Positions 1-64,000 of a stretch of 64,000 nucleotides of DNA are shown piece by piece. Origin of the DNA: an uncultured Planctomycetota bacterium (lineage in GTDB: Bacteria > Planctomycetota > Planctomycetia > Isosphaerales > Isosphaeraceae). Made by a program: the position numbers and the translations under genes. Location of the stretch: positions 2,528,001 to 2,592,000 of the forward strand of contig CAVTTN010000002.1 in NCBI GenBank assembly GCA_963737655.1, given 5' to 3'. Numbering within the stretch: the first letter of the stretch is position 1; each line of letters opens with the position of its first letter. The notes beneath the pieces were generated by a model. The model was given only the letters and a program-made list of their open reading frames with translations. It was not told the origin of the DNA and did no database searches.

Positions 1-175
1 TCGTTGATCCCCACCACGACGATCGGCCGAACGCCGTCGCCGACGGTAGAATTCGCAAGGTCGTCAAGGCCAATCCCTGGGCGATTTTACAAGGGGGCCG
101 AAATTACAACGGCGGCCCGACGCTCGCCACAGGCCCACGAAGGGCACCGAGGGAAACACCCAGGGAACCCTCGCG

Positions 176-205
176 GGGTGGCATGCTTACGTCTTCGTAA
201 GCATG
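176..205. repeat. Single REP-like palindrome (GGGTGGCATGCTTACG family)
   Basis: gggtggcatgcttacg-tctt-cgtaagcatg; same family as the doublet at 46680-46764. Confidence 0.7.
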
Positions 206-291
206 TCCTGGATTCGAGCCCGATATAATAGGAATTTAAGTATTTGAAAAGTCCATGTATATAAATATATTGAGTCCCGTAATCCCTGGAT

Positions 292-484
292 GGCTCATGA
301 TCCCGGATTGGTGCTTGCTCAACGACTCGTTCCCACGCTCGGCGTGGGAATGCCGTCTTCGACGCTCCGCGTCCCCTTGGTTCGTCGGCGTCCGCAGGCA
401 CGCGGAGCGTGCAAGACGGCATTCCCACGCCGAGCGTGGGAACGAGGGATATCCGACCTTATCACCAATCCGGACTCATGAGCC
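292..484. repeat. Nested palindromic REPIN/MITE-like element
   Basis: Outer IR ggctcatga.ccggattggtg (292-312 / 463-484) encloses inner IR ctcgttcccacgctcggcgtgggaatgccgtctt (326-446). A homologous element lies inverted at 16474-16720. Confidence 0.85.
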
Positions 485-1119
485 TCCCTGGATTTCTTCG
501 TGACTTCCCCCGTCCCCCTTGAGGGTTTGGGGGGAATCTCCCGATTTCTCGGCTCGGGAAGCCTGGGGCAATTTTCACTTTGGACGCCAACGCACGTAGA
601 TACGCTATGAAAGTCAAATGTTATGAGTCAAAGAGATCGGCATTCCTGGTCCGCCCCGAAGTTGACGACACATTTCGCGCAAAAAGTGCGAAAAGGGCGG
701 AAAAACCAGCCGATTCCCGCGCCAGTCACCGTTGCGCGAGCACGATTGGACACGTCAAGCACGTTTTGGTATTTGCCGCGCAAGCCCTTCCCCCTCAACG
801 GGATACCGAACGCGGCCCCGCGACCCGATCGCTCCGAAATGCGCTCCCGGCGCGCGCATTTCGGCGCACCGAGACCAATCCACGATCATTCGTCCGTTCA
901 CGAAGTCGCATGATGTTTCGGATCTCGGGTAACCCACGGCCCGGGGATTCCGCGATCGCCGGGCGTCGCGGTCGCGATGTATCGAGGGGACGGGTTGGCG
1001 CGGCCCTGGCTCGCGAGGCTGTCGTCTCGCTCCGCTCTGTCTTGCGGCCTCGGGGCCGACCCGATAGCCTGAAGGCCCGGGGGTCGGGCGGTCGGGGATC
1101 GATCTGGGAGACGTTCATC

Positions 1120-2957
1120 ATGGCGACGGCCGACGACGCGGCGGATCGGGTGGCGGCAGCGGAGAAATCCGGAGAGCTCTCGGCCTCGGCCGCGGCGGGC
1201 ATCCGCCGGTGGCTGACCGAGCCGCCGTTCGCCTCCTACCGCGATCGCCTCGTCGAGGACATCCACAACGGCCGGTGGAAGGCGCTCGACGACGCCTTCT
1301 ACGCCGTCCTGGAATTCGGCACCGGCGGCCGCCGGGGCAAGATGTACCCGGTCGGCACCAACGTCCTGAACGCCCGGACCATGGGCGAAAGCGCTCGGGG
1401 GCTGGCCGATTACGTCGCCTCGAAGAAGGGCCCGGACGCCGAGAAGTCGTGCGCCATCGCCCGCGACACCCGCCACAACTCCCCCGAATTCGCCCGGATC
1501 TGCGCCCGGGTCCTCGCCGCGGCCGGGTTCAAGGTCTATCTCTTCCCCGAATACCGCTCCACCCCCCTGCTCTCCTTCGCCGTCCGCTACCTGAAGTGCG
1601 ATTGCGGGATCATGATCACGGCCTCGCACAACGCGCCGTCGGACAATGGGTTCAAGTGCTACAACGCGGCCGGCGGCCAGGTGATCCCGCCCGACGACAC
1701 CGGCATCATCGCCTGCGTGAAGACCGCCTCCGACGGCGAGATCCCCGAGGCCGACTACGATCGGGCGGTCCGCGACGGCCAGATCGTCCTGGTGGGCAAG
1801 GAAGTCGATGACGCCTACGTCGCGGCCGTGGTCGCGCAGAGCGTCTCGGCCGACCGCGACCTGTCGATCGTCTACACCCCGATGCACGGCGTGGGCGAGA
1901 CCTCGGTGGCCGCCGCCCTCCTGGCCGACGGGTTCACGAAGCTGAACATTTTGGCGAGCCAACGCCATCCGGACGGCGATTTCCCCAACGTCCCCGGCCA
2001 CGTCTCCAACCCCGAGATCCCCAAGACGCTGGATGCCTCGATCGCCGAGGCGAAGGCGACGGGCGCCGAGCTCGTCCTGGCCAGCGACCCGGACGCCGAC
2101 CGGATCGGCGTCGGCCTGCCGGTCACGGGCGACCCCAAGGGGGACTGGACCACGCTCGACGGCAACCAGATCGGCGTGGCGATGGCCGCGTTCATCCTCC
2201 GCAAGACCAAAGCCGCCGGCAAGTTGCGCCCGAGCGACTATTTCGTCACCACCCTCGTCTCCACCCGGATGACCCGGGCGATCGCCGAGAAGGAAGGGAT
2301 CCAGGTCGAGGACGACCTGCTCGTCGGCTTCAAGTGGATCGCCGAACGGATCGACGAGACCGGCCCGAGCGATTTCCTGTTCGGGTTCGAGGAGTCGCAC
2401 GGGTATCTCAAGGGCACTCACGTCCGCGACAAGGATGCCGCCGTCGCCGCGATGATTTTCGCCGAGCTCGCCGCCTCGGCCAAGAAAGACGGCCTGACGG
2501 TCCTCCAGTACCTCGATGACCTCTACCTCGAATTCGGCCACTATGGCGAACGCCTGATCAACAAGACCATGGAAGGCCGCGAAGGGGCGGCGCAGATCAA
2601 GAAGCTCATGGCCGCGTTCCGCGACAACCCTCCCAAGGAGGTCGCGGGCCTGGCCGTGGCCGACGTTTACGACTACGGGACCCACGAGATCCGGGCGGCC
2701 GACGGCTCCAAGAAGCCCCTGCCGCGCCCTCGGGCGACCTGCTCATCTTCCACCTGGCCGAATCCGGGACCCGTTTCGCGGCAAGACCTTCGGGCACCGA
2801 GCCCAAGATCAAGTTCTACCTCTTCGCCCGGACCGACACCGCCGGGGCAACCCGCGAAACCCTGCCCGCCCTGAAGGCGAAGACCGAGGCCACGATCGAC
2901 CGGATCGCGGCCGACCTGGAAGCCTTCATCCGCTCGGCCGTCGGCGGCCCGGCCTGA
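1120..2957 (+). CDS. Phosphoglucomutase/phosphomannomutase (alpha-D-phosphohexomutase); apparent frameshift near 2729
   Basis: Motifs FGTGG, ITASHN (phosphoserine), DPDADR (metal), GFEES. C-terminal RPSGTEPKIKFY lies in another frame, ending at TGA 2955-2957. Start taken at ATG 1120. Confidence 0.9.
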
Positions 2958-2994
2958 GGGTCCCCTTCATCCCTGCAAGGCCCCGGAGGCCACG

Positions 2995-3619
2995 ATGCCT
3001 TTTCGCCTCCTACGCCTCGGCGGCCGACGTGGCCCGGGCCCACGGCATCCAGTGGCGGCGGACCGAGTTCATCGAGCCGGTCCCATTCGCTCTGGGCGAA
3101 CATTTCCGATCCGAATGGGATTTTTCGCTTCATGAAATCCCGTTCGAGCGGTCCGAGGCGTCGGTCTGCGAGAACCTGGTCTATCCGATGCACCGGGAAG
3201 TCTGGAAGCCGCATCGGGATGCGTTGACCCTCTGGAGCCAGGAGCCCCTGGTCCTGGACGCGGACCTGAGCGGGGTTCCGGATTACGTCGTGTCGAGGCG
3301 GTCGCCGCTCGGGCCGTTCGTCCCCGATCAGCCGTTCTTCCCGGTGGTCGAGGCCAAGAGGGACGACGTCGTCCGGGGCTGGGGCCAGTGCCTGGCCGCG
3401 ATGAGGGCCGCCCAGAAGCTCAGCGGCCTTCGCGACGGGACATTCTTCGGGGCGACGGCCAGCGGCCGGGCCTGGGAATTCGGCCAGATCTCGGGCGACC
3501 GCTTCACCCAGGACCCCCGGCCGTTCCCCTCGGCCGAGGTCGAGCGCGTCGCGTCCGCATTGAACTTCGTGGTCCGCCGGTGTCGGGGACAGGCCCTCGC
3601 CGAACCCGTCCTCGCTTGA
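2995..3619 (+). CDS. PD-(D/E)xK-fold nuclease-like hypothetical protein; extra T near 3000 shifts the start
   Basis: GVPDYVV...VVEAKR...GWGQCLAAM motif. Removing one T gives MPFASYASAADVARAH in frame with ORF 3029-3619. Confidence 0.65.
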
Positions 3620-3698
3620 CCGGGCACGGCCCCGGGCCCCAGAATTGAAGAGAAGATCGAGGAGATCGACCGCCCGTCCAACGGATTGAACCTGCGTC

Positions 3699-5036
3699 AT
3701 GGCCAGCACCGACGACCCGGCCCAGGCCACCCTCGGCCCCTCCGAAAAAGTCCGCAGCTTCCCCACCTCGCCCGGCGTGTACCTGATGAAGGACGCCCAG
3801 GGCCGGGTCGTCTACATCGGCAAGGCCAAGAACCTCCGAAGCCGCGCCGGCTCCTACTTCCAGAAGACCGCCGAGGCGGACCCCCGGATCAAGGACTGGA
3901 TCGGCGAGGTCGTCGACATCGACTTCCTCCCGGCCGACAGCGAGGTCGATGCCCTGTTGATGGAAGCCCGGCTGATCAAGGACATCCAGCCCAAGCACAA
4001 CGCCGACCTCAAGGACGACAAGAGCTTCCCGTATCTCCAAATCACGACGGGCGAAGACTTTCCGCGAGTGAACTTCACCCGCGAACCTCTGGACCGAGGC
4101 GTGAAGCTCTATGGGCCGTTCCCCCGGGCCAAGAGCCTCCGGGGGGCGATCCAGGTCCTTCAAAAAATCTTCAAATTCCGCACCTGCTCGCTCGACATCG
4201 ACGCCGACGACCCCCGATGGCGATGGTTCCGGCCCTGCCTGCTCGCCTCCATCGACCAATGCACGGCCCCATGCAACCTGAGGATCGATCGCGAGGCGTA
4301 CCGGAAGGACATCCGCCGGTTGAGGCTGTTCCTCGACGGCAAGAAGGAGGCCGTCCTCTCCGAGATGGAAGAGGAGATGAAGGAGGCGAGCCGGAACCTC
4401 CAGTTCGAGAAGGCGGCGAGGCTCCGCGACGAGCTGAAGTCCTTGAAAAACCTGAACTTGCGCGGCAATCTCGCCGACCATGCCCAGCCCGAGGTCTTCT
4501 ACCAGGACCCGAAGCGCGGCCTCCGGGGGCTGCAAAAGGTGCTCAAGCTCGAATCGATGCCCCGGACGATCCACGGCGTCGATATCGCCCACCTCGGCGG
4601 GACCGAGACCGTCGGCTCCCTCGTCACGTTCATCGACGGCCTGCCGTTCAAGCCGGGCTATCGCAAGTACAAGATCAAGAGCGTGGCCGGCGTGGATGAT
4701 TACGCGTCGATCCGCGAGGTCGTGAGCCGGCGAATCCAGGGGCTCCAGGAGCGCGACGAGCCGTTCCCGGACATCTGGATGATCGACGGAGGGAAAGGCC
4801 AGCTCAACGCCGCGCTCTCGGCCTTCGAGGCGCTGAAGGTCCAGCCGCCGACCCTGATCTCCCTGGCGAAGCAGGAGGAGGAAATTTATGTTCCGGGTCG
4901 TTCCGATCCGATCGTTTTGAGCCGCCGGTCGTTCGCGCTCCGGCTCCTCCAGTACGTCCGGGACGAGTCCCACCGGTTCGCCCAGCACTATCACCACATG
5001 CTCCGCAAGAAGAGGACGCTGGGCGAGGGGGGCTGA
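3699..5036 (+). CDS. uvrC: Excinuclease ABC subunit C, short form lacking the C-terminal HhH domain
   Basis: GIY-YIG (PGVYLMK..YIGKAKNLRSR), Cys-rich region, UVR domain (FEKAARLRDE), RNase H-like domain (DIAH, DDY, IDGGKGQL, RDESHRFA). Confidence 0.92.
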   Translation: MASTDDPAQATLGPSEKVRSFPTSPGVYLMKDAQGRVVYIGKAKNLRSRAGSYFQKTAEADPRIKDWIGEVVDIDFLPADSEVDALLMEARLIKDIQPKHNADLKDDKSFPYLQITTGEDFPRVNFTREPLDRGVKLYGPFPRAKSLRGAIQVLQKIFKFRTCSLDIDADDPRWRWFRPCLLASIDQCTAPCNLRIDREAYRKDIRRLRLFLDGKKEAVLSEMEEEMKEASRNLQFEKAARLRDELKSLKNLNLRGNLADHAQPEVFYQDPKRGLRGLQKVLKLESMPRTIHGVDIAHLGGTETVGSLVTFIDGLPFKPGYRKYKIKSVAGVDDYASIREVVSRRIQGLQERDEPFPDIWMIDGGKGQLNAALSAFEALKVQPPTLISLAKQEEEIYVPGRSDPIVLSRRSFALRLLQYVRDESHRFAQHYHHMLRKKRTLGEGG

Positions 5037-5079
5037 AGTTGGCTTCAGGATTCGTCTTACGGCAGATCGCGCCCTTCGT

Positions 5080-5138
5080 GTAGGGCAGGCCTCGGCCTGC
5101 CGGGATTGGCCGGATCGGCAGGCCGAGGCCTGCCCTAC
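5080..5138. repeat. GTAG-family REP doublet (REPIN)
   Basis: gtagggcaggcctcggcctgcc ... ggcaggccgaggcctgccctac inverted pair. Confidence 0.85.
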
Positions 5139-5190
5139 GAAGAACCGTCGTGCGCCATCCGAGCTGGGACGGAGACGCGGAGGATCGACG

Positions 5191-5811
5191 ATGAAGGCCA
5201 GGAACCTCTCGATCGCGGGGCTGATGGCCGGCGTGGCCGGCGTGGCGGTCGCCTCGGCGGCGCTTCGGAATGCCTCGGCCATGTGGGCGAGTGCCCTGTT
5301 CTCGCTCGACCTGGCCCTTGTGGCCTCGGGGATCGTCCTGGCGGTCGTGAGGACCGGCCGAAGCCGGGGGTTCTGGCTGGGGCTGGTCGTGTTTGCCGGC
5401 GGCTATCTCGCGATCGTCTTCGGGGTCCTGTCCCACCGCCACGGCACCGCCCCGCCGCCGTTGATCACGAAACCGCTGGTCGATTCCGCCGAATTGCGGA
5501 TCTACGACACCCCGGAGCGTGATGTTTACGAGGGGAACCTCCCGGGCGAGAGCCTCGAACCCCCCCGGCTGACGTTCCAGTCCGGCGCTCACCGGATCAT
5601 CAACGGCAGTCGGGGAGACGGTACGCAGGGACAGCTCTTTTTCAAGCCGTCGTCGAGAGCGGGCCTCCCCGCGAACGCGACGACGCCGATCGTCGATGCC
5701 CACCAGTTCCGCCGGGTCGCCCACGCCTTGCTCGCCCTCTTCTCGGGGCTGATCGGCGGCCTGATCGGCCGATCCGGGGCGAGGCCCGGTCAGACCGCCA
5801 CCCAGACCTGA
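5191..5811 (+). CDS. Planctomycete-type membrane protein (SIxGLM N-terminus, RxFWxG motif)
   Basis: Several hydrophobic segments; motif layout shared with 54813-55337. Confidence 0.7.
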   Translation: MKARNLSIAGLMAGVAGVAVASAALRNASAMWASALFSLDLALVASGIVLAVVRTGRSRGFWLGLVVFAGGYLAIVFGVLSHRHGTAPPPLITKPLVDSAELRIYDTPERDVYEGNLPGESLEPPRLTFQSGAHRIINGSRGDGTQGQLFFKPSSRAGLPANATTPIVDAHQFRRVAHALLALFSGLIGGLIGRSGARPGQTATQT

Positions 5812-6098
5812 CCGTCCTCGCGGACCTCGCAGGCGAACCGATGGAGCGACTCCCCCCGGACCGTCGTGCATCGGCCCGTGGAGAGCTTGAACCTCCATTG
5901 ATGCAACGGGCAGACCGCCTCGCCGTCGTCGATCCATCCGCTGCCCATCGGCCCGTTGGCGTGGGGGCATCGGCCCAGGAGGGCGAAGAACTCGCCGCGG
6001 TCGTTGAAGATCGCCAGGCGGAGGCCGTCGATCTCGACCGCACGGCCCCGGCCCTCGGCCACCTCGTCCGCCCGGCAGGCCGGGGTGAATTCCGCCAT
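5790..6098 (-). CDS. Rieske [2Fe-2S] ferredoxin (NirD-like size)
   Basis: CPH and CPLH Rieske motifs; start MAEFTPAC at 6098. Confidence 0.88.
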   Translation of the reverse strand: MAEFTPACRADEVAEGRGRAVEIDGLRLAIFNDRGEFFALLGRCPHANGPMGSGWIDDGEAVCPLHQWRFKLSTGRCTTVRGESLHRFACEVREDGQVWVAV

Positions 6099-6225
6099 CG
6101 CTGAGGATCTCCGAGGAATCTCGGGGAACGAAGAAATTCGGACTTGCATCTCGTGGCGGCGGTTGGGTAAATTACAAACGCGCCGAGTGCCCGTCGGCCG
6201 ACCCCCTGGGATGCAACCCCTCGCG

Positions 6226-7152
6226 ATGATGAATCGCCGCCGCGCCCTGGCCGCCTTCGGTTCTCTGGCCGCCCTCCCGGTCTCGGGATGCGGGGCGGGC
6301 GGGTCGTCGACGCCGGACCTGGTCTGGGGCATCCATGGGACCAGGGACGGCTGGCTCCACAAGCCCCGGGTCGCCGCGTTCGACTCCCAGGACCAACTCT
6401 ACATCGCCGACCTCACGGACCGCATCCAGGTCTTCGACCGGGACGGGAAGTTCCTCCGGGCCTGGCGGACGCCGTCGCTCAACATCGACGGCCCGAACGG
6501 CCTGACCGTCGATCGGTTCAACCGGGTCCTCGTGGCCGACACCCATTTCTACCGGGTCCTGGTCTACGACCGCTACGGGAGCCTGATGTTCCAGGTCGGC
6601 GACGGGATCCAGGGCGAGGAGCCGGGCCGGTTCACCTATCCGACCGACGCCGTGATCGACTCCCGGGGGAATTTCCTCGTGAGCGACTACGGCAACACGG
6701 ACCGGATCCTCGTGTTCAGCCCCGAGGGGAAATTCCTCCGCGAGTGGGGCGGCCACGGCTACGAGCCGGGCGAGTTCCTCCGCCCCCGGGCGATCGCGAT
6801 CGACGCGAAGGACCGGCTCTACGTCGCCGATAGCTGCAACCATCGCATCCAGATCTTCGACACGAACGGGAAGGTCCTCCAGATCATCGGCGGGACTCGC
6901 GGCGTGAAGATGGGCGAGATGGCGTTCCCGTATGACGTGGCCCTGGGCCGCGACGGCTCGATCTTCGCGGTCGAATACGGCAACAGCCGGGTCCAGAAGT
7001 TCTCGGCCGACGGCCGGTCCCTGGGGGTCTGGGGCGGCCACGGGCGCGACCCGGGCCGGATGAACAACCCGTGGGCCCTCGCCGTCGATAGCCGGGGGGC
7101 GGTGTCGGTGATCGACTCGAACAACCACCGGGTCCAGCGGTTTCGGCTCTGA
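6226..7152 (+). CDS. NHL-repeat beta-propeller lipoprotein, probable Tat substrate
   Basis: MNRRRAL...VSGC twin-arginine plus lipobox; repeated FxxPxxxAxDxxGxxxVxDxxNxRIQ NHL units. Confidence 0.85.
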   Translation: MMNRRRALAAFGSLAALPVSGCGAGGSSTPDLVWGIHGTRDGWLHKPRVAAFDSQDQLYIADLTDRIQVFDRDGKFLRAWRTPSLNIDGPNGLTVDRFNRVLVADTHFYRVLVYDRYGSLMFQVGDGIQGEEPGRFTYPTDAVIDSRGNFLVSDYGNTDRILVFSPEGKFLREWGGHGYEPGEFLRPRAIAIDAKDRLYVADSCNHRIQIFDTNGKVLQIIGGTRGVKMGEMAFPYDVALGRDGSIFAVEYGNSRVQKFSADGRSLGVWGGHGRDPGRMNNPWALAVDSRGAVSVIDSNNHRVQRFRL

Positions 7153-7176
7153 TCGGGCCGTCAGGAGAGCGTTCCG

Positions 7177-10100
7177 ATGATGGGCAACCTCTCGATCACG
7201 GTCGGCAACTGGTGGTGGCTGATCGCCCTGCCGGTGGTGGTCCCGCCCCTGATCCTGATGAGCGTCAAGAGCCTCTCCGGCCTGGGCCGGGCCCGGCAGG
7301 CCATCGCCATCCTGTTCCGCACCCTGGTGGTGACCCTGATCATCCTGGCGTTGGCGCAGGTCCAGGCCGTCCGCCGCAACGACAAGCTCACGACGATCTT
7401 CCTCGTCGATCGCTCCGAGAGCATCCCGAACGCCCCGAACTGGGGCGATCAGGCGCTCGCTTACGTGAACGCGGCGATCAAGTCCCAGAAACGGACCGAC
7501 GACCTGGCCGGCGTGGTCGTCTTCGGCAAGGAGCCGAAGGTCGAGGTCCCGCCGTCGAGCCACCCGCCCACGCTCAACGGGATCGAGAACGTCCCCGACG
7601 CCGAGTTCACCGACCTGGCCTCCGCGATCAAGCTCGCCCTGGCCTCGTTCCCCGAGGACACCGCCCGGCGGCTCGTGATCCTCTCCGACGGCAACGAGAA
7701 CCGCGGCAACGCGATCGAGCAGGCCATCGCCGCCGAGGGGCTGAAGGTCCAGATCGACGTCCTACCTATTGATTATCGGTATGACGACGAGGTCCTCGTC
7801 GAGAAGGTCTCCACGCCGCCCGACGTGAAGCAGGGGGAGACCGTCAACATCAACGTGGTGATCCGGGCGGCGTCCCCGGCGAAGGGCAAGCTGCAGATCT
7901 TCCGCAAGACCGACAACCACTCGATCCCCCTGACCGACCAGCCGGTCGTGGTCGATCTCCAGCGCGGGATCAACGTCAAGACGATCAAGCAGACGATCGA
8001 GGACCCGGCGTTCTACACCTATACCGCCGAGTTCATCCCCGACGCCGACAGCGGCGACCGCCGCCGGACCAACAACGTCGCGCAAACCTTCGTCCACGCC
8101 CGGGGGATCGCCAACGTCCTCTTGATCGAGGGGACGCGCGGCGAGCACGAGGAGCTCGTCTCGGCCCTGAGGACCAAGGGCCTGCGGGTCGACGTGAAGG
8201 TCGCGCCGAAGATCGAGGCCTCGGGGATCGTCGGCGGCGACCAGTTGCCGACGGACATCGCGCAGCTCCAGCCGTATGACGCGGTGGTCCTGGGCAACGT
8301 CCCCAAGGAGGCGTTCACCGAGGAGCAGATCAAGCTCCTGGCCTCGAACTGCCACGACATGGGCGGCGGCCTCGTCATGATCGGCGGGCCGAACAGCTTC
8401 GGCGCCGGCGGCTGGATGAATACCGAGATCGAGAAGGCCCTGCCCGTCGACATGCAGATCAAGGCCATGAAGGTCATGGGCAAGAGCGCCCTGGTCATGG
8501 TCATGCACGCCAGCGAGATCCCCGAGGGCAACTACTGGCAGAAGGTCGTCTCGCAGGAGGCCCTGAAGACGCTCTCCCCCTACGACTACGCCGGGATGCT
8601 CCACTGGGAGAACGAGGAGGCGTGGCTCTTCACACTCCAGCCGATCGGCGAGAGGAAGGGGATGATGCTCCGGGCCATCGACCGGATGACCCCCGGCGAC
8701 ATGCCCGACTTCGACCCGTCGCTCCAGATGGGGATCAAGGCGCTCAAGTCCAAGACCGACGCGATGACCAAGCACTTCATCGTGATCAGCGACGGCGACC
8801 CGACCCCGCCGACCACCCAGGTCGTCAACCAGCTCGTGGCGAACAAGATCACGGTCACGGCCGTGCTGGTGGCGGCCCACGGCGGCGACTTCGTGGGCGT
8901 CTCGGCGATGCAGAACCTCGCCAACAAGACCAAGGGCCGGTTCTACAACGTCACCAACCCCAAGGCCCTGCCGAGGATCTACCAGAAAGAAGCCCGGCTG
9001 ATCTCCCGCCCCCTGATCTTCGAGCAGCCGAAGGCCTGGGCGCCCCAGGTCCGCATGTTCTCCGAGCCGATTTTGGGCCTGCCGGACAAGCTCCCGGGCA
9101 TCAACGGCCTGGTCCTCACCGAGCTCAAGGAGAGCGAGCTGGTGGAGATGCCTTTGGTGTCTCCGTTGCCGGCCGGGCAGGTCAATCCGCTGCTCGCCCA
9201 CTGGACGTATGGCCTGGGCCGGGCCGTCGCGTTCACCTCCGACGCCGGGAGGAAGTGGACCACCGCCTGGCCGAGCTGGGACAGCTACGCCGCGTTCTGG
9301 TCCCAGGTGATCCGCTGGTCGCTCCGGCCCACCGACAGCGGCAACCTGACGATGAGCCTCCGCCGGGAAGACGGCCGGATCAAGGTCGTGATCGACGCCC
9401 TGGACAAGCAGGACCAGTTCCTCAACTACCTCCAGATCCAGGGGAACGTGCTCAACCCGGACGTCAAGACCGAGTCGCTCCAGCTCTCGCAGACCGCCCC
9501 GGGCCGGTACGAGGCGACGATCGACAAGGCCGAGGCCCGCGGCAACTACTTCGTGAACCTGGGGGCCCGAGGGCCCGACGGCAAGCAGATCTTCATCAGC
9601 GGAGGCGTCTCGGTCCCCTATTCGGACGAGTACCGCGAGCTCAAGTCGAACCCGGAGAAGCTCGCCGAGCTCGCCGGCATGACCGACGGCAAGGAGCTCC
9701 GGTGGATGTACCGGAAGGACGGCCGGCTGGACCTGGACGCCACCGTCCGCACCGCCGACGTCTTCCGCCGGGACCCGAGCATGGTCCCTCCGAGCAGCTT
9801 CACGGACCTCTGGCCGCCGTTGCTCTGGCTGGCCGCGTGCCTGTTCCTGGGCGACGTGGCCGTCCGGCGGGTCTCGCCCGACTTCGAGAGGATGCGAAAG
9901 AACCTGGGCGACGCCTGGAAGACGCTCCGGGGCCGAGAAGTCGCCCCGGCCACCGACTACATGGAGAAGCTCAAGGGCCGCAAGGCCGAGGTCGCCGAGC
10001 AGATCGACCGGGGCCGCTCCGCCACGAGGTTCGAGGCCCCGCCGACCTCGACGATCATCCCGGAGAACTTCGAGCCGGTCGACGAGCCGCTCCTCGGAGG

Positions 10101-10266
10101 CCCCGCCGCCCCCGAGGCCGCGAAGCCCTCGCCCGGCCGGACTTCGCCGAAACCCGGGATGGCCCCCGAGAAGAAGGAGCCGGCCCCGGAGAGCTACACC
10201 AATCGCCTGTTGAAGGCCAAGCAGAAGGTCTGGGAAGATCGGGAGAAGGACAAAGACAAGCCGTGA
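7177..10266 (+). CDS. Membrane-anchored vWA + glutamine-amidotransferase-like domain protein
   Basis: N-terminal TM segments, DRSES MIDAS, LSDG and ISDG motifs, GGGLVMIGGPNSFGAGGW (DUF1355/GAT-like), YGLGRAVAFTSD, C-terminal TM. Confidence 0.85.
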   Translation: MMGNLSITVGNWWWLIALPVVVPPLILMSVKSLSGLGRARQAIAILFRTLVVTLIILALAQVQAVRRNDKLTTIFLVDRSESIPNAPNWGDQALAYVNAAIKSQKRTDDLAGVVVFGKEPKVEVPPSSHPPTLNGIENVPDAEFTDLASAIKLALASFPEDTARRLVILSDGNENRGNAIEQAIAAEGLKVQIDVLPIDYRYDDEVLVEKVSTPPDVKQGETVNINVVIRAASPAKGKLQIFRKTDNHSIPLTDQPVVVDLQRGINVKTIKQTIEDPAFYTYTAEFIPDADSGDRRRTNNVAQTFVHARGIANVLLIEGTRGEHEELVSALRTKGLRVDVKVAPKIEASGIVGGDQLPTDIAQLQPYDAVVLGNVPKEAFTEEQIKLLASNCHDMGGGLVMIGGPNSFGAGGWMNTEIEKALPVDMQIKAMKVMGKSALVMVMHASEIPEGNYWQKVVSQEALKTLSPYDYAGMLHWENEEAWLFTLQPIGERKGMMLRAIDRMTPGDMPDFDPSLQMGIKALKSKTDAMTKHFIVISDGDPTPPTTQVVNQLVANKITVTAVLVAAHGGDFVGVSAMQNLANKTKGRFYNVTNPKALPRIYQKEARLISRPLIFEQPKAWAPQVRMFSEPILGLPDKLPGINGLVLTELKESELVEMPLVSPLPAGQVNPLLAHWTYGLGRAVAFTSDAGRKWTTAWPSWDSYAAFWSQVIRWSLRPTDSGNLTMSLRREDGRIKVVIDALDKQDQFLNYLQIQGNVLNPDVKTESLQLSQTAPGRYEATIDKAEARGNYFVNLGARGPDGKQIFISGGVSVPYSDEYRELKSNPEKLAELAGMTDGKELRWMYRKDGRLDLDATVRTADVFRRDPSMVPPSSFTDLWPPLLWLAACLFLGDVAVRRVSPDFERMRKNLGDAWKTLRGREVAPATDYMEKLKGRKAEVAEQIDRGRSATRFEAPPTSTIIPENFEPVDEPLLGGPAAPEAAKPSPGRTSPKPGMAPEKKEPAPESYTNRLLKAKQKVWEDREKDKDKP

Positions 10267-10339
10267 ACCGGAGGCGGCCCACCCTCTTCCCTGGGGCCTC
10301 ACCGACCTGCCCACGGCGTCGAGAATCCGAGGAACCGCG

Positions 10340-10970
10340 ATGGCCACGGCAATCGAGACATTGACGATCCCGGAGATGACCTCGGAGGCTCGCCGGGCCG
10401 TATGCGTTCCGCGCCGACCAGTTCCTCGTCATGATCGAGGTGGGCCTCTTCGCCGACGAGGAACTGGTCGAACTCTGGGAAGGGCAGGTCGTTCGGAAGA
10501 TGGCCAAGAGCTTGCCGCATGCCATGTCCTACGGGCTGGCGGTCGAGGCGTTCTTCCGGGTCCTCCCGCCGGGCTGGTGCGTCTGGCCCGAGAACCCCCT
10601 GGTGATCGGCCCGAAGGCGGTCCCCCTGCCCGACCTGACCATCCTCCGGGGCCGACTGAAGGACTACTGGGACCGCCACCCCCAAGCCTCCGACGTCGGC
10701 CTGATCGTGGAGGTGGCGCAAACCAGCCTGAGGACCGACATCGGCTCGAAGCTCCAGGGCTACGCGAGGGCCGGCATCCCGGCGTACTGGGTCATCGATC
10801 TCATCCACTCCGAGGTCCGCACCTTCGCCGATCCGTCGGATTCCGAGGCGAAGGACCGGACGGAGATCGCCTACCGACGGGGACAATCGATCCCGCTGAC
10901 GCTCGATGGCGTCGCCATCCCGCCGATCCCCGTCGATGACCTCCTGCCGCCCTCTCCGCCGGGCCGTTAG
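10340..10970 (+). CDS. Uma2-family endonuclease; apparent frameshift near 10396
   Basis: VELWEG, PLPD, LIVEVAQTSL..D...K...YARAGIPAYWVID. The MATAI start is in another frame and joins after removing one G. Confidence 0.85.
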
Positions 10971-11052
10971 CGACTCCGAAGCCCCCTGCATCGATCGAGA
11001 AGAGAAAACCGTCCGCAACCTCCGAAATCGAAATCACCCAGGACCCCCGACG

Positions 11053-12084
<1,032 letters not shown>

Positions 12085-12115
12085 TCCCGGGACGGCCCCT
12101 TGCGGAACCCCACCG

Positions 12116-12484
12116 ATGAGAGACATCTACGACCCGCCCCCGGCCGCCCTGTCCATGCCCCCGCCGGCCCACGAGCCGTTGCGAATCCGCCGGGGGGACG
12201 TGGCGTGGCTCGCGGCGATCGCCGCGGTGGTCACGTTCGCGGCGGTCTGGATCTCGGCCGTCGAGCCGACGATCTGGCCGTGGGTCGCCGGGGGAGGGCT
12301 CGTCGTGGTCCTGGAGAGCTGGTTCTCCGCGCTGACGTACCTCCGCCGCCACTCGGGCGAATCGTCGCGGCCCGGCCGTCGAGGGATGATCTTCCTGGCC
12401 GCCCTGGTGCCCTGGATCCTGGAGCTGGGCTTCGCCGCCGCCCTGATCCTCGCCCTGTTCCTGGCGTCGGACCGGGCCCGCTAA
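12116..12484 (+). CDS. Small membrane protein (about 3 TM)
   Basis: Hydrophobic helices; GC-rich codon usage; co-oriented in the cluster. Confidence 0.6.
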   Translation: MRDIYDPPPAALSMPPPAHEPLRIRRGDVAWLAAIAAVVTFAAVWISAVEPTIWPWVAGGGLVVVLESWFSALTYLRRHSGESSRPGRRGMIFLAALVPWILELGFAAALILALFLASDRAR

Positions 12485-12543
12485 GTGCGAGCGGCCTCGA
12501 GCGCCGCCCGATCGCCGGCCCCCTCCCCTACCCCGAGACAGTC

Positions 12544-13143
12544 ATGACGCTCTCGAAATCGATCGATTACCTCACCCGCCCGCTCTTCCTCTCGCGACTG
12601 ATTGCGTACAAGATCCACCTGCGCCTGCATCCCGAGGAGCCCTGGATCGCCCCCAGCGCCGTGAAGTTCTGCGACGAGGCCCTGAACCGCGACGGCCAGG
12701 GCCTGGAGTGGGGCAGCGGCCGGAGCACCACCTGGTTCGCCCGCCGGCTCCGGTCGCTCCTGAGCATCGAATACGACCAGGGCTGGCAGGCCCGCGTCTC
12801 GGCGACCCTCCGCGAGCAGGGGCTGACCTCGGCCGAATGCCGATACGTCCCCCTGGACCACCCCCGCTCGGCGCCGACCCCGGCCGTCTACCCCGAGACC
12901 CCGGCCTACGTCCGGGTCGCCGAGGAGTTCGCCGACGACTCGCTCGACCTCGTCGTCGTCGATGGCCACTACCGGACGGCCTGCATCCTCGCCGCGATCC
13001 CCAAGATCAAGCCCGGCGGCCTCCTCGTCGTGGACAACACCGACCGGATGCCCCTGCCCGAATGGGGCGTCCCCGCCGACTGGCCCGTCGCCCATCAGGG
13101 GCGCAACGTGGTGACCGAGACGACGGTCTGGCGGAAGCCCTGA
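12544..13143 (+). CDS. Class I SAM-dependent methyltransferase
   Basis: LEWGSGRST, DLVVVDG, KPGGLLVVDN. Confidence 0.8.
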   Translation: MTLSKSIDYLTRPLFLSRLIAYKIHLRLHPEEPWIAPSAVKFCDEALNRDGQGLEWGSGRSTTWFARRLRSLLSIEYDQGWQARVSATLREQGLTSAECRYVPLDHPRSAPTPAVYPETPAYVRVAEEFADDSLDLVVVDGHYRTACILAAIPKIKPGGLLVVDNTDRMPLPEWGVPADWPVAHQGRNVVTETTVWRKP

Positions 13144-13183
13144 GACCGCGCCGATCCCAGACCGACCTCACCCCGAGGCCCCC

Positions 13184-14077
13184 ATGCCCACCGCCGCCGC
13201 CGCCCCATTGCTCGACCCCGAGTTCCTCCACAAGCTGGAGCAGCTCGAACTCGTCAGCCGCAAGATCTTCGTCGGCCGGATGAAGGGCGAGCGCAAGAGC
13301 AAGCGCCGGGGGTCGTCCGTCGAGTTCGCCGACCACCGCAACTACACCACCGGCGACGACCTCCGCCACATCGACTGGAACGTCTACGGGCGGCTGGACA
13401 AGCTCTTCCTCAAGCTCTTCCTCGAAGAAGAAGACCTGCACTTCTACACGCTCCTGGACACCAGCCTGTCGATGGATTTCGGCGAGCCGACGAAGCTCCA
13501 CTACGGCAAGCAGGTGGCGGCGGCGCTGTCGTTCATCGGCCTGGTCAACCACGACCGGGTGATGATGGACACCTTCAGCACGGCCCTGGATCGCGGGATG
13601 CCCAGCGTCCGGGGCCGGTCGCAGATGTGGCGGGTGGTGGGCTATCTCGACGCGTTGCAGGCCTCCGGCCAGTCGAACCTCACGGCGGCGGCCAAGGGGT
13701 TCGCGATCAAGCACTCGGGCAAGGGGATCGTCGTCGTCGTCTCGGACTTCCTGGACAAGAGGGGCTACCAGGAAGCCCTCCGCTACCTCCTGGCCCGCAA
13801 CCTGGACATCTACGTCGTCCACGTCCTGAGCCGGGAGGAGGTCGAGCCCGAGCTCGCCGGGGACCTGAAGCTCGTGGACTCCGAAGACGGCGACATCGCC
13901 GAGATCACCGTCAGCGCCCCGCTGTTGAAGCGGTACAAGGACAACCTCAACGCCTTCGTCGGCGGCCTGAAGCAGTGGTGCACTCAGCGTGGGATCACTT
14001 ATATTTTCACGACGAATCACAACCCGTTCGACAAGCTGATCCTCAACTACCTCCGAGAGCGCGGGCTGGTCAAATGA
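13184..14077 (+). CDS. DUF58 (vWA-like) protein
   Basis: GSSVEFADHRNYTTGDDLRHIDWNVY, LDTSLSM, VSDF. Confidence 0.92.
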   Translation: MPTAAAAPLLDPEFLHKLEQLELVSRKIFVGRMKGERKSKRRGSSVEFADHRNYTTGDDLRHIDWNVYGRLDKLFLKLFLEEEDLHFYTLLDTSLSMDFGEPTKLHYGKQVAAALSFIGLVNHDRVMMDTFSTALDRGMPSVRGRSQMWRVVGYLDALQASGQSNLTAAAKGFAIKHSGKGIVVVVSDFLDKRGYQEALRYLLARNLDIYVVHVLSREEVEPELAGDLKLVDSEDGDIAEITVSAPLLKRYKDNLNAFVGGLKQWCTQRGITYIFTTNHNPFDKLILNYLRERGLVK

Positions 14078-14220
14078 AGCTGGACCTGAGCCGATTCACG
14101 GTCACGAGCCCCGTGGTCTTCTTCGCCGCGGCGACGCTGGTGGTGGCGTACCTGGTGTACATGATCGTCCGCAAGAGACGGGGCGAGCGCCCCGGCTTCG
14201 ACCGCGAGCCCGAGATCTGA
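14074..14220 (+). CDS. 48-aa single-pass membrane microprotein
   Basis: ATGA overlap with the DUF58 stop; one TM followed by RKRR; fills the gap to the next gene. Confidence 0.65.
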   Translation: MKLDLSRFTVTSPVVFFAAATLVVAYLVYMIVRKRRGERPGFDREPEI

Positions 14221-14231
14221 GAAAGGCCCCC

Positions 14232-16352
14232 ATGCCGCCGACGATCGGACCCGTCCTCGCCCTGGGCCCCGAATTGACCCTGGCCAGCCCCCTCGGGGCG
14301 GCGGCCTGGGCCGTCCTCGCCGGAATCCCGGTCGGCATCGTCGCGCTGTACTTCCTCAAGCTCCGCCGGAGGCCCGTGCAGGTCGCCAGCACCCTGCTCT
14401 GGAGGCGGAGCCTGGAGGACCTCCACGTCAACAGCCTGTTCCAGAGGCTGAGGAAGAACCTCCTGCTGTTCCTCCAGCTCCTGGCGGTGTTCCTGGCGAT
14501 GTTCGCGCTGTCGGGCCTGAAGTTCAAGGGGTTGACCACCGCCGGCAGGCGGCTGGTCGTGGCCATCGACGAATCGGCGAGCATGGGGGCGACCGACGTG
14601 AGGCCCTCCCGCCTGGGGGACGCCAAGGCCCAGGCCCTGAAGCTGATCGACGGGATGAGCGGCGAGGACCTCGCCATGATCGTCGCCTTCTCCGACCGCG
14701 CCCGGGTCGTCTCCAACTATTCGAGCAACCGCGACCTCCTCCGCCGGAGGGTCCAGGAGATCGTCCCGACCGAGAGCACGACGAACCTCCGCGAGGCGCT
14801 CCAGGTCGTCGCCGGCCTGGCCAATCCCTCCTCCGACCGGGCCGCCCGCGAGGGCGTGGTGGCCACCGAGGCGATGGTCCCGCCCCACCTGACGATCTTC
14901 ACCGACGGCGGCTTCCCCGACGTCGAGGGCTTCTCCATCGGCACCATCGAGCCCGAGATCGTCATCGTCGGCCCCGCCCCGCCCCGCCCGGACGTGCCCC
15001 TCAAGCCGGGCCAGAAGCCGCCGCCGGCCCCCTCCGACAACGTCGCGATCCTCGCGCTCTCCTCGGCCCGCAACGAGGAGAAGCCCGACCAGTTCCAGGT
15101 CTTCGGCCGGGTGAAGAACTACCGGGCCGAGGCCGTGAAGACCGAGGCCCGCCTGATCCGCCACGACCCCAAGACCCCCGGCGACGCCGGCGCCCTGGTC
15201 GATGCCGTCGCCCTGTCGATCGACGGCCAGTCCGAGCAGTCCTTCAGCTTCAACCTCCAGGAAAACGGCCTGGACGAGCTGGAGGTCCGCATCGACCTGA
15301 AGGACTCGCTCGACCTGGACAATCGCGCCTTCACCGTCTTCGGCAACCCGAGGAAGGCGCAGGTCCTCCTGGTGGTCGGCCAGGACCGCTACCTGACCGA
15401 CACCCTGATGACCCCTGCGGCCGCCGAGATGGCCGACGTCGTCCGGCGGACGCCCGAGGAGGCGAAGGCGCCCGAGAGCCTCCGGGAGATCGGATCGGGC
15501 CGTTACGACCTGATCATCTACGACGGCGTGAGGCCCGACGCCCCTCCCGAGGCCAACGCCCTGTACTTCGGCGTCCTGCCGCCCGGCCCGGCCTATGAGA
15601 AGTCCAAGGCCCTGGCCGAACCCGTCATCATGGACTGGGACGTGTCGCACCCCTTGATGCAGTACATCCGCGACCTCGGCACGGTGGCGATCCGCAAGGC
15701 CGTCACGTGCGAGCCGCCCCCGGGATCGACGGTCCTGATCGAGGGGGACGGCGGCCCCCTGGCCTTCATCGCCCCTCGCAACGGCTTCGCCGACGCCGTG
15801 GTGGCCTTCGGCCTGATCGACGGCGCGGAATTCAACACCAACTGGCCCGTCCGCATCAGCTTCCCCCTGTTCCTCTACAACGCCCTCCGCTACCTGGGCA
15901 ACGCCCGGGACGTCGCCGGAGGGGGAGACGCCCACCTGCCCAACATGCCGGTGGTCCTCCGGGCCGACTCCACGGCCGAATTCCTCGACGTCTCCGGGCC
16001 CGACGGCAAGCTCCTCGATCGGATCAAGCGGACCCCCCAGGGCGCCTTCCTGTTCAACAAGGCCAAGTCCACGGGGATCTACCACGTGAAGTGGGGCAAG
16101 GACTCCGGCTCCAGCTTCAGCGTGAACCTCTTCGACGCGAGGGAGAGCGACCTCTCGACCCGGGGGCTGGCCCCCGAGGGCTCGACCGCCGAGGAGGTCG
16201 AGGCCGCGAAGATCAAGATCGGCTTCACCCCGGTCGCCGGCACCCGAGCCACCTCCACCGGCCTCCGCGACCTGTGGATCTACGTCGCCGCCGCCATGCT
16301 CGGCGTCGTCTTGCTGGAGTGGTATATCTACAACCGACGGGTCTACGTCTGA
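14232..16352 (+). CDS. BatA-domain / vWA membrane protein
   Basis: LYFLKLRRR..VASTLLW BatA N-terminus, DESASM MIDAS, FTDGG, C-terminal TM..EWY. Confidence 0.88.
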   Translation: MPPTIGPVLALGPELTLASPLGAAAWAVLAGIPVGIVALYFLKLRRRPVQVASTLLWRRSLEDLHVNSLFQRLRKNLLLFLQLLAVFLAMFALSGLKFKGLTTAGRRLVVAIDESASMGATDVRPSRLGDAKAQALKLIDGMSGEDLAMIVAFSDRARVVSNYSSNRDLLRRRVQEIVPTESTTNLREALQVVAGLANPSSDRAAREGVVATEAMVPPHLTIFTDGGFPDVEGFSIGTIEPEIVIVGPAPPRPDVPLKPGQKPPPAPSDNVAILALSSARNEEKPDQFQVFGRVKNYRAEAVKTEARLIRHDPKTPGDAGALVDAVALSIDGQSEQSFSFNLQENGLDELEVRIDLKDSLDLDNRAFTVFGNPRKAQVLLVVGQDRYLTDTLMTPAAAEMADVVRRTPEEAKAPESLREIGSGRYDLIIYDGVRPDAPPEANALYFGVLPPGPAYEKSKALAEPVIMDWDVSHPLMQYIRDLGTVAIRKAVTCEPPPGSTVLIEGDGGPLAFIAPRNGFADAVVAFGLIDGAEFNTNWPVRISFPLFLYNALRYLGNARDVAGGGDAHLPNMPVVLRADSTAEFLDVSGPDGKLLDRIKRTPQGAFLFNKAKSTGIYHVKWGKDSGSSFSVNLFDARESDLSTRGLAPEGSTAEEVEAAKIKIGFTPVAGTRATSTGLRDLWIYVAAAMLGVVLLEWYIYNRRVYV

Positions 16353-16366
16353 GCCGGTCGGGATGG

Positions 16367-16883
16367 GGGAGATGGCGGGCATCCGAACCATGGCGTCGGA
16401 TTGCTCTGCAGGAAACCCCGGTGATGGAGAGGAATCCAGTAGGTCCGACTTCAGTCGGGCCTAAAAGAATCCCTTGGCTCATGAGTCCGGATTGGTGGTC
16501 ACGTCGGATTTCCCTCGTTCCCACGCGCGTTCGTGTTTAACGGCTGAGAAGGCGGTATTTGTAGGGTCCGCGATTGCGGACCTCTTCGATTTCCCTTCGT
16601 CGCGAAGAGGTCCGCAATCGCGGACCCTACAAAAACCGCGATTCGAGGCGCTAAACACGTACCCACGCGCCGCGTGGGAACGAGTCGTTGAGCAAGCACC
16701 AACGCGGGATCATGAGCCAATCCCTTTTTTCGTAGGCCCGACTGAAGTCGGACCTACTGGATTCCTTTCCATCACCGGGGTTTTCTACAAAGCAGTGTCG
16801 GATCATGTTTTCCGTAGCGTAACATGATCCGACACTTTTTTCGGATGCCCGCCATTTCCCTCGGTGCATCCCATGCACCCTAC
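16367..16883. repeat. Multi-layer nested inverted-repeat complex of REP/REPIN elements
   Basis: IR pairs at about 16367/16860, 16402/16794, 16474/16720, 16514/16684, 16532/16659 and 16561/16630, plus a hairpin at 16795-16835 and a REP at 16863-16883. Confidence 0.88.
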
Positions 16884-19800
16884 TTCCGCGAGATCAGGTA
16901 CGCGACGAGGTCCAGGAAGTCCTTCTCGGCGATCTTGTCGGCGAAGTCGGCCGGCATGGGGGAGATTGGCGAGACCTTCTTCTGCTCGACGTCCGCCCTG
17001 GCGATCCGCTGCTCCTTGCCCTGCGAGTCGGCCAGGACGAGGACGTCTCCGTCCTCCCGGAGCAGGAGGCCGGAGAGGGTCCGGCCGTCGGTCAGGGCGA
17101 GCGTGGTCATTCGGAACGCCTGGTCGATGTTGCGGTTCGGGTCGAGGACGTCCTCCATCAGCCGATCCGGCCCCCGGACGCCGATCCCGTCGAGCTGAGG
17201 GCCGACCTTCGCCCCTTGCCCCCCGATCTGATGGCACGCGGCGCAATTCTTGGTGAAGACCTCGGCGCCTCGGGCTGGATCGCTCGGCGTCGCGGCGAAC
17301 GAGGCCCGCCGCCTGTCGATCAGCTCGGCGATCTTCGCGTCGGCCGGCACCAGGCCGGCCGTCAGGGCCTCGACCTTCTTGTTCACGTCGGGGACGCCCG
17401 ATTGATCGAGGAACACGCGGACGGACCGTTCCTGGAGGAGCCGGGCCGACGCCTTGCCCTCGCCCACGGCCTTCAATAACGCCTCGGCCCCGGGCCGTCC
17501 GGCGGCCAGGGCCGCCGCGATCCCCGTTTGCAGGCGCCCGGGCACGAGCGGGAGGGCCTCGACGAGCTTCGCCCGGCCCGAGTCCTGGTTGGTCTTGGCC
17601 AGGGCCGCCGCGCCCGCCTCGCGGACGCCCATCGGCGCGGAGGGATCGACGAGGATCGGCCCGAGGACGTCGGCGGTGCCCCTCGGATCAATGGCCGAAA
17701 GCGCGTTCATGACGGCGATCCTCGACCCTTCGGCCGCCTTCGCCGATCTCGCGACCTCGACCAGCGCCTCGCGCCTCTCGTTCAGGCCCATCGAGCCGAC
17801 GAGCTCGGCCCCGAGCCCGACTCCGCCCGGATCGGCCCCGCTCAAGAGCTTCGCGGTGACCTCCCCGGCCCACTCGCGGGCCGGTCCCGAGAGGCCCGCC
17901 CCCCGGTCCTGCAAGCCCTGGTGGACGGCCTTGAGCAGCGCCGCCTGCAAGCCGAGGTCCGCCGGATCCTTCTGCCGGGCGAACGCCACGACCTCGGGCA
18001 CGAGCGACAATTCGACTCGCCGGGCCGCGTGGAGGAGGTGCTCGATCAGCGGGTCTCGCCCCTCGGGATACTTGCCGACGAACTCCAGGACGAATCGCCC
18101 GGAGTCGGCGCCCGGATCGCCCAGCGCGACGTCGGCCAGGTCGCGGAAATCGGCCTCGGAATAGGCGGGATCGCCGATCCCCGGCCACTTCGCGGCCGAG
18201 AGGAACTGATCGCGGAGCGCCATCCGAACCGCATGGACGAGCTGGGCGTCCTCGGCCGGGGCCGCATGGCGGGCATCGAGCAGCACCCGGACGTTCGCGG
18301 CCGACCGATGGCGTCCCAGGGCCTGGGTTGCCGCTCGGCGGACGAACGCATCGTCATCCTTGAGACGATCGCGGACGAGACCGGCGAATTCCTCCGAAAT
18401 CCTCGGCTTTTCCGCGATGATCCGCATCGAATGGATCCGGACCGTTCGATCCTCGGCCTTGGTCGCGTCCTTCAAGGCCGAGTCGTCCAGGGCGCCGAGG
18501 CGTTCCAGGGCCCAGAGGGCATGGACCCGGCTCGGGGCCACGGCTCCCGGGACGACGAGCCCTTTGAGACGGTCGATCGCGTGGGAACCCCCTCGGGCGA
18601 CGAGTTGGTTCGTCGCCAGGGTGCGGACGGTGAGGTTGGGGGAACCCAGCGCGGCGATCAGTTGCGGAATCGTGGCCTCGGCGAAGTTCGGCAGGGGAGG
18701 AATGGGCGCCTTGCCGTCCTCCCCCGTGTAGACGATCCGCCAGATCCGCCCTCGTTCGCGGTCCCGGCCGGGATGGGTCAGCGGGACCTCATAATGGCCG
18801 ATGATCTTGTTGTAGAAGTCGGCCACATACAGGGCCCCGTCGGGCCCGAGCTTCAGGTCGACCGGGCGGAACCAGCGGTCGTCGCTCGACAGGAAGTCGG
18901 GCGTGAGGTTGCCCCGGGGGGTCGAGCCGTGCCAGGTCACCGTGTCGTGGTTGATCCTGTTGGTCACGACGTTGCCGATGAAGATCGTCCCCCGCCACTC
19001 CTTCGGGAACAGGTCGGCCTGGTAGTCGACGACCCCGGAGATCGCCGTCGATCCGTGGAGGTGCGAGACCATCTCCGGGCCGAACCCCAGCCCGTCGCTC
19101 AGCTTGCCGAAGCTGGGATAATAGGCCCCTTTCAAGAGCATGTAAACCGGCTTGCTGTGGCAATCGGCCGAATAGAGGTTCCCCAGCGGGTCGAAGCAGA
19201 GGCCGAACGGGTTGACCTGGCCGTGGGTGAACTGCTCGGCGTGGGAGCCGTCGGGGCGGAAGCGATAGGTATTGCCCGACTGCATGGCGACGACCTGATT
19301 GTCCTTCCCGCGCACTTCGGACGAGTTGTTGAACCCGTGGCAGGCGTAGAGCCAGCCGTCGAAGCCCCAGGTGAAGGCGTTGGTCATCCCGTGGGTGTCC
19401 CGGGAGCCGAACGTCGCGTAGGCGACCTCGCGAGAGTCCGCCTTGCCGTCGCCGTCGCGATCGACGAAGCGATCGACGCTGGGGATCGAGTGGACGAGGG
19501 CCTCTCGGCCTCCGGGCAGGGGCATCAGGCCGATCGGGATGTTCAGGCCGTCGGCGAACGTGGTGATCTTGCGGGCCTTGCCGTCGGGGCCGAAGTCTTC
19601 GAGGACCTTCACGGCGTCCCGGGGCTTCGTGCCCTCCTTCGCGGGGAACGGGTACTCGATGGTCTCGGTGACCCAGAGCCGCCCCCGGTCGTCGAAGGCA
19701 ATGTTCATGGGTTTGTGGATGTCCGGGTCGCTGGCGACGAGCTGGACCTCGAACCCGGGAGGGACGTGGAACCCGGCCTTCTCGGAGGCGGGGTCGCGGG

Positions 19801-19900
19801 GCCCGGTCGGCGCCACGAGGTCGGCCGGTTCCTGGGCGACTCCGAAGGACGAAGTCAGGGACACCACGGCGGCGAGGGCGAGGGAGAGGGGGAGTCGCAT
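16880..19900 (-). CDS. PVC-type heme-binding CxxCH protein (putative membrane-bound dehydrogenase propeller + HEAT repeats + cytochrome c)
   Basis: Signal peptide, FHVPPGFEVQLVASDP, FRPVDLKLGPDGALYVADFY, HEAT-like repeats, CAACH...GPQL, SPMP. Confidence 0.92.
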   Translation of the reverse strand: MRLPLSLALAAVVSLTSSFGVAQEPADLVAPTGPRDPASEKAGFHVPPGFEVQLVASDPDIHKPMNIAFDDRGRLWVTETIEYPFPAKEGTKPRDAVKVLEDFGPDGKARKITTFADGLNIPIGLMPLPGGREALVHSIPSVDRFVDRDGDGKADSREVAYATFGSRDTHGMTNAFTWGFDGWLYACHGFNNSSEVRGKDNQVVAMQSGNTYRFRPDGSHAEQFTHGQVNPFGLCFDPLGNLYSADCHSKPVYMLLKGAYYPSFGKLSDGLGFGPEMVSHLHGSTAISGVVDYQADLFPKEWRGTIFIGNVVTNRINHDTVTWHGSTPRGNLTPDFLSSDDRWFRPVDLKLGPDGALYVADFYNKIIGHYEVPLTHPGRDRERGRIWRIVYTGEDGKAPIPPLPNFAEATIPQLIAALGSPNLTVRTLATNQLVARGGSHAIDRLKGLVVPGAVAPSRVHALWALERLGALDDSALKDATKAEDRTVRIHSMRIIAEKPRISEEFAGLVRDRLKDDDAFVRRAATQALGRHRSAANVRVLLDARHAAPAEDAQLVHAVRMALRDQFLSAAKWPGIGDPAYSEADFRDLADVALGDPGADSGRFVLEFVGKYPEGRDPLIEHLLHAARRVELSLVPEVVAFARQKDPADLGLQAALLKAVHQGLQDRGAGLSGPAREWAGEVTAKLLSGADPGGVGLGAELVGSMGLNERREALVEVARSAKAAEGSRIAVMNALSAIDPRGTADVLGPILVDPSAPMGVREAGAAALAKTNQDSGRAKLVEALPLVPGRLQTGIAAALAAGRPGAEALLKAVGEGKASARLLQERSVRVFLDQSGVPDVNKKVEALTAGLVPADAKIAELIDRRRASFAATPSDPARGAEVFTKNCAACHQIGGQGAKVGPQLDGIGVRGPDRLMEDVLDPNRNIDQAFRMTTLALTDGRTLSGLLLREDGDVLVLADSQGKEQRIARADVEQKKVSPISPMPADFADKIAEKDFLDLVAYLISRK

Positions 19901-20101
19901 CGATCCTCCGCGAAGGCGGCATGAGGGCGTTACGTCGGCGGGCGGGGCGACCGGCGAGGGATTCCCCTCAAGATAAAGGTTCGGCGACGGCGGTTCCACC
20001 CCGGAGGGTTGTCGGGAAGCCGGACCGGGGCTAAAACAGGTCGAGAGGCCGTCCGGCCCGAGAGTCCCTTTCGCCCCCCCGATTCGCCGGGACCGACGAC
20101 C

Positions 20102-21374
20102 ATGCATCCGCCCACGACCGAGCCGGCCGATCGGCTGAATCCCGGACTTGCCTCGCGGTTCGAGGGGGTCCGAAGGATGACCGTCTCGCTCTGCGAGACG
20201 CTCGAACCGGAGGATTTCGTCGTCCAGTCGATGCCCGACGCCAGCCCGGCCAAGTGGCACCTGGCCCATACCACCTGGTTTTTCGAGACGTTCGTGCTGG
20301 CCCGGGGAATCCCCGGATATCGCCACGCGCTACCCGATGCGAATTACCTGTTCAACTCCTATTACAACGCCGTCGGCGAGAGGATCGCCCGGGACCGTCG
20401 GGGGATGCTCACCCGGCCGACGATCGCCGAGGTCTTTCGCTATCGGAGGGCCGTGGACGACCGGATGGGGGAATTCCTCGCCGGCCGGGCGTCGGGATCG
20501 TTCGCGGAGGTGGTCGAGCCTCGGCCTGAACCACGAGCAGCAGCACCAGGAATTGCTCCTGACCGACCTGAAGCACGCCCTCGGCCTGAACCCGCTCCAC
20601 CCGACGTTCCGCCCCTTGGCCGAGGCCCCGACGAGGGCGGTCGGCGGCCCGTCCTGGATCGGCGCCGGGGAGGGCGTCCGCGAGATCGGCCACGCCGGGG
20701 AGGGCTTCGCGTTCGACAACGAGGGGCCTCGCCACCGCGTGTTCGTCGAGGAGCACGAGATCCTCTCGCATCCCGTGACCAACGGCGAATACCTCGCCTT
20801 CCTCGACGACGGCGGTTACGACCGGCCCGAATTCTGGCTGTCCGACGGCTGGGCGGCGAGGACGGCCGGGGGCTGGAAGGCGCCTCTGTACTGGAAGGGG
20901 GGCGACGGCCATCACTCGACGTTCACCCTCGGCGGGATGAAGCCGGTGGACGAGTCCGAGCCGGTCGTCCACGTGAGCTTCTACGAGGCCGACGCCTTCG
21001 CTCGATGGGCCGGGGCGAGGCTGCCGACCGAGGCCGAATGGGAGCTCGCCGCCCGGGACGTGCCGATCGAGGGGAACTTCCTCGAATCGGGCCGCTTGCA
21101 CCCGTCGGCCCCGTCCTCGGCCCCGGCGGGGCGTCCGTCGGGCCTGTTCGGCGACGTCTGGGAATGGACCGCCAGCCCGTATGTCGCCTATCCGCGCTAC
21201 CGACCGGCCTCGGGCGCCCTGGGCGAATACAACGGGAAGTTCATGTGCAACCAGATGGTCCTGAGGGGCGGCTCCTGCGCGACCCCGGCCAGCCACGTCC
21301 GGCCGACGTACCGCAACTTCTTCCCCCCCGGGGCCCGCTGGCAGTTCTCGGGGATTCGCCTGGCGAGATCGTAG
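20102..21374 (+). CDS. egtB: Ergothioneine biosynthesis sulfoxide synthase; apparent frameshift near 20519
   Basis: QSMPDASPAKWHLAHTTWFFE; HEQQHQE iron motif in the shifted frame; FGE-sulfatase domain; GEYNGKFM, RWQFSGIRLA. Confidence 0.92.
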
Positions 21375-21547
21375 GGCGGGCCGGGATCGGATCGCGCCAT
21401 CACGCACGATGAGGTGCTCGTCCTCACGGAATCGGAGCTCGGCCCCGAAGGCCCAACCTGGGGCGTCTGGGGCGGGAGGCCGGGCCTTCTCTGGGGTTTT
21501 TTTCCGACGTTCCGGGCGGGAAAACGGGGGCAAACTCGGATCGATTC

Positions 21548-21575
21548 TTGCTTTTCGTCCGGACATGCTTACTCT
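21548..21575 (+). promoter_or_regulatory. Putative sigma70 promoter for the surface protease gene
   Basis: TTGCTT-N16-TACTCT about 230 bp upstream of the ATG. Confidence 0.35.
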
Positions 21576-21802
21576 CGGCGGAGCGGAAGTCCGTGGATCT
21601 TTCGATTCCGTCGGGCCCGGGCGAGACCTCGTCGGTGCAGGGCCCATCTCGTCGAAGAGACTCCGGGGCGGCAGGCCCCGGCATTCGCCGGAAATGAATC
21701 GGCGGATCGCGCCACGAGTCGATCGCGGCGGCCTGGGGAAGGGTTTCCCCGGGGCACGCCGACGTCGAACGGTTTGCCCGGATACCCGAGACGGAGGAGA
21801 CG

Positions 21803-24800
21803 ATGAGGATGCCTCATTCGGACGAGGCCGTGCCCCGCCGCGCACGGTCGTCGCGAGACCCGCGACGGGACAAGCGCCTGAGGACGGCCCTGGAGGTCCT
21901 GGAGGATCGCCTGGCCCCGGTGATCGGCGCGTTGGGCCGGCCCATCCCGGTGGTGATCGGGTCGAGCGACCCGCTGATGGCCTCGGGGACGAACTCCAGC
22001 GGGATCGTCCAGGTCCTGGGGCCGGGAGGCTCCGGCAGCGGGGCCCTGCTCGCCACCGGCCGCGACATCCTGACGGCCGCCCACGTCGTGACCGGCAACG
22101 GCGGGGCCCTGCTCCCCGGCCCGTTCCAGATCGTGTTCCCGACGCCCCAGGCCACCTTCATCACGGTCCCGGCGTCGGCCGTGACGGTCAACCCGAACTG
22201 GGACGGCAACGCGTCCGACGGCAGCGACCTGGCGATCATCGCCCTGCCCACCCAGGCGCCGGCCTCGGCGGCGAGGTATCCGCTGTTCACCGCCAACAAC
22301 GAGATGGGCCAGACCTTCACCCTCGACGCCTTCGGCCAGATCGGCGTCGGGGCGACCGGGAGCACCGCCCCGGGCTTCTTCGCCACGTTCGGGACCCTCA
22401 ATTACGGCAACAACCTCTACGACGGGACCGACCAGGCGCTCACCGCCGCCCCGATCCGCCCGCTGCCGACCGGGACGCCGATCCCCTCGGCGAAGTTCCC
22501 GGCGGGCTCCGGCCTGGTCTCGGACTTCGACGACGGCACGGCCAACCACGACGCCCTGGGGTATTACTACGGCCTGAACAACACGGGCGTCCCCAACGAG
22601 TCGTTCGCCGCCCACGGCGATTCCGGCGGCCCGAACTTCCTCGGCGGGGCGATCGCCTCGGTCGTCTCCTACGGCTTCGGCTTCCCCAACGACCCGCCCG
22701 ACATCCTCGCGGGGAACAACGAGACGTTCGGCGAGATCGAGGTCGATACCCGCGTCTCGTACTTCGCCAGCTGGATCAACGGCGTGATCAACGCCAACCG
22801 GTTCCAGGTCGACCTGCCCGCGATGGTGACGGCCGGGACCGCGTTCGCCCTGACGGTCACGGCGGTGAACGCCTACGGGATGGCCATCCCCGGCTATACC
22901 GGGACGATCCAGTTCTCGACCTCGGACCCCGACCTCGTGGACGTGGACCTCCCGGCGAATTACACGTTCGCGGCCGGGGACAACGGCCGCCACACCTTCC
23001 CCGTGGCCGGGACCGAGACGACCCTGGTCACGGCGGGCGTCCAGAGCATCCGGGCCACCGACACGGTCACCCCGACGATCACCGGATTCGGCAACACGAC
23101 GGTCAACGCGGCGGCCACGGTGGGCCTGGTCCCCCGGCCGAGGAGCCAGGCGAGCCCCGGCACGAACCTGCCGGCAATCCCCCTGGTGGCCCCGACGACC
23201 TACGGCCGGGTCGCGACCGGGACTCCGACCTTGATCCAGGTCTCGGCCGTGGACCGCTTCGGCAACGTCACGCCGAACTATCGAGGGACGGTGCGGATCA
23301 CCAGCGGCGATGCCAAGGCGGTCCTGCCGGCCAACGCCGCGTTCACCGCCCAGGACGCCGGGGTCCACGTCTTCCTCGCCGTCACGTTCAACACGATCGG
23401 CGACCAGACCCTCACGGCCACCGACACGGCCGTGGCGGCGATCAACGGGACGAGGCGGGTCCGCGTGGTCGATCCGACCACCGCCGTGGCCCTGAAGCTG
23501 ATCACCCCGGTGACGGCGACGGCCGGCCAGCCGTTCTCGATCACCGTCCAGGCCGTGAGCCCGACCGGAGGGGTCGCCACGGGCTATCTCGGCACCGTCA
23601 CGTTCTCCTCGGACGACGGCAAGGCGGCCGTCGTCCTGCCGCCGGACTACAAGTTCCTGGCCGGGGACAACGGCACCCACACCTTCGCCAACGGGGTGAC
23701 CCTGGCCACCGCCGGGGGATTCCGGGAGGTCGAGGCCCAGGACACGGTCAACGCCAACCTCGACGCCACCCAGGACATCCTCGTCACCCCCGGCAACACC
23801 TCCCGACTCGCGGTCGTCCCGGCCGGGAACTTCGGCGCCCCGGCCGCGAACGTGGTGGCCAACGCGCCCTTCGGCGTGACGGTCCAGGCCACCGACGCCC
23901 TCGGCAACGTCACGCCCGGGTATCTCGGGACGGTCCACTTCACGAACAATGACCCGGCCGCCGCCGGGGTGGTCGTCCCGGCCGACTACACGTTCCTGCC
24001 CGCCGACAACGGCTCGCACACCTTCCCCAACGGCGTGACCCTGGTGACCGCCGGCGCCCGGACCGTCACGGCCACCGACACCAAGGTCGGCGCCATCACC
24101 GGGACGGCCAACGTGACCGTCGCCGCCCCGGTCCTGGCCGGGCTCCGGGTGACGACCTCGATCAATCCGGTGACCGCCGGGATGGCCTTCATGATCACGG
24201 TGACCGCCCAGGACGCCACCGGCAACACGATCACGGGCTATCTCGGGACGGTCCATTTCACCTCGACCGACGGCAAGGCGGCCGTCGTCCTGCCCCCGGA
24301 CTACAAGTTCCTGGCCGGGGACAACGGCGTCCACACCTTCGCCGGGGTGATGCTGATCACCGCCGGCCCGCAACGGATCAACGTGGTCGATACCGGCGCG
24401 GCGGCGATCCGGGGGGTCGCGAACGTCGTGGTCAACCCGGCCGACGCGACCACCTTGACCGTGACCCCCTCGGCGCCCCTGGTCCTCCTCGGGGTCCCGG
24501 TCGCCTTCACGGTGACGGCCCGGGACAATTTCGGCAACATCGCCTCCGGCTACCGCAAGACCATCGCGATCACCAGCAACGACGCCAAGGCGACCCTGCC
24601 GGGCAACTACACGTTCACCGCCCTGGACGGCGGGGTCCACACCTTCTTCGGCTCTTCGGGCATCGTTCTTGGCACGGCCGGGGCCCGGACGATCGTCGCC
24701 ACCGACATCGTCCCCGGAGGGCTGACGGCCACCGGCAACGTCACGGCCCTCGCCCCGACCGCCGCCGCGACGCTGAGGGTCGATATCCTCGGCCGGGCCC

Positions 24801-25099
24801 CGAGCACCATCGCGAATGTCTCGGCCGTCGTGAACAATCAGGCCTTCTCCCTGATCGTCTCGGCCCTGGACGCCAACGGCCTGCTCACGCCGAATTACGC
24901 GGGGACGATCACGTTCTCCACGACCGACGCCGGTGCGGGGGTCGTCCTGCCCGGGGCCACGATCTTCGCCCCCGGCGACCTCGGCTCCAAGACGTTCGAC
25001 GGCGTGAAGCTCGTGACCCGGAGCCGCCTGGCCATGATCACGGCCACCGACAACAAGAACGCGGCCATCACCGGCACCGGCCGAGTGTACGTCAACTGA
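21803..25099 (+). CDS. Secreted trypsin-like (S1) serine protease with about 7 Ig-like repeats and a planctomycete LExLEDR leader
   Basis: RLRTALEVLEDRLAP leader; triad TAAH / SDLA / GDSGGP; about 100-aa repeats TVTAxDxxGN...YxGTVxF...LP..Y.F...D.G.HTF. Confidence 0.88.
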   Translation: MRMPHSDEAVPRRARSSRDPRRDKRLRTALEVLEDRLAPVIGALGRPIPVVIGSSDPLMASGTNSSGIVQVLGPGGSGSGALLATGRDILTAAHVVTGNGGALLPGPFQIVFPTPQATFITVPASAVTVNPNWDGNASDGSDLAIIALPTQAPASAARYPLFTANNEMGQTFTLDAFGQIGVGATGSTAPGFFATFGTLNYGNNLYDGTDQALTAAPIRPLPTGTPIPSAKFPAGSGLVSDFDDGTANHDALGYYYGLNNTGVPNESFAAHGDSGGPNFLGGAIASVVSYGFGFPNDPPDILAGNNETFGEIEVDTRVSYFASWINGVINANRFQVDLPAMVTAGTAFALTVTAVNAYGMAIPGYTGTIQFSTSDPDLVDVDLPANYTFAAGDNGRHTFPVAGTETTLVTAGVQSIRATDTVTPTITGFGNTTVNAAATVGLVPRPRSQASPGTNLPAIPLVAPTTYGRVATGTPTLIQVSAVDRFGNVTPNYRGTVRITSGDAKAVLPANAAFTAQDAGVHVFLAVTFNTIGDQTLTATDTAVAAINGTRRVRVVDPTTAVALKLITPVTATAGQPFSITVQAVSPTGGVATGYLGTVTFSSDDGKAAVVLPPDYKFLAGDNGTHTFANGVTLATAGGFREVEAQDTVNANLDATQDILVTPGNTSRLAVVPAGNFGAPAANVVANAPFGVTVQATDALGNVTPGYLGTVHFTNNDPAAAGVVVPADYTFLPADNGSHTFPNGVTLVTAGARTVTATDTKVGAITGTANVTVAAPVLAGLRVTTSINPVTAGMAFMITVTAQDATGNTITGYLGTVHFTSTDGKAAVVLPPDYKFLAGDNGVHTFAGVMLITAGPQRINVVDTGAAAIRGVANVVVNPADATTLTVTPSAPLVLLGVPVAFTVTARDNFGNIASGYRKTIAITSNDAKATLPGNYTFTALDGGVHTFFGSSGIVLGTAGARTIVATDIVPGGLTATGNVTALAPTAAATLRVDILGRAPSTIANVSAVVNNQAFSLIVSALDANGLLTPNYAGTITFSTTDAGAGVVLPGATIFAPGDLGSKTFDGVKLVTRSRLAMITATDNKNAAITGTGRVYVN

Positions 25100-25142
25100 C
25101 CCACCCACGACCGCCGCCCCAAGCGGCCGGAGGATTGCACCG

Positions 25143-25874
25143 ATGAGAGTTCGATGGGTTCTCGCCGCCCTCGCCGCGCTGGCCTCCCCGATCTTCGGTG
25201 AGGCGGCGCGGGCCGACTCCGTGTACGACACCACGCCCTCCTGGGACGGCTCCAGCGCCGTGATCGGCTGGGGGGCCGTCCAGGCGGGCGACACCCCCAC
25301 CTTCGGCCAGACGTTCCTCGCCCCGGCCGACCCGAGCGCCCTGACCGACTTCACGTTCTTCGTGAGCGACTTCAACCCCGGCTCGTCCGTCACGTTCACC
25401 GCGTCCATCTATAGCTGGTACGGCGCGCTCACGGCCGGGAATGGGCCCCAGGGGTCGCTCGGGCCCGCCCTGTTCACCTCCTCGCCGATCACCTTCCTCG
25501 ATGACGGCGGCTTCCAGGCCGTCACGATCACCACGGGGCCCGACGGCGTCTCGCTCGACCCGTCCGGCTCCTACGTGGCCCTCTTGACGACGTCCGACCC
25601 CAGCTCGATCGCGTCGAATGACGCGTCATTGGACGTCTACGAGTTCGGCCTCGTCGGCCCCGGCCACGCCCCCGGAGGCGGTGACGGCGGCTTCAATTTC
25701 TTCAACAATGCGACCTCGGCCCAGCTCGACGGCGACCCCTGGGACAGCCCGACCGATTACGGCGACCTCGCCTGGACGGCCCACTTCCGCTCGGTCCCCG
25801 AGCCCGGAAGCTTGACTCTCCTGGCCCTCGGCGCCGCCGGCGCCCTGGCCCGGGCCCGCCGCCGCCCTCGATGA
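25143..25874 (+). CDS. PEP-CTERM sorting-domain protein
   Basis: Signal peptide; C-terminal VPEPGSLTLLALGAAGAL-ARARRRPR. Confidence 0.9.
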   Translation: MRVRWVLAALAALASPIFGEAARADSVYDTTPSWDGSSAVIGWGAVQAGDTPTFGQTFLAPADPSALTDFTFFVSDFNPGSSVTFTASIYSWYGALTAGNGPQGSLGPALFTSSPITFLDDGGFQAVTITTGPDGVSLDPSGSYVALLTTSDPSSIASNDASLDVYEFGLVGPGHAPGGGDGGFNFFNNATSAQLDGDPWDSPTDYGDLAWTAHFRSVPEPGSLTLLALGAAGALARARRRPR

Positions 25875-25913
25875 CAACCCGGCTGGCCCGACGGCCCGAG
25901 GCCTCGGCACGCC

Positions 25914-27253
25914 CTATGGGATCGGCAAATCCCGGAAATCGAAGGGGATCTCGGTCGCGACGGCGGCGACTCCGTAGAGGCGGATCGTCGTCGGCCGGGA
26001 GTTCGGGGCGCTGGGGAAGATCTGCACCCGGTACGTGGCGGACGACTCGGTCCCGGGGGCGGCCATGGCGGTGATGTTGGTGGAGTGGCCGATGGGTCGG
26101 CCGTCGGCGTCCTCGATCTTGAGGTGATCGTCGAGGTTGAACGGGACGTGGAGGACCGCCAGGGTCTTCTGCCGGGGCCCGGGGCGAAGGCGCCGGCGTC
26201 CATCGGCGGGACGCCCTTCGCGACGATCTCCAACGACGTCGGCCGCACCTCGGGCTCGACCTTCTGGATCGTCAGCGAGATGCCGTCGAGCGTCGCGGTG
26301 CGACCCTGGGCCGCGTCCAGGGGGCAGGCGAAGACCTCGTCGAGCCGGACGAAGGCCAGGACGGGCACGTCCCCTCGGAACCGGGCGATCGTCCGGCCTC
26401 GGTCCTCGGGCAGGCTCAGGGGGAGCCGGTAGGTGAAGGCTTGGCCGTCGGGCCGGTCCCACTGGCGGAACGAGAAGTTGTAGTGGTTCGTGGTCGGGTC
26501 GGCCGTGCTGGTCGGGCGGAGGTCGCGGCCCCGATCGTCGGTCGCCTCGACGATCCGGGCCGATCCGTTGATCTGGAGGCAGATCCCGGGCTCGGCCACG
26601 ACGTCCAGGCGGGCCGTGAAGCTCTCGCGGACCCTGGGTTCGAGCGGCGGCCTGACCTGCTCGACCTCGCGATGGCGGTTCAGCGAGGCGAGGGTCAGGT
26701 GGAACGGGCCCGCCCGCGAGATCGGCGGCGGGGGGCCTTCCCGGGGGACGAGGCGGGCGGATTGCGTCTTCAGGGGCGGATACGCGTAAACCGGCGTGAC
26801 CTCCACGCGGAACCCGCCGAGTTCCCCCAGCCGGTCCACGGCCTCCCAGAAGCCGATGGGCGAGCCGGGCTTGAGGCTCACTCGCCGCCCCTTCCACGGG
26901 GCATCCTTCGCGTCGTCGAGCACCAGGCCGAGGCCGGTCCGGGCCGAGAGATCGGCCACGGCGTCGCTCACCGGGCGGTCGTCGAAGTCGAGGGAGACCG
27001 GGGTGGGGCGGAGGAGCCGGAGGGTGCCGATCCTCTCGATCAGGTCGGCGGCGATCGAGCGGACCTCGGGCGAGCCGGTGCGGGCAAGCGCCCGAAGGAG
27101 CGGCAGGGCACCCAGGCCGCGGGCCTCCAGCTCGTCGGCCGCCGCGTCCCGATCGGCCGCGGCCGGGGCGGAGAGTCGGGCCGCCCAGGCCGAGGTGTCC
27201 GGGTCCTCGGGCGAGGCGAACAGGGCGAGCAGGACCAGGGGGAGGAGGTTCAT
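25914..27253 (-). CDS. Secreted hypothetical protein, paralog 3 of a tandem trio; frameshift near 26180
   Basis: Signal peptide, HEAT-like hairpin, LDFDDRP..FWEAVDRL, EATDDRGRDL; C-terminus EIPFDFRDLPIP in the second frame. Confidence 0.75.
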
Positions 27254-27294
27254 CGCGACGGGGACTCCGGCGGGGCCCGAGGGCCTTCGATCAA

Positions 27295-28457
27295 TCAATA
27301 GGGAAGCGGCAGATTCGTGAATTCGAAGGGGATGTCAAAGCGTTTCCAGTCCGGGGCGCGAAGCCGGATCTGCACCGGCGACGAGGAGAGGCCGGGGGCA
27401 TAGGAGAACGTCGCCCGCAGCTCGGGCCCGAGGACCAGCGCCCGCTCCCGGTCTGGACCGGACGCCCCTCGGCGTCGGCGATCTCGATCTGGGAGAGGAG
27501 GACCTGGGCCCGATCGTTCCTCAAGGGCTGGCCGCGGGCTCCGGCCGGTTTCGAGGGGTCGATCTCCCGGGCCGAGATCCCGATCGTCAGGCCGCCGTTG
27601 GCCAGGAACTCGAACTGATCGACGTGGACCATCATCCTCCCGGATCGGTAGGACCGGGTCAGCCCGGAGAGCAGCGGGAACGTTAGGGACGGCTCGGTCG
27701 GGGAGATGCCGACTTCCGCCGGGATCGTCCCCCGGAGCACGGCCAGCGTCTTGCCGGGCGCCTCCGGCTTCCTCAGGCGGACCCGGAGGATCGTGCTCCC
27801 TCGGATCGGCTCGCTGATCGGGACGCCCGAGATCGCCTGGGGATCGGGCGTCTCGGTGTCGATCAGGGATTGGCCGAGGTCGTCGCGGGCCTCCACGGCC
27901 GAGAGCGGGCCGGTGCGGACGGCCAGGATTCGCGGCTCGGGCTGGACCGGGAACTCGGCGAAGAACGGCCCGGCCGGGCGATCGGCGCGGAAGGCCAGGG
28001 GCGAGGTCTTGACGAACTCGGTGTCGTAATTGGCGTGGAGCTTCAGGGCGCCGATGCGGAAGGGCCCGCGATACTGCGCCGGGCCGATCGAGGCCGAGCC
28101 GACCGGGCCGAAGCCGCCCCCCCAGAGCGCGATGTAGGGCCGCGGGTTGCCCGTCGCCCCGCCGTCCAGGACGTTGCGCTGGACCTTCGCGGCCTCGCAG
28201 AGCCGGTCCAGGGCGTCCCAGAACGGCACGGGTTCGGCGCTTTCCAGGGTGATCCGCGAGGGGGGGCCGCCGGGCACCTCGGGCTGGATCGGGATCTGGA
28301 CTTGCAGGGTGTTGCCGCTTCGCTGGCTGATCGCCTGGGCGACCTCGGCGGCGAGCTTGTCCTTGAAGTCCAGGACCACCAGGGCCGGCCGGGTCGGATC
28401 GGGCGCCGGCCCTCCGGCGGCGATCGCCAGGGCGAGCAGGACGGGGGCGAAGGGCAT
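27295..28457 (-). CDS. Secreted hypothetical protein, paralog 2; probable frameshift near 27440
   Basis: LDFKDK..FWDALDRL, EARDDLGQSL; the alternative frame ends DIPFEFTNLPLPY* like the paralogs. Confidence 0.75.
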
Positions 28458-28484
28458 GCGGGGGCCTCGTTCGTGCGGTCTCGG

Positions 28485-29879
28485 TCAGGGCATCGGCACA
28501 TTCGCGAACGAGAACGGGACGTCGATCGTCGCCCAGGTGGCTCCGGAATACCTCGCCTCCTCGGGGGGGCCGGTCCCCTCGGGCGCGTCGATCCAGAATT
28601 GCGAGCGCTGGCCCTGGCCGGCGGCGTTGCCGTTGAGGTCCACGACCAGGCAGGTCCGGCCCCGGGCGTCGACGAAGGTGATCTGCCCTCGGGCCGTCGG
28701 CGGCGGCCGGAGGATGGCCCGGGGGTCGTAGCCGAAATTCTGGCCGACCTCGTCGGGAGACGTGAGGGTCAGGTCCACGGTCGTCCCTCGACCGTTGGGG
28801 CCGGTCTTCACCGAATGGATCGTCAGCGAGACCTCGCCCGATCGGCCGACGGCCTCGGGGCCCCTGTCCTTCGCGGGCAAGGGGATGACCAGCGAGTCTC
28901 GCCTCCGCCCCACGACGGTCAGGCGGACGGTCCCCCGGAGGCGGGCCAGGCTCTTCGCGGTCCCGTCGGGGTAGGTCAGCGGGACGCTCATCACGCCGCT
29001 CGGGGCGTTGCCGTTGACGTTGCCATTCTGCCAGACCATCCCCGGCCCCGGGGGACCGCTCGGCGGGGGGGCGGGGCCGGCCTCCTGGAGCGAATTGCCG
29101 CGATCATCGACGGCCTCGATCACCCGGACCTCGCCGACCCGGGCGAGCTGGACCCCGGGCTCGGGCTGGACCGAGAACTGCACGGAAAATCGCGCCGAAT
29201 CGGCCGGCCCTCCTACCCCCCGGGCCGCCTGGACGAAGTCGCGGAACCGGTCGAGCCTCAGGGCCGTCAGCGAGAACCGGAAGGCGCCCGAGTCGAACGT
29301 CGGGGCGGCCGGCGAGGGGTCGTCGGGCCTCAGGAGCAGCTCCTGGCCGGTCAGGGCGCGCCTCCGGGCCTGCCCCATCCCGTTGAATCGCCTCCGGGCG
29401 TTCCAGGTCTCGACGGCCGAACCGGGCCGGAGCCCGGCGGCCTTGCTCAGGGCGTCGATGGCCTTCCAGAACGTCACCGGCTCGTCGGCCACGAGGGTGA
29501 TCCGCCGAGCCTTCCATCGCGGGTCATTCTCCGGCTCCAGGGCGAGTTGACGGCCGGTCCTCTCGGCCAGGGCCTCGACGACCTCGGCGATGGTCCGTTC
29601 GCGGAAGTCCAGGCGGACCACGCTGGGGCGAACCAGCGCGCCCCCGTCGATGGCGTCCATCAGGGCGGCGGCCCTCATCCGCCGTTCCAGGTCGGGGGAT
29701 TCGCGGGCCTCTCGCAGGGCGGGCATCGCGACCTCGCCCAGGGCCGCGAGCCTGGCCTCGGCGGCGGCCCTCTCCGAGGTCCTCGGCGACGTGAGCTTCG
29801 CCACGAGGTCCGCGACGTCGGGCACGTCGGCCGGAGGGGCGGCGGCCAGGCTCAGAAGGATCAGGCAAACGGACGTCAT
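28485..29879 (-). CDS. Secreted hypothetical protein, paralog 1
   Basis: Signal peptide, HEAT-like hairpin, LDFRERT..FWKAIDAL, EAVDDRGNSL, DVPFSFANVPMP. Confidence 0.8.
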   Translation of the reverse strand: MTSVCLILLSLAAAPPADVPDVADLVAKLTSPRTSERAAAEARLAALGEVAMPALREARESPDLERRMRAAALMDAIDGGALVRPSVVRLDFRERTIAEVVEALAERTGRQLALEPENDPRWKARRITLVADEPVTFWKAIDALSKAAGLRPGSAVETWNARRRFNGMGQARRRALTGQELLLRPDDPSPAAPTFDSGAFRFSLTALRLDRFRDFVQAARGVGGPADSARFSVQFSVQPEPGVQLARVGEVRVIEAVDDRGNSLQEAGPAPPPSGPPGPGMVWQNGNVNGNAPSGVMSVPLTYPDGTAKSLARLRGTVRLTVVGRRRDSLVIPLPAKDRGPEAVGRSGEVSLTIHSVKTGPNGRGTTVDLTLTSPDEVGQNFGYDPRAILRPPPTARGQITFVDARGRTCLVVDLNGNAAGQGQRSQFWIDAPEGTGPPEEARYSGATWATIDVPFSFANVPMP

Positions 29880-30011
29880 CCCGCGATCTCCCCGAGGCCT
29901 CCGGTCGCCCCACCCGTCCCAGGATAGACGATCGGACCCGGGCCCGCCAAGCGCCCGAGCAGCGGGAGGACTCGCTCGATCGGCTCGCGAATTCGTCCGA
30001 TCGGCCCCCGG

Positions 30012-30350
30012 TCACTCGGCGAGGTCGTCCGCCCGCCGCGACGGCTTCGCCTTCGCCTCCGTCCCGCCGAACCACCTGGCCATCAGGATCATCGTCAGCA
30101 CCAGAAGGATGCAGGCCGCGAACAATCCGAAAAAAAGGCCACCCTGCCACGGGCGGACGAAATAGGTCGGCCCCCCCTTGAGGTGGAATGGCATGGAATG
30201 GTCGCGGTCCGCGACCGGGCTCGCCCAGCGTTCGACGGTCAGGAGGACGAGGAACATCGGGATGAAGCAGACGAAATACAGGACCGAGAGCGTCTTGTAG
30301 ACGAGCCGGGCCCGGCCCGGGAGCGAGTTCGGGTCGATCTGGAGAGCCAT
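30012..30350 (-). CDS. Small 2-TM membrane protein
   Basis: MALQIDPN...; two hydrophobic helices. Confidence 0.6.
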   Translation of the reverse strand: MALQIDPNSLPGRARLVYKTLSVLYFVCFIPMFLVLLTVERWASPVADRDHSMPFHLKGGPTYFVRPWQGGLFFGLFAACILLVLTMILMARWFGGTEAKAKPSRRADDLAE

Positions 30351-30581
30351 GGGCGATTCCCGGTCGCGCTCGGGCCGAGAAGTCGGGAAAAGGGGGATGC
30401 GCCGGTCCGGTCCAGGATAGGTCCTCCCGCCCCGGGGAGACAAGACGGGTCGAGCGAACACCGGCCGCCGCCCCGGGCCATTGAAGCCCCGGGGCCGTCG
30501 GGGTACGCTCGTCGGTCGTCGCGGAGGCGGTCCCGTCGCGGGCCCGTCGCCGATCCGTCGATCCGGCCCGCCGAGCCCGTC

Positions 30582-32807
30582 ATGATCCGTCCTCCGCTCG
30601 CCCCGGTCCTCCTCCTGGTCGGAGCCCTCGCGATGCCCTCTCCCGGCGAGGAGGCCCCCTCGCCCGGCCGGATCTCGGCCGACGCCGTGGCCCGGCTGCC
30701 GTTCCCGGGCACCGTCGTCCCCGGGGCGATCGGCTTCGGGCCCGACGGCAAGACCGTCTCGTTCCTGAAATCCGAGGACAACTCGCTGAACCGGGTCCTC
30801 TGGAGGGCCGAGGTCGGCAAGGACGCCAAACCCCGGGTGATCGCCCGGCCCCCCGGAGGCGGCGACACCGACGCGAACGTCTCGAAGGAAGAACAGCTCC
30901 GCCGGGAGCGCCAGAGGCTCCGGGACACCGGGATCACCCAGGTCGTCCGCGCCGAAGGGGCCGACGTCGTCGTGATCCCGCTCGGCGGCGATGTTTATTT
31001 GCAGAAAGATGGTGGAGAACTCAAGCGGTTGACCTCGACCGAGGCCCCGGAGATCGACCCGAAGCCCAGTCGCGACGGCTCGAAGGTCGCCTACGTCCGG
31101 GGCGGGGAGCTGTTCGTCGTGGACGTGGCGACGGGCCGCGAGACCCAGCTTTCCCGGGGGGCCGCCGACGGCGTGACCCACGGCCTGGCCGAGTTCATCG
31201 CCCAGGAGGAGCTCGGCCGCTTCTCCGGCTTCTGGTGGTCGCCCGACGGCTCGTCGATCGCCTATCAGCAGACCGACGAGCGGCACGTCCCCCTCTTCAC
31301 GATCGCCCATCAGGGCGGGCCCGAGTTCTCGACCGAGACGCACCGCTACCCGTTCGCCGGCAAGGACAACGCCTCGGTCCGCCTCGGGGTGGTCTCGGTG
31401 ACCGGAGGGGCGACGACCTGGCTCTCCCTGGCCGAGCCGAACGAGGATTTCTACCTCGCCCGGGTCGATTGGGAAGACGCCGGAAACCTGCTCGTCCAGG
31501 TCCTGCCGAGGGACCAGAAATCGCTGCGATTGCTGAGGATCGACGTCGCCTCGGGAGAGCGGACGACCCTCCTGGAGGAGCGATCGGCCTCGTTCGTCAA
31601 CTTGCACAACGATTTACGCGTCTTGCCCGACACGGGAGAGATCCTGTGGTCGTCGGAACGGACCGGATTCCGCCACCTGGAGTTGCGAGGGGAGGACGGC
31701 GAGCTCCTCCGCACCCTGACCTCCGGCGAGTGGCCCGTGGACGCGGTGCTCGGGGCCTCGAAGACGCGGCGGGAGGTCTGGTTCGCGGCGGGCCGAGAAA
31801 GCCCGTTGCGGGCCGATGTCTACCGGGTGTCGCTCGACGGCGGCCCGATCGTCAAGGTCACGGACGAGCCCGGGACTCACAAGGCGGTCGTCTCGCCCGA
31901 CGGCGAATTCTTCGTCGATACGTTCTCCAACCTCGAAAAGCCGCCGGTCACGACCCTCCGAGACCGGGCCGGCAAGGTCCTGGCGACCCTGGACGACGCC
32001 TCGGCCGACCCCCGGCTCCGCGAATTCCGACTGTCGCCGCCCCGCCTGACCGAATTCAAGAACCGCGATGGCGAGACGCTTTTCGGGGCCTACTATGCCC
32101 CGATCGGGGCCCCGGCCGGCAAGAAAGCCCCGCTCGTGGTCATGGTCTACGGAGGCCCTCACGTCCAGACCGTGACCGATTCCTGGGCCCTCTCGGCCGA
32201 TCTCTCCGCGCAGTTCCTCGCGTCCCAGGGATTCGCGGTCTGGAAGGCCGACAACCGAGGTTCGAGCCGTCGCGGGCTGGCGTTCGAGTCGGCCCTGAAT
32301 CGCCGGATGGGCGAGGTGGAGGTCCGCGACCAGCAAGACGGCGTGAAGTTCGTGGCGGCGAGCCAGCCCGACGCCGATCCCTCGCGGGTCGGCATCACCG
32401 GAGGGAGCTACGGCGGCTACATGACGCTTCGGTGTCTCCTGCTCGCCCCCGAAACCTTCCACGTCGGCGTGTCGGTCGCCCCGGTGACGGACTGGGACGG
32501 CTACGACACCGGCTATACCGAGCGCTACATGGGCACCCCGGAGAACAACCCGGAGGGCTACCGCGAATCGTCGGCCCTGACCCATGCCGGGAAGCTCCGG
32601 GGCGACCTGCTGGTGATCCACGGGATGCTCGACGAGAACGTGCATTTCCGCCACTCGGCGAGGTTGACCAGCGCCCTGGTCGCGGCCGATCGCCCGTTCG
32701 CGATCCTGCCGATCCCCAACGAGCGGCACTCCTCGCGCAAGGTCCCCGAGCGGAAATACGTCGCGGAGAAGACGGCCGAGTTCTTCCGGAGGCTCACCGA
32801 GCGATGA
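30582..32807 (+). CDS. Dipeptidyl peptidase IV (S9B family)
   Basis: DPPIV N-terminal propeller, YGGP, GGSYGG nucleophile, TERYMG, HGMLDENVH. Confidence 0.93.
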   Translation: MIRPPLAPVLLLVGALAMPSPGEEAPSPGRISADAVARLPFPGTVVPGAIGFGPDGKTVSFLKSEDNSLNRVLWRAEVGKDAKPRVIARPPGGGDTDANVSKEEQLRRERQRLRDTGITQVVRAEGADVVVIPLGGDVYLQKDGGELKRLTSTEAPEIDPKPSRDGSKVAYVRGGELFVVDVATGRETQLSRGAADGVTHGLAEFIAQEELGRFSGFWWSPDGSSIAYQQTDERHVPLFTIAHQGGPEFSTETHRYPFAGKDNASVRLGVVSVTGGATTWLSLAEPNEDFYLARVDWEDAGNLLVQVLPRDQKSLRLLRIDVASGERTTLLEERSASFVNLHNDLRVLPDTGEILWSSERTGFRHLELRGEDGELLRTLTSGEWPVDAVLGASKTRREVWFAAGRESPLRADVYRVSLDGGPIVKVTDEPGTHKAVVSPDGEFFVDTFSNLEKPPVTTLRDRAGKVLATLDDASADPRLREFRLSPPRLTEFKNRDGETLFGAYYAPIGAPAGKKAPLVVMVYGGPHVQTVTDSWALSADLSAQFLASQGFAVWKADNRGSSRRGLAFESALNRRMGEVEVRDQQDGVKFVAASQPDADPSRVGITGGSYGGYMTLRCLLLAPETFHVGVSVAPVTDWDGYDTGYTERYMGTPENNPEGYRESSALTHAGKLRGDLLVIHGMLDENVHFRHSARLTSALVAADRPFAILPIPNERHSSRKVPERKYVAEKTAEFFRRLTER

Positions 32808-33148
32808 CGCCGACTCCCCATCCCCCTCGCGAAGACGACCCGGTCCTCCGCAACGCCCGGCGGGAGGCGCTCTGGATCATCTCCGCGTGGGCGGCGGCCA
32901 CGGCGTATTGCTGCCTGTATTGTTATCGGTACGGCTACATCCGCGAGGGACGGCCCCTCGGCGTCGAGGACATCCAGCCGATCTGGGGCGTGCCGTCGTG
33001 GTTCTTCTGGGGAGTCCTGGCCCCGTGGCTGGCCTGCGGCCTGTTCACGGCGTGGTTCGTGGGGACGAAAATGGTGGAGGACGACCTCGGCGAGGACCAC
33101 GCCGGGGACCTGGAATCGGCCATCCGGGGCGGGGGCGACGATGAGTGA
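32804..33148 (+). CDS. YhdT/DUF997-family small membrane protein
   Basis: NARREALW..., WGVPSWFFW; overlaps both neighbours; sits upstream of a sodium:solute symporter. Confidence 0.8.
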   Translation: MTPTPHPPREDDPVLRNARREALWIISAWAAATAYCCLYCYRYGYIREGRPLGVEDIQPIWGVPSWFFWGVLAPWLACGLFTAWFVGTKMVEDDLGEDHAGDLESAIRGGGDDE

Positions 33149-34781
33149 CGACCCTCTGAAAGGCCACTGGGGGCCGTTCCTCGCGTTGCTCCTGTTCACC
33201 CTCGCCTCGCTCGGCCTGGGCGTCCTGGCCAACCGCGTGACCGCGAAAAAAGCCGGGTTCCTGGAGAAATACTTCCTCGGCAACCGCTCGATGGGCGCGA
33301 TCGCCGTGGCCCTGACCGCCGCCGTGATGAGCGGCGGGTCCTTCCTCGGTTTTCCGTCGCTGGTTTACTCGTTCGGATGGGTCGTCGGCCTCTGGATCTG
33401 CTCCTACATGATCGCGCCGATGACCATCCTCGGCATCCTCGGCAAGAGGATCGGCCAGGTCTCCAGGAAGACCGGCGCCATCACCCTGCCCGACCTGTTC
33501 CGCGAGCGGTTCGACAGCCCCGGGCTCGGGCTGCTGACGAGCCTCCTCGTGATGGTCTTCCTCACGGCATTTCTCGTGGCGCAGTTCAAGGGCGGCGCGG
33601 TGATCATGAAGATCGTCCTGCCGAGGCAGACGGTCGGCTGGTTCGCCGTCGATTCGGGCGGCGGAACCGGTGACACCGGCTATTACGTCGGCCTGGCGAT
33701 CTTCGCGACTACGGTGATCGCCTACACGGCCTACGGGGGGTTCCTCGCGGCGATCTGGACCGACGTGTTCCAGAGCCTCGTGATGGCCGCCGGGGTCCTG
33801 ATCCTCTTCCCCCTGGCGATGGCGAAATCCTGGGGGCTGAACGCCGGGACGATGAACGGGATGGCGCAGGCCGGCCCGGGGTTCGCCTTCGGGCCGGGCG
33901 CCAACCGGGATTTCCACCCGATCGGCCTGGCGTTCTCGTTCTTCGTGATGTGGGCGATCGTCGGGATGGGCCAGCCCTCGACGCTCGTCCGCCTGATGGC
34001 GTTCCGCGACTCCCGGACCCTCCGCTATTCGATCCTCTATCAGACGTTCTACAACGCCCTGATCTACGTCCCCCTGATCTTCATCTTCGTCGCCGCCCGG
34101 GGCCTGCTGCCGGGCCTGTCGGCGCCCGACGAGGTCATGCCGCGATTGGTCGTCCACCTGGCCAACCCGTTCGTCGCCGGGTTCATCCTGGCGGCGCCTT
34201 ATGGGGCCGTGATGAGCACCGTGAGCGGGTTCCTGCTCATCGTGTCGTCGGGGCTGGTCCGCGACCTCTACCAGCGGTTCGTCCGCCCCGGGGCCGGCGA
34301 GCGGGAGCTGATCTGGGCGAGCTACGGGGCCACGGTCCTCGTCGGCCTGGTCGTCACGGTCCTCTCGCTGAACCCGCCGAAGTTCCTTCAGTTGATCGTG
34401 GTGTTCGCCAGCGCGGGGACGGCCTCGGCGTTCCTGGCCCCGGCGGTCTTCACCGCGTTCTGGAGGAGGGCGACGGCCCCCGGCGCCATCGCGGCGATGC
34501 TCTGCGGGAGCGCCACGGTCGTCGGCCTGTATGTCCTCGGGTCGATCGGCCCGGAGCGGCTCGGCGTGGCCTGGCTGGTCGGGGAGAACCCGCCGATCGG
34601 CGTTCCGGCGTCGTTCCGGCCGTTCTATCTCGGCGGCCTCGACCCGTGCATCTGGGGCCTCCTCGCCTCGTTCTCCGCCGGGATCGCGGTGAGCCTCGTG
34701 ACTACGCCGCCCGACGCCCGCCGCGTCTCCCTCCTGTTCGACGCCCCGCCGTCGCCCGTGCCGATCCCCGATCATGCCTAG
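33141..34781 (+). CDS. Sodium:solute symporter, PanF-like
   Basis: YFLGNRSMG, SGGSFLGFP, TLPDLFRERF, YTAYGG..A.IWTD..Q, AVMSTVSG; many TM helices. Confidence 0.88.
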   Translation: MSDDPLKGHWGPFLALLLFTLASLGLGVLANRVTAKKAGFLEKYFLGNRSMGAIAVALTAAVMSGGSFLGFPSLVYSFGWVVGLWICSYMIAPMTILGILGKRIGQVSRKTGAITLPDLFRERFDSPGLGLLTSLLVMVFLTAFLVAQFKGGAVIMKIVLPRQTVGWFAVDSGGGTGDTGYYVGLAIFATTVIAYTAYGGFLAAIWTDVFQSLVMAAGVLILFPLAMAKSWGLNAGTMNGMAQAGPGFAFGPGANRDFHPIGLAFSFFVMWAIVGMGQPSTLVRLMAFRDSRTLRYSILYQTFYNALIYVPLIFIFVAARGLLPGLSAPDEVMPRLVVHLANPFVAGFILAAPYGAVMSTVSGFLLIVSSGLVRDLYQRFVRPGAGERELIWASYGATVLVGLVVTVLSLNPPKFLQLIVVFASAGTASAFLAPAVFTAFWRRATAPGAIAAMLCGSATVVGLYVLGSIGPERLGVAWLVGENPPIGVPASFRPFYLGGLDPCIWGLLASFSAGIAVSLVTTPPDARRVSLLFDAPPSPVPIPDHA

Positions 34782-35808
34782 GTTCCTGACGGCCCCGATC
34801 GACCGCGCCTCGGGCCTGGCCGCCCGGATCAACGAGGCGCTGGGCCGCAAGAGGGCCATGCTCGTGCCGTTGAGCTGGCTCTTGCTGGCGGTCCTCGGGA
34901 TCGTCTCGATCGTGTCGGTCGTCCTCGCGGGCGACTCCTGGAGGAATCGGGGCGGCCCTCGCGCATTGACGCTGGATCAGGTCTTCGTCGCGGGCGATTC
35001 GCTGATCGATCGCCTCGTGACGGTCCGCGGCGAGGTCCAGCCGCGACTGGCGATCGTCTCCTCGGAAGAAGCAGGGCCGGCGTTCGCGGTGATGACCGCC
35101 GACGAGCGGCGATTCTTGCTCGTGAAGGTCGATCGCAAGACCGACGACGCATTCACCGCGACCCTGACCGGGATGCTCCGGGCCCCGTCGCGTCGCCTGG
35201 CCGCCAAGCTCGACGAGATGGGCGGGCAGATCCTCGGAGTCCCCGTCGAATCCCGCTTCGTGCTCCTGCCCGGCGATCGGCCGTGGTCGGTGGGTTCGGC
35301 GGTCGCGCTCTCGATCGTCACGATCGGCCTGTTAAGCCTGTTCCTGGCCTCGAACCTCCGCCGAAACACGGTGTTCCGGGCCGATCCGGTCGCGATCGAG
35401 CCGATGGAAGGGGACGCCGGCGACCCGGAGGCGCGATTCTCGGGCGTCCTGGGCCGATCCGACGGCCGGGCCCGGCATTTCGTCGAGCTCCCGGCCAGGC
35501 TGGCGGTTCGCGACGGCCAGCTCGTGATCGAGGCGAGCGCCCGGGCGGCGTCGAGGGCGACGGGGGAGCGGCCCCGAGGCCCGAGGGAGGAGTGGTCGCT
35601 GGCCATCGCCGCCCCGGGCGCCCAGAATGTCGAGGCGGGCCGGATCTACTTCGGGACCGCGAGCCGCCCGGCCCTCCGAATCCGGACCGACGGGCCGAAG
35701 GGCCGATCCCTGGTCGTTTCGTTCCCCGACGAAACCCGGAGGGCCGTGGCCCTGGGGCGGTGGCTCGGGGACTCGGGGCCCGATCCGTCGAGGAGCGATG
35801 CGTCATGA
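34774..35808 (+). CDS. Hypothetical membrane protein
   Basis: Two TM segments; overlaps both neighbours in the operon. Confidence 0.65.
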   Translation: MPRFLTAPIDRASGLAARINEALGRKRAMLVPLSWLLLAVLGIVSIVSVVLAGDSWRNRGGPRALTLDQVFVAGDSLIDRLVTVRGEVQPRLAIVSSEEAGPAFAVMTADERRFLLVKVDRKTDDAFTATLTGMLRAPSRRLAAKLDEMGGQILGVPVESRFVLLPGDRPWSVGSAVALSIVTIGLLSLFLASNLRRNTVFRADPVAIEPMEGDAGDPEARFSGVLGRSDGRARHFVELPARLAVRDGQLVIEASARAASRATGERPRGPREEWSLAIAAPGAQNVEAGRIYFGTASRPALRIRTDGPKGRSLVVSFPDETRRAVALGRWLGDSGPDPSRSDAS

Positions 35809-36653
35809 GCAGCGAATTCGTCCGGGTGGCGGGCGTGCAGATGGAGCCGGCGTTCGGCCGGGTCGAGGCGAACCTCGCCGCCATCGGCGACCGGCTCCGG
35901 GAGGCCGCCGCCGAGGGGGCGAGGCTCGTCGTCTTCCCCGAATGCGCCCTGACGGGCTACGGCTTCGCCTCCCGGGAGGAAGCGATGGGGTTCGCCGAGC
36001 CGATCGACGGCCCGAGCGTCCTCCAGGTCGCCTCGACCTGCCGGGAACTCGGCGTGTGGTGCGCCTTCGGCCTCCTGGAGCGCGACGGCGACCGCCTGTT
36101 CAACGCCTGCGCCCTGGTCGGCCCCGAGGGCCTGGTCGGCTCCTACCGCAAGGTTCACCTGCCGTTCCTCGGCGTCGATCGGTTCGCCGACCCGGGCGAC
36201 CGGCCCTTCGCCGTCCTGGACGCCGCCGGCCTGCGAGTCGGCCTGCACATCTGCTACGACGGCGCGTTCCCCGAGGTCGGCCGGGCGCTGGCCCTCCTCG
36301 GCGCCGACCTCCTGATCTTGCCCACCAACTGGCCCACGCACTCCGAATCGGCGGCCGAGCACATGATGCCGTGCCGGGCGATGGAGAACGTCGTCTACGC
36401 GATGGCCGTGAACCGGGTGGGCGAGGAGCGAGGCTTCCGGTTCATCGGCCGGAGCTCGATCGTCGATACCTCGGGGACCCGGCTGGCGATGGCCTCGGCC
36501 GACCGCGAGGAGATCCTCTTCGCCGAGCTCGACCCGAAGCGCGCCCGCCAGAAGAAGCTGATCCGGAGGCCCGGCCTCCACGAGATCGACCGCATCGCCG
36601 ACCGCCGACCGGCGTTCTACGGGAAGCTGGTCGAGCCGAACGGGCGGGAGTGA
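35805..36653 (+). CDS. Carbon-nitrogen hydrolase (nitrilase superfamily)
   Basis: E-K-C triad: VFPEC, YRKVHL, ICYD; ATGA overlap with the upstream gene. Confidence 0.92.
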   Translation: MSSEFVRVAGVQMEPAFGRVEANLAAIGDRLREAAAEGARLVVFPECALTGYGFASREEAMGFAEPIDGPSVLQVASTCRELGVWCAFGLLERDGDRLFNACALVGPEGLVGSYRKVHLPFLGVDRFADPGDRPFAVLDAAGLRVGLHICYDGAFPEVGRALALLGADLLILPTNWPTHSESAAEHMMPCRAMENVVYAMAVNRVGEERGFRFIGRSSIVDTSGTRLAMASADREEILFAELDPKRARQKKLIRRPGLHEIDRIADRRPAFYGKLVEPNGRE

Positions 36654-36764
36654 GGGAGGCCGCCAGGTCGGGTTGCATCACGGGCCGTCGATCGCTATCC
36701 TGCCGCCGTCGGCCTGAGCAGGCATTCAGGTTGAGACGACCCCGTTCCCGGGCAGGAGGCCCCC

Positions 36765-37241
36765 ATGCTCGCCCCCCCTCAGATCGTGACGAGTCCGGCC
36801 AGGTCGGCCGCGGTGATCCGCCTGTGCATCCCGAGGTCCGAGATCCGGACGGTGATGGGACCGGGCCTCCAAGAGATCCGGGCGGCCCTGGCCTCTCAGG
36901 GCATCGAAGCCGCCGGGCCCTGGTTCACCCGTCATCACCGGATGGACCCGGAGGTCTTCGATTTCGAGATCGGCGTGCCGGTCGAGTCGGCGGTGAAGCC
37001 CTCGGGCCGAGTCGAGCCCGGCGGATGGCCGGCGGCGACGGTCGCCCGGACGATCTACCAGGGTCCATACGAGGGCCTCGGGCCCGCCTGGGGCGAGTTC
37101 ATGGCCTGGATCGCCGCCCAGGGGCATTTGCCCGGCCCGGACCTCTGGGAAGTCTACTTCGAGGGGCCGGAGTCGGGGCCCGACCCCTCGGGATGGCGGA
37201 CCGAGCTGAACCGACCGTTGATTCTCGCCGACGAGCGGTGA
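36765..37241 (+). CDS. GyrI-like small-molecule-binding protein
   Basis: VARTIYQGPYEGLGPAW..F.AWI, WEVY...WRTEL. Confidence 0.82.
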   Translation: MLAPPQIVTSPARSAAVIRLCIPRSEIRTVMGPGLQEIRAALASQGIEAAGPWFTRHHRMDPEVFDFEIGVPVESAVKPSGRVEPGGWPAATVARTIYQGPYEGLGPAWGEFMAWIAAQGHLPGPDLWEVYFEGPESGPDPSGWRTELNRPLILADER

Positions 37242-37243
37242 CC

Positions 37244-37855
37244 TCAGCGTCTTCGCTTGGGCTTCGTCCCGCCGTCGTCCACGTCCCCCTTGATCAGGTC
37301 GAAGAAGTCATCGTCGGTCGCGGCGATGGGCTTGGGCGCGACGACGTGGTCGGGGATCTCGTCCTGGAGGACCTCCTCGTCGGCCTTGGGGCGGGCCATC
37401 GTCTCGGGAGGCCGCTGAGGCCGGGGGTTGCGACGGGTCGGCGCGTCGGGGTTCTCCAGCCCGGCGAGCTCCAGGAGGGATCGATTTCTCGGCGACTCCG
37501 CCATCTCTTCTTCGAGAATCTGGTTGGCGTCGAGCAGCGACGTCGGCGCCTCGGGGCTGTAATCGAGCATGTAGAAATGCCCGGCGATGCCTAGTTCGTC
37601 GTCGGGCATCAGGCCGTGCTCGCTGGAGATCCTCTGGCCGTTGACGGTCGTCCCGTTGGTGCTGCCCAGGTCGCGGACGTGCCACGTCCCCCGGATATAT
37701 TTCAGGGTGCAGTGCTTGCCCGAGATATTATCGAAATCCAGGCGGATATCGCAGGTCGGCCGTCGTCCGAGGATCAACTCGTCCTTCTTCAGAGGGATGG
37801 GGTCGCCGCCTCCCAGGGGGCGCATCACGCCCAGGCTCCTCCGCGGACTCATCAT
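37244..37855 (-). CDS. FHA-domain protein
   Basis: LGRR..CDI...ISGKHC...DLGSTNGT.VNG. Confidence 0.9.
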   Translation of the reverse strand: MMSPRRSLGVMRPLGGGDPIPLKKDELILGRRPTCDIRLDFDNISGKHCTLKYIRGTWHVRDLGSTNGTTVNGQRISSEHGLMPDDELGIAGHFYMLDYSPEAPTSLLDANQILEEEMAESPRNRSLLELAGLENPDAPTRRNPRPQRPPETMARPKADEEVLQDEIPDHVVAPKPIAATDDDFFDLIKGDVDDGGTKPKRRR

Positions 37856-38254
37856 GGTCAGGCCCTCGCGACGGGACCGAGACGTCAGGGGGAATTCGCC
37901 CGATCAAGGATGCATTTTAACGGTCCTGTGAAGGTCGATCAAGCGGCCCGGCCACCCGTTCCGGGTCGAACGGTAGTTCAAGTGGGGGATCGGACGCCCG
38001 CGTCCCCCGCCGCGGGGACAGGGTTGGGGCGAGCGGGCCGTATGGCCGGAAGTCCAGGCCGCACATGGGCTTCGACCTGGCCGGACCTCCCTCCCTGCCC
38101 TTATTCCCGACGCGGGCGACGAGGGTTGGCTCCGCTCCCAGGGGAAGAACGGATCGACCCTGGCGGACGGGGCCATCCCCTGGCAAGCGCCCGACGGTTC
38201 GGATAGCCTCGGCGTTCCCTTCCCCGACCGATCCCGAGGAGCCGGAGACCGACG

Positions 38255-39094
38255 ATGGACGCGCGCACCCCCGACCGACCGTCTCGCCGAGAGGCCCTGA
38301 CCGCCGGGCTGGCCCTCGCCGGCTCGCTGAGCCTGGGCCGGGCCCTCCTCGCCGCCGACACGCCCGATGCCTCCCCGTTCGGCCCGTTCCGGATGGGCCT
38401 CCAGAGCTACTCGCTCCGCCACTTCAAGGTCGAGGAGGCCCTGGAGAAGACCAAGGAGCTGGGCCTCCACCACTGGGAATCCTACCCCGCCCACGTCCCC
38501 ACCGACCCGGCCCGCGCCAGGGAGTTCGCCGCCCTGGCCGAGAAGTACGGCGTGAAGATCAACGGCTACGGCGTCGTCGGACTGGGCAAGGACGCGGACG
38601 CCAACCGCAAGTTCTTCGAGTTCGGCAAGGCGATCGGCCTCTCGTACATGTCGTGCGACCCGACGCCCGACGCCTTCGACAACCTCGACAAGCTCACGGA
38701 GGAATACGGCATCCCCGTGGGCATCCACAACCACGGCCCCGGCCATCGCTGGGCGAAGATCGACGACATCATGGCCGCGATCAAGGACCACAGCCCGAAG
38801 ATCGGCTGCTGCGTCGACACCGGCCACTTCCTCCGCTCCAAGGAAGACCCCGTGAGGGCCGTCGAGGTCTTCGACCGCCGGGTCTACGGCGTCCACCTCA
38901 AGGACGTGAAGGACGCGACGACCTTCACCATCCTCGGCCAGGGCGACCTCCGCCTGTCCGACCTCCTCAAGGCCCTCGCCAAGAGGAAGTATTCCTACAC
39001 CCTGGCGCTCGAATACGAGGAGAGCGAGGCGATGCCGATGGACGACATCCGCGCGTGCCTGGCCGCCGAGAAGAAGGCGGCGGCGTCGCTCTGA
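38255..39094 (+). CDS. Sugar phosphate isomerase/epimerase (xylose isomerase-like TIM barrel), Tat signal
   Basis: SRREAL Tat motif, QSYSLR, IHNH, DTGH, HLKD, LEYE. Confidence 0.88.
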   Translation: MDARTPDRPSRREALTAGLALAGSLSLGRALLAADTPDASPFGPFRMGLQSYSLRHFKVEEALEKTKELGLHHWESYPAHVPTDPARAREFAALAEKYGVKINGYGVVGLGKDADANRKFFEFGKAIGLSYMSCDPTPDAFDNLDKLTEEYGIPVGIHNHGPGHRWAKIDDIMAAIKDHSPKIGCCVDTGHFLRSKEDPVRAVEVFDRRVYGVHLKDVKDATTFTILGQGDLRLSDLLKALAKRKYSYTLALEYEESEAMPMDDIRACLAAEKKAAASL

Positions 39095-39288
39095 CGGGCC
39101 GGCCCGTCGCCCGGGATGGCCGAGGGAGATCCCCCGGAGGGTGGGCGAGGCCGCCCTCCGGGGCCTCTCCTCCGGATTCGGGCAAATCGCCGGGAGGATT
39201 CGCCGAGTCGGCCGAGATCGCCGTATTCAGGGAAGAGGCTTCGGACGCGGGCCGTTCCGCCGGCCTTCACGATCGAGAGGGGCCTTCC

Positions 39289-40218
39289 ATGACGATGACC
39301 GGGCGATGGGCGTGGGCGGTCCTCCTGCTCCCCCTGGCCGCCGGATGCTCCGAGGAGGCGAGTACGAGCGTCAAGTCGACGATGTCGTCCCCGACGGGTG
39401 CGAAGTCGACCCTGTATGAGACGAAGTCGGCAGACCCCGCCGGCGGAGATGCGGCAAGGGTCGCCGGCCCGGCCCCCGCCGTCCCCCGGAAGATCGTCTA
39501 TACGTGCGACATCTCCCTGACCGTCGGCGATTTCGCGAAGGCCGAGGCGGAGGTCGAGCGGCTGGTCCGCCAGTTCGGCGGGTATCTCTCCGGCTCCTAT
39601 GTCTCCGGCACCCCCGGGCTGGACCGCTCCGGCCGCTGGACGGCCCGCGTCCCGGTCGAGCGGTACGAGGCGTTCCTCGAAGCCGTCGCCCGCCTCGGCG
39701 AGCTCCAGCACCGCTCCACGAATTCCCGGGACGTGACCGATGAGTTCTACGACCTCGAAGCCCGCCTGAAGAACAAGAAGGTCGAGGAGACGAGGCTCCT
39801 GAAGCACCTCCAGGACTCGACCGGCAAGCTCTCCGAGATCCTCGAAGTCGAGAAGGAGCTGTCCCGGGTCCGCGAGGAGATCGAGAGGCAGCAGGGGAGG
39901 CTCCAGCTCCTCGGGAACCTCTCGGAGATGACCACGGTGACGGTCGCCCTGACCGAGCGCGGGCCGTACCAGCCGGCGACGGCCCCCGGGTTCGGCGCGA
40001 AGGTCTCGCGGCGGTTCTCGGCTTCGGTCCGGGCGTTGCGGTCCTTCGGCGAAGGGCTGGCGATCGAGGCGATTTCGGTGATCCCCTGGCTGCCGGTCTG
40101 GGCGGTCGTCCTGGGGGTCGCGTGGCTGTTCTGGAAGAAGACGCGGGCCCGCCGGGCGGGTCGGCCGGCCCCGTCGCCGAGGGCGGCCGGGGTCGAGACG
40201 ACGGGAGGGGCGGCATGA
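39289..40218 (+). CDS. DUF4349 lipoprotein
   Basis: LAAGC lipobox, RKIV, RVP, DVTDEFYDLEARL coiled coil, C-terminal TM. Confidence 0.85.
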   Translation: MTMTGRWAWAVLLLPLAAGCSEEASTSVKSTMSSPTGAKSTLYETKSADPAGGDAARVAGPAPAVPRKIVYTCDISLTVGDFAKAEAEVERLVRQFGGYLSGSYVSGTPGLDRSGRWTARVPVERYEAFLEAVARLGELQHRSTNSRDVTDEFYDLEARLKNKKVEETRLLKHLQDSTGKLSEILEVEKELSRVREEIERQQGRLQLLGNLSEMTTVTVALTERGPYQPATAPGFGAKVSRRFSASVRALRSFGEGLAIEAISVIPWLPVWAVVLGVAWLFWKKTRARRAGRPAPSPRAAGVETTGGAA

Positions 40219-40889
40219 TCGCGAGAGTCCTGGAACCCGAGGCGATGGACACCGCCGAGGAAGCCCGCGACTACGACGCGATGGACCACTCGGCCGTGAA
40301 CCTCCGGTTCGTGGCCGACTTCCTCCTGGCCCACGGCCCGTGCCGGGGGGGGACGATCCTCGACATCGGCACCGGGACGGCCCTGATCCCGATCGAGCTG
40401 GCCCGGACCGACCCGAACGCCGTGATCCTGGCCATCGACCTGGCCGACTCGATGCTCGAGCTCGCCCGGGAGAACATCGCGAGGGCGGGCCTGGGCGATC
40501 GCGTCGTGGCCGAGAAGGTGGATGCGAAGGGCCTGCCGTTCCCCGACGGCGAATTCGAGGCGGTGATCTCCAACTCGATCGTCCACCACATCCCCGAGCC
40601 GGCCGAAGCCCTGGCGGAGATGGTCCGCCTGCTCGCCCCGGGCGGGACGCTGTTCGTTCGCGACCTGTCCCGGCCCGAGACCGAGGCCGAGCTGGCCTTC
40701 CTGGTCGAGACTTATGCCTCGGACGAGGCCGACCGGGCCCGCGCCCTGTTCGCCGACTCGCTCCGCGCGGCCTTGACGGTCGCCGAGGTCTCTGGGATCG
40801 TCGAAGGGCTGGGCCTGCCGGGCGAGGGGGTCGTGATGACGTCCGATCGCCACTGGACCTGGGCCTGGACGCGACCGGCCGCGGGCTGA
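40215..40889 (+). CDS. Class I SAM-dependent methyltransferase
   Basis: RVLEPEAMD..YDAMDH, ILDIGTGTA, SNSIVHH, PGG. Confidence 0.88.
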   Translation: MIARVLEPEAMDTAEEARDYDAMDHSAVNLRFVADFLLAHGPCRGGTILDIGTGTALIPIELARTDPNAVILAIDLADSMLELARENIARAGLGDRVVAEKVDAKGLPFPDGEFEAVISNSIVHHIPEPAEALAEMVRLLAPGGTLFVRDLSRPETEAELAFLVETYASDEADRARALFADSLRAALTVAEVSGIVEGLGLPGEGVVMTSDRHWTWAWTRPAAG

Positions 40890-40903
40890 GGAGAACTCGA
40901 CGG

Positions 40904-41769
40904 ATGGCCGAGACGCTCACGATCCGATCCGGGGACGGGACCGAGCTCCGAGGCGCCTTCCACCCCGGCCGCGACCCCCGCGGCGTCCTGATCGTCTCCC
41001 ACGGCCTGGGCGAATATGGAGGGGCTTACGCCCCCCTGGCCGAGCGGCTGTCGAGCCTCCTGGGACTGGTGGACGTCCTCACCTTCGACTACCGGGGCCA
41101 CGGCCTGAGCCCGGGCTCCGGGGCTTCATCGACCGCTACCTCGACCTGGTCAACGACCTCCGGGCCGCCCTGGACTGGGTCGAGGAGGCTCGACCGGGCC
41201 AGCCGCGATACGTCCTGGGGCACTCCAATGGCGGCCAGGTCGCCCTCCACGCGGCCCTCCGCTGGCCGGCGGACCTCGCCGGGCTGATCCTGTCCAACCC
41301 CTCGTTGAAGGTCTCGGCCCCGGTCCCCCTCCACAAGTACCTCGCCGGCCTGTTCCTCCGCCGGTTCGCCCCCAAGGTCACCCTGGCATCGACCCTGATC
41401 GACGAGTACCTGACCCGCGACCCCGAGATGCTCGCCCTCCGCAAGGCCGACCCGCTCCACCATTCCCGGATCGGCGCCGAGCTGTTCTTCGGGATGGTCG
41501 AAGGGGGCCGGAAGCTCCTGGCCGAAGCCGAGAAGATCACCATCCCGACCCTCCTGATCCTCGGCGGGGCCGATCCCGTGGTCGAACCGGCCGTGACCCG
41601 CGGCTTCTTCGACCGGATGGGCAGCACCGACAAGACGCTCCGCCTCTACCCCGACATGGTCCACGAGCCGCTCAACGACCTCGGCCGCGAGGCGGTCGTC
41701 GAGGAGATCACCGCCTGGCTGGCCCACCACCTGGACCCGGCGACGGAGCGGGTGACGAACCTCTCGTAG
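40904..41769 (+). CDS. Alpha/beta hydrolase (lysophospholipase-like); frameshift near 41118
   Basis: HGLGE, DYRGHGLS, then GHSNGG, GGAD, HE in the second frame. Confidence 0.85.
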
Positions 41770-41983
41770 GGTGCATGAAATGCACCATCTTCGATTTGTG
41801 CTTCGATTTGTGGACCGAAAGGTTCGGGATCGAAGATGGTGCATTTCATGCACCCTACAACCGGCGACGGAGCGGGTGACGAACCTCTCGTAGGGTGCAT
41901 GAAATGCACCATCTTCGATTTGTGCTTCGATTTGTGGACCGAAAGGTTCGGGATCGAAGATGGTGCATTTCATGCACCCTACA
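41737..41983. repeat. 124-bp tandem duplication containing two GTAG REPINs
   Basis: 41737-41859 repeats at 41861-41983; each copy has gtagggtgcatgaaatgcacc ... ggtgcatttcatgcaccctac. Confidence 0.92.
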
Positions 41984-43100
41984 GGCGGACGAACTGGTTG
42001 CCGGGGACCCGGCGGATCAATCGGCGCATCTCCAGGACGCTCAGCGTCGCCATCACTTGCGAGGCGGTCAAGCCGGTCCGGGAGATGACCTCGTCGGCGG
42101 CCCGAGGGAGGTCGTCGAGCAGGCCGAGGAGGTTGCGTTCGAGGTCCGAGAGGACGAGCTCGGCCGGGTGGCGGACCGGAGGCGCCCCGTCGGTCGGCTT
42201 GACCTCGCGGACGAGCGGGCCGAGCTCTTCGAGGATGTCGTCCACCGATTCGACCAGGCGGGCCCCGTCGCGGATCAGCGCGTGGCAGCCGCGGCTCGCC
42301 AGGCTGTCGATCGGCCCCGGGACGGCGAAGACCTCGCGATTCTGCTCGGTCGCGTGCCGGGCCGTGACCAGGGACCCGCTCTTGGGGCTGGCCTCGACGA
42401 TCACCACGCCGAGGCACAATCCGCTGATGATCCGGTTGCGGCGGGGGAAGAGCTCGGCCAGGGGCCCCTGGCGCATCGGCATCTCCGAGACCACGGCGCC
42501 GGCCGCGGCGATCTCCTCGGCCAGCCCTTCGTGCTCGGGCGGGTAGATCTCCGAGAGGCCGCCGGCCGTGACGGCGATGGTCCGGCCCCCGGCCTTCAGG
42601 GCGCCTCGGTGGGCCGCCGCGTCGATCCCCCGGGCCAGCCCGGAGACGACCGTCAGGCCCACCCTCGCCAGCGATCCGGCGAGCCTCTCGGCCACGCGAA
42701 CGCCATACGGAGTCGATTTCCTCGAGCCCACCAGCGCCACGGCCAGGCCGTCCTCCGGCCGGATCTCCCCCTTCACGTAGAGGAGCATCGGCGGGTCGGG
42801 GATGTCCAGGAGCCGGGGAGGGAACTCGGGATGGTCGCAGGGAATGGGGCGGACGCCATGCTGGCGGCACTCGGCGATCTCGGAGGCGGGGTTGAAGTCC
42901 TTCCGGGCCGTCGCGATCTTCCCGGCGAGCTTCGGGCCGACCCCGGAGACCTCTCGCAACGCCGCGATCGACGCGCCGAACACCCGGCCCGGCGAGCCGA
43001 AATGGGCGATCAACGACCGGGCCGTGATCGGGCCGACGCCCGGGACCATCGTCAGGAGGATCAGGTCGTGGAGGTCCTCCGAATCCAGGTCATCCATCAC
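41979..43100 (-). CDS. dprA: DNA processing protein DprA
   Basis: VALVGSR..TPYG, VVSGLARGIDAAAH, FPRRNRIISG, SGSLVTA, REVFAVPG. Confidence 0.95.
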   Translation of the reverse strand: MMDDLDSEDLHDLILLTMVPGVGPITARSLIAHFGSPGRVFGASIAALREVSGVGPKLAGKIATARKDFNPASEIAECRQHGVRPIPCDHPEFPPRLLDIPDPPMLLYVKGEIRPEDGLAVALVGSRKSTPYGVRVAERLAGSLARVGLTVVSGLARGIDAAAHRGALKAGGRTIAVTAGGLSEIYPPEHEGLAEEIAAAGAVVSEMPMRQGPLAELFPRRNRIISGLCLGVVIVEASPKSGSLVTARHATEQNREVFAVPGPIDSLASRGCHALIRDGARLVESVDDILEELGPLVREVKPTDGAPPVRHPAELVLSDLERNLLGLLDDLPRAADEVISRTGLTASQVMATLSVLEMRRLIRRVPGNQFVRL

Positions 43101-44229
43101 GCGAGGCCCCCATGGAATCGAGCACGCCGCGGATCGCCTCGGCCGGGGCCTCCGCCGGCTCGACCCGGCCGATCTCCCGGGGCAGGACGAACCGGATCCG
43201 CCCCCCCTGGTTCTTCTTGTCGCGGGTCATGGCGTCGAGGAGGGCGTCGGGGTCGAGCCTGGGGGCCGAGGTCGGCAGCCCGAAGCGCTCCAGGAGGGCC
43301 CGGACTCGTGACGTGACCTCCGGCCCGATCCAGCCGAGGTGCTGGGCCAGCCGGCACTCGGCCACCATCCCCACGGCCACGGCCTCGCCATGCTGGAACC
43401 CGCCGTCGTAGCCGGCCACGGCCTCGATCGCATGCCCGATCGTATGGCCGAAGTTCAAGACCGCCCGGAGGCCCGTCTCCTCCCTCTCGTCCTTCGCCAC
43501 CACCTCGGCCTTCAGCTCGCAGCTCCGGGCGATCAGGCGGACGGCCTCCGAAGGTTCGTCGCCGACGATCGACTCGGCCCGCGATTCCAGCGTTTCGAAG
43601 AACGCGGCATCCAGGATCACTCCATATTTCACCACTTCGGCCAGCCCGCAGCGCAATTCGCGAACCGGGAGCGTTTGGAGGGTCTCGACGTCGATCCAGA
43701 CGCCCATCGGCTGATGGAACGCGCCGATGAGGTTCTTGGCCTTCGGGTGATTCACGCCGACCTTGCCGCCGACGGAGCTATCGACCTGGGCCAGCAGGGT
43801 GGTGGGGACCATCAGCAGGGGCAGGCCCCGGGCGAACGTCGCCGCGACGAACCCCGCGAGGTCGCCGACGACCCCTCCTCCGATGGCCACGATCGCGAAA
43901 TGGCGGTCGGCCCGGAGCTCGATCAATCGGTCGTAGATCCTCGACGCCCGCTCCAGGGTCTTCGACGCCTCGCCGGGCGGGATGGCCTCGACCGTCGTGG
44001 CCACTCCGCTGCCTCGGAGGGCGTCGGCGAACGGCTTGACCAGCGGGGCGACGTTCTGATCGGTGACGATCAGGCCCCTCCGGCACGAACGACCGGCCCA
44101 CGTCCCATCCAGGGCCGACCGGGCGAACGGGCCGAATCGCTCGGGCGCTCCTCGGACGATCCGAACGTCGTACGAACGCTCGCCCAGGGGGACGAGCACG
44201 GAGCAGTCGGGGTCCACAGTCGCGGGCAA
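43090..44229 (-). CDS. aroB: 3-dehydroquinate synthase
   Basis: GGGVVGDLAGF, PTTLLAQVDSSVGGK, KNLIGAFHQP, LNFGHTIGHAIE. Confidence 0.95.
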   Translation of the reverse strand: MPATVDPDCSVLVPLGERSYDVRIVRGAPERFGPFARSALDGTWAGRSCRRGLIVTDQNVAPLVKPFADALRGSGVATTVEAIPPGEASKTLERASRIYDRLIELRADRHFAIVAIGGGVVGDLAGFVAATFARGLPLLMVPTTLLAQVDSSVGGKVGVNHPKAKNLIGAFHQPMGVWIDVETLQTLPVRELRCGLAEVVKYGVILDAAFFETLESRAESIVGDEPSEAVRLIARSCELKAEVVAKDEREETGLRAVLNFGHTIGHAIEAVAGYDGGFQHGEAVAVGMVAECRLAQHLGWIGPEVTSRVRALLERFGLPTSAPRLDPDALLDAMTRDKKNQGGRIRFVLPREIGRVEPAEAPAEAIRGVLDSMGASRDG

Positions 44230-44349
44230 GGGCGAGGCCTCCTCATCGTCGGCGAGGGAGGCCCGATTCTAGCGGCCGACGAGGCCGCCGGGAAGCCGGG
44301 ACGTGCCGTCGGGCCGCCCCAGATCGGGACGGCCCGACGGCTCAATCGC

Positions 44350-45810
44350 TCACTTCTGGGGCGAGGCCGAGGCGGCCGGGGCCTCCGTCGTGGCCTGAGG
44401 CGTGGCCTGGGCCGAGGCCGCCGTCTGGGCCGAATAGACCACCGGCACCATCATGCAGGTCGTGACCGGGACCTGCTTGCTCACGTAGCGGGTCTGGCAC
44501 GTCATGACCGTCACCGGCACCTGCTCGGGGACGGTGACCGGCACCTGGCGGGTGTAGGTCTCGTTGACCTGGCGGGCCTGGGGGACCATCACCGTGACCT
44601 GGAACTGCTCGGGGACGGTGACCGGCACCTGGCGGGTGTAGGTCTCGTTGACCTGGCGGGCCTGGGGGACCATCACCGTGACCTGGAACTGCTCGGGGAC
44701 GGTGACCGGCACCTGGCGGGTGTAGGTCTCGTTGACCTGGCGGGCCTGGGGGACCATCACCGTGACCTGGAACTGCTCGGGGACGGTGACCGGCACCTGG
44801 CGGGTCAGGGTCTCGGCGACCATCCGGGTCTGGACGGTCGCGACCATGTGCGTCTGCTGCTGGGGGACCATCTTCATCGTGGTCACCGGGACGTTCTCGA
44901 CCATCTGCTGGGGGACGTTCACCATCGTCTGGACCGGGACCTGACGGGTCTGCATCGTCGGGACGTACTGGGTCTCGGTCACGTTGCGGACCACCTGCTG
45001 AGGCGTCGGGGCCGACTGGGCGCTGGCCGCCGCCTGGCCGCTCGCGGTGGTCCCGGCCGCCGAGTTCACCCACTCGGCAACCTGACGGGTCACCGAGACC
45101 GGCTGATTGACCATGTACGTCTCGTTCACGTACGACGTCTGCGGGACCTGCCGGCAGACCGTGTAGGCCCTCTGCTGATAGGTCGTCTCGGGGACCGGCA
45201 CCATCACCGTGGTCGTCTGAGGGACCTGGACCGTCTCGTAAACCGGCCGATTGACGACGTAGTTCTCGCTGCGGAACTCGGTCCGGTAGCGGGTCTGGGT
45301 CTGGGTCGTCGGCACCTGCTCGACCACGGTGCGAGTCACCGGCACCTGCTCGGTGCGGAACTCGGTCCGATAGCGGGTCTGGGTCTGGGTCGTCGGTACG
45401 TTCTCGACGACCGTCCTCGTCACCGGCACCTGCTCGGTGCGGAACTCGGTCCGATAGCGGGTCTGGGTCTGGGTCGTCGGCACCTGCTCGACCACGGTGC
45501 GAGTCACCGGCACCTGCTCGGTGCGATATTCGGTCCGGTAGCGGGTCTGCATCTGAGTGACCGGGACCTGCTCGACGACCGCCTCGGTGACCGTCTGATA
45601 GGTCGTCTGGTACTGCGGGACCATCGTGACCATCGACCCGCAGTAGGAACCGACAGACCCGCACGCCGAGGCATAGGCGACGGCCGGCCCGGTCCCGGCG
45701 CAGAGGCTCATCCCCTTGCCGCACTTGTGACACGCCAGCGCCTCGCCACTCAGGGCCAGCAAGGCCAAGGGCGACGCCAGCCACATGCTCCTCTTCATCC
45801 CGATTCTCAT
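44350..45810 (-). CDS. Secreted V/T/Q/P-rich repeat protein (planctomycete YTV-type envelope protein)
   Basis: Signal peptide, Cys-rich N-terminus, YTVC motif, two blocks of 28-aa (84-bp) repeats. Confidence 0.85.
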   Translation of the reverse strand: MRIGMKRSMWLASPLALLALSGEALACHKCGKGMSLCAGTGPAVAYASACGSVGSYCGSMVTMVPQYQTTYQTVTEAVVEQVPVTQMQTRYRTEYRTEQVPVTRTVVEQVPTTQTQTRYRTEFRTEQVPVTRTVVENVPTTQTQTRYRTEFRTEQVPVTRTVVEQVPTTQTQTRYRTEFRSENYVVNRPVYETVQVPQTTTVMVPVPETTYQQRAYTVCRQVPQTSYVNETYMVNQPVSVTRQVAEWVNSAAGTTASGQAAASAQSAPTPQQVVRNVTETQYVPTMQTRQVPVQTMVNVPQQMVENVPVTTMKMVPQQQTHMVATVQTRMVAETLTRQVPVTVPEQFQVTVMVPQARQVNETYTRQVPVTVPEQFQVTVMVPQARQVNETYTRQVPVTVPEQFQVTVMVPQARQVNETYTRQVPVTVPEQVPVTVMTCQTRYVSKQVPVTTCMMVPVVYSAQTAASAQATPQATTEAPAASASPQK

Positions 45811-45936
45811 GATGCAACCCCCGTGGATTTCCGAGAGCGCGCAGGCGATCGCGAACCACGCGGTCGCCGCGGGCCCTCCAAGTCTCGCACTTCCCCAATC
45901 TCGCGTCCCCTATGTAACGCGAACGCCCGGGAAGAT

Positions 45937-45952
45937 TCAATCCCCGTGCCTA
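45937..45952 (-). promoter_or_regulatory. Putative sigma54 (-24/-12) promoter for the YTV-type gene
   Basis: Minus strand reads AGGCACG-ggga-TTGA versus consensus TGGCACG-N4-TTGC; an AT-rich tract lies directly upstream. Confidence 0.45.
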
Positions 45953-46079
45953 GAACCCCGAGAAGTAGCCTTTTTCCTATTTTGTTCTTGAGAAGATAGG
46001 GGAAATACATTAACGCCGGGTTTTCTGGGGGACGATGTAAGCCGGGTAAGCCGCCGCATTCGCGAAGAGGATTTCCTCG

Positions 46080-46616
46080 ATGATTCCAGCCAAGATCCTG
46101 GGGAAATCGCCGTCTCGGACCCTAGGCCTGATGGCGATCGCGGCGGCCCTGGGCGTCGCGGACGAGGCGAGGGGACAGGGCCCCGCGATGTCACTCGACG
46201 CGCTCACCCGAATGACACCCGCGCAGCTCGACGCCCTTTATGGGAACGCGATTGCCGGCCCGGTGCCGACCGGCCGCGTCAAGGGAAGGGCCTTGCTCCG
46301 ACCCGGGACGCGGCTGGGCCCGGCGATCTCCCGAGGGGCGGGCGTGGCGTGGCAGGGCAAGGTGTTCGAGGGGGATGGCACCTCGATCAACCGCTTCTTC
46401 GGCCTCAAGATGATCCGCGCCCGGGTCGCCCCGGGCCCGAGCTGGCGAGACGGCGCCCCGGCGACGATCCTGGACTACAGCCAGACGTCTCGCGTCTACG
46501 CGAGATATCGGGACGAGCTCCGGATGGTCGCCCCGGGCCTCTGGCTCGGCCTCATGTACGACCGATCCAATCCCCCTCAGCTCAAGATGTACTTCGCCAT
46601 CGAAGAGGCGAGGTGA
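46080..46616 (+). CDS. Secreted hypothetical protein (WQGKVF...LDY...RDELR family)
   Basis: Signal-like N-terminus; conserved-looking motifs; exact start uncertain. Confidence 0.7.
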   Translation: MIPAKILGKSPSRTLGLMAIAAALGVADEARGQGPAMSLDALTRMTPAQLDALYGNAIAGPVPTGRVKGRALLRPGTRLGPAISRGAGVAWQGKVFEGDGTSINRFFGLKMIRARVAPGPSWRDGAPATILDYSQTSRVYARYRDELRMVAPGLWLGLMYDRSNPPQLKMYFAIEEAR

Positions 46617-46679
46617 GGTGAGGCGAGAGGGACCGCCGGGCGGCGGAATCGACTCCCGGCCGCGACCCCCGGGCCCTTC

Positions 46680-46764
46680 GGGTGGCATGCTTACGTCCGC
46701 GTCAGCATGACTTCGATTCGCGCCCGACCGAAGACATGCTGACGCGGACGTAAGCATGCCACCC
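46680..46764. repeat. REP doublet (GGGTGGCATGC family) between convergent genes
   Basis: gggtggcatgcttacgtccgcgtcagcatg ... catgctgacgcggacgtaagcatgccaccc. Confidence 0.88.
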
Positions 46765-46836
46765 ATGAGGAGACGTGAGAGGCTTGCCGGTACGAGGACG
46801 AACGCCGATTCGATCCTCCACCGGGGGCCGAATTCC

Positions 46837-48470
46837 TCAGGAGCCGAGCCAGCCCGGCATCTCGCCGGCCTCGGGCAGCTTGATCAGGCTGACGCTGAGG
46901 ATGTCGGGGTGGGCCTGGACCTCGGCGAGGGCCTCGTCGGACGGGACCACGTCGAGGTTCACCACGCCGATCGCCTCGCCCCCCGGCTGCTTCCGACCCA
47001 CGTTCATCTGGGCGATGTTCACCCCGTGGCGGCCGAACGTGGTGCCGATGAACCCGATCAGGCCGGGGCGGTCGTAGTGGGTGAAGACCAGGATCGGCCC
47101 GTCCATGTGGGCGTCCAGCCGGTACGGGCCGATCTGCACGAGCCTCACGAACTGCTTGCCGAACAGCGTGCCCGAGGCCAGGTACGCCTTCTTCTCGGTC
47201 ACGACCTCGGACTGGATCATCGTGCCGAAGTCGCCGGTGTCGGTCGATTTCTCCTCGACCAGGGCGATCCCGCGATCCTTCAGCAGGGATTCGGCATTGA
47301 CGAGGTTGACCTGCCCTTCCAGGGCCGCCTCCATCCAGCCGGCGGCGAAGCTCGCGGTGATCAGCCGGGTATTCTTCCCGGCCACTTCGCCCCGATACCG
47401 CAAGGTGGCCTGGCGGACGGTCCCGCGGTCCATCTGGGCGTGGAGCATCCCGAGCCGACGGCCCAGGTCGAGGTAGAGCTTCAGGTCCTCGAGCTCGGCC
47501 CCGCTGAGCGACGGCATGTTCACGGCGAACCGGACCTGCCCCCGGCCGAGGAAGTCGATCAGGAGGCGAGCGGCCTCGACGGCCACCGCCACCTGGGCCT
47601 CCTCGGTCGAGGCGCCGAGGTGAGGCGTGACGATCACTCCGGGGTGCTTGATCAGAGGATGGTCGGCCGGAGGCGGCTCGGGGTCGAACACGTCGATGGC
47701 GGCGCCGGCGACCTTCCCGGCGTTCAGGGCGTCGAGCAGGGCGGCCTCGTCGATCAGCCCGCCTCGGGCGCAGTTGATGATCCGCACCCCGGGCTTCATC
47801 TTCGCCAGGGCCGCCGCGTCGATCAGGTTCCGCGTCTCGGCCGAAAGCGGTGTGTGCAGGGTGAAATAATCGCAACGGGGCCAGAGGTCATCGACGCCCG
47901 GGACGCTCTCGATGCCGAGCTCCTGCGCCCTCTCGGCCGAGAGGAAGGGGTCGAAGCCGACGACCTTCATCTCGAACCCCCGGGCCTCTGCGCCACGGCC
48001 AGGCCGACCCGTCCCAGCCCGATGATCCCCAGCGTCTTGCCTTCGAGCTGCGTCCCGGTGAACTTCGACCGCTCCCACTTGCCGGCCTTCAGGCTGTCAT
48101 TGGCCCTGGGGATGTTCCGCGAGAGGGCCAGGATCATCCCCACGGTGTGCTCGGCCGTGGAGACCGTGTTGCCCCCGGGCGTATTCATGACCACGATCCC
48201 CTGGCGGGTCGCCGAGGGGACGTCGATGTTGTCCACGCCCACCCCGGCGCGGACGATCGCCTTCAGGCGCGTCTGGCCGTCGAGGATCTCGGGCGTCAGG
48301 GTGGTCCCCGAGCGGATCACGATCCCATCGGCCTCGGCCAGGGCGGCGCGGAGGGCCGGGATGTCCCCGGCGAGCTTCGGGTTGACGACCACTTCGATCG
48401 ACGGCTCGGCCCGGAGCAGCTCCAGGCCCTCTTCGGAGAGCTTATCCGTCACCAGCACGCGATGAGGCAC
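46837..48470 (-). CDS. serA: D-3-phosphoglycerate dehydrogenase; frameshift near 47985
   Basis: RAGVGVDNID, GLGRVG, INCARGG, TPHLGASTEEAQ, ASB and ACT domains (DRPGLIG); GTG start with a GAGGAG RBS. Confidence 0.93.
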
Positions 48471-48530
48471 GGTCCGAAACTCCTCGACCAACAGCACGAC
48501 TCGACGGGCACGACCCCATCTCCGAGACGG

Positions 48531-49409
48531 TCACCGTGTTCGGGCAACCTGCTCCGGGATCATACCGCGATCGAGGTCGAACGTCATGCCCCCATCGAGG
48601 GTCGAGACGCGAGGGGCCGCCGGCCCGGTCTCGGGAGGAGGGCCGTCGCCTCCGCCGGCCTCGGCGACTTTCAGGGCGGTCCCGGCCGGCGCCCGGGCGT
48701 CGATCACCACGACCTGGCCGGGGCCGAAGACCTCGAACTTCCGGCCCGAGACGATCACGGCCATCGTCTCGTCGATCCCCACGCCGATCAGGTCCGGGTG
48801 ATCGGCCACCGCGTGCGCCAGGCGAGGGGTCCGCCGGAGCTTCAGGAAGTGCTGATCGACGATCACCTCGGGCCACAAACCGAAACCCTGGCCCAGGATC
48901 GGATAATTGGCGAGGTCGCGGCCCGGGTCGTCCCCGCCCCGGGCGATCATCACTCGCGACATCGCGGAGGCGCCCGCGCTGGTGCCGCCGACGACCCCTC
49001 CGGCGTGATAGCGGCGGACGATCTCCTGGTCCAGCCCCGCGGCGGTCAGGCGGTTGACCAGGCGGACCTGATCGCCTCCGCCCATCCAGATCAGGTCGGC
49101 CCGGCGGATGGCCTCGGTCGCGGCGGCCACGTCGGCCAGGTCCAGGACCTCGACGTTCTCCGCGCCGATCTCTCGCCATCTCCGGGCGCCGACCTCGCCG
49201 GCATCGGCCAGGTTGGACGCCTGGGGGAGGACCAGGATGCGGGCCCGATCCCCTCCGGCGAGTTCCAGGGCCCGGGTCCTCAGGGCCAGCGACGATTTGC
49301 CGCCTCCCTGGATGATCAGGGTGCCCGAGGCGGGGTTGGCTGCCTCCGGAACGGGCGAGATGCCCAGTCCCAGGGCAGCCATCGAGGCCATTGTCCAGAG
49401 CGCCATCAT
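48531..49409 (-). CDS. Cyanophycinase-like S51 peptidase with signal peptide
   Basis: GGGDQ, GTSAGA, DQHF, GIDE. Confidence 0.88.
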   Translation of the reverse strand: MMALWTMASMAALGLGISPVPEAANPASGTLIIQGGGKSSLALRTRALELAGGDRARILVLPQASNLADAGEVGARRWREIGAENVEVLDLADVAAATEAIRRADLIWMGGGDQVRLVNRLTAAGLDQEIVRRYHAGGVVGGTSAGASAMSRVMIARGGDDPGRDLANYPILGQGFGLWPEVIVDQHFLKLRRTPRLAHAVADHPDLIGVGIDETMAVIVSGRKFEVFGPGQVVVIDARAPAGTALKVAEAGGGDGPPPETGPAAPRVSTLDGGMTFDLDRGMIPEQVARTR

Positions 49410-49624
49410 GGGTTCTTCTCCCGGCTCAAAGGGGGCGGGGCACCTTCGATCGCTCCCGGATCGTCTCGGGGATTTGCCGGGGGAGCGGCGTCGGGTTGTC
49501 GTTCCTCGCGACCGGGACGGAGCGGGCGGACGCTCGGCTTTCTCCTTCCTCTCCTACGTAGCTTAACAGACGTATGCAAGACATGCGCCGCGAAATTCGG
49601 AGGCCGGCCTCCCGAGACCACGGA

Positions 49625-49930
49625 TCAATCCTTCCGTCCTCCCAGGATCTTGCCGACCTCCTCGGAATCCGGGGGCCGCCACGAGTCGGGGGGTGGGGCC
49701 GGAGTCGGGCCCTTCGACGAGTTGTCGAGGCGACGGAAGGCGATGCCCAAAACGATCAGGGCGAACCCGGCCGCGGCCATCAGGGCCCCGGCGGTCCGCG
49801 AGCCTCCGGGGCCTCCCGCCGCCAGGAGCAACCCGGTCGCCACAACGACCCCGCCGAGCAGGACGACCCGCCATCTCCGGGCCGCTCCGCCGAAAAGGAC
49901 GTCGAACAGGACGGTGAAGAGCGAGTCCAT
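49625..49930 (-). CDS. Small membrane protein
   Basis: MDSLFTVLFD..., two TM segments, GAAGGGGG RBS-like. Confidence 0.5.
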   Translation of the reverse strand: MDSLFTVLFDVLFGGAARRWRVVLLGGVVVATGLLLAAGGPGGSRTAGALMAAAGFALIVLGIAFRRLDNSSKGPTPAPPPDSWRPPDSEEVGKILGGRKD

Positions 49931-50614
49931 CTGTCCCCCTTCGTCGAACGACCGGATCGGCCGGGCGTGAGGTCGGCCCGTTGGCGAGGGTATCGCCGCC
50001 GAAGCCGGGCGACAATCGGCGGCGGGTCGCGAGGGTGCGAATGCCTCCGATGGGTGGGCGAGGAGGCCGATGCATCGGGTCCGCGACCGGTCCGGAAATC
50101 GGTTGAAGTCGGACCCCTGAGGGTGCCGATGATTGATCTGGTGCGATCCGCCGACTCCGGTTAAAAGAGGCCCACCGCGAGTGGACGTGATGCCTTTCGA
50201 CGTTCGAGTCGTCCTGGCCAAGAGGGCCGGGTGGTCGAGGACTCAGGAGGCGTCCGAACTTGCGGGTCCGCCCGATCGGGGGACGTGCCATGACGGTGCG
50301 TTCGCCTCGGGCGGGCGGCATCCTTTCATGATGAAGGGATGTTCGGCCCTCGATCCGAGGCCGGTCCAGGGAAGGGCCGGGGCGTCTTGCCCCCGGCGAG
50401 ATGCTCTCCTCGCACCCGCCTCCTCCTTTCGCCTGACCCCGCCCCCGACTCGCTCGGGAGCGGTCCGGTCCGCGGTCTCGCCCGCCTGGGGCGGGGCTTC
50501 CCGGAAGACCTCCTCGGCTCGAACGGCCCCCCGGCGTCCCTCGACGCCGCCCGCCTTCCCTCGGCCTCGACCGGGGGACGTCGGCTCGCCCTCGGGGAAA
50601 GGAGTCCTCCCGGC

Positions 50615-52186
50615 ATGACGACCGCCACGCTCTTCCTCGCCCTGATCGCCTCGCCGGCCGCCAACGCGCCCGAGGCCCCGGTGATCCTGGACTTCACCGC
50701 GAGCTGGTGCGGCCCCTGCCAGCAGATGAAGCCGGCCGTCGAGCTCCTGAAGAAGAACGGATACCCCGTCCGGGCCGTCGATTACGACTCGTCGAAGGCC
50801 CTCGTCCAGAAATACCGGATCACCGGCGTCCCCACCTTCGTCGTCGTCGATGCCGACGGCCGGGAGCTCGGCCGGCTCGACGGCTTCCGCCCGGCGAAGG
50901 ACATCGCCGACCTCTACCGCTCCGCCAACGCCCGGGTCAGGGCCGCGGCGAAGGACGACGGAGGCGACGACGACGTCGACCCCGACGCCGCCACCCCGCC
51001 CGGAGCCGCCCCGGTCCGCGCCGAGACCCCTTCGGAAGAGGATTCCTCCGGCCGCCGGCCTTATCCGTGGGAAACCACGGTCCGCATCAAGATCGATAAC
51101 CCGTACAGCCGCCCGGCCTCCGTCGAGTTCGGCTCGGGGACCGTGATTTACAGCTCCCCGGAAGAGACGATCATCCTCACCTGCGCCCACATCTTCCGGG
51201 TCGGCAAGGGCTCGGCGCAGCCCCGTCCCGACAAGTTCAACCTGCCGATCGAGGTCCAGCTCTTCGACGGCATCCTCCACGGCACCGAGCCGGCGAGGGT
51301 CCACTACAAGGGCGAGTCGTACCGCGGCCAGGCGATCGATTACGACTTCGTCGGCGACGTGGGGCTGATCCGCATCCGGCCCGGCAAGAGGCTGAAGGTC
51401 TCGCCCGTCGTGCCCGCGGACTGGGTCCCCCGCGAGAAGACGAGGATGACGACCGTGGGTTCCTCGGCCGGTCGCGACGCCACCGCCTGGACGACCTGGA
51501 TCACCAAAACGCGAGTCTCCGGCCTCGTCGAATACCCCAACTACGAAGCCACCGAGTGCGCCTATGCCCCGATCCCGGGACGCTCGGGAGGCGGCCTCTA
51601 CACGATCGACGGCATGGTCGCCGGGGTCTGCGACTTCGCCGAGCCGACCGGCGGACACGGCCTGTACGCCTCGCCCCGGACCATCCATAAACTGCTCGAC
51701 CGCAACAAGCTGACGGTCTGCTACGCGCCCGACTCGGCCCGGCCGAGGGAAGGGTCGGGGTCCGGGACCCTGGTGGCCCAACAGAGTCGCGGATCGGCGA
51801 CGAAGCTCCGGGCGCAGTCCGGCCCGGACATGACGCCGAAGCCCAAGAAGTTGACGATCCCCAGCCCCGAGCAACTCAACGTCCCCCCCCTGAGCGATAC
51901 GGACCGAATGGCGCGCTCTCCCCGGAGGCCCTCGCCGTGGTCGGCCGGAGGGACGGCGGTCGCGGCGACGAACGCCCGGGTCAAGCAGGTCGCCATCCCG
52001 AGGGAAGCCGACGACGAGGACGACCGGCCGATGGCCACCGACATGACCATGCTCCCCTCGATCGACACCGAGGCCATCTCCGCCCTCCCCGAAGCCGCGC
52101 CGGCCGTCGTCGAGAAGCCCGAAGCCGCCACGAAGCCCACCGCCCCCGGGACCCCGCGCAGCCCGAAGGTCTGGAAAGCCAAGTAG
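50615..52186 (+). CDS. Thioredoxin + trypsin-like serine protease fusion
   Basis: Signal-like N-terminus; WCGPC; TCAH / GDVG / GRSGGG; disordered C-terminal tail. Confidence 0.85.
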   Translation: MTTATLFLALIASPAANAPEAPVILDFTASWCGPCQQMKPAVELLKKNGYPVRAVDYDSSKALVQKYRITGVPTFVVVDADGRELGRLDGFRPAKDIADLYRSANARVRAAAKDDGGDDDVDPDAATPPGAAPVRAETPSEEDSSGRRPYPWETTVRIKIDNPYSRPASVEFGSGTVIYSSPEETIILTCAHIFRVGKGSAQPRPDKFNLPIEVQLFDGILHGTEPARVHYKGESYRGQAIDYDFVGDVGLIRIRPGKRLKVSPVVPADWVPREKTRMTTVGSSAGRDATAWTTWITKTRVSGLVEYPNYEATECAYAPIPGRSGGGLYTIDGMVAGVCDFAEPTGGHGLYASPRTIHKLLDRNKLTVCYAPDSARPREGSGSGTLVAQQSRGSATKLRAQSGPDMTPKPKKLTIPSPEQLNVPPLSDTDRMARSPRRPSPWSAGGTAVAATNARVKQVAIPREADDEDDRPMATDMTMLPSIDTEAISALPEAAPAVVEKPEAATKPTAPGTPRSPKVWKAK

Positions 52187-52323
52187 GGTGCATGAAATGC
52201 ACCAACAAGGCGGCGGCCGAAGGCCGCCCCCCGATCGCTCCTCGTGACGTGTCCATCGGACGGGAAACGAGGCGGTAAGCGGCCTCCGGCCGCTGCGGGT
52301 TTGGTGCATTGCATGCACCCTAC
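52183..52323. repeat. GTAG REPIN between convergent genes
   Basis: gtagggtgcatgaaatgcacc ... ggtgcattgcatgcaccctac; both flanking genes end on its TAG. Confidence 0.88.
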
Positions 52324-54557
52324 AGGATTTCCATCCCGAAACCGCGCAGGGCTTCTCGGAGCGGCTCGATCTGGCCATCGGGGACGACCACGGCGGTCGG
52401 TCCCAGGCGGTCTCCCAGCTTGTCCCTGGTGGCCGGGTGCTGGAGGAGGCCGTCGAGCAGGTCGGCCGCGGGGAGGTTCAGGACGATCGGCCGGGTCACC
52501 GTCAAGGGAGACGACCCCGGCCCGACCGCGTGCCACAGCAGCCGGACCGCCGGTGGGACCTCGCCGCCGACCCTCTGCGCGAACCATTTGGTCAGGCTCG
52601 CCGCCGAGACTCCATCCTCGGCCGCCCGGCGGAGCGATCGCGTGGTGATCCGGAACCGCCTCCGACCGGCCGGGCTCGGCGAGTCGCGATCGTCGCCCAG
52701 CTCGTCGGCGATCCTGGCGATTTCGGCGTCGATGAACAGGTCGGAGCGGCCGAGGTCCAGCGACAGGGTCACGCCGTCGGGATCGACCTCCACGCACGCC
52801 TCGGGCGGTCGGCGATAGTCGCGGGACCCCGCCAGGCGGAACCTCGCGAACGGGATCGTCGATTCGTCCTCGACCAGCAGGAGCCGATCGGACAGGGGGA
52901 CCGGCCGGCTTCCTTCGGGCCAGAGCGCGAGCGCCTCGGCCATCACTTCGGGCGAGGCGAACTCGACCAGGGTGGCCGCCCCGTGATAGGTGATCCGGTC
53001 CCGCCGGTTCGACCAGGTCTTCACCGCCTCGGCCACGCCCGCCGGCAACGGCCGGGCCGAGTGCTTCGCCAGGCGGTCGAGCATCGCGTCGGGGGACATC
53101 CCGCCTTCGAGCCCTCGATAGACCGACTCGGGCGTGAGCTTCATCTCCAGGGCCGCCCCGGCCTGCGACCACCTCATGAACCGGCTCAACTGGCCGATCA
53201 GCCCCGGATTGAGGCCCTGGCGATAGGCGATGACCTCGAAGTTCGGCTGGACGAACAGGAAGTGCGGGAACGTCGTCCGGGGCGGCGGCGGCGGGCCGAG
53301 CGCGAGCGAATAGCGGCCGAGCTCGGTCAACTGCACGACCCTCCGGCCGCTCGGGTCTTCCTCGGCGGCCCGGACCAGGCCGATCTGATACGCCGGTCCG
53401 AGCAAGATCGCTTCGAGGAGGTCCATCCCGCCCAGGGGGCCGGGCGAATCGGCCTCGCCGCCCCGCTTGCGAGCGAAATGGCCTCGGCCCGACGGCTCCG
53501 CCCCACCCAGGATCGGCGCCGACCATCCGGGGAACGTCTCGTCGAGCAAGGCGGCAAGATCGTCGAGCGCCACCCACTCGCCGGCCGGTTTCCTCGCGAG
53601 CCAGAGGAACACGGCGGGCCGGAGGAACGGCCCGGCGAGGCCCACCGGCGAATCCTCGCTCCTGGATCCGCCCTGCTCGCTCCACGACCTCATCCCGAGC
53701 CATCGCGCGGCGGCCATTTGCGGCAGATGCACCGCGTTCTCGGACCAGAAATCGGCCGGGGCGGCGGAGGTCCGATCGGATTGCGAGTCGTCGATCACCA
53801 GGCCCACGCCCCGGGCCAGGGAGAGCCACAGGCCGGCCATGTCGGGCAGCGGTTCGAGGGCGTCGGCGATCGGCCCGACGAGGACCGGGTCATCCTCGAT
53901 CCGCTCGCGGTCTCGTTTGTAGAGCGAGCCGGTTTGCGTCCTCCGCAACGGCGCCTCGTCGACGATCTGCCAGAGGGCGGCGAGGCGGAGGATGAATTCC
54001 AGGCCGTCGGTCTCGCGGACCTGGCGGGTCGGGCCGCTCGCAGGCGGCCCCTCGGCCTCGGGCAAGACCGTCCGGCCCACGCTGAGGATCGCCGGGGGGG
54101 CGACGAGGTCGCAGCCCGGAGGGTCGAGCAGGCGTTCCGGGTCGCTCGGCGGGGGGCCGTCCCCCAAACGTCGGGGCACGAGCAATCCCAGGGGCAGCAA
54201 TTCGCTCGCGACCGGGACGAACGGCTCGCCCAGCGAGGCCAGGGCGAAGGCGAGTCCCGAGGCGGGCCAGATCGAGTTCTCGGTCAAGGCCATCAGGCCC
54301 AGGGCGATCCGAGACCCGCGTCCCAGACGCTCCCAGAGCCCTTCGACGAACCGCGTCTCGCCCAGCCGATCGACGATCGCCGGCGCCAGCTCCGTGGGCT
54401 TCAGGGAGCGATCGTACGGGCCGAGCGTCCGCAGGACGTCGGTCCGATAGGCGGCCGGCTGGCGGGAGAGCGCCTCGCGGTACGCCTCGCTCGGGGCCTC
54501 CTGGCGAGGGGGCATCCCCTCGACGTCGATCGTGGTCATGGTCTCGGGGTCGGTCAT
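52320..54557 (-). CDS. XPB partner with helicase-associated (Helicase_C_3 / p52-Tfb2-like) domains
   Basis: VQPNFEVIAY...LTPESVYRGLEGGMS...LPAGVAEAVKTW..RRDR, plus a second degenerate copy (RFRITTRSLRRAAEDGVS); no Walker motifs seen. Confidence 0.82.
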   Translation of the reverse strand: MTDPETMTTIDVEGMPPRQEAPSEAYREALSRQPAAYRTDVLRTLGPYDRSLKPTELAPAIVDRLGETRFVEGLWERLGRGSRIALGLMALTENSIWPASGLAFALASLGEPFVPVASELLPLGLLVPRRLGDGPPPSDPERLLDPPGCDLVAPPAILSVGRTVLPEAEGPPASGPTRQVRETDGLEFILRLAALWQIVDEAPLRRTQTGSLYKRDRERIEDDPVLVGPIADALEPLPDMAGLWLSLARGVGLVIDDSQSDRTSAAPADFWSENAVHLPQMAAARWLGMRSWSEQGGSRSEDSPVGLAGPFLRPAVFLWLARKPAGEWVALDDLAALLDETFPGWSAPILGGAEPSGRGHFARKRGGEADSPGPLGGMDLLEAILLGPAYQIGLVRAAEEDPSGRRVVQLTELGRYSLALGPPPPPRTTFPHFLFVQPNFEVIAYRQGLNPGLIGQLSRFMRWSQAGAALEMKLTPESVYRGLEGGMSPDAMLDRLAKHSARPLPAGVAEAVKTWSNRRDRITYHGAATLVEFASPEVMAEALALWPEGSRPVPLSDRLLLVEDESTIPFARFRLAGSRDYRRPPEACVEVDPDGVTLSLDLGRSDLFIDAEIARIADELGDDRDSPSPAGRRRFRITTRSLRRAAEDGVSAASLTKWFAQRVGGEVPPAVRLLWHAVGPGSSPLTVTRPIVLNLPAADLLDGLLQHPATRDKLGDRLGPTAVVVPDGQIEPLREALRGFGMEIL

Positions 54558-54778
54558 CGGACGATCCGGGGGGTATGGCCCATCCGCCTCAGCTCATCGA
54601 GCACGGCATCTTCCTCCTCGGGCCGGACGAGCAACACCGTCTCCGACAACCGCCCGGCAATCAACCTCGCCAGGGTCTTCCTCGCGAGTAATTCCTCGGC
54701 CAAGATCGGCTCGGAGGTGCGGATCAGGCTGACCTGGCGATGAAGCTTCACGGGAATCCGGGCAAGCGGTCCAGCCAT
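54554..54778 (-). CDS. 74-aa stand-alone p8/Tfb5-like module protein
   Basis: ATGA overlap with the downstream gene; resembles the C-terminal module of the 745-aa protein and the segment after the XPB N-terminal domain. Confidence 0.75.
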   Translation of the reverse strand: MAGPLARIPVKLHRQVSLIRTSEPILAEELLARKTLARLIAGRLSETVLLVRPEEEDAVLDELRRMGHTPRIVR

Positions 54779-54790
54779 CGACAGTTCCCC

Positions 54791-54811
54791 GTAGGGTGCA
54801 TGAAATGCACC
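54791..54811. repeat. Single GTAG REP
   Basis: gtagggtgcatgaaatgcacc, identical to the copies at 41766 and 52183. Confidence 0.85.
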
Positions 54812-54812
54812 A

Positions 54813-55337
54813 TCATGTAGGGCGGGTGGAACCCGCCGAAGCTTCCGAATCCCGGTCCGAAGACCCGAGTGCTCGCTCCCGTCGCGAGGTCCACAGCCCC
54901 AGCAAGCCACCCATGACCCCAGCAGGCAACGTGCTAGACATGAGGAACAAGGACCTGATGCGCTCGTTTCTGTTCCAAAAAGTGTACAGCTCGGGCGGCG
55001 TTAGTCCGCTTTTTTTCGCCTCATCCTGTAGCCGGTCCATGACATCTTCGGAGATTGCAATACTCGGGAGGAGGACATTCGGTCGATCAGTCATGTTCTC
55101 CACAATGCACATATGGTATGCCCAGCCGAACGCTGCAAATCCGAACCAGAACGCCCGGCGACTAGTCTTTCCAAATCGAGCCGCGAACGTTGCGAACAGG
55201 AGTATGACAATAACTCCCAACGCGGTTAACCGTCTCAGCGGTTCGCTTGTCGCAAGAGCCGGCCACATCATCACCGCTGTTACGGCGATGACGATCATCA
55301 GCCCGCCAATCGTGATGCGCCCTCGCCGCCCCGTCAC
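54813..55337 (-). CDS. Lower-GC membrane protein inserted in the XPB operon
   Basis: RITIGGLM...RRAFWFGF motifs shared with 5191-5811; GTGA overlap with the XPB stop (alternative start 55346); visibly more A/T-rich. Confidence 0.7.
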   Translation of the reverse strand: MTGRRGRITIGGLMIVIAVTAVMMWPALATSEPLRRLTALGVIVILLFATFAARFGKTSRRAFWFGFAAFGWAYHMCIVENMTDRPNVLLPSIAISEDVMDRLQDEAKKSGLTPPELYTFWNRNERIRSLFLMSSTLPAGVMGGLLGLWTSRRERALGSSDRDSEASAGSTRPT

Positions 55338-57061
55338 GACGCGCACGCCCCGGGCGAGCCTGCCGGCGCCTCGGCTGCCGACACGTCCGCCTCGTCCACG
55401 ATCTCGTAGCTGTAGCCCTGCTCGGTGAGGAACAACTGGCGGTGGTGGGCGAAGTCCATCTCCCTCGTGTCGCGGGTCACGAGCGTGTAAAAATGCGCCG
55501 GCTCGGCGCCGTCCTTCGGCCTCAGGATTCGCCCGAGCCGCTGGGCCTCTTCCTGACGGCTGCCGAAGGTGCCCGAGACCTGAATCATGACGTTCGCGTC
55601 GGGCAGGTCGATGGCGAAATTGCCGACCTTCGACAGCACCAACCGGCGGATCTCGCCCCTGCGGAACTTCCCGTACAAATCCTCGCGCTCGGGGTTCGAG
55701 GTCTGGCCGGTGATCAGCGGAAGCTCGTAACGCTCGGCGATCCGTCGCAGTTGCTTCAAATACTGGCCGATGATCAACACGCGATCATCGGGGCCGTCGT
55801 GCCTGGCCAATAGCGTGTCGATCAGGTCTTCCTTGGCGGGGTTCTCGCTGGCCAGCCGGAACTTGTCGCGCCACTCGGCCACGGCGTATTCCATCCGGGC
55901 GTCGTGAGGCAACGCCAGGCGGACCTCCCGGCAGAGGGCCTGCGCGATCCAGCCTTTTTGTTCGAGGACCCGCCAGGGCACGTCGAACTTCTTCGGGCCG
56001 ATCAGGCTGAAGACGTCCTCCTCGCGGCCGTCCTCGCGGACGAGCGTCGCCGTGAGCCCGAGGCGCCGACGGGCCTGGATGTCGGCCGTGACCCGGAAGA
56101 CCGGCGCGGGCAACAGGTGGACCTCGTCGTAGACGATCAGGCCCCAATCGCGCTCGTTGAACAGCTTGAAATGGGGGAAGTCGCCGTCCTTCTTGGGCCG
56201 GAAGGTGACGATTTGATAGGTGGCGATCGTGACCGGGGCGATCTCCTTCGAGTCGCCGGTGTACGTGGCCACCTGGTCGTCGCTCAGGTCGGTCTTGTCC
56301 AGGACCTCGCGCTTCCACTGCTCCACGGCGGTGGTGCTGGTGGTCAGGATCAGGGTATGGCGCTTCAGGGCGGCCATCGCGGCGATGCCGACGATCGTCT
56401 TGCCGGCCCCGCAGGGCAGGACGATCACGCCCGAGCCTCCGCGGACGTCCCCCCCGGCGTGGAACGCATCGACCGACATCTTCTGATAGTCGCGGACCCG
56501 GAACGGATGGCCCGATCGAGCGATCTCGACCAGGTCGAGCTGGAGGGGGGAGCCGTCGGTGTAGCCGGCGAGGTCCTCGGCCGGGTAGCCGACGGCGATC
56601 AGGGCTTGCTTGACGAGTCCCCGGTCGCCGTCGTCGATCCGATAGCTCGTGTCGTCGATCCGGTCGTACAGGTAGTTCTTGAGGGCCTTCTGGCGGGCGA
56701 GCTCCTCGATCAGGGGGCGGTCCTTCGTCATCAGGACGAGGTTTTCCCCCTGGCGGACGAGGCGGACCCGGCCGTACCGGCCGACGAGCTCGCGGAGATC
56801 GACGGGCAGATTCGGGGGCAGGGGGAACTTGCTGAAGGTCTCCAGGACCTGGACCATCGCCTCGGCGGTCATCCCGGCGGCGGCGGCGTTCCAGAGCGAG
56901 AGCGGCGTGAGCCGATAGGTATGGATATGCTCGGGGCTTTTTTCCAGCTCGGCGAACGGGGCGAGGGCGTCGCGGGCCTCGGGATAGAGCGGATTCTCGA
57001 CCTCCAGCAGCACCGTGCGGTCCCCCTGCACGATGAGCGGGTTGGCGGGGTTGTACTGCAT
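55334..57061 (-). CDS. xpb: XPB/Ssl2/ERCC3-like SF2 DNA helicase
   Basis: N-terminal PLIVQGDRTVLLE..ELEKSPEHIHTYRLTPLSLWNA, LPCGAGKT, DEVH, GLTATLVREDG (RED motif), QRLGRILR; AAGGAG RBS. Confidence 0.95.
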   Translation of the reverse strand: MQYNPANPLIVQGDRTVLLEVENPLYPEARDALAPFAELEKSPEHIHTYRLTPLSLWNAAAAGMTAEAMVQVLETFSKFPLPPNLPVDLRELVGRYGRVRLVRQGENLVLMTKDRPLIEELARQKALKNYLYDRIDDTSYRIDDGDRGLVKQALIAVGYPAEDLAGYTDGSPLQLDLVEIARSGHPFRVRDYQKMSVDAFHAGGDVRGGSGVIVLPCGAGKTIVGIAAMAALKRHTLILTTSTTAVEQWKREVLDKTDLSDDQVATYTGDSKEIAPVTIATYQIVTFRPKKDGDFPHFKLFNERDWGLIVYDEVHLLPAPVFRVTADIQARRRLGLTATLVREDGREEDVFSLIGPKKFDVPWRVLEQKGWIAQALCREVRLALPHDARMEYAVAEWRDKFRLASENPAKEDLIDTLLARHDGPDDRVLIIGQYLKQLRRIAERYELPLITGQTSNPEREDLYGKFRRGEIRRLVLSKVGNFAIDLPDANVMIQVSGTFGSRQEEAQRLGRILRPKDGAEPAHFYTLVTRDTREMDFAHHRQLFLTEQGYSYEIVDEADVSAAEAPAGSPGACAS

Positions 57062-57465
57062 GGGCTCCTTGCCGAGGAGACGCTGGAGAGTCGCGACCCC
57101 CGCCCGATCGGGGATCAACCCGACCATCGTAGACCGGACGGCCGACCGACCGCAAGGCGGAATGCCGGGCCGACAGGGCCGTTTCCTCCTCCCGGGGATT
57201 TCGGCCGGAAGCATTTTGTCTGGCACGGGTTCCGTCTTCGGGACCCGTGAGGGCCAGCCCACGACTCCTTGGGACGGAAACCGTGCCAACCAAAGCCCTT
57301 CGGAAGAATCTTCCACCCGGAAGGAAACGGCCCTGCCGGGGCCGAGGCGGGCTCGTCCGGGCCGTCCGGCGAATTCGAGGGGCGCGGCGTCTTCCCTTCC
57401 TCGCCGGGCTCGTGCATACTTGGGGTTGGGGAGAGGGAGGCCGTCGTCCCGAGGGAGGCCCGCCG

Positions 57466-57780
57466 ATGGTTCGTGCCAGAACGATGCTCGTCGTGGTCGG
57501 GCTGGTTGCCGGGGTCTCGGCCTCGACTCGGGCCCAGGGCGTCGTCCCCGGAGGATGGTCGCCCCGGGTCGGATATCAGAGCCTGGGCCCCGTGACGCCG
57601 GCTCCGGGATTCGGCGGCGGTGGGTCGATGGGTTACGGTTCGGTGCCCTTCGGCGTGCCCGTGAGTCCAGCTCCGTACTACGCCCCGGGTTTCTACGGCC
57701 CGGCGCCTCAGACGGCCAACATGCTGGGGCCGCTCTCGACCACGATCCGCCGGACCACCGGGTCTCGGCGAGGCCGGTGA
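57466..57780 (+). CDS. Small secreted Gly/Pro/Tyr-rich protein
   Basis: Signal peptide ending TRA-Q; stop overlaps the next start (GTGA). Confidence 0.6.
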   Translation: MVRARTMLVVVGLVAGVSASTRAQGVVPGGWSPRVGYQSLGPVTPAPGFGGGGSMGYGSVPFGVPVSPAPYYAPGFYGPAPQTANMLGPLSTTIRRTTGSRRGR

Positions 57781-58712
57781 GATCGCGGTGGCTGGACCCC
57801 GCGAGGCCCCGGCCCCTGGTCGTGGCCCATCGGGGGGATTCGGCCCACGCCCCGGAGAACACCCTCGAAGCCGGCCTCCTCGGCCATCGGGCCGGCGCCG
57901 ATGCCTGGGAACTCGACGTTCAACTGACCCGAGACGGCGTCCCCGTGGTGATCCACGACGCGGGACTGGCCCGGACCACGGATGCCGCCCTCCGATTCGC
58001 CAGCGACCCCCGGGCCTCGTCCGGCCTGCTCGTGGCCGACTTCGACCTGGCCGAGGTCCGCGCGCTCGATGCCGGCTCCTGGTTCACTCGCGAAGCCGGG
58101 GGCCCTCGGTCGGCCCGTGCCTTCGGGACGCTCGAGCGGCTGCCCCCATCCTCTCGCGAGCGGTTCGGCTCGGGATCGGTCCAGGTTCCGACCCTGGCCG
58201 AGGCTTTGGAGCTAACCCGGGAGCTGGGCTGGCTCGTCAACGTCGAGCTCAAGGGCTTCCCCGAGGCGGACCCCCGGCTCGTCCGGGCCGCCCTGGAACT
58301 GGTCGCGGCCTCCGGGGTCGCCGACCGCGTCCTGATCTCCTCGTTCGATCATTCTCAGGTGTTCGAGGCGGCCCGGAGCGGGCTCGGGATCGCCTGCGGG
58401 GTCCTGACGACGGCGCCCCTGTGTCGGCCCGGGGATTACGTCCGTGACATCGTCGGGGCCGACTTCTACCACCCGTCGGCCGAGGCGGTCGGAGCGTCGT
58501 CGGCGGATTACCTGCAGGACCCCCGGGCCCGGCATCTGAGGCGGGCGGACGTCGCCGACGTGCCCTCCCTGGTCTATACCGTCAACGACGACCGCCTGGC
58601 CGTCCATCTCGCCGAGGCCGGGGCCGCGGGCCTCTTCACGGACCGGCCCTCGACGATCCTCCGCAGGTTCGGCCGACCGGGCCGTTCCTCCGATCCGATC
58701 CCGAGGGCCTGA
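57777..58712 (+). CDS. Glycerophosphodiester phosphodiesterase
   Basis: AHRG..PENT, ELDVQLTRDG.PVVIHD, NVELK, ISSF, YTVN, TDRP. Confidence 0.93.
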   Translation: MRSRWLDPARPRPLVVAHRGDSAHAPENTLEAGLLGHRAGADAWELDVQLTRDGVPVVIHDAGLARTTDAALRFASDPRASSGLLVADFDLAEVRALDAGSWFTREAGGPRSARAFGTLERLPPSSRERFGSGSVQVPTLAEALELTRELGWLVNVELKGFPEADPRLVRAALELVAASGVADRVLISSFDHSQVFEAARSGLGIACGVLTTAPLCRPGDYVRDIVGADFYHPSAEAVGASSADYLQDPRARHLRRADVADVPSLVYTVNDDRLAVHLAEAGAAGLFTDRPSTILRRFGRPGRSSDPIPRA

Positions 58713-58720
58713 TCGGGTCG

Positions 58721-58948
58721 TCAGGAGACCCTCAGGGCGCACCAGATCCCGCACGGGAAATACTGGGCGTCGGTCGGCCTCTCCTCAAGCCGCTCCCACT
58801 CCGCGATCGTCCAGACCACGATCCGGGCGGGGAAGCCATTAATCTTCCAGTAAGCGACGTTCCGCTCCGGCCCCGAAGGGTCGAACGCCGAGAGCTCCGA
58901 CGTCGATTGCGACCCAGATCGAGGCCGAAAGCCGCCGTTGAGAATCAT
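58721..58948 (-). CDS. Small hypothetical protein divergent from the XRE regulator
   Basis: GGAGG RBS before ATG 58948; 75 aa with WKINGFPARIVVWT..EW...CGIWCAL. Confidence 0.65.
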   Translation of the reverse strand: MILNGGFRPRSGSQSTSELSAFDPSGPERNVAYWKINGFPARIVVWTIAEWERLEERPTDAQYFPCGIWCALRVS

Positions 58949-59249
58949 CGTCGGACCCTCCCGCGAAAGACCCACCCGCCGCCCAACCGTACCGAGACGG
59001 CCGATCCGCCCCGAGGGGCCAGTCCCCACTTCGGGTGACCTCACCATTCCTGAAGCGATGCAAACGTCGCGATCACGAACCGTTCGTTTCATTTCTTGCA
59101 AACAGAACGTCAAGAATCGCAACAAACTTGCAAGGACTGGATCGTACCCTCCCCTTTTATGACTTACAATCCCCCCTTCCTGGTTTTTATAAAACGAAAT
59201 CGCGAGACACCCTTGAGATTGCTATCCCTGTGTGGATATCTTGGGGGCT

Positions 59250-59621
59250 ATGGGATACGCGGAGAAACTGCAAAGACTTTGTGCGTTGAAAGGGATAGAT
59301 CAGGCGGCCCTGGCCGAGCGGCTCGGGTTGTCGAAGTCGTCGATCTCGCGGATCCTCGGCGGGGTGCAGGAGCCGAAGGTTCGCCTGGCGTACGAACTGG
59401 CCCGGGCGCTTGGGGTTACGCTGGATTACCTGATGGACGACGCGGCGCACGAGCCGCCGGGGACGCACTGGGCCCCGGTGTCGATCGACGAGGCGGCGAT
59501 CCTGGCGATCGTCCGGCGATTGGGGTACGAGGCGGCGATGGACCGGCTGCTGGCGGTCCCCTCGGAGGCCCACCGGCGCAACGGGCTTCTCGGGGACTCC
59601 TCGGGGCCGAGCCGCGAGTGA
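59250..59621 (+). CDS. XRE-family HTH transcriptional regulator
   Basis: KGIDQAALAERLGLSKSSISRI..G..EP...LARALGVTLDYL. Confidence 0.9.
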   Translation: MGYAEKLQRLCALKGIDQAALAERLGLSKSSISRILGGVQEPKVRLAYELARALGVTLDYLMDDAAHEPPGTHWAPVSIDEAAILAIVRRLGYEAAMDRLLAVPSEAHRRNGLLGDSSGPSRE

Positions 59622-59682
59622 TCGCGGCCGATGGGCCACCGGGCGGTTGCGGAGGCGGGGCCGTCGCGATAGGGTCGGACTC

Positions 59683-60621
59683 ATGAAGAAATCCCCCCTG
59701 GGCGCCGACGACCCTCGGATCATCGTCACGGCCGGGCTGACGAAGCTCTACGGCCCCGTCACGGCCCTGAAGGACCTGACGATGGACGTCCGCCGGGGGG
59801 AAGTCTTCGGCCTCCTCGGCCCCAACGGCTCGGGCAAGACGACGACGATCCGCCTGCTCCTGGGGCTGATCCGCCCGACCTCCGGGCATGCCCACGTCGC
59901 GGGCCTGGAATCCTGGACCAGCAGCGTCGAGGTCCGCCGATTCGTGTCGTACCTCCCGGGCGAGCTCCGGCTCTTCGGCCACATGACCGGCCGGGGGATG
60001 CTGAAGTTCCTCAGCTCGCTGAGGGACGGCGTCGGCTTCGACCGGGCCGAGGCGATCGCCGAGACGATCATGAACCTGGACCTCGGCCGGAAGGTCCGCA
60101 ACTACTCGACCGGGATGAAGCAGAAGCTGGCGCTGGCCCAGGCGTTCGCCGACCCGGTGGACGTCCTGATCCTCGACGAGCCGACCTCGGCCCTGGACCC
60201 CTCGGCCCGCCAGGACATCCTCGGGCTGATCGTCGAGGCGAAGAAGTCGGGGCAGACGGTGGTGTTCTCCGGGCACGTCCTGCCGGAGGTCGAGCAGGTC
60301 GCCGACCGGGTGGCGATCATGCGCAAGGGCCGGCTGATGCACGTCGAGGACATGCACGCCCGGAGGACCAGCGTCCGCCTCCTGCTCGTGAAGTTCGCCG
60401 GAGAAGTGCCCGAGGCGTTCCCCGAGGAGCTGGAGCTCACCCTCCGGGAGAAGAACGGCGAGACCCTCCTCCTGGAGCACCGAGGCGCCGCCCCTCCCCT
60501 GCTCTCCTGGCTGGCGGGCCGCGACGTGGCCGACCTGGCCATCGGCACCGAGGACCTCAAGACCCTCTACGACCAGTACCACGGCCCGACCGTGAAGGAC
60601 CAGGAGGGCCCCGCCCGATGA
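59683..60621 (+). CDS. ABC-2 type transporter ATP-binding protein
   Basis: GPNGSGKTT, YSTGMKQ, LILDEPT. Confidence 0.93.
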   Translation: MKKSPLGADDPRIIVTAGLTKLYGPVTALKDLTMDVRRGEVFGLLGPNGSGKTTTIRLLLGLIRPTSGHAHVAGLESWTSSVEVRRFVSYLPGELRLFGHMTGRGMLKFLSSLRDGVGFDRAEAIAETIMNLDLGRKVRNYSTGMKQKLALAQAFADPVDVLILDEPTSALDPSARQDILGLIVEAKKSGQTVVFSGHVLPEVEQVADRVAIMRKGRLMHVEDMHARRTSVRLLLVKFAGEVPEAFPEELELTLREKNGETLLLEHRGAAPPLLSWLAGRDVADLAIGTEDLKTLYDQYHGPTVKDQEGPAR

Positions 60622-61475
60622 GCGCGACCCGGGCCATCGTGGCCAAGCAGATGGTGGAGTCGCGATGGCTCCTGGGGCTGTCGGCACTGGCCCTGTTCGG
60701 GATCAGCTGGCTGACGGTCTACATCGAGTCGCGTTTCGAGGCCAATCAACGGGCCCTCCAGGACTCGCCCGAGGCGGCCATGAGGGGCAACGGGTTCCGC
60801 ATGTTCGCCCGGGCCGTCGGCGGCGATTCGGTCGATAACTCCTCGGGCGCGATGGAAGTTGCCCTCTGGTGCCATCCTTTGTTCGTCTACCCCCTGGTGA
60901 TGGCCTGGGCCCTGGCCCGGGGCTCGTCGCCGGTGGCCGGCGAGCTCGATCGAGGCCGGCTGGACCTGGTCCTCTCGCGGCCGATCAGCCGGTCCGGCTA
61001 TCTCGGGGCCCACGTGACGGTGGCCATCCTCGGGCTCGTGATCCTCGGCGGGGCCCTGGTCGCGGGGAACCTCGCGGCGACCCGGGCCTACCCCATCGAG
61101 GCCCCTCCGGGGCTCGTCGCGCTGAGCAAGGCCGCCGGGATCGTCTGCCTCCTCGGATTCGCCATCTACGGCTATACCCTCGCGTTCTCCGCCGCCGACC
61201 GGACCTGGTGGCGACCGGTCCTGTTCGGCCTCCTGGTGACGATCGGCGGGGGGATCGCCTCGGGAGTGGGGCAATTGCTCGCGCAGATCCAGAAGGTGGA
61301 TCGCTACCGGAACCTCCGCTACGTCTCGATCTTCCACTACTTCGACCCGGTGGCGGCCCTGGTCGGGGCGAAGGAGGCGGTCACCGACACCTGGGTCTTC
61401 CTCGGAGTCGCGATGACCGGGCTGGTGGTGGCGTTCCTGATCTTCGTCCGCCGCGACCTGCCGACCTCGGGTTGA
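60618..61475 (+). CDS. ABC-2 type transporter permease
   Basis: About 6 TM; GELDRGRLDLVLSRPISR motif. Confidence 0.88.
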   Translation: MSATRAIVAKQMVESRWLLGLSALALFGISWLTVYIESRFEANQRALQDSPEAAMRGNGFRMFARAVGGDSVDNSSGAMEVALWCHPLFVYPLVMAWALARGSSPVAGELDRGRLDLVLSRPISRSGYLGAHVTVAILGLVILGGALVAGNLAATRAYPIEAPPGLVALSKAAGIVCLLGFAIYGYTLAFSAADRTWWRPVLFGLLVTIGGGIASGVGQLLAQIQKVDRYRNLRYVSIFHYFDPVAALVGAKEAVTDTWVFLGVAMTGLVVAFLIFVRRDLPTSG

Positions 61476-61492
61476 AGGTGGGCCCTGAAGAC

Positions 61493-62185
61493 TCAGGCCC
61501 GATCGTGAGGCGGTCGCTCCAGCCCCAGGGCCCGGCACGCTTCCTCGTACACCTGATCGACCGACCCGGAGCCATCGACCCGGAAGAAGCGGTCGGGGGC
61601 GTGGGTGCGATAGTAGTCGAGGATCGGCAGGGCGTATTCGTCGTAGATCTGCTGACGGACGGCGACGACGTCCAGGGCGTCGTCCTTGCGACGTTCAAGT
61701 TTCGCGCCGTCGAGGTCGCAGGTCTCGGCGACCTTCGGCGGCTTGGCCAGGACGTGGTACGTCGCCCCGCAGACGGGACAGACCCGCCGGCCGGTCATCC
61801 TCGCCTCGGCGTCCTCCCGCGTCACGGCGATCTCGAGATACGCGCCGATCCGGAACCCCAGGCGCTCCTCGAACCCCTCCAGGAGGGGCACCTGGCCCAT
61901 CGTCCGGGGGAAGCCGTCGAAGAGGAGCTTCTCGGTCCCCGGGGCCTTGAGGCTCTGCTCCAGGAGCTCGAAGATCAGCGGGTCGGGCACGAGGTTGCCG
62001 CTGGCCAGGTGGATGGCCACCCTCTGGCCCAGGAAGTCGTTCCGGCGAATCGCGGCCCGGAGGAGCTCGCCGGTGCGGACCAGCGTGTACCCGAACTCGG
62101 ACCCGAGCCGCTCCGCCAGGCTGCTCTTGCCGCTTCCGGGCCGACCGAACACGACCAGATGGCTAGGGGGGGCCGCCTCTCGCAA
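61493..62185 (-). CDS. adk: Adenylate kinase with zinc-type LID
   Basis: GRPGSGKS, TGELLR, GNLVPD, DGFPRT, RRVCPVCG..C D, RKDD; start codon uncertain. Confidence 0.9.
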   Translation of the reverse strand: MREAAPPSHLVVFGRPGSGKSSLAERLGSEFGYTLVRTGELLRAAIRRNDFLGQRVAIHLASGNLVPDPLIFELLEQSLKAPGTEKLLFDGFPRTMGQVPLLEGFEERLGFRIGAYLEIAVTREDAEARMTGRRVCPVCGATYHVLAKPPKVAETCDLDGAKLERRKDDALDVVAVRQQIYDEYALPILDYYRTHAPDRFFRVDGSGSVDQVYEEACRALGLERPPHDRA

Positions 62186-62447
62186 GCGAACGCTCCTGTC
62201 CGGGCGGAGACTCGGGTGGACGAGACGGCGAACATCCTAGTCCATCCCGGGCCGAGCTCCAAGCCCGGTCGCGACGAAAAGGGTGTCAGTTCAATTTTCG
62301 CCGGCAAGCCGACCAGACGAAGCCCGGCCTCGCGAGCCGCCCTCGCCTCGCGGAAAACCCGGGATGGGCCTCGTCCCGGGCGTGATCCCCGCGCCGAGCA
62401 TGATGCCCCGACTCCCGAAGGGCCTGGCCACGGAGCGTCCTGACGGC

Positions 62448-62476
62448 TTGACAGGCGAACCCGCTCGGAGTTCAAT
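62448..62476 (+). promoter_or_regulatory. Putative sigma70 promoter of the tRNA
   Basis: TTGACA-N17-TTCAAT just upstream of the tRNA. Confidence 0.55.
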
Positions 62477-62490
62477 GTCCTTTCAAGGAT

Positions 62491-62564
62491 GTGCCCGTAG
62501 CTCAATTGGATAGAGCGTCAGCCTCCGAAGCTGAAGGTTACAGGTTCAAGTCCTGTCGGGCATA
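62491..62564 (+). tRNA. tRNA-Arg (anticodon CCG), CCA not encoded
   Basis: Acceptor GTGCCCG/CGGGCAT, D-arm AGCTCAATTGGATAGAGC, anticodon arm TCAGC-CTCCGAA-GCTGA, T-arm ACAGG-TTCAAGT-CCTGT. Confidence 0.95.
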
Positions 62565-62673
62565 CTGGACGTAAAATCGGCCGAGTGCTCCACTTAGCTC
62601 ACCCGTCTGGACGGACGGAGCGGCCCGGAAAACCCCCAGAAAGCCGGTGGTCTACCGGTTTGGAGGTCGATCC

Positions 62674-63860
62674 GTGCCCACTCTCCGCCTGCGGACCCCG
62701 AATTACCGCCTCCACAAGCCCAGCGGCCAGGCCGTCGTCACCTTGGACGGCCACGATTTCTACCTCGGCCGGCACGGCTCGCCCGAGGGCCGTGCGGAGT
62801 ACAACGCCTGGTCGCCGAGTGGCTGGCCTCGGGCCGGCGGCTGCGGCCGTCCGGCCCCGACCCCGCGTCCGCCGGCCCGACCGTCGGCGAAGTGCTGCTC
62901 GCCTACCTTCGACATGCCGAGTCGTACTACGTCAAGAACGGGAAGGCGACTCGCGAGACGACCAACATCCAGCTGGCCCTGCGGCCGGTCCGCCGGCTGT
63001 ACGGGCACACGCCGGCCCGCGACTTCGGCCCGCTGGCCCTCAAGGCGGTCCGCCAGGACATGATCGACTCGGGCCTGTGCCGCAACGAGGTCAATAAGCG
63101 GGTCGGCAAGGTCGTCCGCGCCTTCAAGTGGGCCGTCGGCGAGGAGCTGGTCCCCCCCAGCGTCCACCACGGCCTCCAGGCCGTCTCGGGGCTGAGGCGG
63201 GGCCGGGCCGACGTCCGCGAGTCCGAGCCGGTCCGCCCGGTCCCCGAGGCGTTCGTCGACGCGATCCGCTCCCACGTCGCCCGCCAGGTCTGGGCGATGG
63301 TCGAGCTCCAGCGGCTGACCGGGATGAGGCCCGGCGAGGTCGTCCTGGTGCGGGGCCGCGACCTCGACACCTCGGGCCGGGTCTGGACGTATCGGCCCGG
63401 CTCGCACAAGACCGAGCACCACGGCCGCGAGCGGGTCATCTGCCTCGGCCCGAAGGCCCAGGCCGTGCTGCGGCCGTGGCTTCGGCCGGCCCCGGAGGGA
63501 CCCCTCTTCAGCCCGGCCGAGGCGGTGGCGGAGCGGAACGCGGAGAAGCGGCGGCTCCGCAAGGCCCCGCTGACGCCCTCGCAGCGGGCCCGGGCCCGGC
63601 GTCGCTCCCCGCGGAAGGCCCCCGGGGACGCCTACACGGCGGACTCGTACCGCCGGGCGATCGCCTACGGGTGCAAATGGGCCGGGGTGCCGAGGTGGCA
63701 CCCGAACCGGCTCCGGCACAACGCCGCGACGGCGATCCGCTCGCGGTTCGGGCTGGAGGCCGCCCAGCTGGTCCTGGGCCACGCCAAGGCGGACGTGACC
63801 CAGGTCTACGCCGAGCGGGACCTCGCCCGGGCCGTCGCGGTCATGGCCGAATTCGGCTGA
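62674..63860 (+). mobile_element. Tyrosine recombinase/phage-type integrase next to the tRNA; frameshift near 62805
   Basis: N-terminal YRLHKPSGQAVV; catalytic TGMRPGE, HKT, HPNRLRH, LGH, TQVY. Confidence 0.9.
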
Positions 63861-64000
63861 GGCCGGGCCGGCCCCCCGGTGGGGACGGCCGTCGGCCGAG
63901 GGACGGGGTGGAAGCCGCTTCCACCCCGTCGCGGCCGAATGTCGGGGCCTCATGCTTGATCTCGGGCGCGGTTCGGCCTGCCCACGCCCGGGTCGGAATT

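Follow-up and report, generated by a model that had tools for sequence, protein, structure and literature searches.

A planctomycete xpb locus encodes predicted distant relatives of the TFIIH subunits p52 and p8

Human TFIIH acts in repair and transcription, and its subunits p52 and p8 hold XPB and switch it on. For bacterial XPB, we know of no partner or role until now. A 2012 study describes p52 homologues as not found in bacteria and bacterial XPB alone as weakly active, and in a review of 2026 the function of bacterial XPB is still called elusive. Our literature search, which covered main texts and few subscription journals, returned no paper on bacterial p52 or p8 relatives. In archaea, an operon-encoded partner, Bax1, reportedly modulates the XPB ATPase (PMC13024598). 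Here we describe a planctomycete locus that probably encodes a bacterial counterpart of the XPB-p52-p8 lobe, in which a ring would tune XPB, winged helices would hold DNA and a second module of the p52-like protein would mediate assembly, with a possible use in repair.

The window, a stretch of 64,000 nucleotides from an uncultured member of the Isosphaeraceae, holds xpb (55334..57061, 575 aa), a small gene (54554..54778, 74 aa) and a big gene (52320..54557, 745 aa), all on the minus strand. We confirmed the positions, shared orientation and quoted motifs given for these reading frames in a preliminary description, as well as the ATGA overlap between the small and big genes. The description had also placed the three genes in one operon. 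Their co-orientation stands, but they are not contiguous at the present locus, because a 177-aa ORF (54813..55346, minus strand) and a REP-like palindromic repeat (54788..54815, no strand, just 5' of the small gene) separate xpb from the small gene. The ORF encodes two hydrophobic stretches, overlaps the xpb stop by 13 nt and has a GC content of 57.9%, compared to 69% for the window. It matched no family above cut-off, and among all loci fetched its sole match was its own locus in the host genome, where four weak paralogue matches lie elsewhere. It is evidently an unrelated insert outside the conserved system, present in the host genome only. Copies of the REP-like repeat also occur at 52183 and 52302, and its 22-mer has 142 exact and 360 two-mismatch matches in the host genome. 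Two inverted REP-like copies form a hairpin (52183..52323) between the big gene and a converging thioredoxin-protease gene, with 45-nt arms that are 84% complementary (-99.3 kcal/mol, z -10, 0/200 shuffles); this is likely the transcript end, with a putative terminator role. A search for a sigma-70-like promoter found none. Longer upstream starts for xpb (842 aa) and the small gene (118 aa) were rejected because relatives start at the sites given in the preliminary description.

The xpb product is, by sequence, an XPB of the ERCC3/Ssl2 type, scoring 871.6 bits against NF045503 (cut-off 610) and 383 bits against TIGR00603 (cut-off 328.7). It comprises an N-terminal clutch-fold domain (residues ~5-95), a DRD-like p8-fold domain (96-162) and two RecA domains, and its Walker A (K221), DEVH (312-315) and RED (342-344) motifs are invariant in 60/60 aligned relatives. 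Pfam places PF13625 at residues 9-135 (E 7e-41), and domain profiles agree. The best solved relatives are the yeast (E 2e-90) and human (E 7e-89) enzymes. Archaeal XPB follows at E 6e-46, and the match to solved archaeal XPBs is confined to the helicase part. The protein is far nearer to the eukaryotic enzymes than to those solved from archaea.

The big protein had been described as p52-like, and this likeness extends over the whole chain, including the winged-helix half, by Foldseek, VIA and profile. The top 19 Foldseek matches are all p52/Tfb2, and residues 39-577 are colinear with human p52 18-459 in the structure alignment. Residues 1-425 (53283..54557, minus strand) form helical and winged-helix domains matching the p52 N-terminal half: the model (93-421) aligned to p52 (6tru_B, 15-319) with a VIA Z of 8.4 (rmsd 5.3, 169 aligned), above the Z of 5.5-7.4 obtained for generic winged helices. 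A T-x6-K-[R/K] motif at residues 207-215 is conserved, with K214 in 97/103 and R/K215 in 103/103 relatives. Module 1 (residues 430-578; 52824..53270, minus strand) combines a p52-type clutch with a p52-type C-terminal dimerisation domain bearing a W-x3-R-x-R motif. Its profile, built from 38 sequences, picked up p52/Tfb2 from three species (E 1.7e-8 to 3.9e-8), with XPB at 3e-4. The clutch superimposes on the human XPB N-terminal domain (Z 15.1, rmsd 1.4, 90 aligned), and the C-terminal p8-binding domain directly behind it was aligned through p52 343-446 and 323-454. W515 is kept in 111/112, R521 in 108/112 and Q437 in 112/112 relatives.

Other comparisons were less decisive. Single-sequence searches of the big and small proteins against PDB sequences returned nothing relevant, and the profile of the module 1 dimerisation domain (ctd1) alone found no p52. 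Pfam Tfb2 (PF03849), whose model was built on eukaryotic sequences, Tfb2_C and Tfb5 matched nothing in the host genome, the window's proteins included. Among the 38 module-1 sequences, 15 match Tfb2 below cut-off and four match Tfb2_C (best E 0.036); one relative, L114, passes Tfb2 (37.1 bits, cut-off 34.5). The domain-to-domain geometry is unlike that of p52 (whole-chain rmsd 11-19 A). The position of the essential p52 residue E310 is an apparently invariant Q in the bacterial proteins, and the charge pairing is therefore not kept. Taken together, the sequence profile and the structural model indicate that the reading of the 745-aa protein as a full-length, distant p52/Tfb2 relative holds.

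The assignment of the small protein to p8 is carried by its family profile and the accompanying negative controls. The five best PDB sequences for this profile, built from 76 sequences, are all yeast Tfb5 (E 3.7e-4 to 6.3e-4, 52 ungapped columns), and none of three homologous control-domain profiles found Tfb5. The model (pLDDT 83.7) has Tfb5 at Foldseek ranks 1-3, but with E 0.036-0.054, and in VIA unrelated small alpha/beta domains score as well as Tfb5, which came sixth (Z 5.9, rmsd 2.6, 56 aligned). The p8 fold is thus generic as far as these models go, and it also matches the DRD-like domain of XPB. The window's small protein does not reach the cut-off of Pfam Tfb5 (PF06331), which matches 9/76 family members (best E 0.006); DUF2336 matches 11/76 with a better score (best E 6e-5). 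These data support the view that the 74-aa protein is a distant p8/Tfb5 relative, a putative free copy of the small alpha/beta domain. For both partners, profile, fold and control searches argue that the resemblance to p52 and p8 is more than chance, with p52/Tfb2 on top in the fold search and the family profile alike. The small gene is present in 108/121 genomes of the order, and the Deinococcus small protein used as a query found 7 close relatives only. On visual comparison YlbG (DUF2129) resembled p8; encoded two genes downstream of the Paenibacillus partner, it matched no profile here. We count the generic p8 fold, the missed Pfam cut-offs, the differing geometry and the Q for E310 against a TFIIH-like lobe.

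The preliminary description saw a single p52-like clutch and C-terminal unit in the big protein, where Pfam and hhalign find two Helicase_C_3 modules. Module 2 (residues 586-745; 52323..52802, minus strand), which eukaryotic p52 does not have, consists of a second clutch and a second p8-fold domain (ctd2). In hhalign, clutch 1 and clutch 2 matched at 97.2%, ctd2 and the XPB DRD at 96.6%, and ctd2 and the small protein at 96.5%; residues 685-741 aligned to Tfb5 (3dom_B) with Z 6.2 (rmsd 2.4, 56 aligned). The strong matches of the ctd2 profile were designed repeat barrels, which we dismissed as artefacts. By a manual table count, 136/146 PF13625-positive genomes of the phylum have at least two matches. 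A free p8-like gene lies beside two-module partners in 20/25 loci and is missing from 20/20 one-module loci. Module 1 of the two-module partner is, as judged from profiles, the bacterial form closest to p52; for one-module partners, the match to XPB (E 4e-8) is stronger than that to p52 (E 4e-3).

Module 2 also resembles XPB 42-158 (26% identity, 117 columns, E 4e-5), and together with the ctd2-DRD match this would suit a reading in which module 2 imitates the XPB N-terminus from within the big protein and folds back onto clutch 1, giving a closed unit of big and small protein with conditional binding or inhibition of XPB. The monomer model, in which a pTM of 0.78 places the domains of the big protein with some confidence, is in line with such a unit, as are small-plus-big pairs without a linked xpb (L100-L109). 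However, the genomes with unlinked pairs also hold the full xpb operon in 5/5 checked, and one-module partners remain coupled to xpb in the absence of module 2. We regard the mimic as improbable. That module 2 could fill clutch 1 in cis is nonetheless counted against the lobe reading.

Gene order and loss tie the partners to xpb. The order xpb, p8-like, p52-like was found in 54/63 planctomycete loci and in Deinococcus aquaticus, and PF13625 is missing altogether from five relatives that have no small gene. Cultured carriers include Singulisphaera acidiphila and Gemmata as well as D. aquaticus, and Corynebacterium glutamicum has XPB with a PF13625 match. The neighbourhood conservation named as a check in the preliminary description was borne out, and linkage is kept across at least five phyla. 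Every module is homologous to the XPB N-terminal domains, and this, with the preference of one-module partners for XPB, could mean that the partners arose long ago by tandem duplication of the XPB N-terminus, are linked by history, form no complex and resemble p52 and p8 only through a shared module. In contrast, the first 425 residues of the big protein match p52 and have no counterpart in XPB, module 1 favours p52 over XPB by four orders of magnitude, and linkage across phyla with joint loss argues against mere history. Such an origin without a complex is very improbable. Each of the three proteins is homologous to its TFIIH counterpart, their order is conserved and they are lost together.

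The neighbourhood also bears on function. In six one-module loci from two families, uvrA is the gene immediately upstream of xpb, and in L207 the two overlap by ATGA; this link was seen for the one-module type only, and the uvrA-like genes of the host genome lie away from the xpb locus. PADLOC matched no defence model to the small or big protein, and XPB only to other helicases. In Isosphaerales and Gemmatales loci, the operon has no recurrent nuclease or repair gene as a neighbour, which would fit a complex whose big protein binds DNA chiefly to target or regulate, serving gene regulation and not repair. Its winged helices would bring XPB to sites such as promoters or stalled polymerase, with the small protein only as a cap stabilising an exposed strand. 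XPB works in transcription in eukaryotes, the winged-helix-like share of the big protein exceeds half, and five relatives (L211, L212, L220, L222 and L223) carry an extra C-terminal domain, which by eye we take to be WYL-like and which gave no Pfam match. The winged-helix half nevertheless fits best to the p52 N-terminal half, which is a scaffold there, and the coupling of uvrA with xpb speaks for repair. We consider a regulatory role unlikely.

Under the preferred reading of a bacterial XPB-p52-p8 lobe, and by analogy with eukaryotic structures, clutch 1 and the N-terminal domain of XPB would form a pseudo-symmetric dimer, and the small protein would pair with the dimerisation domain behind clutch 1, as p8 does with p52. 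The resulting ring would brace the second RecA domain and tune the ATPase. In a bacteria-specific extension, the winged-helix half, with no p34 or p62 to bind, may hold DNA and act as the motor's anchor, supplied in eukaryotes by the rest of TFIIH, and module 2 may self-pair or bind a second XPB or a second small protein to form a larger assembly. When modelled as monomers, ctd1 (518-528), ctd2 (679-690) and the small protein (1-16) each have their N-terminal strand as unpaired coil, which is what strands still lacking a partner should look like. Complex prediction of XPB 1-560, big 428-745 and small 5-74, with the small protein as partner, scored 0.78, 0.78 and 0.79, values that may be lifted by likeness to solved p52-p8. 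The score was 0.00 with either of two replacement partners and 0.74 with XPB replaced; this design does not tell the chains apart, and we weigh the scores neither for nor against a complex. In a coevolution analysis of 94 small/big pairs (effective number 72) by mean-field DCA, no within-domain contact pattern emerged, so that its output is noise. We infer that the proteins form a complex, that the partners stimulate XPB and that the system acts in repair; the most likely use would be to open duplex DNA locally, or to track along it, when damage is repaired together with UvrABC, with another DNA transaction about equally probable. Eukaryotic XPB/p52/p34/p8, even with XPA, had no measurable translocase activity without the remaining core (PMC7708078). 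This null result is counted against the lobe reading, as are the pairs without linked xpb and the one-module-only uvrA link.

It is conceivable, though we hold it only tentatively, that the eukaryotic lobe descends from such a bacterial operon. The ancestor would have combined xpb with a free p8 and with a p52 of two modules, the second of which was lost afterwards; the p52 C-terminal half and p8 would be duplications of the XPB N-terminal clutch and DRD-like domains; and the three-protein complex would have been a self-sufficient DNA-opening motor to which XPD, p44, p34 and p62 were added later. The locus bears on the origin of TFIIH in that its XPB is near the eukaryotic enzymes and, among bacterial forms, module 1 with a free p8 comes closest to p52-p8. 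The missing activators of bacterial XPB appear to be encoded beside xpb, so that its role is now directly testable with three small soluble proteins, which also offer a minimal model for the interface affected by human XPB and p8 disease mutations.

Among known systems, the XPB of Mycobacterium tuberculosis and Kineococcus (PMC3353954) belongs to the same family, NF045503, and in Actinomyces and Arthrobacter records the xpb neighbour is also a clutch-bearing protein. Archaeal Bax1 is a nuclease binding HD2/ThM, whereas no nuclease family was detected in the bacterial partners here. The big protein belongs to Pfam Helicase_C_3 (PF13625; 73.4 bits, cut-off 34.2, two stretches), annotated as 'helicase-associated domain-containing protein', and the small protein to no family; the name Helicase_C_3 misdescribes what is the XPB N-terminal/clutch fold, and it says nothing on function. 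The label 'mini-TFIIH' used in the preliminary description is overstated. Searches for Ssl1, Tfb4 and BSD (p44, p34, p62) found nothing in the 88% complete genome, and cannot show absence since no control genome passed a cut-off either. One DEAD_2 match (XPD/DinG-like) lies ~1.3 Mb from xpb on the same contig, and no XPD-like gene recurs in the flanks of the loci examined. With no p44, p34 or p62 relative found, the likeness is to the XPB-p52-p8 lobe and not to TFIIH. Compared to TFIIH, the bacterial genes form an operon, the XPD/DinG-like gene is unlinked, and binding and activation are predictions; compared to p52, the 745-aa partner has an extra clutch and p8-fold module and apparently Q in place of E310. 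With the human (ERCC3/GTF2H4/GTF2H5) and yeast (Ssl2/Tfb2/Tfb5) lobe, the bacterial system shares the clutch-fold and DRD-like domains of XPB; a partner in which winged helices, clutch and dimerisation domain follow one another as in p52 and which retains the W394 and R400 equivalents; and a free protein with the size and profile of p8.

We found that the 745-aa protein (52320-54557, minus strand) is almost certainly homologous to p52, as the preliminary description had proposed by eye. A single-sequence search against PDB sequences returned nothing relevant. A profile built from this protein and 111 of 150 listed relatives, with fragments excluded, placed human p52 and yeast Tfb2 on top (E 0.0016-0.003). 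The protein itself gave no match to the Pfam Tfb2 model, and one relative passes its cut-off. Foldseek of the predicted model (pLDDT 91.9, pTM 0.78) returned p52/Tfb2 chains at ranks 1-19 (best E 9.2e-10), with chains of XPB coming next. Only three of 48,161 structure representatives reached Z 8 or above against this model. The XPB N-terminal domain aligned to residues 430-521 (Z 13.6, rmsd 1.5, 92 aligned), p52 to 84-576 (Z 13.0, rmsd 11.6, 271 aligned) and the p52 N-terminal half to 93-421 (Z 8.4, rmsd 5.3, 169 aligned); the high whole-chain rmsd arises because the domains are differently placed. Since the match is colinear along the whole chain (for example, residues 39-577 on human p52 18-459), residues 1-577 correspond to p52. 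Compared with eukaryotic p52, residues 586-745 are an additional module of clutch and p8-fold domain (clutch 2 and ctd2), following the first (residues 430-578, clutch 1 and ctd1).

The likeness of the 74-aa protein (54554-54778, minus strand) to p8 was likewise borne out, by a family profile set beside negative control profiles, although the evidence is weaker than for p52. The protein has 2110 relatives at E <=0.01, and the five best PDB sequences for a 76-sequence family profile are all yeast Tfb5 (E 3.7e-4 to 6.3e-4, 52 columns ungapped). Four copies of this domain are present among the three proteins, as the free protein, ctd1, ctd2 and the DRD-like domain of XPB, with hhalign values for the free protein of 93.2%, 96.5% and 95.4% against the other three. 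Tfb5 was absent from the results of control profiles of ctd1, ctd2 and the DRD-like domain (51, 65 and 60 sequences), which argues that only the free gene resembles it in this way. Of the 76 family members, 9 match Pfam Tfb5 (best E 0.006) and 11 match DUF2336. The predicted fold contributes little to the assignment: Foldseek of the model ranked Tfb5 first, but at E 0.036, and by VIA Tfb5 (Z 5.9) was level with unrelated domains. Overall, homology to p8 is highly likely.

The third protein, XPB (55334-57061, 575 aa), scored 871.6 bits against NF045503 (cut-off 610) and 383 bits against the Rad25 model TIGR00603 (cut-off 328.7). All 60 aligned relatives keep its Walker A, DEVH and RED motifs unchanged. 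The closest solved structures are yeast (307 bits) and human XPB (302 bits); archaeal XPB gave 160 bits, over the helicase part only.

We then considered the interface residues. In p52, R400 contacts D13 of p8, and E310 (yeast E342) is described as essential for XPB binding (accessible part of PMC9557730). In the profile match of the 745-aa family, R521 is aligned to p52 R400 (R in 108/112) and W515 to W394 (W in 111/112). Tfb5 D13 is aligned to column 22 of the small family, where the adjacent column is D or E in all 76 sequences. Judged from the yeast match range, and provided that the alignment starts without gaps, yeast E342 falls on Q437 (Q in 112/112), and bacterial XPB has an invariant Q12 at the corresponding place. 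Since both positions are invariantly Q, the p52-XPB charge pair would not be retained, although the site is invariant.

The three ORFs, their lengths, the motifs quoted in the preliminary description and the ATGA overlap between the small and large genes all matched. Its claim of a single operon held for the presence of the three genes and failed for their contiguity, as a 177-aa ORF (54813-55346; 57.9% GC, two hydrophobic stretches) and a REP-like repeat separate xpb from the small gene. Among the fetched loci this ORF matched only its own genome's locus, which points to a local insertion; four weak paralogues lie elsewhere in the genome. The AT-richer palindromic repeat (52183-52227, 52279-52323 and 54788-54815) contains a 22-mer with 142 exact genome copies. 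Two inverted copies form a hairpin (52183-52323; -99 kcal/mol, z -10) at the end of the cluster, between converging genes.

Named relatives put the genome in the Isosphaeraceae (Planctomycetota). Within its order, 108 of 121 genomes carry the small gene, including 43 of the 47 high-quality ones. The expected co-conservation of this gene with xpb was confirmed: among the 63 of 80 genome loci with 3 kb on either side, 54 have xpb upstream and the 745-aa gene downstream, and five of the 13 genomes lacking the small gene (93-99% complete), when checked, had neither it nor any PF13625 domain. Two of the nine misses (L161 and L164) are filter artefacts in which xpb abuts. In a phylum sample of 301 genomes, 146 have PF13625 and 136 of those (counted from the table) match it at least twice; none of 16 genomes from other families of the same class has it. 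Deinococcus aquaticus has the identical three-gene order (small protein match, E 5e-18). Records of Gloeocapsopsis, Actinomyces, Arthrobacter and Paenibacillus contain xpb with a clutch-bearing partner. The preliminary description gives mycobacterial Rv0861c/Rv0862c as an example of neighbouring bacterial XPB and Helicase_C_3 genes. Atlas clusters give Chloroflexota and Myxococcota as leads. Several Isosphaerales genomes carry a second, divergent pair of small gene and two-module partner without linked xpb (loci L100-L109); these genomes keep the main operon (5 of 5 checked) and contain further PF13625 proteins.

More distant loci showed two partner architectures. The 45 loci were chosen by small-gene, PF13625 or XPB matches, are not random and include kin that are not independent. 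A free small gene occurred in 25, with a two-module partner in 20, a broken one in 1, one cut at the contig end in 1, no partner in the stretch in 3 and a one-module partner in none. In the other 20 loci the partner is of the one-module type and a free small gene is missing, and a whole-genome profile search of 15 of these genomes (19 candidates scored per genome) found none. L212 and L220 show a weak second clutch. Partners at L211 (4768-6894), L212 (5076-6920), L220 (8099-10516), L222 (2568-5111) and L223 (7721-9694) bear an extra C-terminal domain, WYL-like by eye and not called by Pfam. Two genes after the Paenibacillus partner lies YlbG (DUF2129; L223, 10330-10593), p8-like in pattern by eye; it matched none of the profiles.

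For module 1 of two-module partners (the window protein and 37 of 55 candidates, close ones removed), the profile reached E 1.7e-8 to 3.9e-8 with p52/Tfb2 against 3e-4 with XPB, whereas that of 15 one-module partners matched XPB at 4e-8 and p52 at 4e-3. These affinities place the form with a free p8 nearest to p52-p8. The one-module C-terminal domain is closest to ctd2 (97.8%) and the small protein (97.7%) and farthest from ctd1 (61.9%). Because the one-module clutch and C-terminal domain align straight through the human XPB N-terminal and DRD-like domains, the comparison suggests that duplication of that XPB region gave rise to both p8 and the p52 C-terminal half. A common fold of the p52 clutch and the XPB N-terminal domain is stated in part of PMC6422496. 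Rad25-like genes noted in Asgard archaea (accessible part of PMC9258230) bear on the question of origin.

By analogy, module 1 and the small protein would act as p52 clutch and p8, pairing with XPB and forming a ring round its RecA domains. In the accessible parts of PMC6422496 and PMC7708078, p52 uses its clutch to pair with the N-terminal domain of XPB, and clutch, p8 and DRD form such a ring, raising the ATPase and limiting its DNA-stimulated rate; the latter source gives no translocation without the full TFIIH core. In our monomer models, ctd1, ctd2 and the small protein each have an unpaired N-terminal strand. It is through this strand that p8-fold domains pair, and p8 can self-pair. A lone p8-fold domain might thus self-pair while the diverged ctd1 would need the small protein, which would account for the association of free small gene and two-module partner. 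A DNA anchor may be provided by the winged-helix half, in which a basic motif (K214, R/K215) is conserved. By this analogy the three proteins are likely to form a physical complex and, somewhat less assuredly, the partners would be activators of XPB. As to the pathway, the flanks of the three-gene form contain no recurring repair gene. Directly upstream of xpb and a one-module partner, uvrA occurs at six loci from two families (L200, L201, L204, L206, L207 and L216); in L207 (58-4670) it scores above the cut-off and has an ATGA overlap with xpb.

Elsewhere in the window, a gene fusing thioredoxin and trypsin-like peptidase domains (50339-52186) converges on the operon. A 486-aa protein (44350-45810) has a likely signal peptide and Thr/Val/Gln/Pro-rich tandem repeats. 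By eye, a phosphoglycerate-dehydrogenase-like gene (46837-48497) lies in two frames, its break near 48080 reflecting a frameshift or else a fault in the assembly; such breaks occur in many related assemblies. An integrase-like gene (62647-63860, by eye) is also apparently in two frames.

According to a 2012 study, bacteria had yielded no p52 homologues, and the function of bacterial XPB was called elusive in 2026 (accessible part of PMC13024598). In the literature open to our searches we found no description of bacterial p52/p8-like XPB partners. As for the proposed 'mini-TFIIH', the XPB-p52-p8 homologies stand and a whole TFIIH gained no support: Ssl1, Tfb4 and BSD models had no match in the 88% complete genome, though no control genome passed a cut-off either, and the one DEAD_2 gene is unlinked. 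In conclusion, this bacterial system is genuine and widely conserved, and it is the counterpart of one lobe of eukaryotic TFIIH, XPB-p52-p8, rather than of TFIIH as a whole.

What the first reader, a model, noticed from the sequence alone, without database searches (positions are those of the whole stretch)
54554..54778. Stand-alone 74-aa p8-like module, also repeated in both neighbouring proteins
Seen: the pattern (hydrophobic strand - 'P/D-x-L-x-E-L' helix - 'R-L/I-x-x-T-x-hhh' strand - helix ending 'L-x-x-x-G-x-x-P') recurs in the 745-aa C-terminus (IVLNLPAADLLDGLL..DRLGPTAVVV..LREALRGFG), more weakly in its middle (TLVEFASPEVMAEAL..LSDRLLLV), and in XPB (LVLMTKDRPLIEELA..DRIDDTSYRI..VKQALIAVGYP). 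The start lies inside a longer ORF, so pipelines could mis-call it. Inference: a shared dimerisation module, like the p8/p52-CTD pseudo-dimer, that holds the complex together.
Basis: partly seen in the sequence, partly recalled or inferred. Interest (0 to 1): 0.75.

Follow-up and report, generated by a model that had tools for sequence, protein, structure and literature searches.

The report
Bacterial p8-like partner of XPB helicase
A planctomycete bacterium encodes, between the DNA motor XPB and a relative of p52, a conserved 74-residue protein related to p8. The three likely form a bacterial version of the XPB-p52-p8 part of the human repair and transcription factor TFIIH, partners bacteria were thought to lack.

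Summary
The 74-codon ORF (54554-54778, minus strand) is a real, strongly conserved gene. It has 2108 relatives and a synonymous-biased substitution pattern. It lies between XPB and a 745-aa gene in 61 of 80 loci, and in the same order in Deinococcus.

A profile of its family finds yeast Tfb5/p8 as top PDB hit (E 1.3e-4). The 745-aa neighbour is a structural homolog of p52/Tfb2 (Foldseek E 1.3e-9).

The repeated module is real: the 745-aa C-terminus, its degenerate middle and XPB 98-165 each beat 60 of 60 shuffles. The XPB copy is the DRD-like domain. The middle copy, not the C-terminal one, is the p52 p8-binding domain by position.

The small gene occurs only with p52-like proteins carrying a duplicated clutch-plus-module unit (13 of 13 loci, against 0 of 41; hand-picked, kin not independent). 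It is fused to the p52-like protein in one lineage.

Best reading: a bacterial p8 that binds the p52-like protein and tunes XPB. The small protein's own fold search was inconclusive. I found no paper describing it; this scan noted the trio before on other DNA (23 findings).

The parts
54554..54778 (-). 74-aa p8/Tfb5-like protein (stand-alone module S)
52320..54557 (-). 745-aa p52/Tfb2-like protein; start overlaps the small gene's stop (ATGA)
52998..53270 (-). clutch domain 1 of the 745-aa protein (residues 430-520), equivalent to the p52 clutch; predicted XPB-binding site
   Evidence: Pfam Helicase_C_3; Tfb2 hit; Z 15, rmsd 1.5 to the homologous XPB N-terminal domain
52833..52997 (-). degenerate middle module M (residues 521-575), positional equivalent of the p8-binding C-terminal domain of p52; inferred partner of the small protein
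52518..52805 (-). second clutch-like domain (residues 585-680), absent from eukaryotic p52
   Evidence: HHalign P 94 to clutch 1 and P 90 to the XPB N-terminus
52335..52505 (-). C-terminal module C (residues 685-741), p8 fold in the predicted model
   Evidence: P 91-96 to the small family; aligns to Tfb5 3dom_B, Z 6.1, rmsd 2.8, 56 of 58 residues
55334..57061 (-). XPB helicase/translocase, 575 aa
   Evidence: NF045503, 871.6 bits against cut-off 610
56771..57046 (-). XPB N-terminal clutch-fold domain (residues 6-97)
56567..56770 (-). XPB module D (residues 98-165), equivalent to the DRD-like domain; same family as the small protein
   Evidence: recovered independently by the small-family profile in other genomes
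54813..55346 (-). 177-aa hydrophobic ORF inserted between XPB and the small gene; not part of the system
   Evidence: 0 of 80 related loci; four paralogs elsewhere in this genome
54791..54815 (.). copy of a genome-wide short repeat inside the spurious 5' extension of the longer ORF

Best explanation
The 74-aa protein is a bacterial relative of the TFIIH subunit p8/Tfb5 that likely binds the degenerate module right behind the first clutch domain of the neighbouring p52-like protein, which in turn likely holds XPB clutch-to-clutch, so that the trio would brace the XPB motor and set its ATPase and translocation rate. Shown: the gene, its conservation, the gene order, co-occurrence with XPB, homology to Tfb5, homology of the neighbour to p52 and the four-fold module repeat. 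Inferred: every protein contact, the choice of the middle module as partner and the effect on XPB (taken from the fungal proteins, PMC7708078). The likeliest cellular role is local DNA opening in repair; nothing here tests that.
For: (1) A profile of 50 diverse small proteins gives yeast Tfb5 as top hit among 177,635 PDB sequences, E 1.3e-4; the next unrelated hit is E 0.09. The narrower profile also ranks Tfb5 first, at E 0.066.
(2) The model of the 745-aa protein (pLDDT 90) matches p52/Tfb2 at E 1.3e-9. Residues 40-573 span p52 19-455, so the middle module stands where the p8-binding domain stands. The sequence profile runs collinearly from the Tfb2 clutch into that domain.
(3) Gene order XPB-small-p52-like in 61 of 80 loci and in Deinococcus aquaticus pDATS01.
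(4) In 201 Planctomycetia genomes, the 99 with XPB are the 99 with a strong small-gene match, even when unlinked (kin not independent).
(5) The small gene goes with the long p52-like tail that carries the degenerate middle module: 13 of 13 loci with the small gene, 0 of 41 without (60 hand-picked loci). One locus (L126) keeps the small gene and the middle module but lacks the C-terminal one (a single case).
(6) Natural fusion of the small module to the N-terminus of the p52-like protein: a 32-member cluster, junction read in 7 sequences, body confirmed.
(7) Arg521 aligns with Tfb2 R450, which contacts p8 D13 (PMC9557730). It is Arg in 52 of 53 close and 17 of 26 distant tails, and small-protein position 23 is acidic in 82 of 82 and 49 of 50. 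Suggestive only.
Against: No binding, expression or phenotype data.
The small protein's own model (pLDDT 82.5) is no closer to p8 than to generic ferredoxin-like folds; Tfb5 is rank 34 in Foldseek, E 0.39.
No member passes the Pfam Tfb5 cut-off (best E 0.009-0.07).
It ends in a conserved G-H-x-P plus strand beyond the stretch that matches Tfb5, which could make it self-complete.
The middle module is the weakest and most eroded copy (P 24-74). The small family is more like the C-terminal copy (P 91-96) and the single C-terminal module of the two-gene form (P 97).
The Arg/acid argument is weak: the acid is one position off Tfb5 D13 in the HMM alignment and sits at a helix start, and XPB's own module also starts with an invariant Arg.
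Many planctomycetes manage with XPB plus p52-like alone.
Confidence: 0.6

Rival explanations
1. The small protein binds the p52-like protein, but at the C-terminal module, or one copy binds at each of the two modules.
For: Highest likeness is to the C-terminal copy (P 91-96), which has the p8 fold in the model. The first strand of both modules is unpaired in the monomer model's secondary structure.
Against: The two-gene form has a complete C-terminal module and no small gene. L126 has the small gene without the C-terminal module.
Confidence: 0.2
2. The C-terminal module is a built-in p8 that pairs with the middle module within the same chain, and the small protein homodimerises or pairs with XPB's module.
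For: The C-terminal module aligns to Tfb5 over 56 of 58 residues. XPB carries a copy of the module. p8 homodimers are known (recalled, no call).
Against: The monomer model shows no strand for the stretches that would pair (coordinates not inspected). The natural fusion is to the p52-like protein, not to XPB. The small gene stays next to the p52-like gene where XPB is not adjacent.
Confidence: 0.12
3. The small protein is a self-complete ferredoxin-like monomer that works with XPB without any strand-sharing pseudo-dimer, for example as a surface adaptor or DNA-contact domain like the DRD.
For: Extra C-terminal strand and ferredoxin-like fold matches, Z up to 6.7. It is more conserved than the p52-like modules (mean identity 0.66 against 0.44-0.48). 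Net charge +3.
Against: The basic N-terminal strand is conserved and unpaired in the monomer model. Its presence is tied to one architecture of the p52-like protein.
Confidence: 0.08

Closest known systems
XPB-p52-p8 sub-module of eukaryotic TFIIH (human XPB/GTF2H4/GTF2H5; yeast Ssl2/Tfb2/Tfb5; PDB 6NMI, 6TRS, 3DOM)
   Same: Small protein homologous to Tfb5. Neighbour homologous to p52 from the N-terminal domains through the clutch to the p8-binding domain. XPB has the N-terminal clutch-fold domain and the DRD-like domain.
   Different: Bacterial and operon-like. The p52-like protein has a second clutch-plus-module unit, and its first module is degenerate. The small protein has an extra C-terminal G-H-x-P strand. 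No other TFIIH subunit lies in the locus (not searched genome-wide). A two-gene form without the small protein is common.
Bacterial XPB (NF045503; Mycobacterium tuberculosis XPB, PMC3353954) and Pfam Helicase_C_3 'helicase-associated domain' proteins
   Same: The helicase is a member, and the 745-aa protein carries PF13625. RefSeq names the Deinococcus pair this way and calls the small gene hypothetical.
   Different: That paper states p52 homologs had not been found in bacteria. PMC6789036 lists Helicase C3-WYL proteins without linking them to p52 in the passages seen. The small protein has no family model.
Archaeal XPB-Bax1 helicase-nuclease (PMC7293015, PMC7672443)
   Same: XPB with a dedicated partner encoded nearby.
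   Different: Bax1 is a nuclease. Neither partner here matched Bax1 in sequence or fold searches, and no nuclease domain was found.

Membership tests
p8/Tfb5 (PF06331) | Sequence match over the Pfam gathering cut-off | tested here: not met
   Window protein: no hit. 7 of 82 relatives at best E 0.073; best distant relative E 0.009; 0 of 61 genomes over the cut-off, though the two best hits are the small genes themselves.
p8/Tfb5 (PF06331) | Detectable remote homology to a Tfb5 sequence | tested here: met
   Family profile against the PDB: Tfb5 is the top hit, E 1.3e-4, over 49 ungapped columns. Human p8 was not listed at E up to 10.
p8/Tfb5 (PF06331) | p8 fold (strand, helix, two strands, helix) | tested here: inconclusive
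   Element order matches, plus one extra strand. Tfb5 is rank 34 in Foldseek; top Z 6.7 is to unrelated ferredoxin-like domains. The paralogous C module aligns to Tfb5 at Z 6.1.
p8/Tfb5 (PF06331) | Small stand-alone protein of about 70 aa | tested here: met
   74 aa; separate ORF in 80 of 80 loci; fused in one other lineage.
p8/Tfb5 (PF06331) | Forms a strand-paired pseudo-dimer with the p52 C-terminal domain | not tested
p8/Tfb5 (PF06331) | Stimulates XPB ATPase together with p52 | not testable with these tools
   Defined biochemically in PMC7708078, sections 15-16.
p52/Tfb2 (for the 745-aa neighbour) | N-terminal helical/winged-helix domains, clutch, then p8-binding domain, in that order | tested here: met
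   Foldseek E 1.3e-9; model 40-573 against p52 19-455, Z 14.5 with high rmsd because the domains are oriented differently.
p52/Tfb2 (for the 745-aa neighbour) | Pfam Tfb2 or Tfb2_C over cut-off | tested here: not met
   No hit for the window protein. Relatives reach E 2e-5 to 8e-4, below cut-off.
TFIIH core (seven subunits) | XPD, p62, p44 and p34 in the same complex | not tested
   None seen among the flanking genes scanned; not searched genome-wide.
Bacterial XPB (NF045503) | Score over curated cut-off | tested here: met
   871.6 bits against 610.
Archaeal XPB-Bax1 | Partner with a Bax1 nuclease domain | tested here: inconclusive
   No Bax1 match listed for either partner.

The most novel reading that the evidence does not exclude
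The XPB-p52-p8 heart of TFIIH is a bacterial machine built from one repeated unit, a clutch domain followed by a p8-type module. p8, the p52 C-terminal domain and XPB's 'damage recognition' domain are then paralogs. A free p8 is needed once the p52 module degenerates, and eukaryotes took the trio from a prokaryotic three-gene form rather than inventing p52 and p8.
Probability: 0.35. Interest if true: 0.85.

Novelty: new variant of a known kind. Interest (0 to 1): 0.66.

Why it matters
The role of bacterial XPB is open (PMC13024598 calls it elusive), and it has been studied without partners because p52 homologs were said to be absent (PMC3353954). A three-protein bacterial set gives a minimal system to test how p52 and p8 switch on and limit the XPB motor. 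It gives a direct way to ask what XPB does in bacteria, by knockouts in Deinococcus or Gemmata. It also bears on the origin of TFIIH. Natural two-gene, three-gene and fused forms let one ask why p8 is needed at all, which bears on p8-deficient trichothiodystrophy.

Tried and rejected
Complex prediction (small + 745-aa residues 425-745 + XPB 1-170): not available, no result.

RNA evidence: no RNA holder listed.

Single-sequence searches of the small protein in Pfam, NCBIfam and the PDB: nothing meaningful. Structure-aligner searches with its monomer model did not list p8 among the top 50.

The 118-aa ORF as the gene: rejected.

Longer proteins holding the module (29 hits): of 8 read, all looked like frameshifted joins of neighbouring genes and were not counted as fusions. 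One apparent XPB fusion among the 80 loci was a frameshifted XPB.

Viral contigs: 2 weak hits, one broken by stops and one of 14 residues, judged chance.

Unlinked small gene in nine genomes lacking it at the locus: none found at E up to 0.05 with up to 150 candidates scored each. A tenth genome with a divergent small gene was found at E 3.6e-4, so sensitivity is near its limit.

The XPB tree puts three-gene loci in more than one cluster, but deep nodes are poorly supported, so I infer no order of events.

Promoter scan: no sigma-70-like site.

Literature: eight searches listed no paper describing a bacterial p8 or p52. The library lacks most subscription papers, and I read no supplements (Greber 2019 has a supplementary alignment with bacterial XPB).

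Full report
Observation. Window 54554-54778 on the minus strand encodes a 74-aa protein whose stop overlaps the start of a 745-aa ORF as ATGA. Upstream lie a 177-aa hydrophobic ORF and XPB (575 aa from 57061; NF045503, 871.6 bits). The small protein has no Pfam or NCBIfam family, but 2108 of 2113 candidates of 40-130 aa are relatives, the named ones from Isosphaeraceae. A genome scan kept 80 of 84 confirmed loci, mostly Isosphaerales and Gemmatales. XPB lies upstream in 69, the 745-aa homolog downstream in 67 and both in 61; the 177-aa gene is in none.

It is a gene, and the ATG is the start. In 12 ungapped loci, differences at codon positions 1/2/3 were 203/66/437 and synonymous codon changes outnumbered others 368 to 174, while the 132 bases upstream were only 24-33% identical. 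The 44-codon extension of the longer ORF is broken by a stop in 59 of 80 loci and holds a repeat with 240 exact copies in the genome. No RNA run was listed, so translation is unshown.

The repeat is real. HHalign of the small-family profile against sliding windows of both neighbours peaked at the 745-aa C-terminus (P 91), XPB 101-165 (P 70) and, weakly, the middle segment (P 20-24). A broader profile gave P 96, 94 and 74, and none of 60 shuffles reached any of the three scores. The broad profile also picked out the XPB and p52-like copies unaided in other genomes. XPB is thus clutch + module + motor, and the 745-aa protein is N-terminal domains + (clutch + module) twice.

What the parts are. 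A profile of 50 diverse small proteins (drawn) has yeast Tfb5 as top hit in the PDB, E 1.3e-4. The reverse test is weak: Pfam Tfb5 stays under its cut-off, though its two best hits in 61 genomes are the small genes. The small protein's model (pLDDT 82.5) has the p8 order of elements plus a last strand after a conserved G-H-x-P. Fold searches were inconclusive, with Tfb5 at rank 34 and generic ferredoxin-like matches on top. The 745-aa model (pLDDT 90) matches p52/Tfb2 at E 1.3e-9. Its residues 40-573 span p52 19-455, and its last module aligns to Tfb5 at Z 6.1 over 56 of 58 residues. So the middle module is the counterpart of the p8-binding domain, as the collinear Tfb2 alignment also shows. 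XPB residues 6-110 align with human XPB 73-177, so the XPB module begins where the DRD-like domain begins (165-300 in PMC6422496, passages).

Distribution. Among 201 Planctomycetia genomes, the 99 with XPB are the 99 with a strong small-gene match (E at most 2.5e-19). One more genome had only a weak hit in a long frame. Kin are not independent. The same three-gene order occurs on Deinococcus aquaticus plasmid pDATS01, and a language-model search lists a Chloroflexota-led cluster as a lead. Across the phylum, XPB (111 of 251) is commoner than any module match (44 of 251).

Two forms of the locus. In 60 hand-picked loci, all 13 loci with a small gene and a visible p52-like gene have a long tail after the first clutch, with a degenerate module and a second clutch; 12 of the 13 also have a last module. 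All 41 without a small gene have a short tail: one complete module, or none in 2. Three more short-tail loci were missed by the script but are seen, two had no p52-like gene and one ended at the contig edge. In 43 metagenome loci of a distant small-protein subfamily, the 11 with a complete downstream gene all have the long tail. Nine genomes without the small gene at the locus showed none elsewhere, with limited sensitivity. One locus has the small gene and the middle module but no last module. One lineage fuses the small module to the p52-like N-terminus (32-member cluster).

Mechanism. In TFIIH the p52 clutch and the XPB N-terminal domain form a pseudo-symmetric dimer (PMC6422496). p8 pairs with the p52 C-terminal domain by strands, touches the second motor domain, and raises and limits XPB's ATPase (PMC7708078, abstract and sections 15-16). 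Every needed part is present here. I infer that the small protein completes the degenerate middle module and braces the XPB motor (0.6). Binding to the last module or to both (0.2), an internal middle/last pair with the small protein elsewhere (0.12) and a self-complete monomer (0.08) remain open. The residue matching Tfb2 R450, which contacts p8 D13 (PMC9557730, passages), is Arg in 52 of 53 close and 17 of 26 distant sequences. This is only suggestive, since XPB's module also starts with an invariant Arg. A role in DNA repair is assumed from the homologs.

Known and new. PMC3353954 (passages) says p44 and p52 homologs had not been found in bacteria. PMC13024598 (passages) calls the role of prokaryotic XPB elusive. 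PMC7293015, PMC7672443, PMC6222260 and PMC6789036 (passages) describe no bacterial p52 or p8 in what I saw. Eight searches listed none; subscription papers and supplements were not seen. The protein works like p8 by inference and is a remote homolog, but fails the Pfam cut-off, so I class it as a new variant of a known kind. This scan noted the trio before on other DNA: 23 findings in at least 22 genomes, of which I saw 8 listings after forming my reading. Look-ups by sequence and by place gave nothing. Those listings do not mention the link between the small gene and the duplicated, degenerate unit, the natural fusion, or the kinship with XPB's DRD-like domain. Interest 0.66.

Noticed in passing
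window 54791-54815, 52183-52227 and 52279-52323, 41770-41978: A short repeat with 240 exact 17-nt copies in the genome. It forms 45-nt inverted arms 51 nt apart right after the 745-aa gene and a cluster near 41.8 kb; it looks like a REP- or MITE-type family.
   Followed up: partly
window 54813-55346 (-): A 177-aa membrane-type ORF inserted between XPB and the small gene only in this genome (0 of 80 loci), next to a copy of the repeat; four paralogs elsewhere in the genome.
   Followed up: partly
P0212 cluster (826 aa): Natural fusion of the small module to the N-terminus of the p52-like protein, in a 32-member cluster.
   Followed up: partly
L153:6420-10250 and L160:5065-7257: p52-like proteins that end right after the clutch, with no C-terminal module and no small gene nearby.
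   Followed up: partly
L204:2560-8432: XPB flanked by two p52-like genes, with the small gene between XPB and the second.
   Followed up: no
L124, L125, L146, L175 (C-termini of the p52-like genes): An extra domain of about 80-100 aa after the last module. It looks WYL-like by eye, but Pfam gave no WYL hit in the three scanned.
   Followed up: partly
L174:6621-9962: A p52-like protein of about 1100 aa with one clutch and a small-protein-like module, not next to XPB.
   Followed up: no
window 50339-52186 (+): Thioredoxin plus trypsin-like protease gene converging on the operon's end; ordinary and unrelated.
   Followed up: no
genomes G275, G287, G322, G326, G366: XPB genes with an in-frame insertion near model position 287 that splits the match in two.
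   Followed up: no
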